NCBI GenBank assembly: GCA_963766475.1
Contig: CAVXZS010000003.1
Coordinates: forward strand, 169,778-233,777
DNA length: 64,000 nucleotides
Source of the DNA: an uncultured Actinomycetota bacterium
Lineage (GTDB): Bacteria > Actinomycetota > Actinomycetes > Propionibacteriales > Nocardioidaceae
Direction: 5' to 3'
Position 1 is the stretch's first letter; each line of letters begins with the position of its first letter. Below are positions 1 to 64,000 of the stretch, in pieces. The notes below the pieces were generated by a model. That model ran no database searches. It was given only the letters and a program-made list of their open reading frames with translations, and was not told the origin of the DNA. A program made the translations under genes and the position numbers.

Positions 1-1775
1 CGGCGTTCGCCGTCAGTGCCCGGAAGCAGCAGCGCAGCCTGGCCCTGATGGCCGCGGCCGGCGGGACCCCGAAGCAGTCCCGCCGCGTCATCACCGCGAG
101 CGCGATCGTGCTGGGCGGTGCGGCAGCGGTGGCGGGCGTCGTGCTCGGCATCGGGGTGGGCCGCCTGCTCCAACCGCTGCTCCAGCATCGGGCCGACACG
201 TGGTTCGGGCCGTTCGACGTGCCGTGGCTGCACCTGGCCGGGGTGGCCGGCTTCGGGATGCTCAGCGCGTTCCTCGCCGCCCTCGTGCCGGCCCACCTCG
301 CCTCCCGGCAGGACGTCGTCGCCGTCCTCGCGGGGCGGCGCGGCGACGCGGCGCCGTCGTTGAGGTCGCCCCTGCTGGGCCTGGTCCTGCTCGGCGCCGG
401 CATCGCCGGATCGGCCGCCGGGGCCTCCGGCACGGCGGTGCTGGGCACGGGTGAGCTCCTCATCGCGCTGAGCGCGGTCCCCGCGGTGCTGGGCATGATC
501 CTGCTGGTGCCGGTCGTGCTCGCAGGACTCGCCAAGGTGTCCGGGCGGCTGCCGCTCGTGTTCCGCTACGCCGTCCGCGACGCCAACAGGCACCGCACCC
601 GCACCGTGCCGGCGGTCTCCGCCGTGGCCGCGACGGTCGCCGGCGTGGTCGCGCTCGGCATCGGGCTCACGTCGGACGAGGCGGAGAACGAGGCGACGTA
701 CGCGCCGTCCCTCGCCGCCGGGGTGGGCATCGTGCAGGCCTACACCGAGGACCCGCCGTGGCCCGCGATGCGTGGCGTCCTCGAGCGGGAGCTGCCGAGC
801 GCCACGGTCACCGACCTGCAGGGGTTCTCCGACTACGACGCGTTCACCGAGATCAAGGGTGGGCTCGCGCTCAACCTCAGCACCTACGGCGCCTCGGTCG
901 GCGCGAGCGTGATGGTCTCCCCGGACGCCCTGCCCGCGGGGTTGATCGGTGTCTCCGCGGACGACGCCGCCCGGGCGTCCGCGATGCTGCGCCAGGGCGG
1001 CGTGGTCGCGTTCGTGACCGGCTCCGGCCCTGCCGACGGGACGGTGGTGCGCGTGGTGCGCGGGACCTACGACCGCGACACCGGCGACCCGACCGGGGAG
1101 GCCCGCGCCCAGGCGCCCGCCGTGTTCGTCGACGTCGGCAGCGACTGGAGCGGACCGGCCGGCGTCGTCGCCCCCGCCGTCGCGGAGCAGATGGGCGTGG
1201 TGCCCGACACGGTCGCGCTCGCGGTCACCGGTCTCGACGTGAGCGAGCGGCAGGAGGAGGCCGTCGACGAGGGGCTCTCGGCGGTGGTCGCCGACTCCGG
1301 GATGTACGTCGAGCGCGGCTACCAGCCCGACGACGCGACCGTGATCGCCCAGCTCGTCCTCCTCGGGCTCGGCGCGATCCTGATGCTGGGCGGCACCCTG
1401 ACGGCCACCTTCCTGGCCCTGTCCGACGCGCGTCCCGACCTGGCCACGCTCTCGGCGGTCGGCGCCTCGCCGCGCACCCGGCGCGGCGTCGCGGCGGCGT
1501 ACGCCGTGGTGGTCGGCGTCGTCGGGGCGGTGCTCGGCGCCGCGGTCGGGTTCATCCCCGGCATCGCGGTGACCTGGCCGCTGACGTCGCAGTCCGGGGC
1601 CTGCGTCGTGGTGGGGTCCGGCAGCTGCGAGGAGACCGGCACGACGAGCGGCCCGTTCCTCGACGTCCCGTGGCTGATGGTGATCGGGCTGGTCGTGGTG
1701 CTGCCGGCCCTGACCGCGCTGGTGGTGGGCCTCTTCGCGCGGTCGCGGCTGCCGCTGGTGGCGCGGCTGGACTGA
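1..1775 (+). CDS. ABC transporter permease, FtsX-like, 5' end outside window
   Basis: Multiple TM segments; two FtsX-type motifs (LMAAAGGTPKQSRR, LATLSAVGASPRTRR); frame open from window start. Confidence 0.85.
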   Translation, partial: AFAVSARKQQRSLALMAAAGGTPKQSRRVITASAIVLGGAAAVAGVVLGIGVGRLLQPLLQHRADTWFGPFDVPWLHLAGVAGFGMLSAFLAALVPAHLASRQDVVAVLAGRRGDAAPSLRSPLLGLVLLGAGIAGSAAGASGTAVLGTGELLIALSAVPAVLGMILLVPVVLAGLAKVSGRLPLVFRYAVRDANRHRTRTVPAVSAVAATVAGVVALGIGLTSDEAENEATYAPSLAAGVGIVQAYTEDPPWPAMRGVLERELPSATVTDLQGFSDYDAFTEIKGGLALNLSTYGASVGASVMVSPDALPAGLIGVSADDAARASAMLRQGGVVAFVTGSGPADGTVVRVVRGTYDRDTGDPTGEARAQAPAVFVDVGSDWSGPAGVVAPAVAEQMGVVPDTVALAVTGLDVSERQEEAVDEGLSAVVADSGMYVERGYQPDDATVIAQLVLLGLGAILMLGGTLTATFLALSDARPDLATLSAVGASPRTRRGVAAAYAVVVGVVGAVLGAAVGFIPGIAVTWPLTSQSGACVVVGSGSCEETGTTSGPFLDVPWLMVIGLVVVLPALTALVVGLFARSRLPLVARLD

Positions 1776-1805
1776 CGCCGCCGCGAGGGGCGGTTGGATG
1801 GGTGC

Positions 1806-2195
1806 ATGCCCGAGCTCGATGTCCGTCCCTCGTCGATCGCCGGCCGCGGCCTGTTCGCGGCTGAGCCGATCCCGGCCGGCAGCGAGGTCCTCCGGCCCGA
1901 CGGGCCCGTCCACGAGCAGGGCCGGCTCAACCACGCCTGCGACCCCAACCTCGGCTGGGCCGGCGACGCGCTGGTCACCCTGCGCGACGTCGCCGGCGGT
2001 GACGAGCTGCTCGTGGACTACGCGATGAGCGTCACGGACCCGGCCTACCTCCTGCGCTGCCACTGCGACTCCTACCGCTGTCGTCAGATGGTGGAGGGCA
2101 CGGACTGGCAGATCCCCCAGCTCCAGCGGAGGTATGCCGGTCACTGGGCACCGGACGTCCAGGCGCTCATCGACGCCGGTGCCGGATCGGCTTGA
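1806..2195 (+). CDS. SET-domain protein with post-SET Cys motif
   Basis: GRGLFA, NHACDPN, ELLVDY and CHCDSYRCR motifs; ATG at 1806. Confidence 0.85.
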   Translation: MPELDVRPSSIAGRGLFAAEPIPAGSEVLRPDGPVHEQGRLNHACDPNLGWAGDALVTLRDVAGGDELLVDYAMSVTDPAYLLRCHCDSYRCRQMVEGTDWQIPQLQRRYAGHWAPDVQALIDAGAGSA

Positions 2196-2358
2196 CGCAT
2201 TTCGCCACGGCGCGGGCCGAGGTCCGCCTAGCCTCCTGAGGTGAGTCGCGCGGGGATCGCAGCCGGCCTGACCGGCCTGCTCGCCGTCGCGCTCGCGGTC
2301 GGTCCGGTGCCTCCCAGCCAGGCGGGGCCGGCGTCGCCGCGCCGGTTCCGGAGTCCAC

Positions 2359-2401
2359 ACAAACAGTCAGGCTTGACTGTTTGTTGCCGAGTCGCCATCC
2401 T
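2359..2401 (+). promoter_or_regulatory. TetR operator palindrome overlapping a sigma-A-type promoter (probably leaderless)
   Basis: ACAAACAGTCA-ggct-TGACTGTTTGT with perfect 11-bp arms; TTGACT-17 nt-CATCCT; GTG start 7 nt downstream. Confidence 0.7.
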
Positions 2402-2407
2402 GACCGG

Positions 2408-3022
2408 GTGGCGAGCCAGGCAGCGGTGACGCGCGTCCCGCAGGAGGAGCGGACCCGCGCGATGCGGGCACGGCTGCTGGAGGCGACCGTCGAGCTGCTC
2501 GTCGAGAAGGGGTACGCCGGCACGTCGACCACGCTGGTCAGCGAGCGGGCCGGGGTGAGCCGGGGCGCCCAGCTGCACCACTTCCCGACCAAGCAGGACC
2601 TCGTGGTCGCCGCCGTCCAGCACGTCACCGAGGTCCGGGGAGCCGAGCTCGCGGCGGCGGCGGAGAACCTCCCGACCGGGCCGAAGCGGACCCGCGCGGT
2701 GCTGCAGGTGCTCGGCGACCACTTCACCTCGCCGGTGTTCACCGCCGCGCTCGAGCTCTGGGTCGCCGCCCGCACCGACCCGGACCTCCTGGCGGAGGTC
2801 ACGCCGCTGGAGCTGAAGGTGGGTCGCGAGACGCACCGGATGACCCTCGACCTCCTCGGTGCCGACGAGTCGCAGCCGGGGGTCCGCGAGCTCGTGCAAG
2901 CCACGCTCGACCTGGTCCGCGGGCTGGGGCTGGCCAACACGATCAGCGACGACCGGCGGCGCCGTACCCGCATCCTCGACCAGTGGGCGCAGACGCTCGA
3001 TGACTGCCTGGAGCGCCGGTGA
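2408..3022 (+). CDS. TetR/AcrR family regulator
   Basis: HTH segment VSERAGVSRGAQLHHFPTK. Confidence 0.92.
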   Translation: MASQAAVTRVPQEERTRAMRARLLEATVELLVEKGYAGTSTTLVSERAGVSRGAQLHHFPTKQDLVVAAVQHVTEVRGAELAAAAENLPTGPKRTRAVLQVLGDHFTSPVFTAALELWVAARTDPDLLAEVTPLELKVGRETHRMTLDLLGADESQPGVRELVQATLDLVRGLGLANTISDDRRRRTRILDQWAQTLDDCLERR

Positions 3023-3828
3023 GCGACCTCCTTCAGGGACTTCTCGACGACCTCGAGGCCGAGGGCGACGACCTGCGCACGACGATCGAGCGGATGGGCC
3101 CGAGTGGCTGGACCGCGCAGACACCCGCCGCCGGGTGGACCGTGGCCACCCAGGTCGCGCACCTGCTCTGGACCGACGAGGTCGCCGTGCTGGCCGCGCG
3201 GTCGCACGAGTCGCCCGAGGCCAAGCAGGCCTGGGACGACGTCGTGCTGGCCGCGATCGACGACCCGATGGGCTACGTCGACAAGGGCGCGTCCGCGATC
3301 GCCGGGCTGCCCCGCGACCAGGTGCTCGGCCGATGGGCCGCCAGCCGTGGAGGACTCCGCCAGGCCCTGACCGCGCTGCCGGCGGGGCAGAAGATGCCGT
3401 GGTTCGGCCCGCCCATGTCGGCGGCGTCGATGGCGACCGCCCGGTTCATGGAGACCTGGGCGCACGCGCTCGACGTCTACGACGCGGCCGGCGAGCGCCC
3501 CGGTCCGACCGACCGGATCCGGCACGTGGCGCACCTCGGCGTGCGCACCCGCGACTTCGCCTACTCCGTGCACAGGGAGGACCCACCGGCCGAGGAGTTC
3601 CGGGTGCAGCTCGCCGCGCCGAGCGGCGAGCTCTGGACGTGGGGTCCCGAGGACGCCGCGCAGAGCGTCCGCGGTCCGGCGTACGACTTCTGCCTGCTCG
3701 TCACCCAGCGGGTCAACCGGGCCGACACCGACCTGGTGGCGACGGGTGCCGACGCCGAGCGCTGGCTCACGATCGCGCAGGCCTTCGCCGGCCCGCCCGG
3801 TGAGGGAAGGGAGCCTCTCGATGGTTGA
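3019..3828 (+). CDS. TIGR03084-like / mycothiol-dependent maleylpyruvate isomerase N-terminal family metal-binding protein
   Basis: TPAAGWTVATQVAHL and ARFMETWAH motifs; GTGA overlap with tetR. Confidence 0.8.
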   Translation: MSDLLQGLLDDLEAEGDDLRTTIERMGPSGWTAQTPAAGWTVATQVAHLLWTDEVAVLAARSHESPEAKQAWDDVVLAAIDDPMGYVDKGASAIAGLPRDQVLGRWAASRGGLRQALTALPAGQKMPWFGPPMSAASMATARFMETWAHALDVYDAAGERPGPTDRIRHVAHLGVRTRDFAYSVHREDPPAEEFRVQLAAPSGELWTWGPEDAAQSVRGPAYDFCLLVTQRVNRADTDLVATGADAERWLTIAQAFAGPPGEGREPLDG

Positions 3829-3954
3829 GGAGCTCGCGCCAGCGAGCGTCTCGAAACCTCGCAAGCCGGGGCTGGGACGCAACGACGGCTGTGATCGGGT
3901 CCCAGCCCGCCCGTCAGGGGTTTCGAGACAGGCGCTCGCGCGCCTTCCTCAACC
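3823..3954. repeat. Inverted pair of family-A REP-like hairpins
   Basis: GGTTGAGGAG-ctcgc gcca gcgag-CGTCTCGAAACC at 3823-3858; inverted copy at 3919-3954. Confidence 0.9.
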
Positions 3955-3966
3955 AGCGGTGGCGGC

Positions 3967-5700
3967 ATGAGCGACGTGCTGCGGGTCGGCAACTGCTCCG
4001 GCTTCTACGGCGACCGGCTGTCCGCGATGCGCGAGCAGCTGGAGGGTCGCCAGGAAGATGGGCAGAGCCTGGATGTGCTCACCGGCGACTACCTCGCCGA
4101 GCTCACCATGCTGATCCTCGGCAAGGACACGATGAAGGACCCCTCGCTCGGCTACGCGCGCACCTTCGTGCGCCAGCTCGAGGACTGCCTCGGCCTGGCG
4201 CTCGAGCGGGGCGTCCGGATCGTCAGCAACGCGGGTGGCCTCAACCCGGCCGGCCTCGCCGAGCGCATCCGCGAGGTCGCGAAGGGGCTCGGTCTCGACG
4301 TCAACGTCGCGCACGTCGAGGGCGACGACCTCCGGCCGCTCGGCCTGTACGACGGAGCGCTGACCGCCAACGCCTACCTCGGCGGCTTCGGGATCGCGGC
4401 GGCGCTGACGGCCGGCGCCGACGTGGTCGTCACCGGCCGGGTCACCGACGCCTCGGTCGTGGTCGGGCCGGCCGTCGCGCACCACGGCTGGACGCCGACG
4501 GCGTACGACGAGCTGGCCGGTGCGGTGGTCGCAGGGCACGTGATCGAGTGCGGAGCGCAAGCGACGGGCGGCAACTTCTCCGGCTTCCGCCAGCTGGTCA
4601 GGGACGGCATGGATCCCGCGAAGCCGCTGGGCTTCCCGGTCGCCGAGATCGCCGCCGACGGATCCAGCGTGATCACCAAGCACGCCGGCACCGGCGGCGC
4701 GGTCACGGTCGACACGGTGACCGCGCAGCTGGTCTACGAGATCCAGACGACCCGCTATCTCAACCCCGACGTGACCACGCACCTCGACTCGATCCGGCTC
4801 GAGCAGGAGGGACCGGACCGGGTCGCGGTCTCCGGGGTGCGTGGCGAGGCTCCGCCGGAGCGGCTCAAGGTCTCCGTCAACGAGCTCGGCGGCTTCCGCA
4901 ACCAGGTCGAGTTCGTGCTCACGGGTCTCGACGTCGAGGAGAAGGCGGAGTGGGTGCGCGCGCAGCTGACGCCGTCGCTGACCGCGAAGGACGTCACCTG
5001 GTCGCGCGTCGCCCCACCGCCCCAGGACGCCGACACCGAGGAGGCGGCGTCCACGCTGCTCCGCTGCACGGTGATGGACCCCGAGCCCGGCCCGGTCGGC
5101 CGCGCGTTCACCGCCCCCGCGGTCGAGCTGGCGCTCGCGTCGTACCCCGGGTTCACGATGACCACCCCGCCGCAGCAGCCGACCCCCTACGGCGTCTTCC
5201 GGCCGGCGTACGTCGACCGCGCGCAGGTGCACCACACGGTGGTGCACGCCGACGGCCGTCGTGAGGAGATCGGCGACCCCACCGAGTTCTCGACGCCCGA
5301 CCCCGACGCGGGGCGGCGACCCTCGCCGTACCCCGCTCCGGCCGACTCCGTCAACCGCCGGCTGCCGCTGGGCACCTTCGTGCACGCGCGCTCCGGCGAC
5401 AAGGGCGGCGACGCCAACATCGGCCTCTGGGTCGCCAACGACGGCGACCCCCGCCGGGAGGCGCGGGTCACCTGGCTGGCCAAGGTGATGAGCGCGCGCC
5501 GGGTCCGCGAGCTGGTCCCGGAGGCCCACGAGCTCGAGGTCGACGTCTACGTGCTCCCCAACCTCGGTGGCGTCAACGTCGTGGTCCACGGCCTGCTCGG
5601 CCGGGGCGTGGCCGCGTCGAGCCGGTTCGACCCGCAGGCCAAGGGTCTCGGTGAGTGGCTGCGGTCTCGGTTCGTGCACATCCAGGAGAACCTCATATGA
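3967..5700 (+). CDS. Acyclic terpene utilization AtuA-family protein
   Basis: GNCSGFYGDR, DYLAELT and ARSGDKGGDAN motifs. Confidence 0.9.
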   Translation: MSDVLRVGNCSGFYGDRLSAMREQLEGRQEDGQSLDVLTGDYLAELTMLILGKDTMKDPSLGYARTFVRQLEDCLGLALERGVRIVSNAGGLNPAGLAERIREVAKGLGLDVNVAHVEGDDLRPLGLYDGALTANAYLGGFGIAAALTAGADVVVTGRVTDASVVVGPAVAHHGWTPTAYDELAGAVVAGHVIECGAQATGGNFSGFRQLVRDGMDPAKPLGFPVAEIAADGSSVITKHAGTGGAVTVDTVTAQLVYEIQTTRYLNPDVTTHLDSIRLEQEGPDRVAVSGVRGEAPPERLKVSVNELGGFRNQVEFVLTGLDVEEKAEWVRAQLTPSLTAKDVTWSRVAPPPQDADTEEAASTLLRCTVMDPEPGPVGRAFTAPAVELALASYPGFTMTTPPQQPTPYGVFRPAYVDRAQVHHTVVHADGRREEIGDPTEFSTPDPDAGRRPSPYPAPADSVNRRLPLGTFVHARSGDKGGDANIGLWVANDGDPRREARVTWLAKVMSARRVRELVPEAHELEVDVYVLPNLGGVNVVVHGLLGRGVAASSRFDPQAKGLGEWLRSRFVHIQENLI

Positions 5701-5710
5701 ACACCCCGCT

Positions 5711-5818
5711 GGTTGAGGAGCTTGCGCAGCAAGCGTCTCGAAACCACCGCAGGGAAGGCACCTGTCCCAGCCCCGTCTCGCCAGGTTTCGAGACGGGCGC
5801 AGAGCGCCCTCCTCAACC
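5711..5818. repeat. Inverted pair of family-A hairpins
   Basis: Copies at 5711-5745 (+) and 5784-5818 (-). Confidence 0.9.
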
Positions 5819-5838
5819 AGCGAACGCGGAGGGTTGTC

Positions 5839-6972
5839 GTGAGTGACGTGCGTGCACTCGGGGCCGAGTTCGTGCGCCGCGAGGTGGCGCCGTACCTCCA
5901 GGAGTGGGAGGACGCCGGCACCGTTCCCCGCGAGCTGCACCGGGCCGCGGGCAAGCAGGGCCTGCTCGGCGTCGCGTTCCCCGAGGAGGTCGGTGGCGGC
6001 GGCGGGACGCTGATGGACTCGGTGGACCTGCAGGAGGCGATGTTCGCCGAGGGTGCGTCCAGCGGGCTGATGGCGGCGCTGTTCACCGGCGGCATCGCCC
6101 TTCCGCACATCGTGGCGTCCGCCAGGGACGGGCAGAGCGCCGATCTCGTCGACAGGTTCGTCCGGCCGACCCTGGCCGGCGAGACCATCGGCTCGCTCGC
6201 GGTCACCGAGCCCGGCGGCGGATCCGACGTGGCCGCCCTCCGGACCACGGCGGTCCGGGACGGCGGCCACTACGTCGTCAACGGCGCCAAGACCTTCATC
6301 ACCAGTGGCGTCCGCGCCGACTTCGTCACCACCGCGGTCCGCACCGGGGGTCCCGGCCACGCGGGCGTCTCGCTGCTGGTCGTCGAGGCCGGCACCCCCG
6401 GCTTCAGCGTCGACCGGTCGCTGCGCAAGATGGGCTGGCACTGCTCCGACACCGCCGAGCTGTCGTACGTCGACGTGCGGGTGCCGGTCTCGAACCTGGT
6501 CGGCGAGGAGGACACCGGCTTCTACCAGATCGCCGAGCAGTTCGTGGTCGAGCGGATCGGGCTCGCGGTGCACGCCTACGGCATCGCCGCGCGATCGCTC
6601 GAGCTGACGGCGGCGTACTGCCGCGACCGCGAGACGTTCGGGAAGCCCCTGATCGCCCGCCAGGTGGTGCGGCACACGCTGGTCGAGATGCGCCGGCAGG
6701 TCGAGGTGGCGCGGACCTACGCGCGCGAGGTCGCCCGCCGCCACGTCGACGGGGAGGACGTGATCGCCGAGGCGTGCCTGGCCAAGCAGACCGCCTGCGA
6801 GGCGGCGACGTATGTCTGCGACCAGGCGGTGCAGCTGCACGGCGGCACCGGCTACATGCACGGGACCGAGGTGGAGCGGCACTACCGCGACGCCCGGATC
6901 CTGCCCATCGGAGGAGGAGCCACCGAGGTGCTGACCGATCTCGCCGCCCGACTGCTCGGGTACGCGTCGTGA
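5839..6972 (+). CDS. Acyl-CoA dehydrogenase (FadE13-like); start GTG 5839 (or 5697 if a +1 error lies in the repeat)
   Basis: AVTEPGGGSD, NGAKTFITSG, QLHGGTGY and IGGGATE motifs; GGAGG upstream of 5839. Confidence 0.9.
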   Translation: MSDVRALGAEFVRREVAPYLQEWEDAGTVPRELHRAAGKQGLLGVAFPEEVGGGGGTLMDSVDLQEAMFAEGASSGLMAALFTGGIALPHIVASARDGQSADLVDRFVRPTLAGETIGSLAVTEPGGGSDVAALRTTAVRDGGHYVVNGAKTFITSGVRADFVTTAVRTGGPGHAGVSLLVVEAGTPGFSVDRSLRKMGWHCSDTAELSYVDVRVPVSNLVGEEDTGFYQIAEQFVVERIGLAVHAYGIAARSLELTAAYCRDRETFGKPLIARQVVRHTLVEMRRQVEVARTYAREVARRHVDGEDVIAEACLAKQTACEAATYVCDQAVQLHGGTGYMHGTEVERHYRDARILPIGGGATEVLTDLAARLLGYAS

Positions 6973-7454
6973 ACCCGTTCAGGCCGCCGGGCGGTGAGGT
7001 GTCGCTGCACATGGATGCGCCACCCGAGAAGGTGTGGGCCCTGGTCAGCGACATCACGCGGATCGGGGAGTTCTCGCCGGAGACGTTCGAGGCGCGGTGG
7101 ACGCGGGGCTCGACCGGCCCCGAGGTGGGCGCGTCGTTCAAGGGGCACGTGAAGCGCAACGGCGTCGGACCGACGTACTGGTCGCCCTGCCAGGTGACGA
7201 AGTGCGTGCCCCACGAGGTGTTCGAGTTCGGCGTCGGCACCGACGACGTCACGGTCAACACCTGGGGCTACCGGTTGGCCCCCGACGGCGGCGGCACCAT
7301 GGTCACCGAGTACTTCCGCCTCTCGACCGCGCTGCCGTTCCGCCTCTACTGGGCACTCCTGGGCCAGCTCCGCGGCCGCACCAACGAGAAGGGCATGCGC
7401 ACCACGCTCGAGCGGATGAAGGACGTCGTGGAGAAGGAGGCGGACGGTGGTTGA
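6969..7454 (+). CDS. SRPBCC/polyketide cyclase-like protein
   Basis: APPEKVWALVSDITRIGEFSPE; GTGA overlap; stop codon lies inside a repeat. Confidence 0.85.
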   Translation: MNPFRPPGGEVSLHMDAPPEKVWALVSDITRIGEFSPETFEARWTRGSTGPEVGASFKGHVKRNGVGPTYWSPCQVTKCVPHEVFEFGVGTDDVTVNTWGYRLAPDGGGTMVTEYFRLSTALPFRLYWALLGQLRGRTNEKGMRTTLERMKDVVEKEADGG

Positions 7455-7549
7455 GGAAGGCGCTCTGCGCCTGTCTCGAAACCTCCGCAGCGACGGCTGG
7501 GCCCCGGCTCACGTGGTTTCGAGACGGTCGCTGCGCGACCTCCTCAACC
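7449..7549. repeat. Inverted pair of family-A hairpins
   Basis: Copies at 7449-7483 (+) and 7515-7549 (-). Confidence 0.9.
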
Positions 7550-7565
7550 GGCGTGGGGGGTGCCG

Positions 7566-9140
7566 ATGACCACCGCGAACCGCGAGGCGATGCTCGAGAA
7601 GCTCGGCGACCTCGAGGCCGAGCACGCCAAGGCCGTCGCGGGCGGTGGCGCCAAGTACGTCGACCGGCACCACGACCGCGGCAAGCTGATGCCACGCGAG
7701 CGCATCGAGCTCCTCGTCGACGAGGGGTCGGCGTTCCTCGAGCTCTCGCCGCTGGCCGGCTGGGGATCGGACTTCGCCGTCGGCGCGAGCGTGGTCACCG
7801 GCATCGGCGTCATCGAGGGCGTCGAGTGCCTGATCACCGCCAACGACCCGTCGGTGAAGGGCGGCGCCAGCAACCCGTGGACGGTGAAGAAGATCTTCCG
7901 GGCCAGCCAGATCGCCGAGGAGAACGGGCTGCCGACGGTCGCGCTGGTCGAGTCGGGTGGTGCCGACCTGCCGACCCAGAAGGAGATCTTCATCCCGGGC
8001 GGCAAGCTGTTCCGCGACATCACCCGCTCCTCCGCGGCCAAGCAGCCGACCGTCGCCCTGGTGTTCGGCAACTCGACCGCGGGCGGTGCCTACGTGCCGG
8101 GGATGTCGGACTACACGGTGATGGTCAAGGGGCAGGCCAAGGTGTTCCTCGGCGGACCGCCGCTGGTGAAGATGGCCACCGGCGAGGAGTCCGACGACGA
8201 GTCGCTGGGCGGCGCGGAGATGCACGCCCGGACCTCCGGTCTCGCCGACTACCTCGCCGAGGACGAGCGCGACGCGATCCGGATCGGCCGGCGCATCGTC
8301 GCCCGGCTCAACTGGCGCAAGGCATATCCCGCGCCGAGCTCATGGGCCGAGCCCGACGCCGACACCGACGAGCTCCTCGACCTGATCCCGTCCGACCTCA
8401 AGGAGCCGTTCGACCCGCGCGAGGTGATCGCCCGCATCTGTGACGGCGTCTCGACCACGAACGGCGTGGCCTTCGACGAGTTCAAGCCGCTCTACGGCTC
8501 GTCGCTGGTCACCGGCTGGGCCAAGCTGCACGGCCGGCCGATCGGCATCCTCGCCAACGCGCAGGGCGTGCTGTTCAGCGAGGAGGCGCAGAAGGCGACC
8601 CAGTTCATCCAGCTCGCCAACCAGGTCGACACCCCGCTGCTCTTCCTCCACAACACGACGGGCTACATGGTCGGCAAGGACTACGAGCAGGGCGGCATCA
8701 TCAAGCACGGCGCGATGATGATCAACGCGGTCTCCAACAGCCGGGTGCCGCACCTGAGCGTGATCATGGGTGCGTCCTACGGCGCCGGCAACTACGGCAT
8801 GAACGGCCGCGCGTTCGACCCCCGCTTCCTCTTCACGTGGCCCTCGGCCAAGTCGGCCGTGATGGGCCCGGCCCAGCTGGCCGGCGTGCTCGAGATCGTC
8901 GCGAAGCAGTCTGCCGAGTCGAAGGGCGAGGTCTTCGACACCGAGGGGTTCAAGGGCATCAAGGAGGTCGTCGAGGCGCAGATCGAGGAGCAGTCGCTGC
9001 CGTTCTTCCTCTCCGGGATGCTCTACGACGACGGCGTGATCGACCCCCGCGACACCCGCACCGTCCTCGGCATCTGTCTCTCGGTGATCGAGAACCGGCC
9101 GTACGCCGGCACCGACCGGTTCGGGGTGTTCCGGCCATGA
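7566..9140 (+). CDS. Acyl-CoA carboxylase carboxyltransferase (beta) subunit, AccD2/MccB-like
   Basis: RGKLMPRERI, STAGGAYVP, GASYGAGNYGM and DDGVIDPRDTR motifs. Confidence 0.93.
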   Translation: MTTANREAMLEKLGDLEAEHAKAVAGGGAKYVDRHHDRGKLMPRERIELLVDEGSAFLELSPLAGWGSDFAVGASVVTGIGVIEGVECLITANDPSVKGGASNPWTVKKIFRASQIAEENGLPTVALVESGGADLPTQKEIFIPGGKLFRDITRSSAAKQPTVALVFGNSTAGGAYVPGMSDYTVMVKGQAKVFLGGPPLVKMATGEESDDESLGGAEMHARTSGLADYLAEDERDAIRIGRRIVARLNWRKAYPAPSSWAEPDADTDELLDLIPSDLKEPFDPREVIARICDGVSTTNGVAFDEFKPLYGSSLVTGWAKLHGRPIGILANAQGVLFSEEAQKATQFIQLANQVDTPLLFLHNTTGYMVGKDYEQGGIIKHGAMMINAVSNSRVPHLSVIMGASYGAGNYGMNGRAFDPRFLFTWPSAKSAVMGPAQLAGVLEIVAKQSAESKGEVFDTEGFKGIKEVVEAQIEEQSLPFFLSGMLYDDGVIDPRDTRTVLGICLSVIENRPYAGTDRFGVFRP

Positions 9141-9155
9141 TCAAGCGAGCAGCGA

Positions 9156-9320
9156 CGCGCGAGGGACGAGCGCGGCGCGCGGGCGAGACGGGGTTGAGCG
9201 TGCCCTGCGACCGAGGAACGAGGTCGCAACGGGCTGAGCGAAACCACCGCAACCCGGGCGGGGACCCAGCCACGGCTTGCGAGGTTTCGAGACGCGCGCA
9301 GAGCGCGCTCCTCAACCACC
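9156..9320. repeat. Composite hairpin insert: nested GAG...CGA hairpins plus a family-A copy
   Basis: CGCGC-GAG GGA CGA-GCGCG (9156-9174); GGTT-GAG...CGA-AACC (9192-9245) with inner TGCGACC-GAG GAA CGA-GGTCGCA; family A at 9283-9317 (-). Confidence 0.8.
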
Positions 9321-9330
9321 GGAGCTCGCG

Positions 9331-11231
<1,901 letters not shown>

Positions 11232-11235
<4 letters not shown>

Positions 11236-12395
11236 GCAACAACTTCAGCGAGACCGAGGAGCGCCAGGCGCTGCGCCGGGAGGTGGCGAAGCTGGCGGGC
11301 AAGTACGGTCGCGAGTGGTTCACCGAGAAGGCGCGCTCGGGTGAGAAGACGACCGAGCTGTGGCTGGAGATCGGGAAGAACGGCTACCTCGGCATCAACA
11401 TCCCCGAGGAGTACGGCGGCGGAGGCGGCGGCATCGGCGACATCGCCGCGGTCTGCGAGGAGCTCGCGGCCCAGGGCTGCCCGCTGCTGCTCATGGTGGT
11501 CAGCCCGGCGATCTGCGGCACCATCATCAGCCGCTACGGCACCGAGGAGCAGAAGCAGCGCTGGCTGCCGGGCATCTGCGACGGCACGTCGACGATGGCG
11601 TTCGCGATCACCGAGCCCGACGCCGGCACCAACACGCACAACATCACCACCACCGCCCGCCGGGACGGCGACGAGTGGGTGCTCAACGGCCGCAAGATCT
11701 ACATCTCCGGTGTCGACGAGGCCGACAACGTGCTCGTGGTGGCGCGCGCCGAGGACGCGAAGACAGGGAAGGTGAAGCCGGTGCTGTTCGTGGTGCCGAC
11801 GGACGCGTCCGGCTTCGAGGCGAAGCCGATCCCCATGGAGATCGTCAGCCCCGAGCTCCAGTTCACGGTGTTCATCGACGACGTCCGGCTCTCGAACGAC
11901 GCGCTGGTCGGCGATGAGGACGGCGGCCTCGTGCAGCTGTTCGCCGGGCTCAACCCCGAGCGGATCATGGCGGCGTCGTTCTCGACCGGGCTGGCGCGGT
12001 TCGCGCTGGACCGCGCGGCGTCGTACGCGAAGGAGCGCGTGGTGTTCAAGGACGCCATCGGCTCCCACCAGGCCATCGCGCACCCGCTCGCCCAGAGCCA
12101 CATCGAGATCGAGCTGGCGCGGCTGATGACGCAGAAGGCCGCCGCGCTCTACGACGCCGGCGACGACCTGGGTGCCGGCGAGGCCGCCAACATGGCGAAG
12201 TACGCCGCCGCCGAGGCCGCCTGCGACGCCGCCGACCGCGCGGTCCAGACCCACGGCGGCAACGGGATCACCCAGGAGTACGGCATGGCCGGTCTGCTGG
12301 TCGCCACCCGCGCCGGCCGGATCGCCCCGGTCAGCCGGGAGATGATCCTCAACTTCGTCGCGATGCACTCCCTGGGACTGCCCAAGTCCTACTGA
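11232..12395 (+). CDS. Acyl-CoA dehydrogenase (FadE12-like)
   Basis: AITEPDAGTN and QTHGGNG motifs; GTGA overlap. Confidence 0.92.
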
Positions 12396-12398
12396 GCC

Positions 12399-13136
12399 TC
12401 ACATCCGCGCCTTGAGCACGTCGACCTCGCAGCCCGGGGCGGACGGGTCGAAGCCGTGCTGGACCAGCCAGCGGATCGCCAGCAGGCTTCGCATCGACCA
12501 CCAGGCCATGATCACGTCGAGGTCGACGTCACGGCCATAACCGGCGACCACGTCACCCAGGTGCTCCTCGTGTCCCAGCGTCAGGATCGCGAGGTCGTAG
12601 AGCGCGTCGCCCTGCTGCGCCTCGGACCAGTCGAGCACGCCGGTGATCTCGTCGCCGTCCACGAACACGTGCGCGACCTGGAGGTCGCCGTGCGTGAACA
12701 CCGGTGTCCACGACCGGAGCGCACCCTCGGCGATCCGGCGGTTGTGCGTGACCAGGTCGGTGGGAAGGACGTCCTGTGCGAGGAGCCATGCGCACTCCTC
12801 GTCGAGGCGTGCTGCCAGCTGCCCGGCGTCCTCACCCGGCCACGGCGGCAGCGGCGCCTCGTGCAGCTCGCGTACGGCGGCGCCGGCCGCGGCCCACGCC
12901 GCCGCCGACGTGACCGACGGCTCGCCGAGGCGGCCGAGTGCGGTCCCGGGGAGGGCGGCGAGTGCGAGCACGGGCGGCTCGCGCCACAGGATCTCCGGAG
13001 TCGGGACCGGTGCCAGCGCCATCGCCTCGACCTCGCGGTCGGTGCGCCGCTGGTCGGAGTCGACCTTCAGGAACACGTCGCCGACGCGGAGCGTCGCGCG
13101 CTCCCTATGGGCGACGACGACCTCGACGTCCGGCAC
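12399..13136 (-). CDS. Aminoglycoside phosphotransferase-like kinase
   Basis: HGDL and VLDW motifs of the APH/choline kinase fold. Confidence 0.8.
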   Translation of the reverse strand: MPDVEVVVAHRERATLRVGDVFLKVDSDQRRTDREVEAMALAPVPTPEILWREPPVLALAALPGTALGRLGEPSVTSAAAWAAAGAAVRELHEAPLPPWPGEDAGQLAARLDEECAWLLAQDVLPTDLVTHNRRIAEGALRSWTPVFTHGDLQVAHVFVDGDEITGVLDWSEAQQGDALYDLAILTLGHEEHLGDVVAGYGRDVDLDVIMAWWSMRSLLAIRWLVQHGFDPSAPGCEVDVLKARM

Positions 13137-13146
13137 GTCGGTCGTT

Positions 13147-13356
13147 CTACAGCTTTGCCATCTTCGAGTAGGGGCTCTTGATGCGAACGATCTGGGGACG
13201 GAAGTCGACCGTCACCGCCGCTGCCTCCGTATGAATGACGCGACCCATCCCGTAGGAGTCGTGGCAGACCAGGTCGTCGAGCGCGTATCGCTCGATCGGT
13301 GTCTCGGGGTCGGGCTGGAAGGGGCTGCTGGCCAGGTGGCGCCGTGGAGTTGTCAT
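13147..13356 (-). CDS. Small hypothetical protein, possibly CarD/Tudor-like
   Basis: 69 aa containing LVCHDSYGMGRVI...VDF; GGAG upstream. Confidence 0.6.
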   Translation of the reverse strand: MTTPRRHLASSPFQPDPETPIERYALDDLVCHDSYGMGRVIHTEAAAVTVDFRPQIVRIKSPYSKMAKL

Positions 13357-13442
13357 CAGCTCCAGTATCGCCTGTGGGAGGAAACAAGGACGGGATGCGT
13401 CATGACTAGTCTTGACGGTCTGCCTAGCTCGGGGGGTTTCTG

Positions 13443-14792
13443 ATGGTGCACCGCCGTGGGATCGCTCTCTGCGTGGCCGCTGTTGCCGCGTCGACGTTGG
13501 GCGCGCTCAGCCCGGCCGAGGCGGTCGCTGAGGAGTGGAGCCCGCTGCAGGACGCGGGCGGCAGCACCCTCGCAGTCGCCCTGGACGACCAGACCACCGC
13601 CCTGGTCAGCATCGGTGGTCCGGACGACGCGACCATCTACGACCAGCGCCGCACGGCGGGCGGCACCCTGGGCCCGAGCGCCGAGGTCATGACCGTCGAA
13701 GGCGCCACTGCCTGCCGACCGGTCGAGGCCGTCACCGCACTGGGCAACCTCGCGGTCGCCGTGGAGTGCCAGGTGACGACCGGGCTCGAGGACCCGCCGA
13801 CCAGGCTCGTCGAGCTGGTCTGGACGGGCGACGACGGCTGGGTGTGGCACGTGCAGCCCGAAGGTGAGCTGGGGTCGTTGGACTACTCGCCGCGCGGTCA
13901 GTACGTCGTGTTCAGCAGCAACAGCCAGTACGGGCGTCCGCACCACCTGACCAGCTACCACGCCGACCTCGGCTGGCGTGACCTCACGCGACGAGAGCGC
14001 GGGCTGACCGGAGACGACCTGGTGGCCGCGATCGGCGACTCGGGTGACGTGGTGGCTCTGCACGGCGCCGGTTTCGAGGACGAGCCGGGCTACTGGTTCG
14101 GCGGCCGGCTTCGCATCGAGACCTACAAGGCCACGACGGGGAAGTGGACGCAGCGGCTCACCCGCGACTACCCCGACGGCGGCATCAACCCGTCGGGCAT
14201 CGACCTGTCCGCCGGGCGGATCGTGGCGACGGTGGTCCAGTCCCGCTCGACCGGCCAGCTCAACGGCCTCGAGGACAAGGTCGTCGTGCTGTCCGGCACG
14301 CCGAGCGACCCACGGTTCTGGTCCTCGCCCCAGTGGGACCGCCAGGTCCTCACCTCTTCCGCGGCGATCACGCGGGCAGGTGTCGGCGTCTTCTCCTGGC
14401 AAGCGGTCGGCCACCGGCGCACCGCCAGGCCGTGGTTGGCCACGTGGGCGGCCAGCCAGAAGCAGCCGTCCGTGCATGACCTGGGGTCGCCTACGACCCT
14501 CACCGACGCCGCAGTGTCCGGCCTCGCCATGGACCTGTCGGTCAGCGCCGACGGCCACGGTGCCATCGCCTACGTCCGGCATCGGCCCGGTGCCGGCGAC
14601 TCGACCGTCGCAGCGGCATCGTTCCGGGTGGGCCGCAACGGGCTGCGCGAGCAGGTCGACGCGACCTGGCCGCAACCGGCCGACGTGACCGTCAACGTGA
14701 CCGCGAGCGCCACCTCGGCCAGCATCACGCTCGGCCGCATGGCCGGCCCGTTCTTCCCGTCGCCGCTGACTCAGTGGAGCGTGGGTCCCTAG
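13443..14792 (+). CDS. Secreted hypothetical protein, beta-rich
   Basis: Signal peptide; coding-like codon usage. Confidence 0.7.
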   Translation: MVHRRGIALCVAAVAASTLGALSPAEAVAEEWSPLQDAGGSTLAVALDDQTTALVSIGGPDDATIYDQRRTAGGTLGPSAEVMTVEGATACRPVEAVTALGNLAVAVECQVTTGLEDPPTRLVELVWTGDDGWVWHVQPEGELGSLDYSPRGQYVVFSSNSQYGRPHHLTSYHADLGWRDLTRRERGLTGDDLVAAIGDSGDVVALHGAGFEDEPGYWFGGRLRIETYKATTGKWTQRLTRDYPDGGINPSGIDLSAGRIVATVVQSRSTGQLNGLEDKVVVLSGTPSDPRFWSSPQWDRQVLTSSAAITRAGVGVFSWQAVGHRRTARPWLATWAASQKQPSVHDLGSPTTLTDAAVSGLAMDLSVSADGHGAIAYVRHRPGAGDSTVAAASFRVGRNGLREQVDATWPQPADVTVNVTASATSASITLGRMAGPFFPSPLTQWSVGP

Positions 14793-14815
14793 CGTGCATG
14801 CGTCGGTTCGTCGGC

Positions 14816-16072
14816 CTACGTGCGTCTGGTGAAGCCGTACTTGCCGGTGGGCAGCTTGGTCATGGTGTAGGTCTGGTCGTGGGCTCGGGTGTGGTGGGGT
14901 GGGCAGATCATGACCAGGTCGGTGCGGTTGGTCTGACCGCCGTCGACCCAGCGGGTGAGGTGGTGCAGGTGGGTCATGCCGGGTGGGGTGTCGCAGCCTT
15001 CGATCTCGCAGCCACCGGCTTCGATGATCTTGGTGATCCGCTGGGCTTCGGTGGCGAGGCGTTTCTTGCGGCCGAGGTCGAGGACCTGGGAGGCGCCGTC
15101 GAGGACGGCGGGGATGATGCCGGCCTCGCAGGCGAGCAGGCGGGCGGCGCTGGGGGAGATGGTCTCGCCGGTGTCGAGGTGGGCGGCTTGGAGGTCGCCC
15201 AGGAGGGTGTCGAGCTGCATGAGGACCACGACGGTGGCGTTGAGGCCTCCTGCTTTGGGGAGCCGTGTGGTGGGGTAGCGGCGGATCAGGTCGACGAACG
15301 CTTGCCCGAGCCGCTCGGCGGTGGGGCGGCGTTCGCCGAGGGACCCCCTGGTGACTCCTTTGCTGGCTTGGTGTTTGGGTGCGGCGATGGCCCAGAGGGC
15401 TTTCTTGAGCATCGCGCCGGTCACGGTCGCGTCGATGGTGAACCGGCCGTGGAGTCGGCCGTGTCCGTCGTCGTAGACGGTGAGCCGGGTCGCGGCGGCG
15501 GCGGCGCGTTCCTCGCGGTCGAGCAGGGTGGCTTGGTGGGCGTCTGCGGCGTCGGGGGCGGCGACGTGCAGGACGTGGCGGCCGAGCTGGCGCAGTGCTT
15601 TGGCGTCGAACGAACCGGCCTGGTCGAGGAGGTGTCGTTCGGCCTGCTCGGCCACGGCGGGGTCGAGGTCGGTGGGGAGCTCGTCGAGGGCGCGGAGGAT
15701 GGTCTCGGCCTGCTCGACGTGGATCCGGCCGGCGGCGAGGGCGGTGCGGGTCAGGTGCCGGGTCTCCAGACCGGTGGCGAGCCGCATGGCCCGGTGCGCG
15801 GTGGCCCGGGTGGTGCGGGTGGTCACGGCGTGCCAGTTCGCGGTCGAGGTGGCACCGGAATGGGCGGGCAGCTCGATCCGGTCGGCGTGGGCCAGGAGTC
15901 TGGCTTCGAGCTCGGCGAGCTGGGCCCTCGCGGCCTGGACCTCGGCGAGGGCGGTGGTGGTCTGGGCCGGGGACATCGACCAGACCGGCGTACCGGTCAC
16001 CGCGCCCAGGTGTGCGCGCACCTCAGCGACCGCCCGGGTCACCGGGTGGGGCTCGTGCGCGAGGGCTGTCAT
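14816..16072 (-). CDS. DUF222 (13E12-repeat family) protein with C-terminal HNH endonuclease
   Basis: ARLLACEAGIIPAVLDG..VLDLGRKKR; CEIEGC..HLHH..W.DGG.T..ICPPHH; ATG at 16072. Confidence 0.88.
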   Translation of the reverse strand: MTALAHEPHPVTRAVAEVRAHLGAVTGTPVWSMSPAQTTTALAEVQAARAQLAELEARLLAHADRIELPAHSGATSTANWHAVTTRTTRATAHRAMRLATGLETRHLTRTALAAGRIHVEQAETILRALDELPTDLDPAVAEQAERHLLDQAGSFDAKALRQLGRHVLHVAAPDAADAHQATLLDREERAAAAATRLTVYDDGHGRLHGRFTIDATVTGAMLKKALWAIAAPKHQASKGVTRGSLGERRPTAERLGQAFVDLIRRYPTTRLPKAGGLNATVVVLMQLDTLLGDLQAAHLDTGETISPSAARLLACEAGIIPAVLDGASQVLDLGRKKRLATEAQRITKIIEAGGCEIEGCDTPPGMTHLHHLTRWVDGGQTNRTDLVMICPPHHTRAHDQTYTMTKLPTGKYGFTRRT

Positions 16073-16124
16073 GGCACCCAGTCCAGCACCAGCCACCGGC
16101 GCCCGCAGCAGGGCGGAATCCGGG

Positions 16125-16172
16125 TGTGGACAACGGGTTCCTACCCGCTGGTTGTGCACGGGAAGTGGACAG
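16125..16172. promoter_or_regulatory. DnaA-box-like cluster
   Basis: TGTGGACAA (16125-16133) is the reverse complement of TTGTCCACA; two-mismatch boxes at 16152-16160 and 16164-16172. Confidence 0.45.
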
Positions 16173-16200
16173 CCGGGCGGCGGCGGGCGGCGGCGGGCGC

Positions 16201-16806
16201 GGGTCCCAGGGCGGGCTGCGGTGATCTCGACAGGCTCGATCGGCGGTGGGCGGGTCCCAGCGCGGGCTGCGGGGGTTTCGAGACGGTCGCTGCGCGACCT
16301 CCTCAACCACCGGCGGGGCCGGTATGGCGACGGTGGCTGGTCACCAGCGTGGGCTGCGGTGATCTCGACAGGCTCGATCGGCGGTGGGCGGGTCCCCAGG
16401 GGTGGGCTGCGGGGGTTTCGAGACGGTCGCTGCGCGACCTCCTCAACCACCGGCGGGGCCGGTATGGCGACGGTGGCTGGTCCCGGCCGGGCTGCGGTGA
16501 TCTCGACAGGCTCGATCGGCGGTGGGCGGGTCCCAGGGCGGGCTGCGGGGGTTTCGAGACGGTCGCTGCGCGACCTCCTCAACCACCGGCGGGGCCGGTA
16601 TGGCGACGGTGGGCGGGTCCCGGCGGGCTGCGGTGATCTCGACAGGCTCGATCGGCGGTGGGCGGGTCCCAGCCCGGGCAGCGGAGGTTTCGAGACGGTC
16701 GCTGCGCGACCTCCTCAACCACCGGCGGGGCCGGTATGGCGACGGTGGCTGGTCCCGAGCGTGGGCTGCGGTGATCTCGACAGGCTCGATCGGCGGTGGG
16801 CGGGTC
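16201..16806. repeat. Tandem array, about 138-bp period, alternating family-B (5 copies) and family-A (4 copies) hairpins
   Basis: GATCTCGACAGGCTCGATC at 16223, 16361, 16499, 16635 and 16773, interleaved with GGTTTCGAGACGGTCGCTGCGCGACCTCCTCAACC. Confidence 0.95.
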
Positions 16807-16874
16807 TGGCATGTGGCTGTCGCCAGCGCTGCGCGACCGCCCCCGGTGCCCACCGGCGTGAGAGTGTGGGGGTG

Positions 16875-17694
16875 ATGACCGACATGGTGAGCGACGGTGA
16901 CACCGACGTCCGGAGCGGCTCCGGTCGAGACGCGCTCGAGCGCTACGCGCCCGGATGTGGCCGCGACGTTCGGCATGGTCGTGGCGGTCCGCCCGGCCGG
17001 GGTCCATGACGAGCTGCTCGAGGCGCCGGCGGTCCGCGCGTTCGCGGAGCAGTTCCGCACCGACGTCTCCGGCGTGGACGACGAGCTGCGCGAGGCGCTC
17101 GCCAAGGCGACCGGCAAGCACCAGGTCGCCGTCGCCCAGATGATCTGGATCAGCGACGTCGCGCCACGGCTCGACGCCGTCCTCGACCAGCTCTTCGGAC
17201 CCTCGGAGTGGCCGACACCGCGCCGCATCCCCGTCGGCGACGTCTGGGGCGTGATCGAGGAGTTCATGCGGACCGTCGCCCGGCACGCCGCCCTCGACCC
17301 GATCACCACCGAGCTCGTGCGCCTGCGCGGTGCGCGTCAGCACGACTGCCGGCTCTGCCAGTCCCGGCGTGCCGTGGCGGCGATCTCGGCGGGCGCCGAC
17401 GAGGCGACGTTCGACTCCGTGGACCACTACGAGGACAGCGACCTCCCCGAGTCGACGAAGGCCGCCCTCGCGCTCACCGACGCCATCATCTGGACGCCGT
17501 CCGCGGTCCCCGAGGCGGTCGTCACGCGGGTGCGCGAGCACCTCACCGACGAGCAGGCGGTCGAGGTCGTCCTCGACGTGATCCGCAACGCGACCAACAA
17601 GATCGCGGTCGCGATGGGCACCGACGAGCCCGAGGTGACCGAGGGCGTGCAGCTCTTCACCACCGACGCCGACGGGCTCCTGACCACTGTCTGA
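16875..17694 (+). CDS. Carboxymuconolactone decarboxylase/AhpD-like protein; apparent +1 frameshift near 16951
   Basis: ELVRLRGARQHDCRLC (CxxC); removing one base of GCCCGG joins MTDMV..LERYAP to DVAATF. Confidence 0.75.
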
Positions 17695-17731
17695 GCGGGC
17701 CGCGGACGCGCCTGCGCATAGCCTTGCCCCC

Positions 17732-18763
17732 GTGGGGTTCGTGGACAGGCTCGACCGCACGCAGCGGAAGAGGTCGGTCCTCGGCTTCCCCGTCGCGACC
17801 TTCTGGAAGTTCATCGACGACCAGGGGCCCTATCTCGCCGCCATCATCAGCTTCTACGCGCTGCTCGCGATCTTCCCGCTGCTGCTGCTCGCCGTCACGA
17901 TCTTCGGCTTCGTCCTCCAGGGCAATGCCGGGCTGCAGGAGCGCGTGCTCGACTCGGCGCTGAGCACCTTCCCCATCATCGGCGACGAGCTCGGCCGCCC
18001 GGACCGGCTCCAGGGCTCGACGACGAGCACCGTCGTGGGCATCATCGCCGCGACCTACGGGTCGCTCGGCCTGGGCCAGGCGCTCCAGAACTCGTTGAAC
18101 GTCGCGTGGTCGGTCCCGCGCAACAAGCGACCGAACCCGATCCGGCTGCGGCTCAAGAGCCTCGCCCTCCTGGTGCTCGGCGGCGTCTCCGTGCTCGCCA
18201 TCACCACCGTCGCCACGCTCGGCAGCGAGACCGAGGTGTTCGGGCCGCGCCTCGACACGACCCTGCGCTGGGGCGTGCGCCTGCTCACCGTGCTCCTGAT
18301 CGGGCTGCTGCTCACCGGCGTGTTCCGGCTGGCCTCGGCCCGCCGGCACCACCTCGGGCGCGCGGCGCCGGGTGCGTTCACGGTGGCCGTGCTGTGGCAG
18401 GCGCTGCAGTACGTCGGCACGTTGTACACCACCCGGGTGCTGGCCGAGACCGGCAAGTCCATGAACTTCGTCTTCGGCCTGGTCCTCGGCCTGATCGGCA
18501 TCATCTACGTCGCCGCGTTCATCGGCGTGATCGGCATGGAGGTCAACGTCGTGCTGGCCCGGCGCCTGTGGCCACGCTCGATCCGCTCGCTCTTCGTCGA
18601 CCGGGGCGAGCTCACCGAGGCCGACCGGCGCGCGTACGCCAGCTATGTCCGTGCCCAGCAGCACAAGGACGCCGAGAACGTCGAGGTCACCTTCAAGGAC
18701 CCCGAGACCGGGGAGTTCCGTGTCGTCGAGGAGCCGGGCCCGAAGGGGAAGATGAAGCGCTAG
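17732..18763 (+). CDS. YihY/virulence factor BrkB family membrane protein
   Basis: AAIISFYALLAIFPLLL and ALQNSLNVAW motifs. Confidence 0.88.
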   Translation: MGFVDRLDRTQRKRSVLGFPVATFWKFIDDQGPYLAAIISFYALLAIFPLLLLAVTIFGFVLQGNAGLQERVLDSALSTFPIIGDELGRPDRLQGSTTSTVVGIIAATYGSLGLGQALQNSLNVAWSVPRNKRPNPIRLRLKSLALLVLGGVSVLAITTVATLGSETEVFGPRLDTTLRWGVRLLTVLLIGLLLTGVFRLASARRHHLGRAAPGAFTVAVLWQALQYVGTLYTTRVLAETGKSMNFVFGLVLGLIGIIYVAAFIGVIGMEVNVVLARRLWPRSIRSLFVDRGELTEADRRAYASYVRAQQHKDAENVEVTFKDPETGEFRVVEEPGPKGKMKR

Positions 18764-18767
18764 TCAT

Positions 18768-19196
18768 CTAGGCCGAGTCGGGACCGTCGGCGAAGTCGGC
18801 CGCGGTGAGGCCGTAGTGATGGCCCGGGGGCCACTGGACGAGCTCGATCCGGTAGCCGTCCGGATCCTCGAGCATGGCGGTCCGCGGTCCGTCCGGGCCG
18901 CCCGGCAGCTCGGGTGGGCCCGGGGCGAGGCCGCGACCGGTCAGGGTCGCAAGGGTCTCGGCGAGATCGTCGACCTGGATCGCCAGGTGGTCGAAGCCGC
19001 CTACCTCGACCGGGCCGTCGTCGGGTCGGTGCACGAGCTCGAGGGTGGCCGCCGGCTCGTCGGGGAAGCCGAGGACCGCGAGCCGGGCACCTCCGTCGAG
19101 CTCGACGCTGCCGAGCTTGCGATAGCCCAGCGACGCGTAGAACTCGAGCGATCGCTCGAGGTCGGAGACGCGGTAGGCGGCGAACAGGGTCCTCAC
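18768..19196 (-). CDS. VOC/glyoxalase family protein
   Basis: RVSDLERSLEFY, FDHLAIQV and EDPDGYRIELV motifs. Confidence 0.88.
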   Translation of the reverse strand: MRTLFAAYRVSDLERSLEFYASLGYRKLGSVELDGGARLAVLGFPDEPAATLELVHRPDDGPVEVGGFDHLAIQVDDLAETLATLTGRGLAPGPPELPGGPDGPRTAMLEDPDGYRIELVQWPPGHHYGLTAADFADGPDSA

Positions 19197-20497
19197 GCGC
19201 TCGCTCCCTGTCGGCTCGGCGGGATGTTCTGGTTGAGGTGGAAGACGTTGTCGGGGTCGACGCTGTCCTTGAGCGCGGTCAGCCGGGCCAGCTTGGCCGG
19301 TGGGTACGCGCGGCGTACGCCGGCTGCGCCCTCGTCGCCGAGCACGTTGACGTAGGCGCCGCTCGCGAACGGCTCGAGCCGGGCCGCGCTCTCCCGTGCG
19401 GTCGCCATCTGTGACTCGTCCTCGGCCGGGTCGGTCCAGCGGGCGGCGCCGACGTACTCGAAGGCCGTCTCGCGCTGGCTGAAGGCGGTGGCCTCGTCGG
19501 GCACCTCCGCGATCGCTCCGCCGTAGGCCTGCAGGCTGGCGGCGACCGACGGGTCGTGCTCGAGGAGCGCCTCGATCGCCGCGTCCGGCAGCTCGTGGAA
19601 GTAGTGACCCTTCCAGTAGCGCCGGAGCTCGTGACCCTCGATGGTGTCCTCGCGACGCTGGAGGTCGACGTAGGACAGCTCCGCCACCCGCTGCGCGTCG
19701 GGCCGGCCGAGCGCGTCGAGCTCGCGGGCGTGCTCGCGGCCCTGCTCCGGGTCTCCGACCCAGACGAAGCCGAGGGCGACGATGCCGCCCAGCACGGTGG
19801 CGGCGTACGTCGCGCTGCGGGGAGCGGCCGCGGCGAGGTCGCGCCACCGCGCCATCGCGGACGCCGCGTCACCGACCGGGAAGTCGAGCTCCACGCTCAG
19901 CGCGCGGGTGCCGGTGTCGTGCAGCTGGAACTCGAACTCGGTCACCACCCCGAAGTTCCCGCCGCCACCGCGCAGCCCCCAGAAGAGCTCGGGGTTCTCG
20001 TCCGCCGAGGCGCGCACGATGTCGCCTCCCGCCGTCACCACCTCGCAGGAGACCAGGTTGTCGCAGGACAGGCCGTGCTCGCGGGCGAGCCACCCCATGC
20101 CGCCGCCGAGCGTGAGACCGCCGACACCGGTGTGCGAGACGTTGCCCGCGGTCGTGGCCAGGCCGTGCGGCTGGGTGGCCGCGTCGAGGGCACCCAGCAG
20201 GGCGCCGCCCTGCACCCACGCGCGGCGACGCTCCACGTCGACGCGCACCGCGCCCATCGGCGTCAGGTCGATCATGAGCCCGCCCTCCGGCACCGCCAGC
20301 CCGACCACGCTGTGTCCACCGCAGCGGACGCCGATCTCCAGACCCTCGCCCCGAGCCCTCGCGATCGCGGCCACGACGTCGCCAGGTTCGCGGCAGCGCG
20401 CGACCAGCGCCGGACGGCGGTCGACCATCGCGTTCCACACCCGGCGCGACTCGTCGTACCCCTCGTCGCCTGCCACCAGGAACTCGGTCTCCGCCAT
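19193..20497 (-). CDS. FAD-linked oxidase (BBE/6-HDNO-like)
   Basis: RCGGHS, GLTLGGG, WGLRGGGGNFGVVT and DPDNVF motifs. Confidence 0.92.
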   Translation of the reverse strand: MAETEFLVAGDEGYDESRRVWNAMVDRRPALVARCREPGDVVAAIARARGEGLEIGVRCGGHSVVGLAVPEGGLMIDLTPMGAVRVDVERRRAWVQGGALLGALDAATQPHGLATTAGNVSHTGVGGLTLGGGMGWLAREHGLSCDNLVSCEVVTAGGDIVRASADENPELFWGLRGGGGNFGVVTEFEFQLHDTGTRALSVELDFPVGDAASAMARWRDLAAAAPRSATYAATVLGGIVALGFVWVGDPEQGREHARELDALGRPDAQRVAELSYVDLQRREDTIEGHELRRYWKGHYFHELPDAAIEALLEHDPSVAASLQAYGGAIAEVPDEATAFSQRETAFEYVGAARWTDPAEDESQMATARESAARLEPFASGAYVNVLGDEGAAGVRRAYPPAKLARLTALKDSVDPDNVFHLNQNIPPSRQGASA

Positions 20498-20938
20498 GTC
20501 TCTCCCTCGCCGGTCGGTCGACTGTCGAGAGGTTGACCGACGTCAGGGCCGGAACTCAGCGCGACGCGCCGAGTACGTCGATGTCAGCGTGACGACAGGA
20601 CCGCGCTGGGCACCGCGAGACCGCCCGCCCCTTCCGCTTCCGCGCCCCTCGAGGAGCGGGCCTGACTGAGGCGCCCTCTGCGCCCGCGACGAGCCTGCGT
20701 CGCTCCGGCCCAGTGAGTCGCAGGACGCGGAGTCGGACGTAGTGATCGGCCCGGACGAACGCGTGCGCACGCTCGCGTGCCCGGTCGCGAGGTCGATCAC
20801 CACGTCTGGCTACGAGCGACCAGCCGGCGACCGAGGTCGTGGTGCTCGACGCTCAGCAGCGCTGACCGCCATGGCAGCGCAGGCCGACCAGCGCTCAGCC
20901 CGGTCAGCGGTCGAGCGTGGGCTCGGTTCGGCCCCGGA

Positions 20939-23900
20939 CTATGGGATCTCGATCGGCCCGGCGATGACGCTGTTGGCGATGTTGCCGGTCTGGTCGGTCT
21001 GGGTGGCTCGGGCGTAGAGGGTGCCGGTGGTGCCGAGGACGGCCGAGGTCACGCTCCAGGCGCCGGTCGCGGCGTTGACCACGACCCCGGTGAGGGTGGC
21101 CCTCGTGTTGGGTGCAGAGCACGGAAACACGTTCGTCGTGCACAACACGACCGTGAGGGTCAGGTTGTCGCCGAGGCCGTAGCTGGCGACCCCGCTGACG
21201 GTGGCGGTCTGGCCGGGGTCCGCGCCGAAGCCCGTGATCGAGACCTCGGGTGCGATGTTGTCGGTGTAGGTGACGGTTCGGTCGGTGTAGGTCGCGGTAC
21301 TGCTGAGGTTGCCTGCCATGTCCTTGGCTGCGCCGGAGGCCAGCGCGGGGATGACCGTCCCGGACTTCGTCATGCCCGAGACGGCCACGTTGTAGGGTCC
21401 GCTGCCGCTGATGGCGAACGCCGTCGCGCCCGCCGTGCCGGTGAGGGTCAGGGTGCTGCCCGTGAACGCGTAGACCGGGGAGCTGAACGTCACGGTGTAG
21501 TCGATGCTCGTACCGGTCGTCGGGTCGACCTGGCCCGCAGCCTGGTTCAGCGTCACGGTCGGGGCGATCGTGTCGATGATCATCGACAGCGGCGCGGACG
21601 CTGCGCTGGCGTTGAGGCTCTGGTCGGTCGCAGTCGCAGTGATGGCATAGGTGTTGCTGGTCAACGCAGTCACCGTGGTGGCCGAGTAGAGGCCGGAGAC
21701 GGGCACCACGGCGGAGGTCGCGATGACGGTCGCGCCGTTGTAGATGCGGACCGTCGACCCGACCTCGGCCGTGCCCGTGAAGGCAGGCTTCGTGTTGTTG
21801 GTGATGGCGTCGCTCGAGGAGAACCCGGTGTCGGTGGCCGCTGTCACGACCGGTGTCGACGGCGAGCTGGGGGCCACGACGTCGCTGTAGGTGACGGTTG
21901 CATCGGTCGACGTCGCAGCCGCGTTGTTGTTGCCGGCGGCGTCGGTGACCTTGGCCGTGGTCAGCAGGGCCGTCACGGTGCCCGACTTGACCATCCCGGA
22001 GACCGAGATGTCGTAGGGCCCGGTGCCGTTGACCGCTGCGGTGTTGGCCAGGGCGGTTCCGGAGTAGGTGAGGTCGGAGCCGGTGAACCCGTAGATCGGT
22101 TCGCTGAACGCCGCTGTGTAGGCGATGGGCGAGGTCGTGGTCGGGTCCACCTGGTCGGGGGCCTGGTTGATGGTCGCCGTGGGCAGGACCAGGTCGACGA
22201 CGATGGCGGTGGCCTCGGAGAACACGCTGAGGTTGCCGGCGACGTCGGTGGCCTGGGCGGTGATGGAGTAGGTGCCGGTCGCGAGGGTCGAGGTGGCACC
22301 GGAGTAGGTTCCGGCTCCGGTGGTCGTGGACCCCGGGCTGGTCCCGGTCGCAGTCGCGCCGTTGAAGAGGCGGACGTAGGCATTCGGCTCCGCGGTGCCG
22401 GCGAAGATCGGCGCTGTCGACCTGGTGATCCGGTCGGTGCTGGAGATCCCGGTGTCGCTCGCGAGGGTCATCGTGGGGATCGACGGTGCTGCGGGTGCAG
22501 TGTTGTCGATGGTGAAGGTCAGGGTCGCTGAGGACGGGCCCACGTTGCCGGCCACGTCGGTGGGGATGGTCGAGACGGTGTGGCTCCCGGCTGCCAGGAG
22601 GCTGGGGATGACCGCGTAGGTGGTGGTCGTGGTGGTCACGGTGCCCAGCTGGGTGCCTGCCTCGAACAGGGCCACGATGGCCTTCGAGTCGTTGGTTCCG
22701 CTGACGGTCGGGGTCGTCTTGTTCGTGATCTTGTCGGTCGTCAACCTGCCGGTGTCCATGCCGCTGGCCAGAACCGGGGTCGAGGTGGCCGGCGGGGCGG
22801 TCGTGTCCACGACGAGGGAGATCGCGGTCGAGGAGGAGCTGATGTTGCCGGCCGCGTCGGTCGCCCTCGCGGTGATGGCGTGCGTCGCATCGGCCAGGGC
22901 GCCGGGAGTGATCGACCATGCCGTCGAGGGCGCGTAGACGGTGCCGAGGAGGGTGGCCGGGTTCGTGCCGATGGTCGAGTACAGGGTGACCGTGCTCCCC
23001 GCCGTCACGGTGCCGTTGATGGTCGGGGTGTTGTCGCTGGTGTTGTTGTCGGTGGCCGACCGGCCGGAGTCGCTGGTGGCGATGAGGTCCGGGGTACCTG
23101 GCGCGCTCGGAGCGGTCAGGTCGATGACGACCGAGACCGCCGGGGAGGACGCGCTGATGTTGCCGGCCGCGTCGGTCGCCGTGGTGGTGACCGACTTGGT
23201 TCCGGCGATCAGGACGATCGAGGTGACGGTGTAGGACCCGCCGGTCGCCTGGGCGGTTCCGATGGCCGTGGTCGCGGAGTACAGGGTGACCGTCGACCCG
23301 ATCTCCGCGGAGCCGGTGAAGGTGGGGGTGGTGTCGTTGGTGACCCTGTCGCTCGAGGAGATGCCGGTGTCGCTGGCGGGGTCGAGCACTGGCGCGGCCT
23401 GGACGGGCGGGGCGGTGGTGTCGATGACGACAGTGGTGGCGGTCGAGGCGGGTCCGGTGTTCGCGGCCAGGTCGGTGGCCCGGGTGGTGAACGCGTGGGT
23501 GCCGGCGGGGCGGGTGCTCGCGGTGATCGTGTAGGTCCCTCCGGCCGCGACGCCAGATCCGACTGGGGTGACCCCGTCGAAGAGTGCGACCGTCGAACCA
23601 CTCTCGGCGGTGCCGGTGAACGTCGGCGCGGTGACCTTGGTGATGCCGTCCGTCGTGGAGGAGCCGGAGTCGCTGGCCGTGACCAGGACGGGGGCAGATG
23701 GAGCGTCAGGTGCAGCCAGGTCGATACGGACGACGACCGACTGCGTCTCGCTGACGTTGCCCGGGTTGTCCCGGGCCGAGAACGTGACGCTGTGGATGCC
23801 GTCGCCCTCCACGAGCACCTGCGCGGTGTCCGTCATCACCGTGACCGGGGTGCCGCCGTCCACGGCATAGGTGATCGAGGCGATGCCGAAACCGGCCGAG

Positions 23901-24472
23901 GCGGACAGGTTCACCGCGACCGGGGTGGAGCTGTTCCACCCGTTGCCGTTCGGGGTCGGGGAGATCGAGGACACCGTCACCGTCGGCAGTGAGTTGTCGT
24001 TGATCACGGTCACGCTCGGGCTGTCCGCGCTCTGCGCCGACCAGTTGCCGAACATCGCGGTGACCGTGTAGTGGTAGCCGCCGTCGGGGACGCCGAGGTC
24101 GTCACACGACAGTGCGGTGGTCGGCGAGGCCGCGGAGGTGCCACAGGCCGCGGACACCTCACCGTCGCTGTCACGGACCCGGTTCACGAAGTGACTGGTC
24201 GCCGGCTGTCCCGTGGCAAGGGTGGCGGCGTCCCAGGTCACTGCGACCGTCGCGCTGTTCACCGGCGCGTTGGCGACCACGTTCCCCGGAGCCCACAGAG
24301 TCCCGGTGGACGCGGACGCCTCGCCTGCGCCGGGGATGGTCCACACGGCCCAGGCCACCCCGGCGATGCCCAGGGTCACCACGGCGCCGAACAGCACCGC
24401 CAACGTGCGCTGCGCGGTCCGTCCACGCCCCGCTCCTTCTGGCCGTGAGCGCTGGGTCATCTGCCGGGTCAT
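20939..24472 (-). CDS. Large secreted Ig-like (Big) repeat protein, putative adhesin
   Basis: N-terminal hydrophobic segment ending AWAVWT; about six ~105-aa repeats SDTG.S..D.IT..T.PTF.GTAE...ATD.AGN; start at 24472 or 24460. Confidence 0.85.
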   Translation of the reverse strand: MTRQMTQRSRPEGAGRGRTAQRTLAVLFGAVVTLGIAGVAWAVWTIPGAGEASASTGTLWAPGNVVANAPVNSATVAVTWDAATLATGQPATSHFVNRVRDSDGEVSAACGTSAASPTTALSCDDLGVPDGGYHYTVTAMFGNWSAQSADSPSVTVINDNSLPTVTVSSISPTPNGNGWNSSTPVAVNLSASAGFGIASITYAVDGGTPVTVMTDTAQVLVEGDGIHSVTFSARDNPGNVSETQSVVVRIDLAAPDAPSAPVLVTASDSGSSTTDGITKVTAPTFTGTAESGSTVALFDGVTPVGSGVAAGGTYTITASTRPAGTHAFTTRATDLAANTGPASTATTVVIDTTAPPVQAAPVLDPASDTGISSSDRVTNDTTPTFTGSAEIGSTVTLYSATTAIGTAQATGGSYTVTSIVLIAGTKSVTTTATDAAGNISASSPAVSVVIDLTAPSAPGTPDLIATSDSGRSATDNNTSDNTPTINGTVTAGSTVTLYSTIGTNPATLLGTVYAPSTAWSITPGALADATHAITARATDAAGNISSSSTAISLVVDTTAPPATSTPVLASGMDTGRLTTDKITNKTTPTVSGTNDSKAIVALFEAGTQLGTVTTTTTTYAVIPSLLAAGSHTVSTIPTDVAGNVGPSSATLTFTIDNTAPAAPSIPTMTLASDTGISSTDRITRSTAPIFAGTAEPNAYVRLFNGATATGTSPGSTTTGAGTYSGATSTLATGTYSITAQATDVAGNLSVFSEATAIVVDLVLPTATINQAPDQVDPTTTSPIAYTAAFSEPIYGFTGSDLTYSGTALANTAAVNGTGPYDISVSGMVKSGTVTALLTTAKVTDAAGNNNAAATSTDATVTYSDVVAPSSPSTPVVTAATDTGFSSSDAITNNTKPAFTGTAEVGSTVRIYNGATVIATSAVVPVSGLYSATTVTALTSNTYAITATATDQSLNASAASAPLSMIIDTIAPTVTLNQAAGQVDPTTGTSIDYTVTFSSPVYAFTGSTLTLTGTAGATAFAISGSGPYNVAVSGMTKSGTVIPALASGAAKDMAGNLSSTATYTDRTVTYTDNIAPEVSITGFGADPGQTATVSGVASYGLGDNLTLTVVLCTTNVFPCSAPNTRATLTGVVVNAATGAWSVTSAVLGTTGTLYARATQTDQTGNIANSVIAGPIEIP

Positions 24473-24480
24473 CTGCTGGG

Positions 24481-24948
24481 TCAGCTGCTGGTGTAGGCGA
24501 TGGCCACGACCGCGTTCTTGCACGCGTTCTGGTTCACACCGGGGGGCTTGTTGTTGAACTGGATGGTCAGACCGGACCAGGAACCGACGCCGAGTCCGGC
24601 TGGGATCTGAGCCCCGACCGTCGCGGTGCCCGCGATGGTGTAGTCAGTGGCGTCGCAGCCTGGCATGTTGGTGCCGGTCACGGTGGCCGTCACAGCCGCT
24701 ACGTAGACGAGGCTCGCGTTCGGATTGTCGAAGTCGCCCGACAGCGCCTTCGGTGCCACACCCGGCGCCATGCCCGTCACAGTGCTGGTCTGGTTCACGA
24801 CGATGGACGCATTGGTGCCGGTGTCGGCGTCGCCGTCGCCGTCGCCGGAGCTGGTCCAGAAGGCAAAAGCCGCGCCCGCGCCCGCGCCCACCGCGAACAC
24901 CACGACCCCGCCAATGGTCATGATGCTGCGTTTTCCGAAACGCTTCAT
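24481..24948 (-). CDS. Small secreted protein (155 aa) with AFAFWT signal end and a Cys pair
   Basis: MKRFGKR plus hydrophobic stretch; C...NQNACKNA. Confidence 0.8.
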   Translation of the reverse strand: MKRFGKRSIMTIGGVVVFAVGAGAGAAFAFWTSSGDGDGDADTGTNASIVVNQTSTVTGMAPGVAPKALSGDFDNPNASLVYVAAVTATVTGTNMPGCDATDYTIAGTATVGAQIPAGLGVGSWSGLTIQFNNKPPGVNQNACKNAVVAIAYTSS

Positions 24949-25214
24949 GACGGCACTCTCTAGGCGTGGGGCAACGAGAGCGCCGGCGGCACTCCAGACC
25001 GGGGACACAGCCACCAATCGCGCCGCGTAGTCGTGAACAAGCAAATAGTCCCATATCGATACGCAAAGATCATTCAAAGACGAAATGTCGATGTGCAGTG
25101 CAAAGTCCACCCACTGCGGAGGCGCACTGTGCGTCCTCAGCTCACATCCATGGCCCGACCTGTGTGAGGACCCGCGTCATACGCCGCGGTGGACGCGGCT
25201 GCGGATCTGAGCAG

Positions 25215-26672
25215 TCAAGCGTCGTAGTGCGACAGCCGCTTCCACGCCCTCGACCAGCCACCGATCGGGCCGTCGCACACCCACACGCCGTGGCCCTCCT
25301 CCTCGTTGTCGATGCCGACGCCGTTGTGGAGGGTGGCGGCGCGTTCGCAGCCGGTGAAGTCCGTGGACGGGTCCTGGTAGTAGACGACGACCACGGGTGA
25401 GGCCGAGTCGGGCGGCGGTCCCCAGTTGCGCCAGCCGTTGTGTCCGCTGTAGACGGGCGCGCCGACGCCGTACCACTCGAACGCGCCGGCCTCGCCGTAG
25501 TTGCCGGTGAAGACCACGGCTCCGTCAGGCAGGGAGGCGACGACCGTGCGCACCTGGTCGGCGTACCCCCGCCAGCCGATGGTCTCGGGCTGGTCGGCGT
25601 CGAGCGTGTGGAAGAAGGAGCTGGCGTACGCCGAGGTCGGGAGGATGGGCACCAGGGCGGGCCAGGCGACGGCGGCGGAGAGCGCGAGCACCGTGCCGAC
25701 CTCGACGAGACGGCGTGGAGTGCGAGTGCGGGCCACCCAGGTGCAGCCGGCCGCGACCAGCGGCACGATCGCGCCGGCGAGGTAGTAGCCCTTGCCGCCG
25801 GTGATCAGGAAGACCAGCGTCACCACGAGGAACACCAGGGCGGGCAGCCGGGCGCGGCGCCACTCGGGGACCTGGAGCAGCTTCACCAACCCGGCCACCC
25901 AGACCACGAAGATCACCGGGCTGAACATGATGGCGGCCTGGCCGATGAGCTCGACCCGACCGAGGACGCCGCCGTACTCGTCCGCGATGTCGGCGGACAG
26001 GTCAAAGACCGGCCAGCTGTGGTCGGCCTGCCACCACAGGTTCGGGAGCCACATCAGCGCGGCGATCACGCCGGCCAGCCAGGGCCAGGGGGTGCGCAAA
26101 CACGGCCGCAGCTCCCGATCGAGGGCGCACGAGACCAGGATCCCGAACAGCACGAACACCACCGCGTGCTTGTTGTTGAGCCCGAGCCCGGCCACCACGC
26201 CGGCGACCAGCCACAGCCGCGGCCGGTGGTCGACCACGGCCTGGGTCGCGAGCAGCAGCACGGCCACCCACGCGAGGGTGTCGAAGGTGGCGGTCGTGAG
26301 CCGGTGCCCCATCGCCATGGTCACGGCGGAGGTCGCGACCACCACTGCAGTCAGCACCTGGCCGCCGCGGGCCGCGCCGAGCACCCTGGCGAACTGCACG
26401 GCCACCAGCACGATGCCGACGACGCCGAGCAGCCCCGGCACCCGCAGCATGACCAGATGGTGCGGCGCGATCTCGGTGGCGATCCGCGCGAGCAACGGCG
26501 TGAACGACGGCTGGTCCGGGTAGCCCCAGGCCAGCCGGTCGCCCGCGGAGACGAAGTAGAGCTCGTCGCGGCCCGGACCGTAGAACGGCGCCATCACGAG
26601 CAGTACGGCGACCTGGGCCGCCACGACCACGCCGACCCCGCGCCAGGCGAACGGCGGCCGGTCGGTGGTCAT
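25215..26672 (-). CDS. GT-C family (PMT/ArnT-like) glycosyltransferase
   Basis: RDELYF..LAWGYPDQP motif; multiple TM helices. Confidence 0.85.
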   Translation of the reverse strand: MTTDRPPFAWRGVGVVVAAQVAVLLVMAPFYGPGRDELYFVSAGDRLAWGYPDQPSFTPLLARIATEIAPHHLVMLRVPGLLGVVGIVLVAVQFARVLGAARGGQVLTAVVVATSAVTMAMGHRLTTATFDTLAWVAVLLLATQAVVDHRPRLWLVAGVVAGLGLNNKHAVVFVLFGILVSCALDRELRPCLRTPWPWLAGVIAALMWLPNLWWQADHSWPVFDLSADIADEYGGVLGRVELIGQAAIMFSPVIFVVWVAGLVKLLQVPEWRRARLPALVFLVVTLVFLITGGKGYYLAGAIVPLVAAGCTWVARTRTPRRLVEVGTVLALSAAVAWPALVPILPTSAYASSFFHTLDADQPETIGWRGYADQVRTVVASLPDGAVVFTGNYGEAGAFEWYGVGAPVYSGHNGWRNWGPPPDSASPVVVVYYQDPSTDFTGCERAATLHNGVGIDNEEEGHGVWVCDGPIGGWSRAWKRLSHYDA

Positions 26673-27442
26673 GCCCGCATTCTGGCGCGCAACCTGTCCA
26701 CGGTGTCGTCGTCCAGGCCGAGCCCGTCGCGCAGGTATCCCTCCCGCGAGCCGTACGCCGCGTCGGCGGCGTCGTGGGCCTCCTGGAGGTAGTCGTCGCG
26801 CACCACCATCGCCACCTCGAAGACCGACACCTTCTCCTCGCCGAGGTGCTCGCGGACCAGGCCGAGGTACTTCTCCCGGGTCGCCGACGAGAACGTGTTG
26901 GTCAGGAGGTAGTCCTCGAGGATCGTCGCGTCGTCCGCACCCGCGACGTGCAGGAGCAGCGCCGCGGCCCAGCCGGTGCGGTCCTTTCCGGCCGCGCAGT
27001 GGAAGAGCGTCGCCCCTTCCGCGTCCGCGATGTGGCGCAGCAGCCGGCCGAACGCCGCGCGCGCCTCCGGCGCCTCCACGAAGCTGCGGTAGAGATGGCG
27101 CATCACCTCGTCGGCGGCCTCCCGGGAGGTGAGGTCCTCGAGCTCGAACATCGGGATCCCGCCGACCTCGACGTGGTGCCACGTCGCGCCCGGGACCTCG
27201 ACGTCGGGGTGCGCCTCGACCTCGTGCGCCGACCGCAGGTCGTAGACCGCGGTGACGCCCAACCCGGCGATGGTCGCGGCGTCCGCGTGGCTGAGCTGCA
27301 GCTCGTTGGAGCGGTAGACGACGCCGCGCCGCAGCGGGGTCCCGTCGGCGGCGACGTACGCCGCGTCCGGGCCGGTCACGTCGCGGAAGTTGTCCGCCGA
27401 CGCCAGTCGGACCAGCTCTTCACCGAACTCTGGGTTGGACAC
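26669..27442 (-). CDS. Tyrosine-protein phosphatase, PtpB/IphP-like
   Basis: NFRD and HCAAGKDRTG P-loop. Confidence 0.9.
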   Translation of the reverse strand: MSNPEFGEELVRLASADNFRDVTGPDAAYVAADGTPLRRGVVYRSNELQLSHADAATIAGLGVTAVYDLRSAHEVEAHPDVEVPGATWHHVEVGGIPMFELEDLTSREAADEVMRHLYRSFVEAPEARAAFGRLLRHIADAEGATLFHCAAGKDRTGWAAALLLHVAGADDATILEDYLLTNTFSSATREKYLGLVREHLGEEKVSVFEVAMVVRDDYLQEAHDAADAAYGSREGYLRDGLGLDDDTVDRLRARMRA

Positions 27443-27456
27443 GCGCCAGAGCCTAT

Positions 27457-28017
27457 TCAGCGCAGCGGCACGAACCGGTACCAGCCGTGCTCGGTGACCT
27501 CGGTCCCCGACGGCGTGCGCCGCACCAGGAGCATCGTGCCGCTGACCGGGATCACCATCCGCCCGTCCTCGGTGAGCTGCTCGACCAGCTCGCCGGGCAG
27601 CGCGCGTGGCTCGGCGGAGACGAGCACCCGGTCGTACGGCGCCTCATCCGGCCGCCCGAGACGCCCCGGGTCGGCCTGCTCGATCCGCGCCCACGGCCGG
27701 TCGAGGCGCTCGAGGTTGGCGCGCCCGAACTCGACCAGGCTCGGGTCCAGCTCGACTCCGATGACCTCGCCGGCCGGGCCGGTCAGGTGGGCGAGCAGCG
27801 CGGTCGACCAGCCGGAGCCCGCTCCGACGTCGAGGATCCGGTCGCCCTCGCGCACCTCGAGGAGGCGCAGCATCGCGGCCACCGTGCGCGGCTGGGAGTT
27901 GGTCTGGCCGTGGCCGATCTGGATCGGGCCGTCGTACGCCGCCCGCCGGCGCGCCAGCCGCGGCAGGAAGCCGGCGCGGGGCGTCACGTCGAACGCCTCG
28001 GAGACCCGGTCCGCCAC
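27457..28017 (-). CDS. pcm: Protein-L-isoaspartate O-methyltransferase
   Basis: IGHGQTNSQP, LDVGAGSGW and APYDRVLVSA motifs. Confidence 0.85.
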   Translation of the reverse strand: MADRVSEAFDVTPRAGFLPRLARRRAAYDGPIQIGHGQTNSQPRTVAAMLRLLEVREGDRILDVGAGSGWSTALLAHLTGPAGEVIGVELDPSLVEFGRANLERLDRPWARIEQADPGRLGRPDEAPYDRVLVSAEPRALPGELVEQLTEDGRMVIPVSGTMLLVRRTPSGTEVTEHGWYRFVPLR

Positions 28018-28085
28018 CCTCCCGAGTGTGGCACCACCCGGACGGACCAGAGACAGACGACCGCGGCGTCGGAGAGACTGCCGAC

Positions 28086-28454
28086 GTGATCAAGCTGGAG
28101 CTGCTCTTCACGGTCGTGGTCTTCGCGGTCTGGGTCTTCACCCTGGCCGACGTCGCCCAGGCTCCGCCGCAGGGCGTCCGCAACCTGCCGAAGGTTGCCT
28201 GGGTCGTGCTGGTGCTGCTGTTCCCGGTGCTCGGCAGCGCCGCCTGGTTCGTCCTCGGCCGGCCCGAGGGACCGCCCCGGCTCGCGCCCGGCGAGCGGGC
28301 GGTGCCGGACTTCCCGGAGTACGACCGCCGCGGGCGCTCCGCGGCCGCCGACCCGGAGAAGGACGAGGAGTTCCTCAGGCAGGTGCGCGAGCGTGCTGAG
28401 GCGCAGCGGAAGCGCTACGAGCTGCAGAAGAAGCGAGACCAAGAAGAGAGGTAG
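28086..28454 (+). CDS. PLDc N-terminal-domain membrane protein
   Basis: LPKVAWVVLVLLFPVLGSAAWFVLGRP. Confidence 0.8.
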   Translation: MIKLELLFTVVVFAVWVFTLADVAQAPPQGVRNLPKVAWVVLVLLFPVLGSAAWFVLGRPEGPPRLAPGERAVPDFPEYDRRGRSAAADPEKDEEFLRQVRERAEAQRKRYELQKKRDQEER

Positions 28455-28459
28455 CCCCG

Positions 28460-29110
28460 CTAGCCGCGCTGGCGCACCCCCAGCCAGGCGAGCACGGCCA
28501 GCACCCGGCGGTGCTCCTCGCCGGTCTCCTGCAGCCCGAGCTTGTTCATGATGCTCGCGATGTGCGTCTCGACGGTGCGGCCGGTGAGGAAGAGCCGGCG
28601 GGCGATCCCGGCGTTGTTGCGGCCCTCGGCCATGAGCGAGAGCACCTCCCGCTCGCGGGGGGTGAGCAGCGTCAGCGGGTCCTGGTCGCGGTTCGGCCCG
28701 AGCAAGGTGGCGACCACCTCGGGATCGAGCGCCGAGCCGCCGGCCGCGACCCGGCGCAGCGACTCCATGAAGTCGTCGACCTCGAAGACCCGGTCCTTCA
28801 GCAGGTAGCCGAACCGGCCGCTGGCCACCAGCTCGACCGAGTGCCGGGTCTCGACGTGCTGGGAGAGCAGCACGATGGCGAGGTCGGGATCGCGGCTGCG
28901 GAGCTCCCTCGCGGCCCGCGCGCCGTCGTCGGTCGAGTCCGGGGGCATGCGCACGTCGATGATCGCGAGGTCCGGCTGCTCCCGCTCGACCGCGTCGACG
29001 AGCGCGACGGCATCCGCCGCCCGGCCCACCACCTCGTGGCCGGCGTCCTCGAGCAATCGGGCCAGTCCCTCGCGGAACAGCGCCGAGTCCTCTCCGATCA
29101 CGATGCGCAC
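28460..29110 (-). CDS. NarL/LuxR-family response regulator
   Basis: Receiver motif IIDVRMPP; LTPREREVL..TVETH HTH. Confidence 0.93.
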   Translation of the reverse strand: MRIVIGEDSALFREGLARLLEDAGHEVVGRAADAVALVDAVEREQPDLAIIDVRMPPDSTDDGARAARELRSRDPDLAIVLLSQHVETRHSVELVASGRFGYLLKDRVFEVDDFMESLRRVAAGGSALDPEVVATLLGPNRDQDPLTLLTPREREVLSLMAEGRNNAGIARRLFLTGRTVETHIASIMNKLGLQETGEEHRRVLAVLAWLGVRQRG

Positions 29111-31056
29111 GGGAGCGCTGCCTCCACCTCGGTGCCCCGGCCCACGGGGCTGGCCACCTGCAACGAACCGCCGAGCGCGGCAACCCGGTCGGCGAGTCCG
29201 GACCGCAGCCCGAGCCGGGCACCTCCGCAGCCGTCGTCGGTGACCCGGACGAGGATCTGGCCGTTGCGGCGAAAGACCCGCAGCTCGATCCGCGTCGCCT
29301 CGGCGTGCTTGACGGCGTTGGTGATCGCCTCGCTCGCGACGTAGTAGGCCGTGGTCGCGACGGTGTCAGGCAGCGGGCCGTCGTCGATGTCCATGTCGAC
29401 GGTCAGCGGGAGGTTGCGGACCAGGTTGGCCAGCGCGGCCGCGAGGCCGTCGTCGAGGCTGCTCGGACGCAGCCCGTGCGCGATCTGGCGGAGCTCCGAG
29501 ACCGCGGTCCCGAGCTCGGCGACGCTCGCGTCGAGCAGGCCGTCGACGTCGACGGTCCCGTCGTCGAGGTGCCGCTGCGCCAGCCGGAGCTGCATGCCGA
29601 GGGACACCAGCCGCTGCTGGGCGCCGTCGTGCAGGTCGCGCTCCATCCGGCGCCGCTCCTCGTAGCCGATCTTCACGAGGCGGGTCCGGCTGGACTGCAC
29701 CTCGCGCAGCGCCTGCGCCACCTCGGAGCGGAGCCGGACCACCTCGACCAGGGTGCTGCACCGGTCGGCCACCTCGCGGAGCAGCTCGGGAGAGGCCGGG
29801 CCCCGGCCGGGGACCAGTACGCCGGTCGGCTCACCGTCCTGCCGGACCAGCACGCCGTCGGACGGCACCGGCCGCCCCGCGGTGTCGAGGCAGGTGTCCG
29901 AGCCCGGAGCACGGAAGCCGACCCGCAGGTCAGGGTCGCGCAACGCCTCCCGCAGCACGTCCGGCAGCTGCTCGGGCCTGGCCCTGCCGGCACTCACCTC
30001 CCGGTGCAGGTCGTCGACGGCCGCCAGTGCCGCGCGCCGCAGCGGATACATGCGGGCGTCGACCCCACGCCGTACCCAGCGCAGCGCAGGCAGCAGGAGC
30101 AGTGCGCCCGCCGCGGTGCCGACTGCGACGCCGACCTCCGAGGACCTGCCGACGAGCAGCCCGGTCGCCGAGGAGGCTGCGGCGTACACGGCAAGCACGA
30201 GGGCGGTCACCAGCCCCCAGGTGACGGCGAACGCCAGCGCCTTGTCCACGTCGTAGAGATCGTGCTTGAGCACGGCGATGGCCGCCGCCGCCGGGGTGGC
30301 CACCAGCGAGGCGAGCCCGATGATCGCGCTGGGCCACAGGGCCTCGCCCCAGACCAGGATCTCGAGCAGACAGAGCAGCGGGTACAGCGGCATCCCGATC
30401 CCCGCCACCGCGAGCCACTTGATCTGCTGGCGTTGGGTCCGGTCGGCACGGCGGAACCGCAGCCCGAGGGAGACCGTGCAGGCCGCGAGGAGCGCGAGCA
30501 TGAGCACGAACGCGACCAGCGCGAACACCTCCCACCAGAGGGGAGGCGGCCCGAACGGGCGGTCGAGGTGCCGAAGCGGTGCCTCGAAGGGCACGTCCGC
30601 GACGGCTCCGTCGACCTGGGTGACGACGACGGCCGCGACCACCGCCGCGGGCACCCACCGCCAGCGCGGGGACGGCACCCGGCCGTCGGGGAAGTGCAGC
30701 AGCAGCAGGCCGAACGCCGCGAGGATCCACCACGCGTCCTCGACGGTGACCGCGACCAGCCATGACCACCGCCCGGGGTCGTCGGTGGTCGCGAGCCACT
30801 GCAGCCAGACCTCCTTCGCGACGACGTGGGCCACCGCGAGGGAGAGCACGCCGAGCAGCACGCCGACCGGTGCGCCTTCTCGTCGCCGGGACACGAGCAC
30901 CGACAACGCGGTGGTGACGGGGACGACCACCACGCCGATCGCGAGGTTGAGCCACGAGGTGCGAGTGGGTGCGGCAGCCAGGAAGCCGACTGCCACGGCC
31001 AGGTGGAGGGCAGCCAGGACCGCGCACGCGACTGCGGCACGGCGAGCCCAGGACAT
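29098..31056 (-). CDS. Membrane sensor histidine kinase (HisKA_3)
   Basis: ERDLHDGAQQ, EAITNAVKHA and DDGCGG motifs. Confidence 0.92.
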   Translation of the reverse strand: MSWARRAAVACAVLAALHLAVAVGFLAAAPTRTSWLNLAIGVVVVPVTTALSVLVSRRREGAPVGVLLGVLSLAVAHVVAKEVWLQWLATTDDPGRWSWLVAVTVEDAWWILAAFGLLLLHFPDGRVPSPRWRWVPAAVVAAVVVTQVDGAVADVPFEAPLRHLDRPFGPPPLWWEVFALVAFVLMLALLAACTVSLGLRFRRADRTQRQQIKWLAVAGIGMPLYPLLCLLEILVWGEALWPSAIIGLASLVATPAAAAIAVLKHDLYDVDKALAFAVTWGLVTALVLAVYAAASSATGLLVGRSSEVGVAVGTAAGALLLLPALRWVRRGVDARMYPLRRAALAAVDDLHREVSAGRARPEQLPDVLREALRDPDLRVGFRAPGSDTCLDTAGRPVPSDGVLVRQDGEPTGVLVPGRGPASPELLREVADRCSTLVEVVRLRSEVAQALREVQSSRTRLVKIGYEERRRMERDLHDGAQQRLVSLGMQLRLAQRHLDDGTVDVDGLLDASVAELGTAVSELRQIAHGLRPSSLDDGLAAALANLVRNLPLTVDMDIDDGPLPDTVATTAYYVASEAITNAVKHAEATRIELRVFRRNGQILVRVTDDGCGGARLGLRSGLADRVAALGGSLQVASPVGRGTEVEAALPCAS

Positions 31057-31196
31057 GTCAGCACTGTAGGGACGGAACGACTCCTGCGGGTCCGTGCCAG
31101 CACGGGCCAGCAGTTCCGAGGGCGCCACGATCCGCCGACCCCGCCGTGCTTCCTACCGTCGAGCCATCGTCCAACGACTGCCCACTGGAGGCTCGC

Positions 31197-31901
31197 ATGA
31201 CCACCATCCCGTCCATCCCCACCGTCCGCTCAACCGTCGGCACAGACGCCGGCCCGGCTGCCCACACCGCGTCCGGTCGGCTCCGTGTCGTCGCCGTGGC
31301 GATGGCCGGCGCGGCGGCCACCATCGCCGTCCTGGTCGCCACCCACCCGTGGGGCGACCGCCTGAACAGCTCCTCCGACGACCTGCTCCAGTACGGCGCC
31401 CTCCACGCGGACCGTGACGCAGCGTGGGCGAGCATCATCGCCGACGGGTTCGCCCTCGCGGTCCTCGCGCTCTGCGCCGCGCTCGCCACCTGTCACCTGG
31501 CGCAGGCACGCGGCCGGGTCGCGGCGCTGGTCGGTGCCGTGCTCGCAGTGGCGGGCGGTGTCCTCTTCGCGATGGGGAGCTTCGGCTTCGTGACCTTGTC
31601 CTGGTTCGTGACCGGGGTGCCCGAGGAGTCCGCTGCCGAGCTGATCTCCTACGCCAACGACCAGACCGGGCACCTGCTCGGTGTCGAGATGGTCGGCTTC
31701 GCGCTGTTCACCGTGGCCATCGTGATCCTGGGGGTCGCGCTCGTGCGGGCGAAGGCGGTCCCGCTCGTGGCCCTGCTCGCCTTCGTGGCCCTGACCGTGC
31801 TCCTCTTCACACCGATCCCGGGACGTGCCATCGACGTCGTCCAGGCGGCGCAGATGGTGCTGCTGGGTGGGTTGGCGGTGCCGCTCTGGCGCCGTGCCTA
31901 G
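31197..31901 (+). CDS. Membrane protein divergent from the two-component system
   Basis: GGAGG RBS; about six TM helices. Confidence 0.75.
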   Translation: MTTIPSIPTVRSTVGTDAGPAAHTASGRLRVVAVAMAGAAATIAVLVATHPWGDRLNSSSDDLLQYGALHADRDAAWASIIADGFALAVLALCAALATCHLAQARGRVAALVGAVLAVAGGVLFAMGSFGFVTLSWFVTGVPEESAAELISYANDQTGHLLGVEMVGFALFTVAIVILGVALVRAKAVPLVALLAFVALTVLLFTPIPGRAIDVVQAAQMVLLGGLAVPLWRRA

Positions 31902-32714
31902 GCCGTTCTTGGGCGGCAGAGGGAAGAAGCTCGACGTCCGGGCGGCGTACGCCGGGTAGCCGGGCCGCTGCATCATCGTCTTCTCGAGCAGCTTGACGCC
32001 GGTGACCTGGTAGACGAAGAAGGTCATGGCGGCCGGGCATAGCACGGTCGCGAGACCGGCCACCCAGCCGGAGCCGAGCCCGGCCGCCAGCCACAGCCCC
32101 CACCAGATGCAGGCGTCCCCGAAGTAGTTCGGGTGCCGCGAGTAGCGCCAGAGCCCCTGGTCCATGACCTGGGGCCTGGTCTCTCGCGGCTGCTCCTTGT
32201 ACGCCGCGAGCTGGCGGTCGCCGACGGCCTCGAAGAAGAGTCCCGTGGCCCACACGATGACGCCCACCATGACCACCGGCCACCACTCGACGTTCAGCAC
32301 GGCGCCGACCATCACCGGCAGCGCGACGAACCACTGGACCGCGCCCTGCACCAGGAAGACCCGGCGGACGACGGTGGACATGCCGATCTCGGACGGCGGC
32401 CCGCCCAGCATCTCGGCGTACCTCGGGTCCTCCTTGCCGCCGTGCTCGCCCACCGCGCGGCCGCGGATGTGCCAGGCCAGCCGCAGCCCCCAGACCGCGA
32501 CCATCGCCGCGACCAGCCAGCGCCGCCAGCCGGTGCCGTCGTCGAGGACGGTGCCGACGACCGCGGCGGCCAGCGCGACCAGCACGAACCCGGCACCCCA
32601 GGCGACGTCGACGACGGCGGCCTTGTCCAGCTGCTTGGCCCGGACCGCAGCCAGGCCCATGCCGAGCGCGACGGCGAGCAGCCCGGCGAGAAGGGAGACG
32701 AGGATCGAGGACAT
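31898..32714 (-). CDS. DUF1295 steroid-reductase-like membrane protein (Rv0446c-like); natural stop apparently shifted by +1
   Basis: EDPRY, GLWRYSRHPNYFGD and TSSFFPLPP motifs; TAG at 31898-31900 is one base out of frame. Confidence 0.8.
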
Positions 32715-32762
32715 GGGCGGGTCAGCCGCCTTCGCGGTCGGTCGGGCGGGTGAAGGACGGGT

Positions 32763-33407
32763 TCAGCCGAGCTTGGACCACGCCAGGTCGGCGGCGTCCG
32801 CGATCCGGGACGCGCTGCCGTTGCCCCGGGGCGGCTCCACCATGAGCAGCATCACGGTCCGGCCGACCCGCGTCAGCAGGGTGCGACGCCAGGTGGTCAG
32901 GCCGCTCTGGATGAAGGCGTCGAGCATGCCGACCCGCTCGTCCCCGACCCGCCGGGGCTGCCAGCCGTGGACCTTCATCGTCGCCTTGCCGCCCTCGCCG
33001 TCGGTGGTGGCGTGGGTCCCGCGGCAGGTCTCGATGAAGCTCCGGTAGTGCGCGAGCAGCGCGCGCGCCTCGGCCGTCGTCCGGAACCGGACGATGTTCT
33101 CGTCGAGGGTGAACGACGGCCCGCTCAGTGAGTAGTAGTAGCCCTCCACCCGGCTGGTGCCGCGGTAGTTGCGGTAGTGGTCGCAGTGCAGCGGCGAGGT
33201 GGTGAAGTCGGGCGCGTCGATCCCGAACGCGTAGACGCCGCGGTGGCCGTCGTCGTGGCGGCCGCGCAGCTGGGGGAAGACCGTCTCCGCCTCGTCCAGC
33301 GTCAACAGGCTGGGCTTGTCGAGAGGTGCCGCGAGGGCAGGGCTGGGCACGGCGAGCCCGAGCGCCGCGAGCAGCGCGCAGGCGAGAACGATGAGCCGTC
33401 GCGTCAT
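32763..33407 (-). CDS. Secreted hypothetical protein, possibly PknH-like sensor domain
   Basis: Signal peptide ending PALA; two Cys. Confidence 0.7.
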   Translation of the reverse strand: MTRRLIVLACALLAALGLAVPSPALAAPLDKPSLLTLDEAETVFPQLRGRHDDGHRGVYAFGIDAPDFTTSPLHCDHYRNYRGTSRVEGYYYSLSGPSFTLDENIVRFRTTAEARALLAHYRSFIETCRGTHATTDGEGGKATMKVHGWQPRRVGDERVGMLDAFIQSGLTTWRRTLLTRVGRTVMLLMVEPPRGNGSASRIADAADLAWSKLG

Positions 33408-33437
33408 CGCCCTTTCCTACCACCGGCGCACCGGCGC

Positions 33438-34868
33438 TCACCAGTCCCGCACGAGGGGCAGCGAGTGGTCGGCGCCGGGCCGCACCATGAGCAGCTGGTC
33501 CACGCCCATCCGGCCGTCGCGGAAGGCCATCGAGCCGCCGACCAGGTAGAGCTCCCAGACCCGCACGACCTCCTCGCCCACCAGCTCGACGAGCCGGTCG
33601 CGGTTGCGGCGGAGGTTGGCCAGCCACCCGGCCACGGTCAGCACGTAGTGCTCGCGCAGCGCGTGCACGTCGCGCACCTCGAGGCCGGCTCGCTCGAGGA
33701 ACGCGACGGTCTCGCCGACGGGCCGCATGTACATGTCGGGGGCGATGAAGCTCTGGATGAACGGCCCTCCGCCAGGCCACTTCCCGCTCCGGCTCATCTG
33801 CTGCACGAGCACCCGGCCGCCGGGCCGCACCGACCGGTGCAGCATCGAGGCGTACGCCGGGTAGTTGCCCTGGCCGACGTGCTCGCCCATCTCGATCGAG
33901 GCGACCGCGTCGTACTCATCCGTCGAGTCGCGGTAGTCGCAGAGCTCGATCGCGACCCGGTCCTCCAGGCCGCGCTCCCTGATCCGCTGGTCGATGAAGC
34001 GCTTCTGCTCGGCCGCGATGGTGATGCCGGTGACCCGGGCGCCGAAGTGCTCCGCGGCGTGCAGGGACAGAGAGCCCCAACCGCAGCCGACGTCGAGCAG
34101 GGTCATGCCGGGTCGCAGCCCCAGCTTGCGACACACCAGCGACAGCTTGTCGACCTGGGCCTGCTCGACCGGGACGTCCCGCGACACGTGGTAGCCGCAC
34201 GAGTAGGCCATCTGCGGCTCGAGGATCAGCTGGTAGAACTCGTTGCTCAGGTCGTAGTGGAACGAGATCGCGCTCCGGTCGCGGCGCCGACTGTGGAGAC
34301 GTCCGCGGAGCCGCGCCTGCGACGTGGGGGCTGCCGGCGGACGGCCGAGCGCGCCGACCCCCCGAACGGTGCGTACGGCGCCCAGTACTGCTGACACCGT
34401 CGGCCGTCCACCGGAGAGCCCCCGCTCCTTCGCCACGGCGAACGCGTGGGTCAGGGCGTGGTCGAGATCACCGGGGACGTCGAGCTCCCCGGTGACGTAG
34501 GCCTGTGCCGCGCCGAGCTCGCCGGGCCGCCAGAGCAGCCGGCGCACGGCGTCGACGGAGCTGAGGACGACCAGGGGTGCGTCGACAGGTCCGGCCACCG
34601 AGCCGTCCCACGCCTTCAGCCGCACCGGCAGGTCGCCCTTCAGGAACGGCCGCAGCGCCTCCTCGAGCCTGGGTGCGATGCCCTCAGCCACGGGTCGAGT
34701 CCCAGCCCCGGGTTGCGAGGTTTCGAGACGGGCGCAGAACGCCCTCCTCAACCAGCGAGGTGGTCGCCACGGCGGTGGTTGAGGAGGTTGCGCAGCAACC
34801 GTCTCGAAACCTCGCAAGGCTGCGCTGGGAGCCGACCCGGCGATGTCGAGAGGCGCAGCGCCGGTCAC
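33438..34868 (-). CDS. Cyclopropane-fatty-acyl-phospholipid synthase family methyltransferase with repeat-encoded N-terminal extension (alternative start 34691)
   Basis: HYDLSNEFY, MAYSCGY, LLDVGCGWG and IEMGEHVG motifs. Confidence 0.9.
   Translation of the reverse strand: MTGAAPLDIAGSAPSAALRGFETVAAQPPQPPPWRPPRWLRRAFCARLETSQPGAGTRPVAEGIAPRLEEALRPFLKGDLPVRLKAWDGSVAGPVDAPLVVLSSVDAVRRLLWRPGELGAAQAYVTGELDVPGDLDHALTHAFAVAKERGLSGGRPTVSAVLGAVRTVRGVGALGRPPAAPTSQARLRGRLHSRRRDRSAISFHYDLSNEFYQLILEPQMAYSCGYHVSRDVPVEQAQVDKLSLVCRKLGLRPGMTLLDVGCGWGSLSLHAAEHFGARVTGITIAAEQKRFIDQRIRERGLEDRVAIELCDYRDSTDEYDAVASIEMGEHVGQGNYPAYASMLHRSVRPGGRVLVQQMSRSGKWPGGGPFIQSFIAPDMYMRPVGETVAFLERAGLEVRDVHALREHYVLTVAGWLANLRRNRDRLVELVGEEVVRVWELYLVGGSMAFRDGRMGVDQLLMVRPGADHSLPLVRDW
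34691..34839. repeat. Long palindrome containing two family-A hairpins
   Basis: Copies at 34719-34753 (-) and 34777-34811 (+) with extended complementary flanks. Confidence 0.88.
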
Positions 34869-36131
34869 GATTCACGCACCAAGGTGAGCTGGTGGACGTC
34901 GAGGTAGGACGAGGCGAAGCCCGGCCCGGGAGTACTCCAGGTAGAAGTGCCACATCCGCAGGAAGGTGCGGTCGAAGCCCAGGCGGGTGACCTCGTCGGA
35001 GGCGGCGAGGAACGCCTGGTCCCAGAGCCGCAGCGTCTCGGCGTACGACGCTCCCATCGAGAGTCCCTCGACCATCCGTAGCCCGGTGTGCTCGCGGGTG
35101 ACCTGGTCGATCACCTTCACCGAGGGCAGGAAGCCGCCGGGGAAGATGTACTTGTTGATCCACGTGTAGGTGTTGCGGGTGACCAGCATCCGGTCGTGCG
35201 GCATCGTGATCGCCTGGATCGCGACCCGCCCTCGGGGCGCGAGCACCCGGTCGATCGTCTGGAAGTAGGTCTGCCAGTACTGCCAGCCGACCGCCTCGAC
35301 CATCTCGACCGACACGACCGCGTCGTACTGTCCGGCGACGTCGCGGTAGTCGCAGAGCTGCACCGAGACCCGGTCGGCGACCCCGGCCGCGGCGATGCGC
35401 CGCTCGGCGAGCGCCTGCTGCTCGGTCGACAGCGTGATCGTGGTGACCGTGGCGCCGCGCTGGGCGGCGCGGATGGCCAGCTCACCCCATCCGGAGCCGA
35501 TCTCGAGCAGCCGGGTGCCCTCGCGGACGCCGGCCTGGTCGAGCAGCCGCTCGATCTTGCGCACCTGGGCGACCTCGAGGTCCTGCTGGGTGGCCGAGCC
35601 GTCGAGCAGGTCCGGCGCGAACAGGGCCGAGGAGTAGCTCAGGGTCGGGTCGAGGAACCGCTCGAAGAGGTCGTTGGACAGGTCGTAGTGATGGGCGACG
35701 TTGTCCTGGGAGTTCTCCGCGGAGCTGATCTCCTCCGCAGGGGGTCTGCGCACGACGGCGCCCCGGAGCCTCTGCAGCGGCTCGGGGATCAGGTGCTGGA
35801 TGCGGGAGGCGAGCACGGTCAGGAAGCCACCGAGGTCCTCGGCGTCCCAGGCGCCGGTCAGGTAGGCCTCCCCGAAGCCGATCAGCTGGTCGCGGCCGAG
35901 CCGGAGGAAGAACTCCTCGGGCCTGCTCACGACTGCCACGGGGCCGCCCCTGCCGTAGGTGCGGTCGCCGACGTGCACGGTGACGTCGAGCCGGCCGACC
36001 GCGGCCCGGAAGAGAGCGTGCGCGATCCGGGCCGACACCCGGGCGCGCGCCCCGGTGGGCACCTCCTGGAGGCCTGGCCAGCTCTTGGCGCGCAGGTCGA
36101 CCTTGCGGTGTGCGCGGGCGGTCTCGCTCAC
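34865..36131 (-). CDS. Second CFA-synthase-family methyltransferase (UfaA1/Rv0447c-like); apparent +1 frameshift near 34922
   Basis: HYDLSNDLF and LLEIGSGWG motifs; corrected C-terminus AGFASSYLDVHQL ends in a GTGA overlap with the next gene. Confidence 0.85.
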
Positions 36132-38219
36132 TGGTGGGCTCCTTTCTGCGAGTGGACGGGGCGGGGCTTGACGGGCAGTCGGCGCAGCCACAGCCACACG
36201 CCATGCATACGGATCAGAACCGCTCCACGGATTGCCGCCGGCGCGGCTCGCAGCGGGGTGGTCGCCGTACGACGCCCCGACAGCGAGGCGCTGAACCTCG
36301 CGCCGTCGTCGGTGGTCAGGTTGACGACGATGTCGAGCCGGTCGTCGTGGGGGACGGGCACGGTGAGGTCGTAGGTGCCGTCGGTGCCGTGGAACGGCGA
36401 GACGTACATCGCCTTCGGCGTCGTGGCCCGGCCCCGGTCGTCGGGTCGCACGAGGTAGGCGTGCCGGTCGCCGTAGGTGTTGTGCACCTCGACGACCGTG
36501 GCGGCGTGCCTCCCCGACGCGTCCCAGCACCAGTGCACCGAGATCGGGTTGAAGCAGTAGCCGAAGGCGCGCGCGTGCGCGGCCATCACCACGCGACCGC
36601 CCGGCCAGGTCGATGCCGTGTCCGCGGAGGAAGCCCTCCACGTTGCCGCGGATGGTGCCGTCCGGCTCGCCCAGATGGTCACGTGCCTCGAAGCTGGCGA
36701 GCACGCCGTGGTCGGGCAGGTCGTCGAGGTCGACCAGCCAGGTGTGCGAGCGGTGCGTGAAGCTGCGCGTGAACGGCGTACGGCGGGTGTGCCGGACCGT
36801 GGTCTCGAAGATGCCGGTCGGGACGTCGTCTGCGGGCGAGTGCGGCAGCACGTCCGGCCAGGTGAGACCGAGCCGCTCGACCGCGCGCAGCCCCGAGCGG
36901 GCGCCGTCCTCGTGGAACCCCCAGCCGTGGTAGGCGCCGGCGAAGCTGATCCGGTCGGTGTCGACCGACGGGAGCAGTGCCTGCGCAGCCACCGAGCCGG
37001 GGTTGTAGAGCGGGTGCTCGTACTCCATCCGGTCGATCACCCGCGCCGGGTCGACGTGGTCCTCACCGCCGAGCGTGACCAGGTAGTGGGTGTCGGTGTC
37101 GAGCCGCTGCAGGCGGGTCAGGTCGTAGGTGACGAGGACATCCTCGGCCGAGCGGTGGTTGAGGAGGTCGCTCTGCGACCGTCTCGAAACCCCGCTGCCC
37201 TGAATATGTTCCAGCCCACGCTGTGGTGGCTCCGTCCTCGCAGGCCCGGTCGCAGCGAGCCGACCAAAGTTCCACGATGCCCGGGCGTTGGCGGACGACG
37301 GCAGCACCGACGTGTCGGTGTGGAGCAGCGCGGTGTTCTTCGAGTAGGGCATGGCGGAGAGCACGTCGCGCTGGACGGCGGTCGGGTCGGCGAGCATCGC
37401 GAGCGCCTGGTCCGGGTGGGTGGCGATGACGACGGCGTCGTAGAGCCGCACCTCGCCGTTGCCGTCGGTGACCTCGACCCCGTCGGCGGTCTCGAGGACC
37501 GAGGTGACCTTGACGCCGGCGCGGACCTGCTGGACCCGCGCGGCCACCGCGGCGACGTACCGCTGCGAGCCGCCGGTCACCGTGCGCCACTGCGGGCTGC
37601 CGAAGACGCCGAGCATGCCGTGGTGCTCCAGGAACGTGAACAGGTAGCGCGCCGGGTAGTCCAGCGCCACCTGCGCGTCGCACGACCACACCGCGGCGAC
37701 GAGGGGCTCCATGAAGTGGCGCTGGAAGTACGCCGTGAACCGGCCCTCGGCGAGGAAGGCTCGGAGAGTGACGTCGTCGCTGGTCGAGACCTCCGCAGCC
37801 AGCAGCCTTCTCGCCCGGCGGTGGAACCGCGGAATCTCGGCGAGCATCCGGAGGTAGCGCGGGTTGGAGAGGTTGGCGGCGGTGGGGAAGACGCCCTTGC
37901 GGCCCAGGGCGCCGGCCCACTGCAGGCCGGTGTCGTCGTCGCGGATCGACATGGACATCTGCGAGGGCTGGGTGACCACTCCCAGCTCGGCGAACAGCCG
38001 CAGCAGCACCGGGTAGGTGCGCGGGTTGTGCACGATGAAGCCGGTGTCGATGGCCAGCTCGCGGTCACCCTCCCTCACGACATGGGTGTCCGCGTGGCCG
38101 CCGAGCCGGTCGTCGGCCTCGAACAGGGTCACGTGCGCGGTGCGCGAGGCGACGTACGCCGCCGTCAGCCCGGCCACTCCCGAGCCGACGACCGCGATGC
38201 GCTGCGGGGTCGGTGTCAT
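36128..38219 (-). CDS. FAD-dependent oxidoreductase (Rv0449c-like) fused to DUF1365 (Rv0448c-like); apparent +1 frameshift near 36600
   Basis: GSGVAG, RLGGHADT and GAYHGWGFHEDG, then HTRR and (other frame) FNPISVHWC, EVHNTYGDRH, KAMYVSPF. Confidence 0.85.
37157..37191 (+). repeat. Family-A hairpin in frame (antisense) inside the FAD oxidoreductase
   Basis: GGTTGAGGAGGTCGCTCTGCGACCGTCTCGAAACC, read as VSRRSQSDLLN. Confidence 0.9.
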
Positions 38220-38229
38220 CACTGCGGTC

Positions 38230-38937
38230 CTAGGCGTCGAAGGGGAACGACGCGACGATGTCGCCGGTCGGCTCGGTGGGCTCGTCGGCGGCGTCCTCGA
38301 CGCTGATGGCGGCGGCGCTGGCGGTGGCGGGGTCGCCGCTGAGCACGACCTCGTTGTCCGGGCCGGCGGGCATGATCCCGGCCGGCACCATGACGCCGTC
38401 GTGCTGCAGCCACAGCGCGTAGGCCTTGCCGTCGGGAGCGTCCGGCATGGCGTGGGTCTTCAGGACCGCCTTGTCCAGCTTCTCGGAGCGCACCAGGGTC
38501 GCGGTCGCGCCTCCCTCGAACTCGACGGTGATGCGCTGCGCGTCGGCGGCCTCGGCCACCTGGCTGTACTGGCTGCGCGGGCCGTCGTCGCCCATCTGCT
38601 GCCAGACGATCCCACCGGTCCCGATCGCCACGACCGCGGCAGCGGCCACCAGGAACGGCAGCACCCGACGCCGGCGCGGCGCGAGCGCGGTGACCGTGCC
38701 GCCGGGGGGCGGCAGCGGCCGCACGCCGGCGATGTCCTCGAGCACGCGGCCGCGCAGCTGCGCCGACGGCGTGGTGACGGTGGTCTCGGCCAGGAGCGCG
38801 GCGGCGTCCTGCAGGGAGTCGACCTCGCTGCGGCAGGCCGGGCACTCGGCCAGGTGCCGCTCGAACTGCGCGCGCTCGATGTCGTCGAGCGCGTCGACCG
38901 CGTAGGCACCGGACAGCGCGTGGATGTCGCCGGTCAT
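38230..38937 (-). CDS. rskA: Anti-sigma factor RskA-like with zinc-finger N-terminus
   Basis: GAYAVDAL..FERHLAECPAC, a TM helix, YALWL and AISVE..PTG. Confidence 0.88.
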   Translation of the reverse strand: MTGDIHALSGAYAVDALDDIERAQFERHLAECPACRSEVDSLQDAAALLAETTVTTPSAQLRGRVLEDIAGVRPLPPPGGTVTALAPRRRRVLPFLVAAAAVVAIGTGGIVWQQMGDDGPRSQYSQVAEAADAQRITVEFEGGATATLVRSEKLDKAVLKTHAMPDAPDGKAYALWLQHDGVMVPAGIMPAGPDNEVVLSGDPATASAAAISVEDAADEPTEPTGDIVASFPFDA

Positions 38938-39536
38938 GAGCTCACTCCCATGGTGTCTCGAAGTCTGATGAGCCCGTCCCTGATCCGGGTCTTGGCGGTG
39001 CCCACCGGGAGCTCGAGCATGGTTGCCACCTCCGTGTGCGTGTAGCCGCCGAAGTAGGCGAGCTCGAGAGCCTGCCGCTGCACCTGGGTGAGGCCGCCCA
39101 GGGCCTGGCGGACCCGGCGCGCCTCCATCGAGGCCGTGGCTGCTTCGGCGGTCGAGTCGTGCTCGACCGGCTGGTTGCGCTGCTGGTACGTCGTGTCCCG
39201 CCGGGTCGACGCCTCGGCCGACCGGACCCGGTCGACCGCCTTGCGGTGCACGATGGTGAGCAGCCAGCCGAGGGGACTTCCCTTCGCAGGGTCGAACCGG
39301 CCCGACATCCTCCAGATCTCGAGGAACGCCTCCTGGGCGACCTCCTCTGCCTGGGCCGGGTCGCGGACCACCCGGACCGCCAGGCCGACGACGCGGCTGG
39401 ACGTCGCGTCGTACAGCCGGGCGAAGGCGGCCTGGTCGCCCCTCCCGCAGGCCTTGAGCAGATCCGCCAGATCAGGGGCCGACGACCCCCCTCCCTCGGG
39501 AGGGGCGTCGTCGGCCCTGCGTCCGATGTGATCCAT
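38934..39536 (-). CDS. sigK: ECF sigma factor SigK-like
   Basis: HRKAVDRVRS, LELAYFGGYTHTEVA and GTAKTRIRDGL; neighbourhood matches sigK. Confidence 0.88.
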   Translation of the reverse strand: MDHIGRRADDAPPEGGGSSAPDLADLLKACGRGDQAAFARLYDATSSRVVGLAVRVVRDPAQAEEVAQEAFLEIWRMSGRFDPAKGSPLGWLLTIVHRKAVDRVRSAEASTRRDTTYQQRNQPVEHDSTAEAATASMEARRVRQALGGLTQVQRQALELAYFGGYTHTEVATMLELPVGTAKTRIRDGLIRLRDTMGVSS

Positions 39537-39576
39537 CAGTGCGATCTTCTCGTCCCTCGTCCTTGTCAGGAATAGC

Positions 39577-40242
39577 TCAGGTGGTGGGCATCAGGACGGA
39601 GTCGATGACGTAGACGGTCGCGTTCTTGGTCGGGATGTTGCCGCAGATGACGTTGGCGGCACCGTTGTCGACGGTCAGACCGGACTCGGCGTCGCCGTCG
39701 ACGGTGACCGTGTCGCCGTTCAGGGTGTCGTGCTCACCGACGATCCCGGTCGGGTCGAGCTGCTCGCCCACGACGTGGTGCGACAGGATCGCGGTCAGCG
39801 TGGCCTGGTCGGCCAGCACGGCCTTCAGGTCCGCCTCGGGGATCTTGGCGAACGCGTCGTCGGTCGGTGCGAACACGGTCAGCGCCGGAGCGGCGTTCAG
39901 GGTGTCGGCCAGGCCGGGGACGGCGGTGACGGCGGCGACCAGGGTGGTCAGCAGCGGGTTGTTGCTGGCGGCGGTCGCGACCGGGTCGGTCACCATGCCG
40001 TTGAAGGAGCCCTTGCCGTCCTGCGGCACGGCGTCGCACGCGGGGCCGAAGACGTCGGCACCGGCGTCGTCCACCGCTGCTTCGGTGGTGGTGTCGTCCG
40101 CGGGGGCGGAGGTCGACGACGTGGTGTCGTCACTGGCGCTGGACTCGCTGCTTGCGTCGTCGCCGCACGCGGCGAGACCCATGGTGAGGGCGATGAGGGC
40201 GGCGCCGGCGGCACCGGTACGGCGGAGAGAGCTGCGGTTCAT
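39577..40242 (-). CDS. Fasciclin-domain lipoprotein (MPT83/MPT70-like)
   Basis: Lipobox LAAC; ATAASNNPLLTTL, TVFAPTDDAF and NATVYVIDSVLMP. Confidence 0.92.
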   Translation of the reverse strand: MNRSSLRRTGAAGAALIALTMGLAACGDDASSESSASDDTTSSTSAPADDTTTEAAVDDAGADVFGPACDAVPQDGKGSFNGMVTDPVATAASNNPLLTTLVAAVTAVPGLADTLNAAPALTVFAPTDDAFAKIPEADLKAVLADQATLTAILSHHVVGEQLDPTGIVGEHDTLNGDTVTVDGDAESGLTVDNGAANVICGNIPTKNATVYVIDSVLMPTT

Positions 40243-40283
40243 GGTGGGTGGTGCCTTCCGATTGGGGTGGGTTACACCCCTTG

Positions 40284-40309
40284 TTCGGAGCGGCCTCCGG
40301 AGCGGATTG
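40284..40309 (-). promoter_or_regulatory. SigK-type promoter
   Basis: CAATCC-N15-CCGAA on the minus strand, upstream of the fasciclin gene. Confidence 0.7.
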
Positions 40310-40354
40310 GGCTGGACTTGCCCACCGCCCACGGGATCGGGCTGGACTGGCGCA

Positions 40355-40605
40355 CCGCCCATCGAGCCTGTCGAGATGTCCGCAGCCCGCGCTGGGAGGT
40401 GAGTCCCAGCGCGGGCTGCGGAGGTTTCGAGACGGTTGCTGCGCAACCTCCTCAACCACCGGTGGCGGTGCCGCAAGCACCGGTGGTCGAGCTTTCGAGA
40501 CGTTGCTGCGCAACCTCCTCAACCACCGGTGGCGGTCGCCGCAAGCACCGGTGGTTGAGGAGGGCGCTCTGCGCCCGTCTCGAAACCTCGCAAGCCGAGG
40601 CTGGG
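40355..40605. repeat. Mosaic of one family-B and three family-A hairpins
   Basis: ATCGAGCCTGTCGAGAT at 40361; family-A copies near 40423 (-), 40493 (-, degenerate) and 40553 (+). Confidence 0.88.
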
Positions 40606-40607
40606 AC

Positions 40608-42122
40608 TCAGGCGACCTTCACGATGAGCTGCTGGATGCCGGAGGAGCCCTCGGGGAAGGGGTCCATGCGGGCGGCCGGCTGGGTCTGGCCCTTGCCGTC
40701 GATCACGCGGCAGCTGAGGTTGTGGGAGCCGGGCTCGGCGGTCCAGGGGAGATACCACTGGCGCCAGTAGTCGTTGCCCGCGCTCGGGCCGAGCGTGGCG
40801 TCCTGCCAGGCGCTGCCGTCGATCTGGACCTGCACCTTCGCAACGCCGCCGTTCTGCTGGGCCCACGCGACGCCTCCGACGAACGTGTCGCCGGCGTCGA
40901 TGGTCTCGAGCACCTTGGGGGTGTCGATGCGGCTGGAGATCTTGATGGGGGCGTGGGTGGCCCAGTCGCGCCTGGTCCAGTAGGAGTCCTCGGCGGCGTA
41001 CGTCGTCAGCGTGATCCGCTCGATCCACTTGCAGGCGCTGATGAAGCCGTAGAGCCCGGGGACCACCATCCGCGCGGGGTAGCCGTGCTCACGAGGGAGC
41101 GCTGCGCCGTTCATGCCCAGCGCGATCATGGCGTCGCGGCCGTCGGTGGCGAGCTCGTAGGGCGTGCCGATCGTCATGCCGTCGACGTCGGTGCTGAAGA
41201 TCTGGTCCACGCCGTCCTTCACGCCCGCCTGCTCCAGCAGGTCGGTGAGGCGTACGCCGATCCACCGCGCGCCCCCGACGTAGGGACCACCGACGCTGTT
41301 GGAGACGCAGGTGAGCGTGATGTCGCGCTCGACGAGCGGCATCGCGAGCAGGTCGTCGAAGGTGAGCTCGAGCTCGTGGTCGACCATCCCGTCGATCTTG
41401 AGCGTCCAGCCGTCGAGGTCCACGATCGGGACGTCGAGCCTGGTGTCGACCCGGTAGAACTCGCTGGTCGCGGCCCGCAGCGGGGTGATGCCCGGGTGGT
41501 CCGCCTCGATCCCGGTCGGGAACGCCGGCGCGGGGTCGGCAGGTGCGGGGAAGGCGATGTCGGTCAGCCGGGCGCGGTACTTCCCGACCCAGCGCCCGGT
41601 GCCGGCCATGACGGCGGCGGCCGCGGCGAGCACCCCGGCACTGACCAGGACGCCGCGTCGCGAGGGCCCGGCCGACGTGCTCTCCGGCACGGGCACGCGG
41701 TCGGCCCTGCGGGCCAGCAGCCGCAGGGCACCGACGCCGGCGAGCGCGGTGGCCAGCGACGGCACGACGTCCCTCGGCTCGGCGGCCGGCCGGTGCAGTG
41801 CGGTGAACGCCGCGACCCCGACCAGCGCGAGCTGGAGCGCGGCGCCCAGGGCGAACCGGCGCCGCGCGAGCAGCCCCGCGACCGCGGCGAGCACCAGCAC
41901 GCCGCCCATCACCGAGCCGATCAGGACCCGCTTGTCGTTGGAGCCGAAGTGCTCGATCGCCCACTCCTTCATCGGAGTCGGCGTCAGGTCGATGACCTGG
42001 GAGCCGACCGCCAGCACCGGTGAGGAGGCGGGGTCGAGCAACGAGGCGACGAGGTGGCCGGCAGCGACGCCGACGAGGGTCGCGAGGACCCCGAACAGCG
42101 CATAGGTCGGTCGGCTCCTCAT
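40608..42122 (-). CDS. Membrane-anchored molybdopterin oxidoreductase (sulfite oxidase/MsrP-like)
   Basis: ITLTCVSN, EHGYPARMVVPGLYG and KWIERI; internal RRGVL Tat-like motif. Confidence 0.9.
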   Translation of the reverse strand: MRSRPTYALFGVLATLVGVAAGHLVASLLDPASSPVLAVGSQVIDLTPTPMKEWAIEHFGSNDKRVLIGSVMGGVLVLAAVAGLLARRRFALGAALQLALVGVAAFTALHRPAAEPRDVVPSLATALAGVGALRLLARRADRVPVPESTSAGPSRRGVLVSAGVLAAAAAVMAGTGRWVGKYRARLTDIAFPAPADPAPAFPTGIEADHPGITPLRAATSEFYRVDTRLDVPIVDLDGWTLKIDGMVDHELELTFDDLLAMPLVERDITLTCVSNSVGGPYVGGARWIGVRLTDLLEQAGVKDGVDQIFSTDVDGMTIGTPYELATDGRDAMIALGMNGAALPREHGYPARMVVPGLYGFISACKWIERITLTTYAAEDSYWTRRDWATHAPIKISSRIDTPKVLETIDAGDTFVGGVAWAQQNGGVAKVQVQIDGSAWQDATLGPSAGNDYWRQWYLPWTAEPGSHNLSCRVIDGKGQTQPAARMDPFPEGSSGIQQLIVKVA

Positions 42123-42130
42123 GCTCCTTG

Positions 42131-42156
42131 TTCGGAGCGGAGGCGTCGTCGGATGG
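42131..42156 (-). promoter_or_regulatory. SigK-type promoter (near-leaderless)
   Basis: CCATCC-N15-CCGAA, 8 nt before ATG 42122. Confidence 0.75.
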
Positions 42157-42486
42157 TTATGTGGCCGGGAGGCTCCCGGCGTAGGCGGTGCCGACCGCGA
42201 TCCAGCGGGTCAGGGCGTCGTCGTCGGCCACCGCGTCGGTCGTGACCCGGAGCCAGCCGTCCATCTCCTTGCCGCGCATCACCATCCGGCTCGCGCCCGG
42301 CTCGCCCACCAGCCGCTCGGTGTCGGCCGGGTCACAGCGGAGCATCAACCCGCCCTTGCCGCTCGCGACCACCGCCATGTGGCCGCCGAGCAGGAAGGCC
42401 AGGCCGCCGAACATCTTCCTCTCCACCACCGGGACCGCGGGCAGCAGCCCACGGATGCGCTCGGCGAGGTCCTCGTCGTAGGCCAT
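42157..42486 (-). CDS. TfoX N-terminal domain protein
   Basis: MAYDEDLAERIR..ERKMFGGLAFLLGGHM. Confidence 0.85.
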   Translation of the reverse strand: MAYDEDLAERIRGLLPAVPVVERKMFGGLAFLLGGHMAVVASGKGGLMLRCDPADTERLVGEPGASRMVMRGKEMDGWLRVTTDAVADDDALTRWIAVGTAYAGSLPAT

Positions 42487-42526
42487 CTCCAGATCCTCGC
42501 ACCGGCCTCCGACATGCCCGGGCGCG

Positions 42527-43273
42527 TCAGTCGCGACGCAGCGACTCGGGCGGGTCCAGCGCCGCGTCGACCGCCGCCCGAGCCAGGAGGCTGGTCGAGT
42601 CGAGGGTCGGCAACGGGGCCACGTCGGCCGTGAGGAGGAGAGGATGCTCGGTGCACACCAGCGCCACGGCGTCGCACCCGTCCGCGCCCAGGGCGCGCGC
42701 CACCGCGACGAACCGGTCCCGAGCCTCGGGGCGGAAGACACCGTGCACGAGCTCGTCGAAGGTGATGCGCTGTACGTCGCGCTGGTCGGCCTCGCTCGGC
42801 GCCGCGCTGTCGATGCCGTGGGCCGCGAGCGCCCGGGGGTAGAGGTCGGCGGTCATCGTCCACGCCGTGCCCATGATCCCGACCTTCCGGAAGCCGCGGG
42901 CCGCCGCCTCGGCCGCGACCACCTCGGCGATGTGGAGGCTGGGCAGCGCGAGCTCCGGGCCCGGGAGGTCGAGCGCGAGGTGCGCGGTGTTGTCGGGGCA
43001 GACGAAGAAGTCGCAGCCGGCCCGCGCCAGCCGCTCGACGCTCTCGGCCAGGATCGTCCGGATGGCCTCACGGTCGCCGGAGTGCCACGCGGGCATGCTC
43101 CGACCCATCGCGATGCAGTCGAGGGTCAGGTCGGGGTGCTGGTAGGCGCCGAGCCGCTCCTCGGCGTACCGCGCGATCTCCTGGTAGCAGTGCGCCGACC
43201 CCGGCACCGAGTGGCCGAGGACTCCGATGTGAAGCACGCGTGCTCCTTCTCTCCGGTGATGGGGTCCGGTCAT
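42527..43273 (-). CDS. Aspartate/glutamate racemase family protein
   Basis: CPDNTAH and ALVCTEHPL motifs; ATGA overlap with the GNAT gene. Confidence 0.85.
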   Translation of the reverse strand: MTGPHHRREGARVLHIGVLGHSVPGSAHCYQEIARYAEERLGAYQHPDLTLDCIAMGRSMPAWHSGDREAIRTILAESVERLARAGCDFFVCPDNTAHLALDLPGPELALPSLHIAEVVAAEAAARGFRKVGIMGTAWTMTADLYPRALAAHGIDSAAPSEADQRDVQRITFDELVHGVFRPEARDRFVAVARALGADGCDAVALVCTEHPLLLTADVAPLPTLDSTSLLARAAVDAALDPPESLRRD

Positions 43274-43716
43274 CGGCCGCGCAGCTCGAGCGCGACGTAG
43301 GGGATGGTGGCTCCGGGCAGTGTGTACCGCTCGACCTCGACGAAGCCCCGGGCCAGCGCGAACGCGAGCCCCTCCTCGTTGGAGGCGAGCACGACGGTCT
43401 CCACCGGCCGCTCGTCGGCCCAGCTCAGCGCCACTTCGAGTCCTCGGTTGAAGAGCAGGGTGCCGATGCCACGGCGGCGGAACGCCGGCAGCACCCGGGC
43501 GATCACCATCGCGCCCTCCTCGTCGGTGGGGCGGCGCACGGTCGAGTTCCCGACCGCGTCGTCTCCGAGGCACGCGAGCTCGAGGCGGTGCCGGCCCGAC
43601 CGCTCGCGCACGTCGTCGAGGGACAGCGGGTCGGTCGGGATGATCTCGTTGTGGACGCGCCGCCAGTCGACGACCTGCTGCTCGTCGGACACCTCCACGA
43701 AGCGCACGTCCTCCAT
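43270..43716 (-). CDS. GNAT acetyltransferase
   Basis: VLPAFRRRGIGT and FALARGF motifs. Confidence 0.88.
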   Translation of the reverse strand: MEDVRFVEVSDEQQVVDWRRVHNEIIPTDPLSLDDVRERSGRHRLELACLGDDAVGNSTVRRPTDEEGAMVIARVLPAFRRRGIGTLLFNRGLEVALSWADERPVETVVLASNEEGLAFALARGFVEVERYTLPGATIPYVALELRGR

Positions 43717-43735
43717 GTGCGGCAGTCTTCACCCT

Positions 43736-44506
43736 GTGACAGACACCCCGAACGAGCTGGTCCACCTCGACGCGGCCGGCGACCTCGCCGAGGGGGTCGC
43801 GACGATCACGCTGGACAGCCCGAGCAACCGCAACGCGCTGTCACGACAGCTGGTGACCGAGCTGTTCGCGCGGCTCGAGGCAGCTGAGGCGGACGACGCG
43901 ACCAGGGTCGTGCTGGTCCGCTCGTCGGGGAGGGTGTTCTGCTCCGGCGCCGACCTGACCGAGGCGTCGGCAGGGGGCATGGAGCAGGGTGCGCGGGAGA
44001 TCGTCCGGCTGCAGCGGCTGATCGCCACGATGGGCAAGCCGGTCGTGGTCGAGGTCGGCGGCCCGGTGCGCGCCGGGGGCATCGGCATCGTGGCCGCTGC
44101 CGACCTCGCCGTCGCCGCCGAGGACGCGACGTTCGCGCTGACCGAGGTCAAGCTCGGGCTGGCCGCGGCGATCATCTCGCTCACCGTGCACCACCGGATG
44201 AGCCCGCGCGCCGCGGCGCTGACCACGCTCGGCGGCGAGGTGTTCAGCGGGACCGAGGCCGCGGCGTACGGATTGGTGACCAGGGCCGTGCCGGCCGACG
44301 ACCTCGCCGACGAGGTACGCCGGACCTGCGCGAGCCTCGCGACCGGCGCCGCCCAGGGGCTGCGCGAGTCGAAGCGGATCCTCAACCGCGACCTGGTCGC
44401 CCGGATCGACGCGCACGGTGAGGAGATGGCGGCGCTGAGCGCGAGCCTGTTCGCCTCGGACGAGGCCAAGGCGGCGATGACCGCCTTCCTGTCGCGCAAG
44501 CGCTGA
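43736..44506 (+). CDS. Enoyl-CoA hydratase (EchA7-like)
   Basis: NRNALS, FCSGADL and FALTEVKLG motifs. Confidence 0.9.
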   Translation: MTDTPNELVHLDAAGDLAEGVATITLDSPSNRNALSRQLVTELFARLEAAEADDATRVVLVRSSGRVFCSGADLTEASAGGMEQGAREIVRLQRLIATMGKPVVVEVGGPVRAGGIGIVAAADLAVAAEDATFALTEVKLGLAAAIISLTVHHRMSPRAAALTTLGGEVFSGTEAAAYGLVTRAVPADDLADEVRRTCASLATGAAQGLRESKRILNRDLVARIDAHGEEMAALSASLFASDEAKAAMTAFLSRKR

Positions 44507-44636
44507 CAGGACACCGGGCCTCCCCTCACCCGAATGGATGCTCTGCCGGGCGGGATCGCGGGTTAGGCTTGGGAGCTTGCCCCTTCACGGGGACAGCCAC
44601 CTGATCCACACGGGATGGGCCGAGGGGACGACTCAT

Positions 44637-46853
44637 TTGAACGACGCACTGGTCGAAGGCGAGATCCGAGCCGAGCAGGCTTTCGTCGACCGGGTCTACC
44701 TCCAGCTGGCGGAGTCTGCCCGCAACGCCCAGCAGCTGGCCCGCGAGGGACAGAACCGCGGCAAGCTGGGCCACGAAGGCGGCCTGGTCGAGCGGGACGC
44801 GATGGTCTACCAGGCCGCGCGCCGGATCGCGCAGCTCGACGCCGCTCACGAGGGGCTGGTCTTCGGGCGCCTCGACATGCAGCACACCGTCGACCGCGAG
44901 CCGCGCTACATCGGCCGGATCGGGCTGCGCGACGGGCACCGCGACTCGCTCCTCATCGACTGGCGCGCGCCCGCGGCCGCGGTGTTCTACCAGGCGACCG
45001 CGGCCGAGCCGCGCACGGTGGTGCGCCGCCGGGTGCTGCGCTCGTCGGGCCCCAGGGTCGTCGGCGTCGAGGACGAGCTGCTCGACGCGGAGGCTCTCGC
45101 CGAGCTCGAGGCCGACGGGGTGGAGCTCCCGATCGTCGGCGAGGGCGCGCTGATGGCGCAGCTCTCGCGCGCCCGCGACCGGCAGATGCACTCCATCGTC
45201 GCGACCATCCAGGCCGAGCAGGACCTGGCGATCCGCGCCCCGAGCCGTGGTGTCGTCTCGATCAGTGGCGGCCCGGGCACGGGCAAGACCGTGGTCGCGC
45301 TGCACCGCATCGCCTACCTCCTCTACACCGACCGGCGCCGCTACGAGAGCGGCGGCGTGCTCGTGGTCGGTCCCAGCGGGGTCTTCATGCGCTACATCGA
45401 GCGGGTGCTCCCCAGCCTGGGAGAGGCCGCGGTGGCGCTGCGCTCGCTGGGCGAGGTCGTCGACGGCCTGCGCGCCACGCGTCACGACGAGCCGGCGGTG
45501 GCCGACATCAAGGGCTCGGCCCGGATGGCGACGATGCTGCGGCGCGCGGCCCGGCTGCAGGCGCCCGGGAGCCCGGAGCAGTTCCGCGTGTTCTGGCGCG
45601 ACGACGTGCTCACCCTCGAGCGCGGCATGCTCGGCCGGGTCCGCCGGCAGCTGATGTCGCAGGGCCGGCGCAACCGGCAGCTGCCCCGGGTGCCGGGCGC
45701 GCTGCTCGACGCCCTCTGGAGCCAGGTCCGCGGGGAGCGCGGCCTCGACCGTGGGCGGGAGGCGTTCGACGCCGACCTGCTCGGCGACGACGAGTTCCTC
45801 GACTTCGTGGTCGGGTGGTGGCCGCCGCTCGACGCGCACGCCGTCCTCGGCTGGCTGCGTGACCCGGAGCTGCTCGCCCAGGTCTCCGACGGGCTGCTCA
45901 GCCACGAGGAGCAGCGGCTGCTCGCCAAGTCGTGGGGGTCGCAGGGCAGCGGCGACGAGATCGCGCTGTCCGTGGAGGACGTGCCGCTGATCGACGAGCT
46001 GCGCTACGCCCTGGGCGACGTGCCCCAGCGCACCGACGACGAGCGCGACCTCGACGAGACGTCCCTCCTGGAGGGCGGCGTCGACATGCAGGAGCTGCTG
46101 ACCGCCTCCGACCGCGAGTACGCACCGTCCGGCCGCGCCTGGGCGCCGCCGACGCACCGGCTCGAGGACGACCCGTTCTCCCACGTCCTGATCGACGAGG
46201 GCCAGGACCTCACTCCCATGCAGTGGCGGATGGTCGGCCGGCGCGGCAAGACGGCGTCGTGGACGATCGTCGGCGACCCCGCGCAGTCGTCGTGGCCGGA
46301 CCCGGCCGAGGCCGCCGAGGCCCGCGCGACCGCGCTCGAGGGCAAGGAGCGCCACGACTTCCACCTCTCGACCAACTACCGCAACTCCTCGGAGATCTAC
46401 GAGTACGCCGCGGCGTACGCCCAGCGCGTCGGGCTCGACGCCGACCTGCCCACCGCGGTGCGGTCGACGGGGGTCGAGCCGCAGGTGGTCACCGGGGTCA
46501 CCGACCTCGAGTCGGCGACCCGTGAGGCCGTGCTCGACGTCGCCACTCGCGTCGCGGGCACGGTCGGGATCGTGGTGCCGGTCGCGCGCCGGTCCGAGGT
46601 CAACGCCTGGCTCGCGTCATGGCCGGAGCTGGCCGCGGACGCGCCGGGCGCGCGGGCCGCGATCGACTCGTCGGTGACGCCGTCGGGCGAGGACCGCGTG
46701 GTGGTGCTGACCGGCCTCGACACCAAGGGTCTGGAGTTCGACGCGATCGTCGTCGTCCGCCCGGAGGAGATCGAGGCGGAGTCGGTGACCGGCCGCTCGA
46801 CTCTCTACGTCGTCCTGACCCGCGCGACCCAGCTGCTCACCACGATCTCCTGA
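44637..46853 (+). CDS. HelD/UvrD-like SF1 ATPase/helicase
   Basis: LIDWRAPAA, IVATIQAEQD, GGPGTGKT, DEGQD, KGLEFD and LYVVLTRA motifs. Confidence 0.9.
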   Translation: MNDALVEGEIRAEQAFVDRVYLQLAESARNAQQLAREGQNRGKLGHEGGLVERDAMVYQAARRIAQLDAAHEGLVFGRLDMQHTVDREPRYIGRIGLRDGHRDSLLIDWRAPAAAVFYQATAAEPRTVVRRRVLRSSGPRVVGVEDELLDAEALAELEADGVELPIVGEGALMAQLSRARDRQMHSIVATIQAEQDLAIRAPSRGVVSISGGPGTGKTVVALHRIAYLLYTDRRRYESGGVLVVGPSGVFMRYIERVLPSLGEAAVALRSLGEVVDGLRATRHDEPAVADIKGSARMATMLRRAARLQAPGSPEQFRVFWRDDVLTLERGMLGRVRRQLMSQGRRNRQLPRVPGALLDALWSQVRGERGLDRGREAFDADLLGDDEFLDFVVGWWPPLDAHAVLGWLRDPELLAQVSDGLLSHEEQRLLAKSWGSQGSGDEIALSVEDVPLIDELRYALGDVPQRTDDERDLDETSLLEGGVDMQELLTASDREYAPSGRAWAPPTHRLEDDPFSHVLIDEGQDLTPMQWRMVGRRGKTASWTIVGDPAQSSWPDPAEAAEARATALEGKERHDFHLSTNYRNSSEIYEYAAAYAQRVGLDADLPTAVRSTGVEPQVVTGVTDLESATREAVLDVATRVAGTVGIVVPVARRSEVNAWLASWPELAADAPGARAAIDSSVTPSGEDRVVVLTGLDTKGLEFDAIVVVRPEEIEAESVTGRSTLYVVLTRATQLLTTIS

Positions 46854-46902
46854 GTCCTCGCGTTTTCAGGTGGTCCGGCTCGCCGTGGCACAGTTCTGCC
46901 CC

Positions 46903-48018
46903 GTGCGCCGCGCCCTCGTCATCCTGCTCGCCGTACTGACCTTGGCCGCCGGGCTCTCGGTGCTGACCGGCTCGCCCGCGGACGCCGCAGCGTCGGTCGA
47001 CAAGCGACTCAGCGCGGGCCAGTGCGCGCTCACCGGACGGGTCTGGGTGGCCGGCAGGGGCTGCGCGCGGCACTACTGCGTCAAGGGCGCCACCATGTTC
47101 AAGGAGGGCCACGACGCCGAGCTGTGCCGGATGCGGGGCCGCCACGGCGCCGAGTACGCCCGCCCGATCAATTCCCGCCGCTGCAAGGACCTGGGGCGCG
47201 TCTGGATCGGCGAGATCAACTCCTGCGCGTCCAACCCCAACCGGGCGCGGTACGTCGTGCCGAACGCCCCGCAGTGCCGCGGCGCCGGCAGGATCTACGT
47301 CAACCACAGCGAGGAGGAGGGCCGCTACGACGAGTGCCTGACCTCCGGTCGTGCCGCGAAGCTGCTCAGGATCGCCAAGCGGAGCAAGCAGTCCCTCAAC
47401 GAGGCGGCGCTCGACCGCAACCGGTTCAACTGCTCCTACCGCGCCGGCTGGGTGATGCAGCACGGCACCTGCGTGAAGCGCGAGGGTCCGGTGCCGGCCT
47501 CGCAGCAGGGCGGGTTCTTCATGACCGGCGACTCGGTGAGCTGGCGGGCCGACAACGAGCTCGCGGACCGGGAGCCCCACTGGGTCCTCGACCTGCGCCC
47601 CGGCCGCCGCCTCGACGAGCTGCCCGGCCGGCTCGCGTGGTTCCGCGCCAACCACGGCGACCCCGACCAGGTGATCATCCAGCTCGGCACCAACCGCCGG
47701 AAGGGCTTCAACGAGGGCGACTTCCGCGACACGATGCTTACGCTCCCGGCCACCACCCCCGTGCTGTTCCTCCTGCCCTACCGCAAGTTCAACGGCGACA
47801 ACGCCGGCCCGGTCGCGGCCACCAAGAAGTACGCCGGTTGGATGCGGGACCTGGCATCGCAGCGCCCGATGACCTGCCTGTCGGACTGGCCCAAGATCGC
47901 CGCCGCCCACCTGTCCTACCTCGTCGACGGCGAGCACCCCGACGCCCAGCACGAGCGCTGGTACGCGCGCTACGTCGTCCACGCCTGGGGCGACTGCGCC
48001 AAGCACCTCGGTCTCTGA
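46903..48018 (+). CDS. Secreted protein: Cys-rich N-terminus plus SGNH hydrolase domain
   Basis: Signal peptide; GDS, LGTN and DGEHP blocks. Confidence 0.75.
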   Translation: MRRALVILLAVLTLAAGLSVLTGSPADAAASVDKRLSAGQCALTGRVWVAGRGCARHYCVKGATMFKEGHDAELCRMRGRHGAEYARPINSRRCKDLGRVWIGEINSCASNPNRARYVVPNAPQCRGAGRIYVNHSEEEGRYDECLTSGRAAKLLRIAKRSKQSLNEAALDRNRFNCSYRAGWVMQHGTCVKREGPVPASQQGGFFMTGDSVSWRADNELADREPHWVLDLRPGRRLDELPGRLAWFRANHGDPDQVIIQLGTNRRKGFNEGDFRDTMLTLPATTPVLFLLPYRKFNGDNAGPVAATKKYAGWMRDLASQRPMTCLSDWPKIAAAHLSYLVDGEHPDAQHERWYARYVVHAWGDCAKHLGL

Positions 48019-48045
48019 GCAAGCGCACCTGCGGAACCCCGCGCA

Positions 48046-48552
48046 AGCGCTCGCCAACCCCGGTGGTTGTGAGGAGGGCGCTCTGCGCCCGTCTCGAAAC
48101 CTGGTGACCCGGGCTGGTACCAGCGCACGCTCAGAGGTTTCGAGACGCTTGCTGCGCAAGCTCCTCAACCACCGGTGGTCGAGGACCGCGCTCGGCATCC
48201 ACCGGGCTTGTCGAGGACGGCGCCGACCCCGGTGGTTGAGGAGGGCGCTCGGCAACCACCGGAGGTCGAGGACCGCGCTCGGCAATCTCCACCGGAGGTC
48301 GAGGACGCGCGGCGTGGTCGGCGTCCACCGGGCTGGTCGAGGACGGCGCTCGCCCACCCCGGTGGTTGAGGAGGGCGCTCTGCGCCCGTCTCGAAACCTG
48401 GTGACCGCGGGCTGGTGCCAGCGCACGCTCAGAGGTTTCGAGACGCTTGCTGCGCAAGCTCCTCAACCACCGGTGGTCGAGGACCGCGCTCGCCCACCAC
48501 CGGTGGTCGAGCGCTGGCTGCGGAGGTCTCGGCAGGCTCGACCGGCGGTGGG
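48046..48552. repeat. BIME-like mosaic: duplicated family-A pair, short ~30-bp units and one family-B copy
   Basis: ~150-bp block repeated about 298 bp apart; CCACCGG(T/A)GGTCGAGGAC units. Confidence 0.9.
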
Positions 48553-48593
48553 CGGCTCCGAGCCTTCCCGACGGCCGCATCTAGGCTTCGGCC

Positions 48594-50504
48594 ATGGAAC
48601 CCACACCTGATGCCCGGGCCGCGATCGCCGCGCTCCAGGGGCACGAGGCGTGGGCGATCATCCGTCGGTCCACGCGAGCCGGTGACCGCGACACCGTGGG
48701 GCTGGTCGGGGGACGTCGGCGCGTGGTGGAGTCGCTGCTCGACGTACCTCTCGAGACCGGCGCGCCCGCCGAGGGTCACATCGCGGACCGGCTGCTGGCG
48801 GTGCCGTTCCGGCAGGTGCGCGAGCGCGGGTTCGACGCGCACGACGACGGGACGCCGCTCGTGGTGGTCGACGTCGAGACCGAGCTGGAGTTCTCGGTGG
48901 AGGAGGTCGTCGCGGCGATCGACGACACCGGGGTGGAGTTCACCGACCGCGGCGGCTTCGAGACCGACGACCAGGAGTACGGCAAGCTCGTCGAGGCGGT
49001 CATCAAGGACGAGATCGGCCAGGGCGAGGGCGCGAACGTCGTCATCGGCCGGCACTACCGCGCGACCGTCGCGGACTGGGGACCCGACAAGGCGCTGACC
49101 GTGCTGAGGCGGCTGCTCGAGCGCGAGCGCGGTGCCTACTGGACCTTCCTCTTCTTCACCGGCGACCGCTACCTGGTCGGCGCCAGCCCGGAGCGGCACG
49201 TCTCGATCCACAACGGCGACGTCCGGATGAACCCGATCAGCGGCACCTTCCGGCTGCCCACCGAGCCGGGGGGCGACCTCTCGGCGCAGCTCATGGACTT
49301 CCTCCACGACGAGAAGGAGATCTACGAGCTGTTCATGGTCGTGGACGAAGAGCTCAAGATGATGTGCGACATCTGCCACGAGGGCGGTCAGGTGCTCGGG
49401 CCGTTCCTCAAGCCGATGAGCCGGCTCATCCACACCGAGTACCTCCTCGCGGGGCGCACCGACCGCGACCCCCGGGAGGTCCTGCGCGACACGATGTACG
49501 CCGCCACCGTGACCGGCTCGCCGGTCGAGAACGCCTGCCGGCTGATCAAGCAGTACGAGACCGAGGGCCGCGGCTACTACGGCGCCGCGCTCGCCGTACT
49601 CGGCCGTGACGCGCGGGGTGGCCCGGTCGTCGACAGCCCGATCGTGATCCGCACCGCCGACGTCGACCTCGAGGGCCGGCTGACGGTCACCGCGGGGGCG
49701 ACGCTGGTGCGCGACTCGGACGCGGCTCGCGAGGTCGCCGAGACGCACGCCAAGGCCGGCGGCATCCTGAGCGCCTTCGGGCTGGTGCCGCCCGCGCCGA
49801 CCCCGTCGGTGAACGTCGCGGAGCTGGTCAGCGACGAGGACGTGCTGCTCACCCTCAACCAGCGCAACCGCCGGCTGTCGTCGTTCTGGCTGACCGACCA
49901 GGCCGGGGCGCCGCCGGACCCGAGGCTGCGCGGCAGGAGCGTGGTGGTGCTGGACGGCGAGGACGACTTCGTCAACATGCTGCGCCACGTGCTCGGCGTG
50001 CTCGGGCTGACCAGCACGGTGGTGCGCTACGACGACTACGCCGAGGGCTGCCTCGACGGCTACGACCTGGTGATCGTCGGCCCCGGTCCGGGCGACCCGC
50101 GCGACGACGCCGACCCGAAGATGCTCACCCTGCGCGCGGCCACCGCCGGGCTGCTGGCGGCCGGGCGGCCGTTCCTGGCCGTCTGCCTCGGACACCAGGC
50201 CCTCTGCCACGAGCTCGGGATCCCGCTGGCCTTCAAGGACATCGTCTTCCAGGGCACCCAGTCGCCGGTGCAGATCGACGGGCGGACCGAGCGGGTCGGC
50301 TTCTACAACACCTTCGTCGGCCGGATGGCGCCGGACACCGTGCTGCCCGACGGTGTGCGGGTCGAGGCCGACCCCGAGACCGGAGACCTGCACGCCGTCT
50401 ACGGGCCGCACTACCGCGGCGTCCAGTTCCACGCCGAGTCGATCCTCACCGAGCACGGCTACGACCTGGTGCACCGGCTCGTCTCAGACCTCCTGCTGGA
50501 CTGA
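48594..50504 (+). CDS. Fused anthranilate synthase TrpE(G) / PhzE-like ADIC synthase
   Basis: GASPERH, MNPISGT, ELFMVVDEE and TVTGSP, then GATase GPGPG, VCLGHQ and QFHAES. Confidence 0.88.
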   Translation: MEPTPDARAAIAALQGHEAWAIIRRSTRAGDRDTVGLVGGRRRVVESLLDVPLETGAPAEGHIADRLLAVPFRQVRERGFDAHDDGTPLVVVDVETELEFSVEEVVAAIDDTGVEFTDRGGFETDDQEYGKLVEAVIKDEIGQGEGANVVIGRHYRATVADWGPDKALTVLRRLLERERGAYWTFLFFTGDRYLVGASPERHVSIHNGDVRMNPISGTFRLPTEPGGDLSAQLMDFLHDEKEIYELFMVVDEELKMMCDICHEGGQVLGPFLKPMSRLIHTEYLLAGRTDRDPREVLRDTMYAATVTGSPVENACRLIKQYETEGRGYYGAALAVLGRDARGGPVVDSPIVIRTADVDLEGRLTVTAGATLVRDSDAAREVAETHAKAGGILSAFGLVPPAPTPSVNVAELVSDEDVLLTLNQRNRRLSSFWLTDQAGAPPDPRLRGRSVVVLDGEDDFVNMLRHVLGVLGLTSTVVRYDDYAEGCLDGYDLVIVGPGPGDPRDDADPKMLTLRAATAGLLAAGRPFLAVCLGHQALCHELGIPLAFKDIVFQGTQSPVQIDGRTERVGFYNTFVGRMAPDTVLPDGVRVEADPETGDLHAVYGPHYRGVQFHAESILTEHGYDLVHRLVSDLLLD

Positions 50505-50608
50505 GTCCACCCTTTCGGGTGAGGAGGCCCTGACGCGGTGTGGACCATTTCGTGAACAGCGGCGGTTTTCGGCTGCACAACTCGCCGATGGGTGGTCGAA
50601 TGTCTGCA

Positions 50609-50646
50609 GGGCCCGATGGCGACTGCCCCCCAGCGCCATCGGGCCC
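50609..50646. terminator. Hairpin between convergent genes
   Basis: 13-bp stem GGGCCCGATGGCG / CGCCATCGGGCCC. Confidence 0.6.
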
Positions 50647-50702
50647 CTCTTCCTGTGAGAAGGACCTGGTCTCGCGCGACGACCTCGACGAGATCGTCGC
50701 GT

Positions 50703-51179
50703 CTAGCCCTGGGTAGCGACCTCGAAGAGCAGGTCGCCCGCCTCGACGGTCCGGCCGTCCGGTGCCGGCACCGACCCCTTGGGCCGGTCCATGGCGACGA
50801 CGGGTACGACGGCCGAGAGTCCCTCGGCCCGGGTGACCGAGACGTCCCACGTGACCATGGGGTCGCCCGCCGCGACGGTGGTGCCCTCGGTCGCGTGCAC
50901 CTCGAAGCCGCGCCCCTCGAGCCGGACGGTGTCGAGCCCCAGGTGGACCAGCACCCCGATGCCACCCGGGTCGAGCACGATGAACGCGTGCGGGTGCACC
51001 TTGACCAGGGTCCCCGCGATCGGGGAGACCACGGTGACCGGCTCGTCGCCGTCGGCCGGGTCCACGGCGACCCCTGGCCCGACCATCTCGCCGGCGAACA
51101 CCGGGTCGGGCACCTCGCCCAGCGGCAGCAGCCGCCCGGCGAGGGGAGAGAGCACCTCCACTTGCCGGGACTCCGTCAC
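50703..51179 (-). CDS. crr: PTS EIIA (glucose family)
   Basis: VPDPVFAGEMVGPG and VLVHLGLDTV motifs. Confidence 0.88.
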   Translation of the reverse strand: MTESRQVEVLSPLAGRLLPLGEVPDPVFAGEMVGPGVAVDPADGDEPVTVVSPIAGTLVKVHPHAFIVLDPGGIGVLVHLGLDTVRLEGRGFEVHATEGTTVAAGDPMVTWDVSVTRAEGLSAVVPVVAMDRPKGSVPAPDGRTVEAGDLLFEVATQG

Positions 51180-51409
51180 ATCAGGTCCTCGATGTCCTCG
51201 GCGAGGTTGTCCGCCTCCGGGCCGACGACGACCTGGACGACGTTGCCGGACTTCATGACGCCGTGCGCCCCGGCGGCCTTGAGGGCCTTCTCGTCGACGA
51301 GGCTGCCGTCCTCGACCTCGGTGCGGAGCCGGGTGATGCAGGCCTCGATCTCGACGACGTTGTCCGCGCCGCCGAGCCCGGCCAGGATCTGCTCTGCCTT
51401 GCTGCTCAA
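51176..51409 (-). CDS. Stand-alone PTS EIIB (NagF-like)
   Basis: LGGADNV..EACITRLR; TTG start inferred. Confidence 0.88.
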   Translation of the reverse strand: MSSKAEQILAGLGGADNVVEIEACITRLRTEVEDGSLVDEKALKAAGAHGVMKSGNVVQVVVGPEADNLAEDIEDLM

Positions 51410-51455
51410 TGCTCTCGCCTCCCGAGTGTGCTGACCGGAGCCGACCTCCGACCCC

Positions 51456-51502
51456 TTGACACTGCCGCAGGTCGTCGGCATCCTCCACTGGTACGTACCA
51501 GA
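51456..51502. promoter_or_regulatory. Promoter and dre-like GntR operator
   Basis: TTGACA-17 nt-CATCCT followed by the palindrome CTGGTACGTACCAG (51488-51501). Confidence 0.65.
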
Positions 51503-51577
51503 CCGTACCAATGACCGACAGGGCCGTCGAGAGGCTGTCGAGGGGCTGTTGAGGGGCGTCGTGGCGAAGGATCTCGG

Positions 51578-52345
51578 GTGATCACGGACGGGCCGCGGCC
51601 CAAGCACGCCCAGCTCCGCGACGCGCTGGTCGAGCTGGCGGCGACCGAGGGGCCGGACGTCGCGATCCCGTCCGAGCGGGACCTGATGGCGGCGTACGCC
51701 GTGTCCCGGGCCACCGTGCGCAAGGCGATCGACGGGCTGGTGGCGGACGGCCTGCTGCAGCGCATCCACGGCAAGGGCACCTTCGTCGCGCGGCCGCGGC
51801 TGGAGAGCCGGCTGCACCTGGCGTCGTTCAGCCAGGACATGCGGCGCCGGGGCCTGGTCCCGTCCACGCGGGCGCTGGGCGTCGAGCTGGACGAGCCGCC
51901 GCCGGACGTCGCGGCCGAGCTGCGGCTCGGAGCCCGGGACCTGGCTTGGCGGCTCGACCGGGTCCGGCTGGCCGACGGGCAGCCGATCGCGCACGAGCAC
52001 GGCTGGTACCCGGAGCCGCTGCTGCCCGGCCTGAGCCGCCACGACCTCGGTGGTTCCCTCTACGAGCTGTTCCGCGACCACTACGGGATGGCCATCGACG
52101 CGGCCGAGCAGACCCTGTGGGGCGAGGCCGCCGACGCGACGTACGCCGACCTGCTCGACGCGCCGCTGCACACCCCCCTCCTTGTCTTCCGGCGGGTCTC
52201 CACCTCAGCCGGGAAGCCGCTGGAGCACGTCGTGTCCCGCTACCGGGGCGACCGCTACCAGCTGCACATGTCACTGGACTCCCGCGACCCGGCGCCCGGT
52301 GGCAGCACGACTCACTCACGAAGCTCGGGAAAGGAACCGCAATGA
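51578..52345 (+). CDS. GntR/HutC-family regulator with UTRA domain (DasR/NagR-like)
   Basis: PSERDL..VSRATVRKAI..GKGTFV; nag gene context. Confidence 0.9.
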   Translation: MITDGPRPKHAQLRDALVELAATEGPDVAIPSERDLMAAYAVSRATVRKAIDGLVADGLLQRIHGKGTFVARPRLESRLHLASFSQDMRRRGLVPSTRALGVELDEPPPDVAAELRLGARDLAWRLDRVRLADGQPIAHEHGWYPEPLLPGLSRHDLGGSLYELFRDHYGMAIDAAEQTLWGEAADATYADLLDAPLHTPLLVFRRVSTSAGKPLEHVVSRYRGDRYQLHMSLDSRDPAPGGSTTHSRSSGKEPQ

Positions 52346-53610
52346 GCACTGCCGACGCCTCGGCTGGCGTGCCGACCACGTCATGGAAGGACCGGATCAA
52401 CCTCGCACCGGTCCAGAAGTTCGGACGCAGCCTGATGCTGCCGATCGCGAGCCTGCCGGCCGCCGCCCTCCTGCTGCGGCTCGGCCAGGACGACCTGCTC
52501 GGCAAGGACGGCCTCGGCTGGGACCACGTGGCTGCGGTCATCGGCGCGGCCGGCAACTCGCTCTTCGCCTACCTGCCGCTGCTGTTCGCGGTGGGTGTCG
52601 CGATCGGCATGGCGCGGAAGGCGGACGGGTCGACCGCCCTGGCGGCCGTCGTCGGCTGGCTCGTCTTCAAGGGCGTCACCGAGGCGATGTCGCCGTACGT
52701 CGTCGACGACGCGACCGTCGAGCAGGCGAAGCTCGGCACCGGAGGCATCCAGTACGGCGTGCTCGGCGGCATCGTGATGGGCCTGGTCGCCGCCTTCCTG
52801 TGGCAGCGCTACCACCGGATCTCGCTGCCGCCGTACCTCGCGTTCTTCGGCGGGCGCCGCTTCGTGCCGATCATCACGGCGTTCGCCGCGATCGTGATCG
52901 CGGTGCTGATGAGCTTCGTCTACCCGGCCTTCGACAAGGGCCTGACCAACCTCGGCGAGTGGATCACCGACAACGACGTCATCGGCGGGTTCGTCTACGG
53001 CACCCTCAACCGGCTGCTCATCCCGCTCGGCCTGCACCACATCCTCAACAACCCGCCGTGGTTCTCCTTCGGGACCTACGAGACCGGCGGCACCGAGTAC
53101 CACGGCGACATCGCCCGCTTCCTGCACGGCGACCCGACGGCCGGCGCGTTCATGACCGGGTTCTTCCCCATCATGATGTTCGCCCTGCCGGCCGCCGCGC
53201 TGGCGATCTGGCACGAGGCCAAGCCGGCGCACAGGAAGGCCGTCGGAGGCATCATGCTCTCCGCCGCGCTCTGCTCGTTCCTGACCGGGGTGACCGAGCC
53301 GCTGGAGTTCGCGTTCATGTTCGTGGCGTGGCCGCTCTACCTCCTCCACGCGGTGCTGACCGGGACGTCCTTGGCGCTGGTCAACGCGCTCGACATCAAG
53401 GACGGCTTCGGGTTCTCGGCCGGCCTGTTCGACTACCTGCTCAACTTCAACATCGCGACCCGGCCCCTGTGGCTGATCGTGATCGGACTCGCCTACGCGG
53501 TCATCTACTACTTCTCGTTCCGCTTCGTGATTCGATGGTGGAACCTCAAGACGCCCGGTCGCGAGGACGAGGGTGAGGACCTGCTGATCGAAGCGGACAC
53601 GAGTGCCTGA
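52342..53610 (+). CDS. nagE: PTS EIIC, N-acetylglucosamine-specific
   Basis: QKFGRSLMLPIA, FFGGRRFVP, GVTEPLEF and LKTPGRE motifs. Confidence 0.88.
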   Translation: MSTADASAGVPTTSWKDRINLAPVQKFGRSLMLPIASLPAAALLLRLGQDDLLGKDGLGWDHVAAVIGAAGNSLFAYLPLLFAVGVAIGMARKADGSTALAAVVGWLVFKGVTEAMSPYVVDDATVEQAKLGTGGIQYGVLGGIVMGLVAAFLWQRYHRISLPPYLAFFGGRRFVPIITAFAAIVIAVLMSFVYPAFDKGLTNLGEWITDNDVIGGFVYGTLNRLLIPLGLHHILNNPPWFSFGTYETGGTEYHGDIARFLHGDPTAGAFMTGFFPIMMFALPAAALAIWHEAKPAHRKAVGGIMLSAALCSFLTGVTEPLEFAFMFVAWPLYLLHAVLTGTSLALVNALDIKDGFGFSAGLFDYLLNFNIATRPLWLIVIGLAYAVIYYFSFRFVIRWWNLKTPGREDEGEDLLIEADTSA

Positions 53611-54754
53611 GTCCCGCCAGCCGCTGCCCCTCGGGGCGCGGGTGCTGTCCGCCGGCGCCCTCGCGCTGCCGACCGGGATGGTGGTGGACGGCTGGGTCGT
53701 CGTCGACGGCGAGCGGGTGCTCGCCGCCGGCGCCGGCGCCCCGCCCGAGCCGCCGACGTGGTCGCTGCCCGGACTCGTGGTGCCGGGCTTCGTGGACGTG
53801 CACGTGCACGGCGGGGGCGGGGCGTCGTTCGACGGCGGCGACCCGGACGCGGTGGCGACCGTCGTGCGCACCCACCTGGCGCACGGCACCACCACGATGG
53901 TGGCGAGCCTGGTCGCCGACTCGCTCGACGGGCTGGCGGCGTCGTGCTCCGCGCTGGCGGCTCTCGCCGACGAGGGGGTGGTCGCCGGCATCCACCTGGA
54001 GGGCCCCTGGCTGAGCCGGCGGGCCGCCGGGGCACACGAGCCGTCACTGCTCGTCCCGCCGACGCTCGAGGCGGTGGACCGGCTCGTCGAGTCCGCGCGT
54101 GGCCACCTCCGGATGGTCACGCTCGCACCCGAGCTGCCGGGCGCGCTGGTGGTGATCCCGGAGCTGGTCGCGGCCGGGGTCGTGGTCGCGATCGGGCACA
54201 CCGACGCGACGTACGACGAGGCGCGGGCCGCCATCGAGGCGGGTGCCACCGCGGGCACGCACCTGTTCAACGCGATGCCGCCGCTGCACCACCGCCAGCC
54301 CGGCCCGGTCGCGGCGCTGCTGGAGTCCTCGGCGTACCTCGAGCTCGTCGCCGACGGCGTGCACGTCCACCCCGCGGTGCTCGCGCTCGCCTGGAGCAAC
54401 GGCCGCACCGCGCTGGTCACCGATGCGATGGCGGCCGCGGGCGCCGCTGACGGCGAGTACACGCTCGGCTCGCTGTCGGTCGTGGTCCGGGACGGCGAGG
54501 CGCGGCTGGCCTCGTCGGGCGCGATCGCGGCGTCCACCGCGACCCTCGCCTCCTCGCTCCGGTACGCCACCTCGATGGCCGGCGTGCCGCTGCCCGACGC
54601 CCTCGCCGCCGTGTCCTCCACGCCCGCCGCGATGCTCGGCCTCGAGGGGGTGGGCAGCCTCGCGCCCGGCTCCTACGCCGACCTGGTCGAGCTCTCCGAC
54701 GACCTCGAGGTGAACCGCGTCATGCGCCGAGGAGCCTGGGTCCCCCTATCGTGA
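53603..54754 (+). CDS. nagA: N-acetylglucosamine-6-phosphate deacetylase
   Basis: PGFVDVHVHG, GIHLEGP, THLFNAM and DGVHV motifs. Confidence 0.93.
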   Translation: MPESRQPLPLGARVLSAGALALPTGMVVDGWVVVDGERVLAAGAGAPPEPPTWSLPGLVVPGFVDVHVHGGGGASFDGGDPDAVATVVRTHLAHGTTTMVASLVADSLDGLAASCSALAALADEGVVAGIHLEGPWLSRRAAGAHEPSLLVPPTLEAVDRLVESARGHLRMVTLAPELPGALVVIPELVAAGVVVAIGHTDATYDEARAAIEAGATAGTHLFNAMPPLHHRQPGPVAALLESSAYLELVADGVHVHPAVLALAWSNGRTALVTDAMAAAGAADGEYTLGSLSVVVRDGEARLASSGAIAASTATLASSLRYATSMAGVPLPDALAAVSSTPAAMLGLEGVGSLAPGSYADLVELSDDLEVNRVMRRGAWVPLS

Positions 54755-54758
54755 GCGG

Positions 54759-55334
54759 GTGGTGGCCCCGGACGTCGTAGTGGTGGACCACCACGACTCC
54801 TACACGTGGAACCTCGTCCACCTCGTCGCGTCGGTGACCGGGGTGCTGCCGACCGTCGTGCAGCACGACGAGGTCTCGCCGGAGGAGGTGCTGCGGCACT
54901 CGCACGTCGTGCTGTCGCCGGGGCCGGGGACGCCGGCTTCGAACACCGACTTCGCAGTCGGGCGCGAGGTGCTGCTGGCCGGGTCGCGGCCCGTTCTGGG
55001 TGTCTGCCTCGGCATGCAGGGGATGGTGACGACGTACGGCGGGACGGTGGACCGGGTCGCGCCCGCGCACGGTGTCGTGGAGCGGATCCGGCACGACGGG
55101 GAGGGTGTGTTCGAGGCGCTGCCGCAGCTGTTCACGGCGGTGCGCTACCACTCGCTCGCCGCGCTCCTGCTCCCCGACGAGCTGGTGGTCACCGCGTCCG
55201 ACGCCGGCGGCGACGTCGTGATGGGCGTGCGGCACGTGGCGCTGCCGCAGGAGGGCGTGCAGTTCCACCCCGAGTCGATCCTGAGCGAGCACGGCGCCGC
55301 GATGGTCGCGAACTTCCTCGCGGGCCCCTCATGA
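54759..55334 (+). CDS. pabA: Glutamine amidotransferase, aminodeoxychorismate/anthranilate synthase component II
   Basis: DSYTWNL, SPGPG, GVCLGMQ, RYHSL and QFHPES motifs. Confidence 0.85.
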   Translation: MVAPDVVVVDHHDSYTWNLVHLVASVTGVLPTVVQHDEVSPEEVLRHSHVVLSPGPGTPASNTDFAVGREVLLAGSRPVLGVCLGMQGMVTTYGGTVDRVAPAHGVVERIRHDGEGVFEALPQLFTAVRYHSLAALLLPDELVVTASDAGGDVVMGVRHVALPQEGVQFHPESILSEHGAAMVANFLAGPS

Positions 55335-55337
55335 TCA

Positions 55338-55394
55338 CCCCACGAAAGCGCGTGAGAGGCGCGCTCCGCGCGGAAGCGACACGCTTCCGCGGGG
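55338..55394. repeat. Imperfect palindromic insert between pabA and pabB
   Basis: CCCCACGAAAGCGCGT ... ACACGCTTCCGCGGGG (imperfect arms, G-U compatible). Confidence 0.6.
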
Positions 55395-55407
55395 ACCCCG
55401 AAAAGCC

Positions 55408-56724
55408 TTGAGCGCCGTCGATGCGTTCCGCGAGGCGGCGGCCGCGCACGAGCGCTGCTTCTGGCTGGACGGCGGTGGCGCGCGCGAGTGGTCCGGCCGC
55501 CGCTCGCTCATCGGCATCCTCGAGCCCGACGACGTCTCGCTCACCTACTCCGCGGCGCGGCGCGAGGTGACGAGACACGTCGACGGCGAGGCGGAGGTGG
55601 TCGGGACCGACGTCTTCACGGTGCTGGAGGAGGAGCTCGCCGCCGGGTCGCACCGCGACCAGTGGTTCGGCTACTTCGGCTACGGCTGCCGACCCGACCT
55701 CCCGGCGCTGACCGCCACCGACGGCGTACCGGACGCGGTGTGGATGCGGCCGAGCCACGTCCGGCTGTTCGAGCACGTGGGAGTGGAGGGATCCCAGGTT
55801 AACCTGGGATCCCTGAACTTCTCTGGCATTGCAACGGCCCAGAAGTTCAGCGATCCCAGGTTAACCTGGGATCCCGACGCCCCGCCGGCGACCTACGCCA
55901 CCGCCTTCGCCCAGGTCCAGGAGGCGCTGCACGCCGGCAACAGCTACGAGGTCAACCTGACCTACCGGGTGGACACGACCAGCGACCTCGACCCGGTCGC
56001 GGCGTACCTGCGGCTGCGCGCGCTCAACCCCGCGCCGTACGCCGGGTTCCTGCAGCACGACGTCGGCCCGCCGGACGGGGGAGCGCGCGGCTGGCTGCTC
56101 AGCTCGTCGCCCGAGCGGTACGCGCTCGTCACCAGGGACGACGAGGGCGACCGCACGATCGAGACCAAGCCGATCAAGGGCACCACACCGCGCGGCGCCA
56201 CGCCCGAGGAGGACGAGGAGCTGCGGCGCGCGCTGGCGACCGAGCCGAGGTTCCGCGCGGAGAACCTGATGATCACCGACCTGCTGCGCAACGACCTGGC
56301 CATGGTCTGCGAGGTCGGCAGCGTCGAGGTGCCGGCGCTGCTGGTCGTGGAGTCCTACCCCACGGTGCACCAGCTCGTCTCCACGGTCCGCGGCCGGCTG
56401 CGCGACGACGTCACGACGGTGGGCGCGCTGCGCGCGCTGTTCCCGGCGGGCTCGATGACCGGCGCGCCCAAGCTGCGCACCATGGAGGTGATCACCGAGG
56501 TCGAGGACACCGCGCGCGGGGCGTACGCCGGCGCGTTCGGCTGGCTCGCGGCCGACGGCCGCGCCGACCTCGGGGTGGTGATCCGGACCCTGACGACCAC
56601 CGGCGACGGCTCCTACCGCCTCGGCACCGGTGGGGGGATCACCGTCTACTCCTCGGTGGCCGACGAGTACGCCGAGTCGTTGTGGAAGGCCGAGCGGCTG
56701 CAACGCTCACTGTCGCGGGACTGA
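55408..56724 (+). CDS. pabB: Aminodeoxychorismate synthase component I
   Basis: SYEVNLT, SSSPER, KPIKGT, AENLMITDLLRNDL and GSMTGAPK motifs. Confidence 0.88.
   Translation: MSAVDAFREAAAAHERCFWLDGGGAREWSGRRSLIGILEPDDVSLTYSAARREVTRHVDGEAEVVGTDVFTVLEEELAAGSHRDQWFGYFGYGCRPDLPALTATDGVPDAVWMRPSHVRLFEHVGVEGSQVNLGSLNFSGIATAQKFSDPRLTWDPDAPPATYATAFAQVQEALHAGNSYEVNLTYRVDTTSDLDPVAAYLRLRALNPAPYAGFLQHDVGPPDGGARGWLLSSSPERYALVTRDDEGDRTIETKPIKGTTPRGATPEEDEELRRALATEPRFRAENLMITDLLRNDLAMVCEVGSVEVPALLVVESYPTVHQLVSTVRGRLRDDVTTVGALRALFPAGSMTGAPKLRTMEVITEVEDTARGAYAGAFGWLAADGRADLGVVIRTLTTTGDGSYRLGTGGGITVYSSVADEYAESLWKAERLQRSLSRD
55787..55875. repeat. Nested palindrome in frame inside pabB
   Basis: 35-bp arms with one mismatch, each containing the self-palindrome GATCCCAGGTTAACCTGGGATC. 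Confidence 0.92.
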
Positions 56725-56751
56725 TCGGGTCAGTACGGTTGTTGACCAACC

Positions 56752-58212
56752 ATGGCCACCATTGACGGAGTCACCGCTCCGCACGTCATCGTGCTCTTCG
56801 GTGCGACCGGCGACCTCGCCCGCCGCAAGCTGCTGCCGGGGCTGCTCCGGCTGACCCAGGCCGGACTGCTCAAGGAGGCGCGGGTCGTCGGCACCTCGCT
56901 GGAGGACATCGACACCGCCGAGTTCGTCGAGCGGGCGCGGCTGGCGTGCACCGAGTTCGGCAAGGGCCAGCTCGACGACGGCAGGTGGGAGCGGTTCGCC
57001 GAGATGCTCACCTACGTCCCGCAGGGCGACGGACCGCACGCCCTCGCCGACGCGGTGCGCAAGGCCTCGGCGGAGCTCGGCGTCGACGACGACGTACGCC
57101 TCCTGCACTACCTCTCGGTGCCGCCCAAGGCAGCGCTCGACGTGGTCCACCAGCTCGACGAGGCCGGCCTGGTCGCGCGGTCGCGGATCATCATGGAGAA
57201 GCCGTTCGGCACCGACCTCGAGTCCGCCGTCGCGCTCAACAAGGAGCTGCACCAGGTCTTCGACGAGTCGCAGATCTTCCGGATCGACCACTTCCTCGGC
57301 AAGGAGGCGGCGCAGAACATCCTCGCCTTCCGCTTCGCCAACGGCCTGTTCGAGCCGATCTGGAACCGCAACTTCATCCAGCACGTGCAGATCGACGTCC
57401 CCGAGACACTGGGACTCGAGGGCCGCACGTCGTTCTACGAGTCCACCGGCGCCTACCGCGACATGGTGGTCACCCACCTGATGCAGGTGCTGGCGTTCAT
57501 GGCGATGGAGCCGCCGACCTCGCTGCTGCCGGGCCCGATCGGCGACGAGAAGCTCAAGGTGTTCCGCTCGATGAAGCCGATCGAGCCGCAGGACGTCGTC
57601 CGCGGCCAGTACGGCGGCTACCGCGGCAAGGAGGAGGTGGCGGAGTACTCCGACACCGAGACCTTCATCGCCCTGCGCATCGAGATCGACAACTGGCGCT
57701 GGGCGGGCGTCCCGTTCTTCCTGCGGACCGGCAAGAAGATGGCCGAGGGCGCGCGCGTCATCTCGATCGCGTTCAAGGAGCCCCCGCTGTCGATGTTCCC
57801 CGCCGGCTCCAACGCCGGCATGCAGGGGCCCGACCACCTGACCTTCGACCTGGCCGACCAGTCGCGGATGTCGCTCTCGTTCTACGGCAAGCGACCCGGC
57901 CCGGGCATGCAGCTCGAGAAGCTCTCGATGCAGTTCGCCACCCACGAGACCGGCTCGTCGATCGACGTGCTCGAGGCCTACGAGCGGCTGATCCTCGACG
58001 CCATGCGCGGCGACCACACGCTGTTCACCACCGCCGCCGGCATCGAGACCCTCTGGGAGAAGTCGCTCCCCCTCCTGCAGAACGCGCCGCCGGTCCGCGC
58101 CTACGCCCCCGGCTCATGGGGCCCCAACGCCATCCACCAGCTCGTCGCGCCGCACGCCTGGCGGCTGCCGTTCGAGCGGTCGTGGCGCGACCCCAACACC
58201 ATCGGGCAGTAG
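56752..58212 (+). CDS. zwf: Glucose-6-phosphate 1-dehydrogenase
   Basis: GATGDLARRK, EKPFG and RIDHFLGKE motifs. Confidence 0.95.
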   Translation: MATIDGVTAPHVIVLFGATGDLARRKLLPGLLRLTQAGLLKEARVVGTSLEDIDTAEFVERARLACTEFGKGQLDDGRWERFAEMLTYVPQGDGPHALADAVRKASAELGVDDDVRLLHYLSVPPKAALDVVHQLDEAGLVARSRIIMEKPFGTDLESAVALNKELHQVFDESQIFRIDHFLGKEAAQNILAFRFANGLFEPIWNRNFIQHVQIDVPETLGLEGRTSFYESTGAYRDMVVTHLMQVLAFMAMEPPTSLLPGPIGDEKLKVFRSMKPIEPQDVVRGQYGGYRGKEEVAEYSDTETFIALRIEIDNWRWAGVPFFLRTGKKMAEGARVISIAFKEPPLSMFPAGSNAGMQGPDHLTFDLADQSRMSLSFYGKRPGPGMQLEKLSMQFATHETGSSIDVLEAYERLILDAMRGDHTLFTTAAGIETLWEKSLPLLQNAPPVRAYAPGSWGPNAIHQLVAPHAWRLPFERSWRDPNTIGQ

Positions 58213-58226
58213 CCGACGGGTCGGCG

Positions 58227-59657
58227 TCAGGCGGTGGTCTCGCCCGGCGGGGGCAGGTCGGGCGGCGGCTCGGCCGGCTTGGGTGAGGACGCGCCCGGGA
58301 GTCGCAGCGTCATCCGGGTGCCGCCCGACGGGGAGCGCCCGGCCTCGACGGTGCCGGCGTGCCTCTTGACGACCTGGGCGACGATCGAGAGGCCGAGGCC
58401 GGAGCCGGGCATGGCGCGCGAGACGTCGGAGCGGTAGAAGCGCTCGAAGATGTGGGGAAGGTCCCCCTCGGCGATGCCGGGGCCCTGGTCGTCGACGGTG
58501 ACCGCGCCCGCGTGCAGGGCGACCGTGACGGTGCCCGACGGCGGGCTCCACTTGGCGGCGTTGTCGAGGAGGTTGGTGAGCGCCCGCTCGATGGCGGCGG
58601 CGTCACCCTCCACGTACCAGGGGTCGGCGGAGACCTCGAACGTCAGCGACGGCGCGCGGCGGCGGACGCGCGCGACCGCGTGGTCGAGCACCTCGTGGAG
58701 CTCGACGGTGCCGATGACGGCCGGGACGGGCTCGTCGCGGGCCAGCTCGACGAGGTCGCCGACGAGGGTGGTGAGCTCCTCGAGCTGCGCGCGGACGTCG
58801 GCGAGCAGCTCCGCCCGGGCGTCCTCGGGGAGCGAGGCGCCGGCCTGGGTGAGCAGGTCGATGTTGGTGCGGAGCGAGGTGAGCGGGGTGCGCAGCTCGT
58901 GGCCGGCGTCGGCGACGAGGCGGCGCTGGCGGTCCCGCGACGCGGCGAGCGAGGCCAGCATCTGGTTGAACGCCGACGCGAGCCGGGCGATCTCGTCGTC
59001 GCCCTCGACCTGGATCGGGGCGAGCCGCTCGGTGCGGGCGATGTCCTCGGCGGCCGCGGTGAGCCGGCGCACCGGCCGGAGCCCGTTGCGCGCGACCGCC
59101 CAGCCGGCGACGCCGGCGATGATGATGCCCGCGATGCCGAACAGCAGGGTCACCAGGCCGAGCTTGGTGAGCACGTGCTGCTGCGGCTCGAGCGACTGGG
59201 CGAGGACGAGCGCCTCGCCGCTGCGCTGGGTCGGCACGGCGACGACGCGGTAGTCGACGCCACCGGCGCGGATGGTGCGCAGGCTCTGGTCGGACTCGCC
59301 GGTCGCCACGGCGAGCTCGTGCTGGTCGAGCCGGATCCGGTCGCCGCGGTCGAAGAACCGCACCGTGCCGTCGGCGCCGACGGTCGCGATCCGGACGTCG
59401 GAGGCGCCGAGCATGAACCCCGGCACGGTGTAGTCGTCGGTGATCTGGGCGATCTGCTCGGAGGCCGAGTGCGCGCGGTCCACCAGGGTGTCGTCGAGCG
59501 AGGACTGCAGCTGGTTGCGCACCGTGATGAACGCGCCGAGCGAGACGATCGCCACCGACAGGCCGACCGCCATCGTCGTCAGCAGCGTGACCCGGCTGGC
59601 GAGCGAGCGCCGGTAGTGCCAGCGCCCGTTCGGGTCGAGGGTGGGGAGGATGCTCAC
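58227..59657 (-). CDS. mprB: Sensor histidine kinase MprB-like
   Basis: [27 protein letters not shown] and [10 protein letters not shown] motifs. Confidence 0.85.
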
Positions 59658-60370
59658 GCTTCCTTCAGGACGTAGCCCACCCCGCGCACCGTGTGGATCA
59701 GCCGCGGCTCGTCCTCTGCCTCGGTCTTGCGGCGCAGGTAGCCGACGTAGACCTCGAGCGAGTTCGCCGTGGTAGGGAAGTCGTAGCCCCACACCTCCTC
59801 GAGGATGAAGCTGCGCTCCAGCACCCGGCGCGGCCGGCGCAGGAACATCTCGAGCAGGGTGAACTCGGTCCGGGTCAGCTCGATCCTCCGGTCACCGCGG
59901 CGCACGTCACGGGTGGCGAGGTCCATCGACAGGTCGGAGAACGTCAGCAGCTCGTCCTCCTCGCCGGCCGGCACGGTCGCCCGTCGCAGCAGCGCCCGCA
60001 GGCGGGCCAGCAGCTCCTGCAGCGCGAACGGCTTGGTGAGGTAGTCGTCCGCGCCCGCGTCGAGCCCCTCGACCCGGTCCCCGACGGCGTCGCGCGCGGT
60101 GAGCACCAGGATCGGTACGTCGTTGCCGGCGGCCCGCAGAGCGCGGGTGGTCTCGATCCCGTCCAGCCGCGGCATCATCACGTCCATCACGACGACGTCG
60201 GGAGCCGACGCGGCGCCGGCGGCGCTCAGCCCGGCCAGCGCCTCGGCGCCGTCCGAGGCGACCGCGACGTCGTAGCCGTTGAACTCGAGCGACCTGCGCA
60301 GTGACTCCCGCACGGCCTTGTCGTCGTCCACGACCAGGACGCGCTGCCTTGCTGCAACGGGGCTGCTCAC
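59654..60370 (-). CDS. mprA: OmpR-family response regulator MprA-like
   Basis: [15 protein letters not shown] and [15 protein letters not shown] motifs. Confidence 0.88.
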
Positions 60371-60392
60371 GGCACCACTGTGCCAGCCACGC

Positions 60393-60409
60393 CTGAGTCG
60401 GCGCTGAGA
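60393..60409 (-). promoter_or_regulatory. MprA box (autoregulation)
   Basis: TCTCAG-N5-ACTCAG on the minus strand, upstream of mprA. Confidence 0.65.
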
Positions 60410-60596
60410 GCGCGCAGGTCAGAGCCGGTCCCGCTACGCCGGGGATCTGGACCGCCAGCGTCAGCCGACCCGGTCGGCGGACAGGAGCCGCTCGGCCAGG
60501 AGACCTCACGGGCGGCGGGCTTCGGTCTTCGCCCGCGAGGACGCGGAGGCCGGGTTAGAGTCACGTCCTCGTCTGTCGAGTCACGGGGAGCCTGAC

Positions 60597-62429
60597 ATGG
60601 AACGCCGCACCTACGCGGTCCTGCTCGGGACCGTGGCGCTGGTCGCCTCGACGCTCGGGCTGACCCCGAGCGCCGACTCCGCACCCGCGGACGGTCGGTC
60701 GGCGCCTCCCGCGGCGCACAAGGCGACCGTGCCCACCGGGTTCAGGGACACCACCGCCGTCGGCGGTGTCTCGCAGCCGGTCGCGGCGGCGTTCGCGCCG
60801 GACGGTACGGCGTTCATCGCGCTGCAGACCGGCGCCATCAAGTCCTACGACCTCGTGGCCTCCACCGGCCAGTACGAAGCGGCCGCGACCTCGACCGACT
60901 TCGCCGATCTCTCCGTCCAGGTCGCCAACTACGGCGACCGCGGGCTGACCGGCATCACCGTCGACCCGCAGTTCCCGGCCCGCCCCTACGTCTACGTCAA
61001 CTACACCTACAACGCCGACCCGCTGACGCCGAACACGTTCCCCGCCTGGGGCACTCCCGGACAGGCCTACGACAACTGCGGCCCCAACGACGCCAACGAG
61101 GCCACGCTCTCGCCGCCGACCAGGGGCTGCCCGGTCATGGACCGGGTCTCGCGGCTGACCGCGGAGCGCACGGCGCTCGGCTGGACGATGGCACCCGCGG
61201 GCGAGCACGTGCTCGTCCAGGACGGCTGCGCGCAGTTCTCCAGCCACTCCTCCGGTGACGTCGCCTTCGGCCCTGACGGCAAGCTCTACGCCTCGGCCGG
61301 CGACGGTGCGAGCTTCAAGGGCCAGGACTACGGCCAGGCCAACGGCGTGTCCCCCCACCAGGCCTGCCCCGGCGACCCGGTCGACGAGGGCGGCTCGCTG
61401 CGGGCCCAGGACCAGCGCACCTCCGGCTCCGGCGACCCGCTCGGCATCGACGGCACCATCTTCCGGCTCAACCCGGACACCGGGCTTCAGCCGGCCAGCG
61501 ACGACCCGACCCAGTGGCTGGTGGCGATGGGCCAGCGGAACCCGTGGCGGTTCACCTTCCGGCAGGGCCGGGAGCAGCTCTGGAGCGTGGACGTCGGCTC
61601 GTCGAACTGGGAGGAGATCAACTACCTCCTCGACGGACCGAACACAGGACTGATCAACCGCGGCTGGCCCTGCTACGAGGGCGGCACCGGGCAGTCGCTG
61701 GTCAACCCGCAGTGGCAGCCGCTGGGGAAGCAGATCTGCACCGACCTCTACACCGACGCGAGCAACGACCCGACCACGGTCAGGGCGCCGTTCTTCAGCT
61801 ACCGCACGCGCACCGGCGCGGGGCCGATCACGCCGGGGGAGAACTGCCCGGCGACCCAGTCCTCGGCGATGTCCGGCATCGCGTTCACGCCGCTCGGGAC
61901 CGCGTGGCCGGCCGCCTACCAGGACTCGCTGTTCTTCTCCGACTTCCTCCGTGGCTGCATCTGGCGGTTCGAGAAGGACGCCAACGGCCAGCCCGATGCG
62001 AGCAAGGTCCAGGTGTTCGCGCAGACGGCCGGCGCGCCTTCGCAGCTCCTCACCGGGCCCGGTGGCGACCTCTACTACGTCGACTACGGCTCGTTCACCG
62101 GCGACACCTACAACATCGGCTCCGGTGGCCTCCACCGGATCGCCTACGCCGGCCCGACGTCGCTGACCGTGAAGTCCTCACCGAAGAAGGTGAAGATCAA
62201 GGTCGACGGACAGCGCCATCGTGCGCCCTACCGCACCTCCTTCGACTCCGGCACGGTGGTGAAGCTGGTCGCGCCGAAGGCCTTCGTGAAGCACGGCGTC
62301 CGTTACGTCTTCACGAAGTGGAAGGGCGTCTCGGGCAGGAAGGCGAAGAAGCGGCACAAGGTGACGCTGACGGTCGGTGACGACGCCGTCACGGTGAAGG
62401 CGGTCTACAAGCGGGCGCGTCGGCGCTGA
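60597..62429 (+). CDS. Secreted PQQ-dependent sugar dehydrogenase-like (GSDH) beta-propeller protein with basic C-terminal domain
   Basis: Signal peptide; AFGPDGKLYASAGDG, GQRNPWR, WEEIN and GWPCYEG motifs. Confidence 0.85.
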   Translation: MERRTYAVLLGTVALVASTLGLTPSADSAPADGRSAPPAAHKATVPTGFRDTTAVGGVSQPVAAAFAPDGTAFIALQTGAIKSYDLVASTGQYEAAATSTDFADLSVQVANYGDRGLTGITVDPQFPARPYVYVNYTYNADPLTPNTFPAWGTPGQAYDNCGPNDANEATLSPPTRGCPVMDRVSRLTAERTALGWTMAPAGEHVLVQDGCAQFSSHSSGDVAFGPDGKLYASAGDGASFKGQDYGQANGVSPHQACPGDPVDEGGSLRAQDQRTSGSGDPLGIDGTIFRLNPDTGLQPASDDPTQWLVAMGQRNPWRFTFRQGREQLWSVDVGSSNWEEINYLLDGPNTGLINRGWPCYEGGTGQSLVNPQWQPLGKQICTDLYTDASNDPTTVRAPFFSYRTRTGAGPITPGENCPATQSSAMSGIAFTPLGTAWPAAYQDSLFFSDFLRGCIWRFEKDANGQPDASKVQVFAQTAGAPSQLLTGPGGDLYYVDYGSFTGDTYNIGSGGLHRIAYAGPTSLTVKSSPKKVKIKVDGQRHRAPYRTSFDSGTVVKLVAPKAFVKHGVRYVFTKWKGVSGRKAKKRHKVTLTVGDDAVTVKAVYKRARRR

Positions 62430-62467
62430 CGCGCCGAGCTGTCGCTCGGAGCCCCCCGCGGGAGCGC

Positions 62468-63334
62468 TCAGGCGTAGCGTGCGGCGGCCTCGGCCGCCCG
62501 GGTGCCGTAGCCGCCGCCGAACAGGGCGGCGTGCACCAGCAGCGGGAACAGCTGGTGCAGCGGGACCCGCTCCTCCCACCCCTCGGCGAGGGGCGCCCGC
62601 TCCTGGTAGGCCTCGAGCACGCGGGGCAGGTGCGGCATCCCGAAGAGCGCGAGCATCGCCAGGTCGAGCTCGCGGTGCCCGCCGTACGCCGCGGGGTCGA
62701 TCAGCCAGACCCGGCCCTCCTGGCCCCAGAGCACGTTGCCGTTCCAGAGGTCACCGTGCAGCCGGGCCGGCGGCTCGTCGGGCAGCAGCGCGGTGAGCTT
62801 GCCGATGATGCGCTCGACCACGGTCGCCTCCGCCTCGCTCACCGCGCCGCGGTCGCGGGCCAGCCTGAGGTAGGGGAGCACCCTGCGCACGGCGTAGAAC
62901 TCCGCCCACGTGTCGCACGGCGTGTTGGGCAGGGGCAGCTTGCTGATGAAGCCGTCCGACTCCCCGCCGAACGTCGCGGCACCGGCCGCGTGGGTGGTGG
63001 CCAGCGCCAGGCCGAAGGCGTTGGCGGCGTCGGGCGACGCCTTGCCGGGCTCGACCCAGCGCAGGATCAGGCAGTCCTCGTCGACCCCGAGCACCTCCGG
63101 CACGTGCACGCCGCCGTCCGCGGAGGCCTCGCGTAGCCAGCGCAGTCCGTGGGCCTCGGCCGCGAAGAACCCGGCCGGCGGGTGGGCATGGGTCTTCATG
63201 ATCGCCGTGGTGCCGTCGGAGAGACGCAGCTTGGTCGCCGCCGAGGTGTCGCCTCCGGCCAGCGGCGCGGTGGCCACGACGGCCGAGCCGAGGAGGTCCT
63301 CGGCGTGCTTGGCGATGACGGGCTGGCGGGTCAC
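62468..63334 (-). CDS. Fructosamine kinase family protein
   Basis: AEAHGLRWL, LHGDLWNGN and IDPAAYGGHRELDLAM motifs. Confidence 0.9.
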   Translation of the reverse strand: MTRQPVIAKHAEDLLGSAVVATAPLAGGDTSAATKLRLSDGTTAIMKTHAHPPAGFFAAEAHGLRWLREASADGGVHVPEVLGVDEDCLILRWVEPGKASPDAANAFGLALATTHAAGAATFGGESDGFISKLPLPNTPCDTWAEFYAVRRVLPYLRLARDRGAVSEAEATVVERIIGKLTALLPDEPPARLHGDLWNGNVLWGQEGRVWLIDPAAYGGHRELDLAMLALFGMPHLPRVLEAYQERAPLAEGWEERVPLHQLFPLLVHAALFGGGYGTRAAEAAARYA

Positions 63335-63888
63335 GAGGCCGGCTCGGCCGCGGACGGAGGATCGACGAGGTCGGGGAGCTGCTGGAGGGCGGAGACGATG
63401 ACGGCGCACGTGCGTTCCACCATCGAGAGCACCTCCTGGAATCCGTCTTCCCCACCGTAGTACGGGTCCGGCACCTCGCCACCCGGTTGGACGGGGTCGA
63501 AGTCGCCGAACAGCCGGACCCGAGCGAGGTCCGGGCCGGCGCTCGAGGACTCCTCGGCGCGACGTAGGTCCGCGAGGTTCGTGCCGTCCATCGCGAGCAC
63601 CAGGTCGTTCGCGGCCAGCCACGTCGGCGAGAACTGCTGGGCCCGGTGCGCCGACGGGTCGTAGTCGTGGGCACGCAGGATCGCGGCCGCGCGCTCGTCC
63701 ATCGGCTGGCCGACGTGCCAGTCGCCGGTGCCGCAGCTCGCCACGGTGACCCGGCCGGCCAGCCCGGTGTCGTCCACCCGCTGCGAGAGCACCACGTCGG
63801 CCATCGGCGAGCGGCAGATGTTGCCGAGACAGACCAGCGCGATCGTGTACTCGCCCTGCGTCCGCGGCGGCGGGAGCTCCGGCGCTAT
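63331..63888 (-). CDS. Low-molecular-weight protein-tyrosine phosphatase; probable non-canonical ATA start
   Basis: VCLGNICRSP P-loop upstream of the first ATG; VPDPYYG. Confidence 0.88.
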   Translation of the reverse strand: MAPELPPPRTQGEYTIALVCLGNICRSPMADVVLSQRVDDTGLAGRVTVASCGTGDWHVGQPMDERAAAILRAHDYDPSAHRAQQFSPTWLAANDLVLAMDGTNLADLRRAEESSSAGPDLARVRLFGDFDPVQPGGEVPDPYYGGEDGFQEVLSMVERTCAVIVSALQQLPDLVDPPSAAEPAS

Positions 63889-64000
63889 TTCGACTCCCCG
63901 ATCACGCTGTCGACGATCCAGGTCACCACGGTGATGACCACGGCGCCGCCGACCGCCGGCCAGAAGCCGGTGACGTGGAAGCCGATGTCGAGCTTGTCGG
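63885..64000 (-). CDS. C-terminus of a phage-holin-family (YvlD-like) membrane protein, 5' end outside window
   Basis: ...GFHVTGFWPAVGGAVVITVVTWIVDSVIGESK*. Confidence 0.65.
   Translation of the reverse strand, partial: DKLDIGFHVTGFWPAVGGAVVITVVTWIVDSVIGESK

Follow-up and report, generated by a model that had tools for sequence, protein, structure and literature searches.

Small open reading frames bridge repeat inserts at operon junctions in a Nocardioidaceae genome and its relatives and may preserve ribosome continuity

Repeat inserts at the junctions of an acyl-CoA carboxylase operon are bridged by small open reading frames (relays), which start over the upstream gene's stop codon and end over the downstream gene's start codon, and in related genomes this arrangement is found far more often than in phase-shifted junctions. 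The operon has four bridged inserts in the window, that is, the whole stretch of 64,000 nucleotides analysed (Table 1). From the sequence comparisons it is quite probable that relays reflect a selective filter, the surviving inserts being those across whose hairpin ribosomes can proceed, and not a property of one element. Relay ORFs likely exceed chance because ribosomes must be carried over the hairpin, and we infer that ribosomes pass through them. Overall, this interpretation, proposed in an earlier sequence-only reading, is supported; the bridging-ORF idea itself is already published for mycobacterial MIRUs, which are the precedent.

Table 1. Genes, relays and repeat elements of the operon (window positions; entry and exit are overlaps with the upstream and downstream gene).
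Feature	Position	Strand	Remarks
TetR-family regulator	2408..3022	+	Pfam TetR_N; start from own gene caller; GTGA overlap with 3019 gene
TIGR03084 / MDMPI_N protein	3019..3828	+	Stop TGA 3826-3828 inside left repeat arm
Inverted REP-like doublet 1	3818..3959		Arms 3818-3865, 3914-3959; RNA fold -88.8 kcal/mol, z -5.3
Relay mini-ORF 1	3821..3970	+	49 aa, ATG..TGA; entry -8 (ATG), exit -4 over 3967
AtuA-family protein	3967..5700	+	Pfam PF07287
Relay mini-ORF 2	5697..5846	+	49 aa; entry -4 (ancestral ATGA), exit -8, TGA 5844-5846 over GTG5839
Inverted REP-like doublet 2	5706..5823		Arms 5706-5751, 5778-5823; z -5.0
Acyl-CoA dehydrogenase	5839..6972	+	Start GTG5839; GTGA overlap with 6969 gene
SRPBCC / polyketide cyclase-like protein	6969..7454	+	Stop TGA 7452-7454 inside left repeat arm
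Inverted REP-like doublet 3	7445..7553		Arms 7445-7490, 7508-7553; z -3.7
Relay mini-ORF 3	7447..7569	+	40 aa; entry -8 (GTG), exit -4 over 7566
Acyl-CoA carboxylase carboxyltransferase subunit	7566..9140	+	Pfam PF01039
Relay mini-ORF 4	9137..9334	+	65 aa; ATGA at both ends (entry -4, exit -4)
Composite insert 4	9192..9322		Left arm of the long-hairpin variant ~9192-9245 (read from sequence); right arm 9276-9322 of standard type
Biotin carboxylase / biotin carrier subunit	9331..11235	+	GTGA overlap with 11232 gene
Single repeat arm in frame in biotin carboxylase	10246..10288	+	~15 extra residues
Second acyl-CoA dehydrogenase	11232..12395	+	

The four relays are free of stops and each spans one REP-like inverted doublet; the coordinates, lengths and ends first read from the sequence were confirmed. 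The overlap types described in that reading were correct as to these ends, but ATGA at both ends is present only in the relay at 9137, the entries at 3821 and 7447 being 8-nt overlaps (RTGGTTGA) where the stop of the upstream gene is the repeat arm's own TGA. Stop-to-start distances of these inserts are 111-190 nt. GTG5839 is preceded by GGAGG at 5828-5832, GGAG is found at 9321-9324 in relay 4, and the two overlaps of junction 4 have identical 7 letters. The junctions at 3019, 6969 and 11232 lack an insert and are plain GTGA overlaps, as had been claimed. Insert 1 was identified with the same length and open frame in the relatives G383 and G149 (three genomes in all) and the layout of relay 3 is the same in G383, 3 nt shorter; the insert at junction 5697/5839 is absent from these two closest relatives. 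An Rfam scan of the whole window gave 0 matches.

The genome of the window contains 333 repeat arms in 159 clusters (10 intragenic), and the same arms are also found at non-bridged, convergent and intragenic sites. In the arm consensus a small hairpin is preceded by GGAG and followed by CGTC, but the conserved flanks are longer; the left end of the arm offers, over the arm's own TGA, both a GTG (-8) and a TTG (-4). ATG replaces this GTG in 2 of 14 gene-ending arms versus 1 of 234 other arms (p=0.009). Doublets are formed by inverted arms with a spacer of 20-100 bp which, in the predicted fold, share one stem ending 7-15 nt ahead of the downstream start.

The main evidence comes from the same operon in related genomes, with the same junctions after +1 and +2 phase shifts as null. 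Of 141 loci, 15 were excluded for frameshifted genes; junctions with alignments ending more than 25 residues short were also left out, as were inserts that contained N or reached 400 nt. Insert-free orthologous junctions overlap in 611 of 656 cases (552 at -4), which bears out the expectation for repeat-free junctions. Strict relays were identified in 66 of 99 inserts of 60-399 nt (2 and 6 when shifted) and in 37 of 62 distinct inserts (0 and 4 when shifted, p 4e-17), these being one per sequence cluster with the window's clusters left out; this test covers one operon in related genomes, and p-values exaggerate independence. Neither the choice among 4 definitions, with TTG among the starts, nor that among 3 shift points upsets the excess. 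Continuity of any kind is present in 49 of the 62, versus 32 and 6; the other 13 have no strict bridge, 2 of them showing two-step chains and 1 a looser exit. Inserts with RTGA at both ends are 34, of which 31 are in relay phase, 1 is in frame and 2 are broken. In the 31, picked by geometry alone, the relay frame has 0 interior stops, and the two other frames have 22 and 16. Relay inserts are 67-283 nt long and belong to 16 sequence groups; the arm of the window's genome is present in only 7 of 41, and the 67 loci with relays fall into 59 separate clades of a 123-leaf tree. Length differences between related inserts are mostly multiples of 3, and relay and in-frame states of related inserts are 1 nt apart (88 vs 89, 76 vs 77). 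The frame and orthologue tests suggested in the earlier reading favour its inference, strongly so in the relatives; its "only" is too strong because in-frame N- or C-terminal extension is also permitted and because of the 13 inserts lacking a strict bridge.

In the window's own genome, strict relays bridge 13 of 55 repeat-bearing co-directional junctions versus 2 and 3 shifted (p=5.7e-4), and 9 of 51 versus 1 and 3 (p=0.009) when the window's four are removed; 35 of the 55, counted whatever their ancestral state, are without strict continuity. Relay counts become 14/10/4 when TTG starts are allowed and 20/17/11 with loose windows and TTG: the arm supplies GTG and TTG over its TGA, so the entry is partly pre-built and this genome-only test hinges on the permitted starts. 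Gene calls are those of a purpose-built codon model, and some starts are therefore wrong. Randomly drawn repeat loci gave 3 relays in 18 versus 0 and 0 shifted, and any continuity in 4 versus 4 and 1, which is not significant; the 18 are those counted out of 80 loci, where 17 were dropped (short, N, no arm), 32 were unresolved, 8 were in frame in genes and 5 were outside 10-300 nt.

It is unlikely that the open frame was selected for ribosome cover of the RNA, against Rho-dependent polarity or nuclease cleavage of an untranslated spacer, and not for handover. Any open frame across the insert would shield the RNA, downstream starts retain Shine-Dalgarno runs, and passages of PMC3733652 treat the REP dimer as a hairpin sensitive to RNase. 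Cover, however, needs no exact placing of the stop on the start, yet 29 of the 62 distinct inserts exit exactly at -4 (0 and 0 shifted), and the relay phase is preferred to the broken phase in 31 of 33 inserts.

An insertion of MIRU type, where the element brings a ready-made frame and duplicates an NTGA target, would make the relay a by-product of insertion and not of later selection. The starts over the arm's own TGA, the 7 letters shared at junction 4 and the 4-nt direct repeats described for MIRU sites in part of PMC3184786 are in its favour, but it is decidedly improbable given that the inserts have no fixed length or family, that identical arms are present at sites without a bridge, and that the frame is also kept by later indels. 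Target-site duplication showed no excess over mismatched pairs in the 31 RTGA-ended relay inserts, the two RTGAs sharing their first base in 14 (45%) versus 50%, although old duplications may have decayed as their sites drifted, and this mechanism may have contributed.

Chance, in the form of GC-rich DNA with few stops, many RTGA gene starts, repeat-supplied starts and perhaps an indel error at 5697, is a very improbable explanation, and for the operon set it is already contradicted. The genome-only enrichment does drop with TTG and loose windows, and for each of the two other frames, 17 of the 31 RTGA-ended relay inserts are likewise open; the phase-shift null, however, retains all such features and still falls to 0 and 4, interior stops avoid the relay frame, and insert 1 is in frame in three genomes.

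A hidden indel at 5697, which would turn the relay into an in-frame extension or another relay, is unlikely because 0 frameshifts were found in the 8 operon genes checked, because -8 overlaps are nothing unusual (in the window's genome 48 of 2935 co-directional pairs, and 19 of 656 orthologous junctions), and because locus L158 shows the same -4/-8 layout at this junction with a different repeat. Among public sequencing runs the best two contain 0.31 and 0.29 of the words, and three RNA-type runs 0.05-0.06. Aligned contigs gave short perfect pieces, one of them without errors over 3600-3858; none of the 32 pieces listed crosses 5697-5846, and the depth over repeats is inflated by other copies.

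Retention of the mini-ORFs for their peptides, as functional microproteins or regulatory stalling peptides, is hardly credible: insert 1 is open in three species, but none of the four relay peptides matched Pfam, relays at one junction encode unrelated peptides with the same arm read in different frames, and substitutions in the shared insert 1 are indifferent to codon position (3/3/4 and 5/3/4), 15 of 22 altered codons being non-synonymous. This peptide is drifting neutrally, as far as its substitutions indicate, without protein-level constraint, in agreement with the earlier view of relay peptides as junk in the one case that could be compared.

Termination-reinitiation at overlapping stop and start codons is a known process, and the filter for ribosome continuity could operate through it. 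The empty junctions of the orthologues are -4, -1 or -8 overlaps, into which many unrelated repeat sequences of many lengths have entered many times; by predicted RNA folds, the doublet makes a long stem near the downstream start. The upstream ribosome would end and restart at the overlapping ATG or GTG, melt the stem in the course of translating a junk peptide, stop at the TGA over the downstream start and restart there, helped by a Shine-Dalgarno-like run. The counts suggest that two of the three phases preserve continuity, as relay or as in-frame extension of a neighbour, and that inserts in the third are purged, except where the openness of the downstream start suffices for solo initiation; stops in the relay frame would be removed and the peptide left unconstrained. 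Among long inserts relays exceed extensions, probably because a relay leaves the N terminus of the enzyme clean. The opening energy of the start region is 19.1 kcal/mol for relay inserts (n=41) and 12.5 for unbridged ones (n=13, p=0.0016), the starts being more open in the latter. Shine-Dalgarno strength, computed against an anti-SD motif, did not separate the two groups (medians of -7.3 for relay and -8.0 kcal/mol for unbridged inserts, p=0.78), so that some independent initiation at relay junctions is possible. Mean start-region pairing did not differ clearly between the four window junctions and the three insert-free ones (170 nt of upstream RNA, folded naked).

MIRUs (Supply et al. 1997, as described in passages of PMC12548453, PMC5056196 and PMC3184786) are repeats of operon junctions whose small ORF overlaps the neighbours and was proposed to preserve translational coupling; the relays share with them the direction, the overlap with both flanking genes and the -4 spacing, and unlike them also use -8. 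As these sources describe them, MIRUs are units of 40-100 bp, in direct tandem and with no obvious palindromes (PMC5056196; imperfect inverted repeats are mentioned in PMC3184786), whose filled sites carry tetranucleotide direct repeats and whose ORF belongs to the element. The inserts here, with stop-to-start distances of 111-190 nt in the window and lengths of 67-283 nt in relatives, are long-stem doublets from at least 16 sequence groups; no target duplication is now detectable at sites that may have drifted, and the frame is set site by site.

REP, REPIN and BIME elements of the GTAG and CGTC superfamilies, as presented in part of PMC3733652, are similar in their high-copy, short, mostly extragenic palindromic arms, in their inverted dimers with 20-100 bp spacers folded as a single stem, and in ends that give stop codons to neighbours, some copies being in frame in genes. 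Such elements carry an unpaired terminal GTAG or CGTC tag, to be compared with the GGAG and CGTC of the arm consensus. They come with RAYT / TnpA-REP (Y1 HUH); no Y1 transposase (PF01797) was found here in the window's genome (G000, 86% complete) or in 5 relatives (86-100% complete), where divergent RAYTs could escape. The main text of that survey contains neither Nocardioides nor Actinobacteria as words, and the passages considered make no mention of bridging ORFs. The RTGA-coupled mycobacterial small ORFs in passages of Shell et al. 2015 (PMC4633059) also end on the next start with a conserved linkage and a non-conserved peptide, but they are leaderless, 5' and coupled at one end, while relays consist of repeat DNA, lie inside the operon and are coupled at either end. 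A search of a limited literature collection, judged from listings and selected passages, turned up no work outside mycobacteria that deals with bridging ORFs in REP-type inserts.

What had been proposed for one mycobacterial repeat can now be counted as a rule against a clean null, and the counts provide evidence from evolution that it pays these operons to conserve translational coupling. Relay inserts are also ready test cases for coupling by RNA unfolding versus re-initiation, an open question according to part of PMC12548453, and annotators should consider that a small ORF lying over a repeat may be translated without coding for anything useful. Whether the need for ribosome continuity sieves hairpin repeats in bacterial operons generally, acting on any family, with only two passing phases and single-base indels flipping extension and relay, we regard as evenly balanced. 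Were it so, coupling would cost repeat-rich genomes the synthesis of dozens of junk peptides missing from annotations, and every insert would amount to a natural experiment on the dependence of the downstream gene on re-initiation through strong structure.

The inserts also show a route from repeat DNA to protein sequence, with translation coming first and fusion to a protein afterwards. Rickettsia palindromic elements, in passages of PMC3733652 and PMC3184786, are likewise palindromic repeats translated within proteins, as are the arm in the biotin carboxylase and the 10 intragenic calls, but they lengthen proteins, whereas a relay uses a separate frame of a repeat between genes. None of the 80 exact matches listed for one arm variant has Mycobacterium in its title; the titles read Nocardioides, Marmoricola, Nocardioidaceae or unclassified actinobacteria. 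The organism of the window is a soil actinobacterium, and similar inserts are present in its relatives.

The gene cluster in the window comprises eight genes, all on one strand: TetR regulator, TIGR03084/MDMPI protein, AtuA, acyl-CoA dehydrogenase, SRPBCC protein, carboxyltransferase, biotin carboxylase and second acyl-CoA dehydrogenase. The source genome has 4.9 Mb, a GC content of 72% and a completeness of 86%. The operon has three junctions with a plain GTGA overlap and four that repeat DNA has widened to 111-190 nt. At these four the sequence-only reading had described stop-free mini-ORFs (relays) running from the upstream stop to the downstream start, and all four are present with the ends it gave them. 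In relays 1 and 3 the upstream gene ends on a TGA within the left repeat arm; five bases 5' of that TGA is the ATG or GTG at which the relay begins.

Relays and repeat-related features of the window (overlaps in nt)
Feature	Position	Strand	Entry overlap	Exit overlap
Relay 1	3821-3970		-8	-4
Relay 2	5697-5846		-4	-8
Relay 3	7447-7569		-8	-4
Relay 4	9137-9334		-4	-4
Arm in frame within biotin carboxylase	10246-10288
DUF222 gene	14816-16582	-
Four-unit repeat array in front of DUF222 gene	16200-16810
Array of ~300-nt repeats	21700-23700	-
BIME-like mosaic	40416-40594
BIME-like mosaic	48060-48560

The same operon was taken from 140 other genomes, 120 of them being the best of 371 AtuA matches. Gene ends were anchored by tblastn and 15 of 141 loci were left out for frameshifted genes, giving a final set of 824 junctions from 126 loci. 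The comparison with repeat-free orthologous junctions proposed by the earlier reading shows overlap in 611 of 656 insert-free junctions (552 of these at -4), therefore coupling is the ancestral state. A strict relay was defined by an ATG or GTG start and an overlap of -1, -4 or -8 at each end; for the null, the insert was lengthened internally by one or two bases, so that its phase alone was altered and its two ends stayed the same. Outside the window, 99 inserts measure 60-399 nt and 66 of them are strict relays (2 and 6 when shifted); the count is 37 of 62 (0 and 4) after collapsing to one insert per sequence cluster and removing the clusters of the window inserts, so that the expected frame bias holds among distinct inserts. 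Adding in-frame extensions gives 49 of 62 versus 32 and 6, and the relay excess is stable across four definitions and three shift points. RTGA is present at each end of 34 inserts, of which 31 have the relay phase, one is in frame and two are broken. Stops are avoided inside these 31, with none in the relay frame versus 22 and 16 in the remaining two (p 2e-7, this and other p-values in relatives being too strong because kin are not independent). Relay inserts are 67-283 nt long and form 16 sequence groups, the arm of the source genome occurring in only 7 of 41; the 67 relay loci fall in 59 separate clades of a quick two-protein tree. Invasion has been repeated, and one or a few events cannot be the source of the pattern.

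In the source genome, genes were called by a self-trained codon model and 55 repeat-bearing co-directional junctions (11-300 nt, well-scoring genes) were retained. The frame comparison shows here an excess that depends on definition: 13 of 55 strict relays versus 2 and 3 (p 5.7e-4), or 9 of 51 versus 1 and 3 (p 0.009) without the four discovery junctions; real and shifted counts are 14/10/4 with TTG starts allowed and 20/17/11 with loose windows as well. This dependence arises because the arm itself supplies GTG at -8 and TTG at -4. Strict continuity is absent at 35 of the 55 junctions, many of which look like separate transcription units. In other genomes, 80 repeat loci were sampled at random and yielded 18 usable junctions, where 3 relays versus 0 and 0 shifted point thinly in the same direction.

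Judged from sequence, the relay pattern is real and selected, and translation of the relays is predicted. By analogy with known termination-reinitiation (excerpts of PMC12548453 and PMC4633059), a ribosome finishing the upstream gene would restart at the old overlap, melt the stem while translating the relay, halt on the downstream start and restart there. Protection from polarity or decay may contribute in addition to this coupling, but leaves unexplained the exact -4 exit (29 of 62 versus 0 and 0 shifted). The data give no support to a MIRU-like mechanism in which duplication would produce the relays: the first bases of the two ends are identical in 14 of 31 cases against a 50% null and insert lengths are widely spread, although old duplications could have decayed. 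A sequencing indel behind relay 2 is unlikely, as no frameshifts were found in the eight genes of the operon, the homologous start of the downstream gene is GTG5839, overlapped at -8 by the relay stop, and a relative (L158) has the -8 spacing at the same junction with a different repeat; in the source genome, 48 of 2935 gene pairs have this spacing. Among the public contig pieces listed none spans the junction.

Insert 1 is common to the two closest relatives at identical length. Its substitutions by codon position are 3/3/4 and 5/3/4, altering the residue in 15 of 22 changed codons, and there is hardly any change in the neighbouring end of the carboxyltransferase. No Pfam family matched the four relay peptides, and the same arm is read in different frames among relatives; therefore frame and openness are kept and the peptide is free to vary, in line with the earlier suggestion of junk peptides. 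Length differences between related inserts are mostly multiples of three. Two clusters contain both relay and in-frame extension forms, one base apart (88/89 and 76/77 nt), which suggests one-base indels as a route between these states. The opening energy of the start region is 12.5 kcal/mol in unbridged inserts (n 13) versus 19.1 in relays (n 41; p 0.0016), and this greater modelled accessibility of the unbridged start regions would be as expected if unbridged inserts initiate alone. No difference in Shine-Dalgarno strength was found between the two. Two of the 13 unbridged inserts have two-step chains and one has a looser exit. ATG at -8 was identified in 2 of 14 arms whose TGA ends a gene versus 1 of 234 elsewhere, a small hint of a relay start being improved.

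MIRUs insert at start codons and carry an ORF coupled at -4, which eases insertion (excerpt of PMC12548453). Relay inserts follow the same coupling logic, but their elements differ from MIRUs in size and in having palindromes; the relay works like a MIRU and the elements themselves are not filed as MIRUs. The coupling logic is thus already known and what is new is the variant in other repeat elements, our literature search giving no report of such bridging ORFs in REP-type inserts of other bacteria.

The repeat profile, built on 261 regex matches with an arm threshold of at least 18 bits, identified 333 arms in 159 clusters of the source genome. Of these clusters, 97 lie between co-directional genes, 40 between convergent and 10 between divergent ones, 10 are called intragenic (some possibly wrong gene calls; 8 of 80 at random loci elsewhere) and 2 are at contig edges. 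The arm is ~45 nt long and contains a small hairpin; arms paired in inverted orientation form a single long stem in predicted RNA folds (z -5.3, -5.0 and -3.7 versus shuffles), ending 7-15 nt 5' of the downstream start, the same build as the REP dimers described in the excerpt of PMC3733652. Exact matches to one arm, among those listed, come from records whose titles name Nocardioides, Marmoricola or unclassified actinobacteria. Y1 transposase was not found in the source genome (86% complete) or five relatives, and Rfam gave no match in the window. Several other high-copy intergenic repeat families are present; the own-genome relay test covered the 333-arm family.

The two mosaics are larger combinations of the same arms, between co-directional genes, and the arm within biotin carboxylase adds ~15 residues. 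At C16 (about 179439), C2 (about 56378) and C7 (about 577343), three contigs of the source genome, upstream genes read through an entire repeat doublet, and the stop of two of them overlaps the next start at -4 or -1; this C-terminal extension is an alternative way of keeping coupling. Among the relatives' loci, ~1.3 kb of other DNA is inserted at a junction in L050 and at the carboxyltransferase/biotin carboxylase junction of L090 (genome G333), in the latter directly after a truncated arm. In L003, L018, L022, L025 and others the match to the carboxyltransferase is interrupted around residues 253-260, in a variable linker and possible hot spot for in-frame inserts. The ~300-nt array probably encodes a protein with tandem Ig-like domains. 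The DUF222 gene ends in an HNH-like motif (judged by eye) and has two copies on contig C11, with 96-97% protein identity and both frame-broken. It is a candidate mobiliser, or an element targeting the repeat; both copies have arms at most 200 nt away, and 6% of random genes have one within 600 nt.
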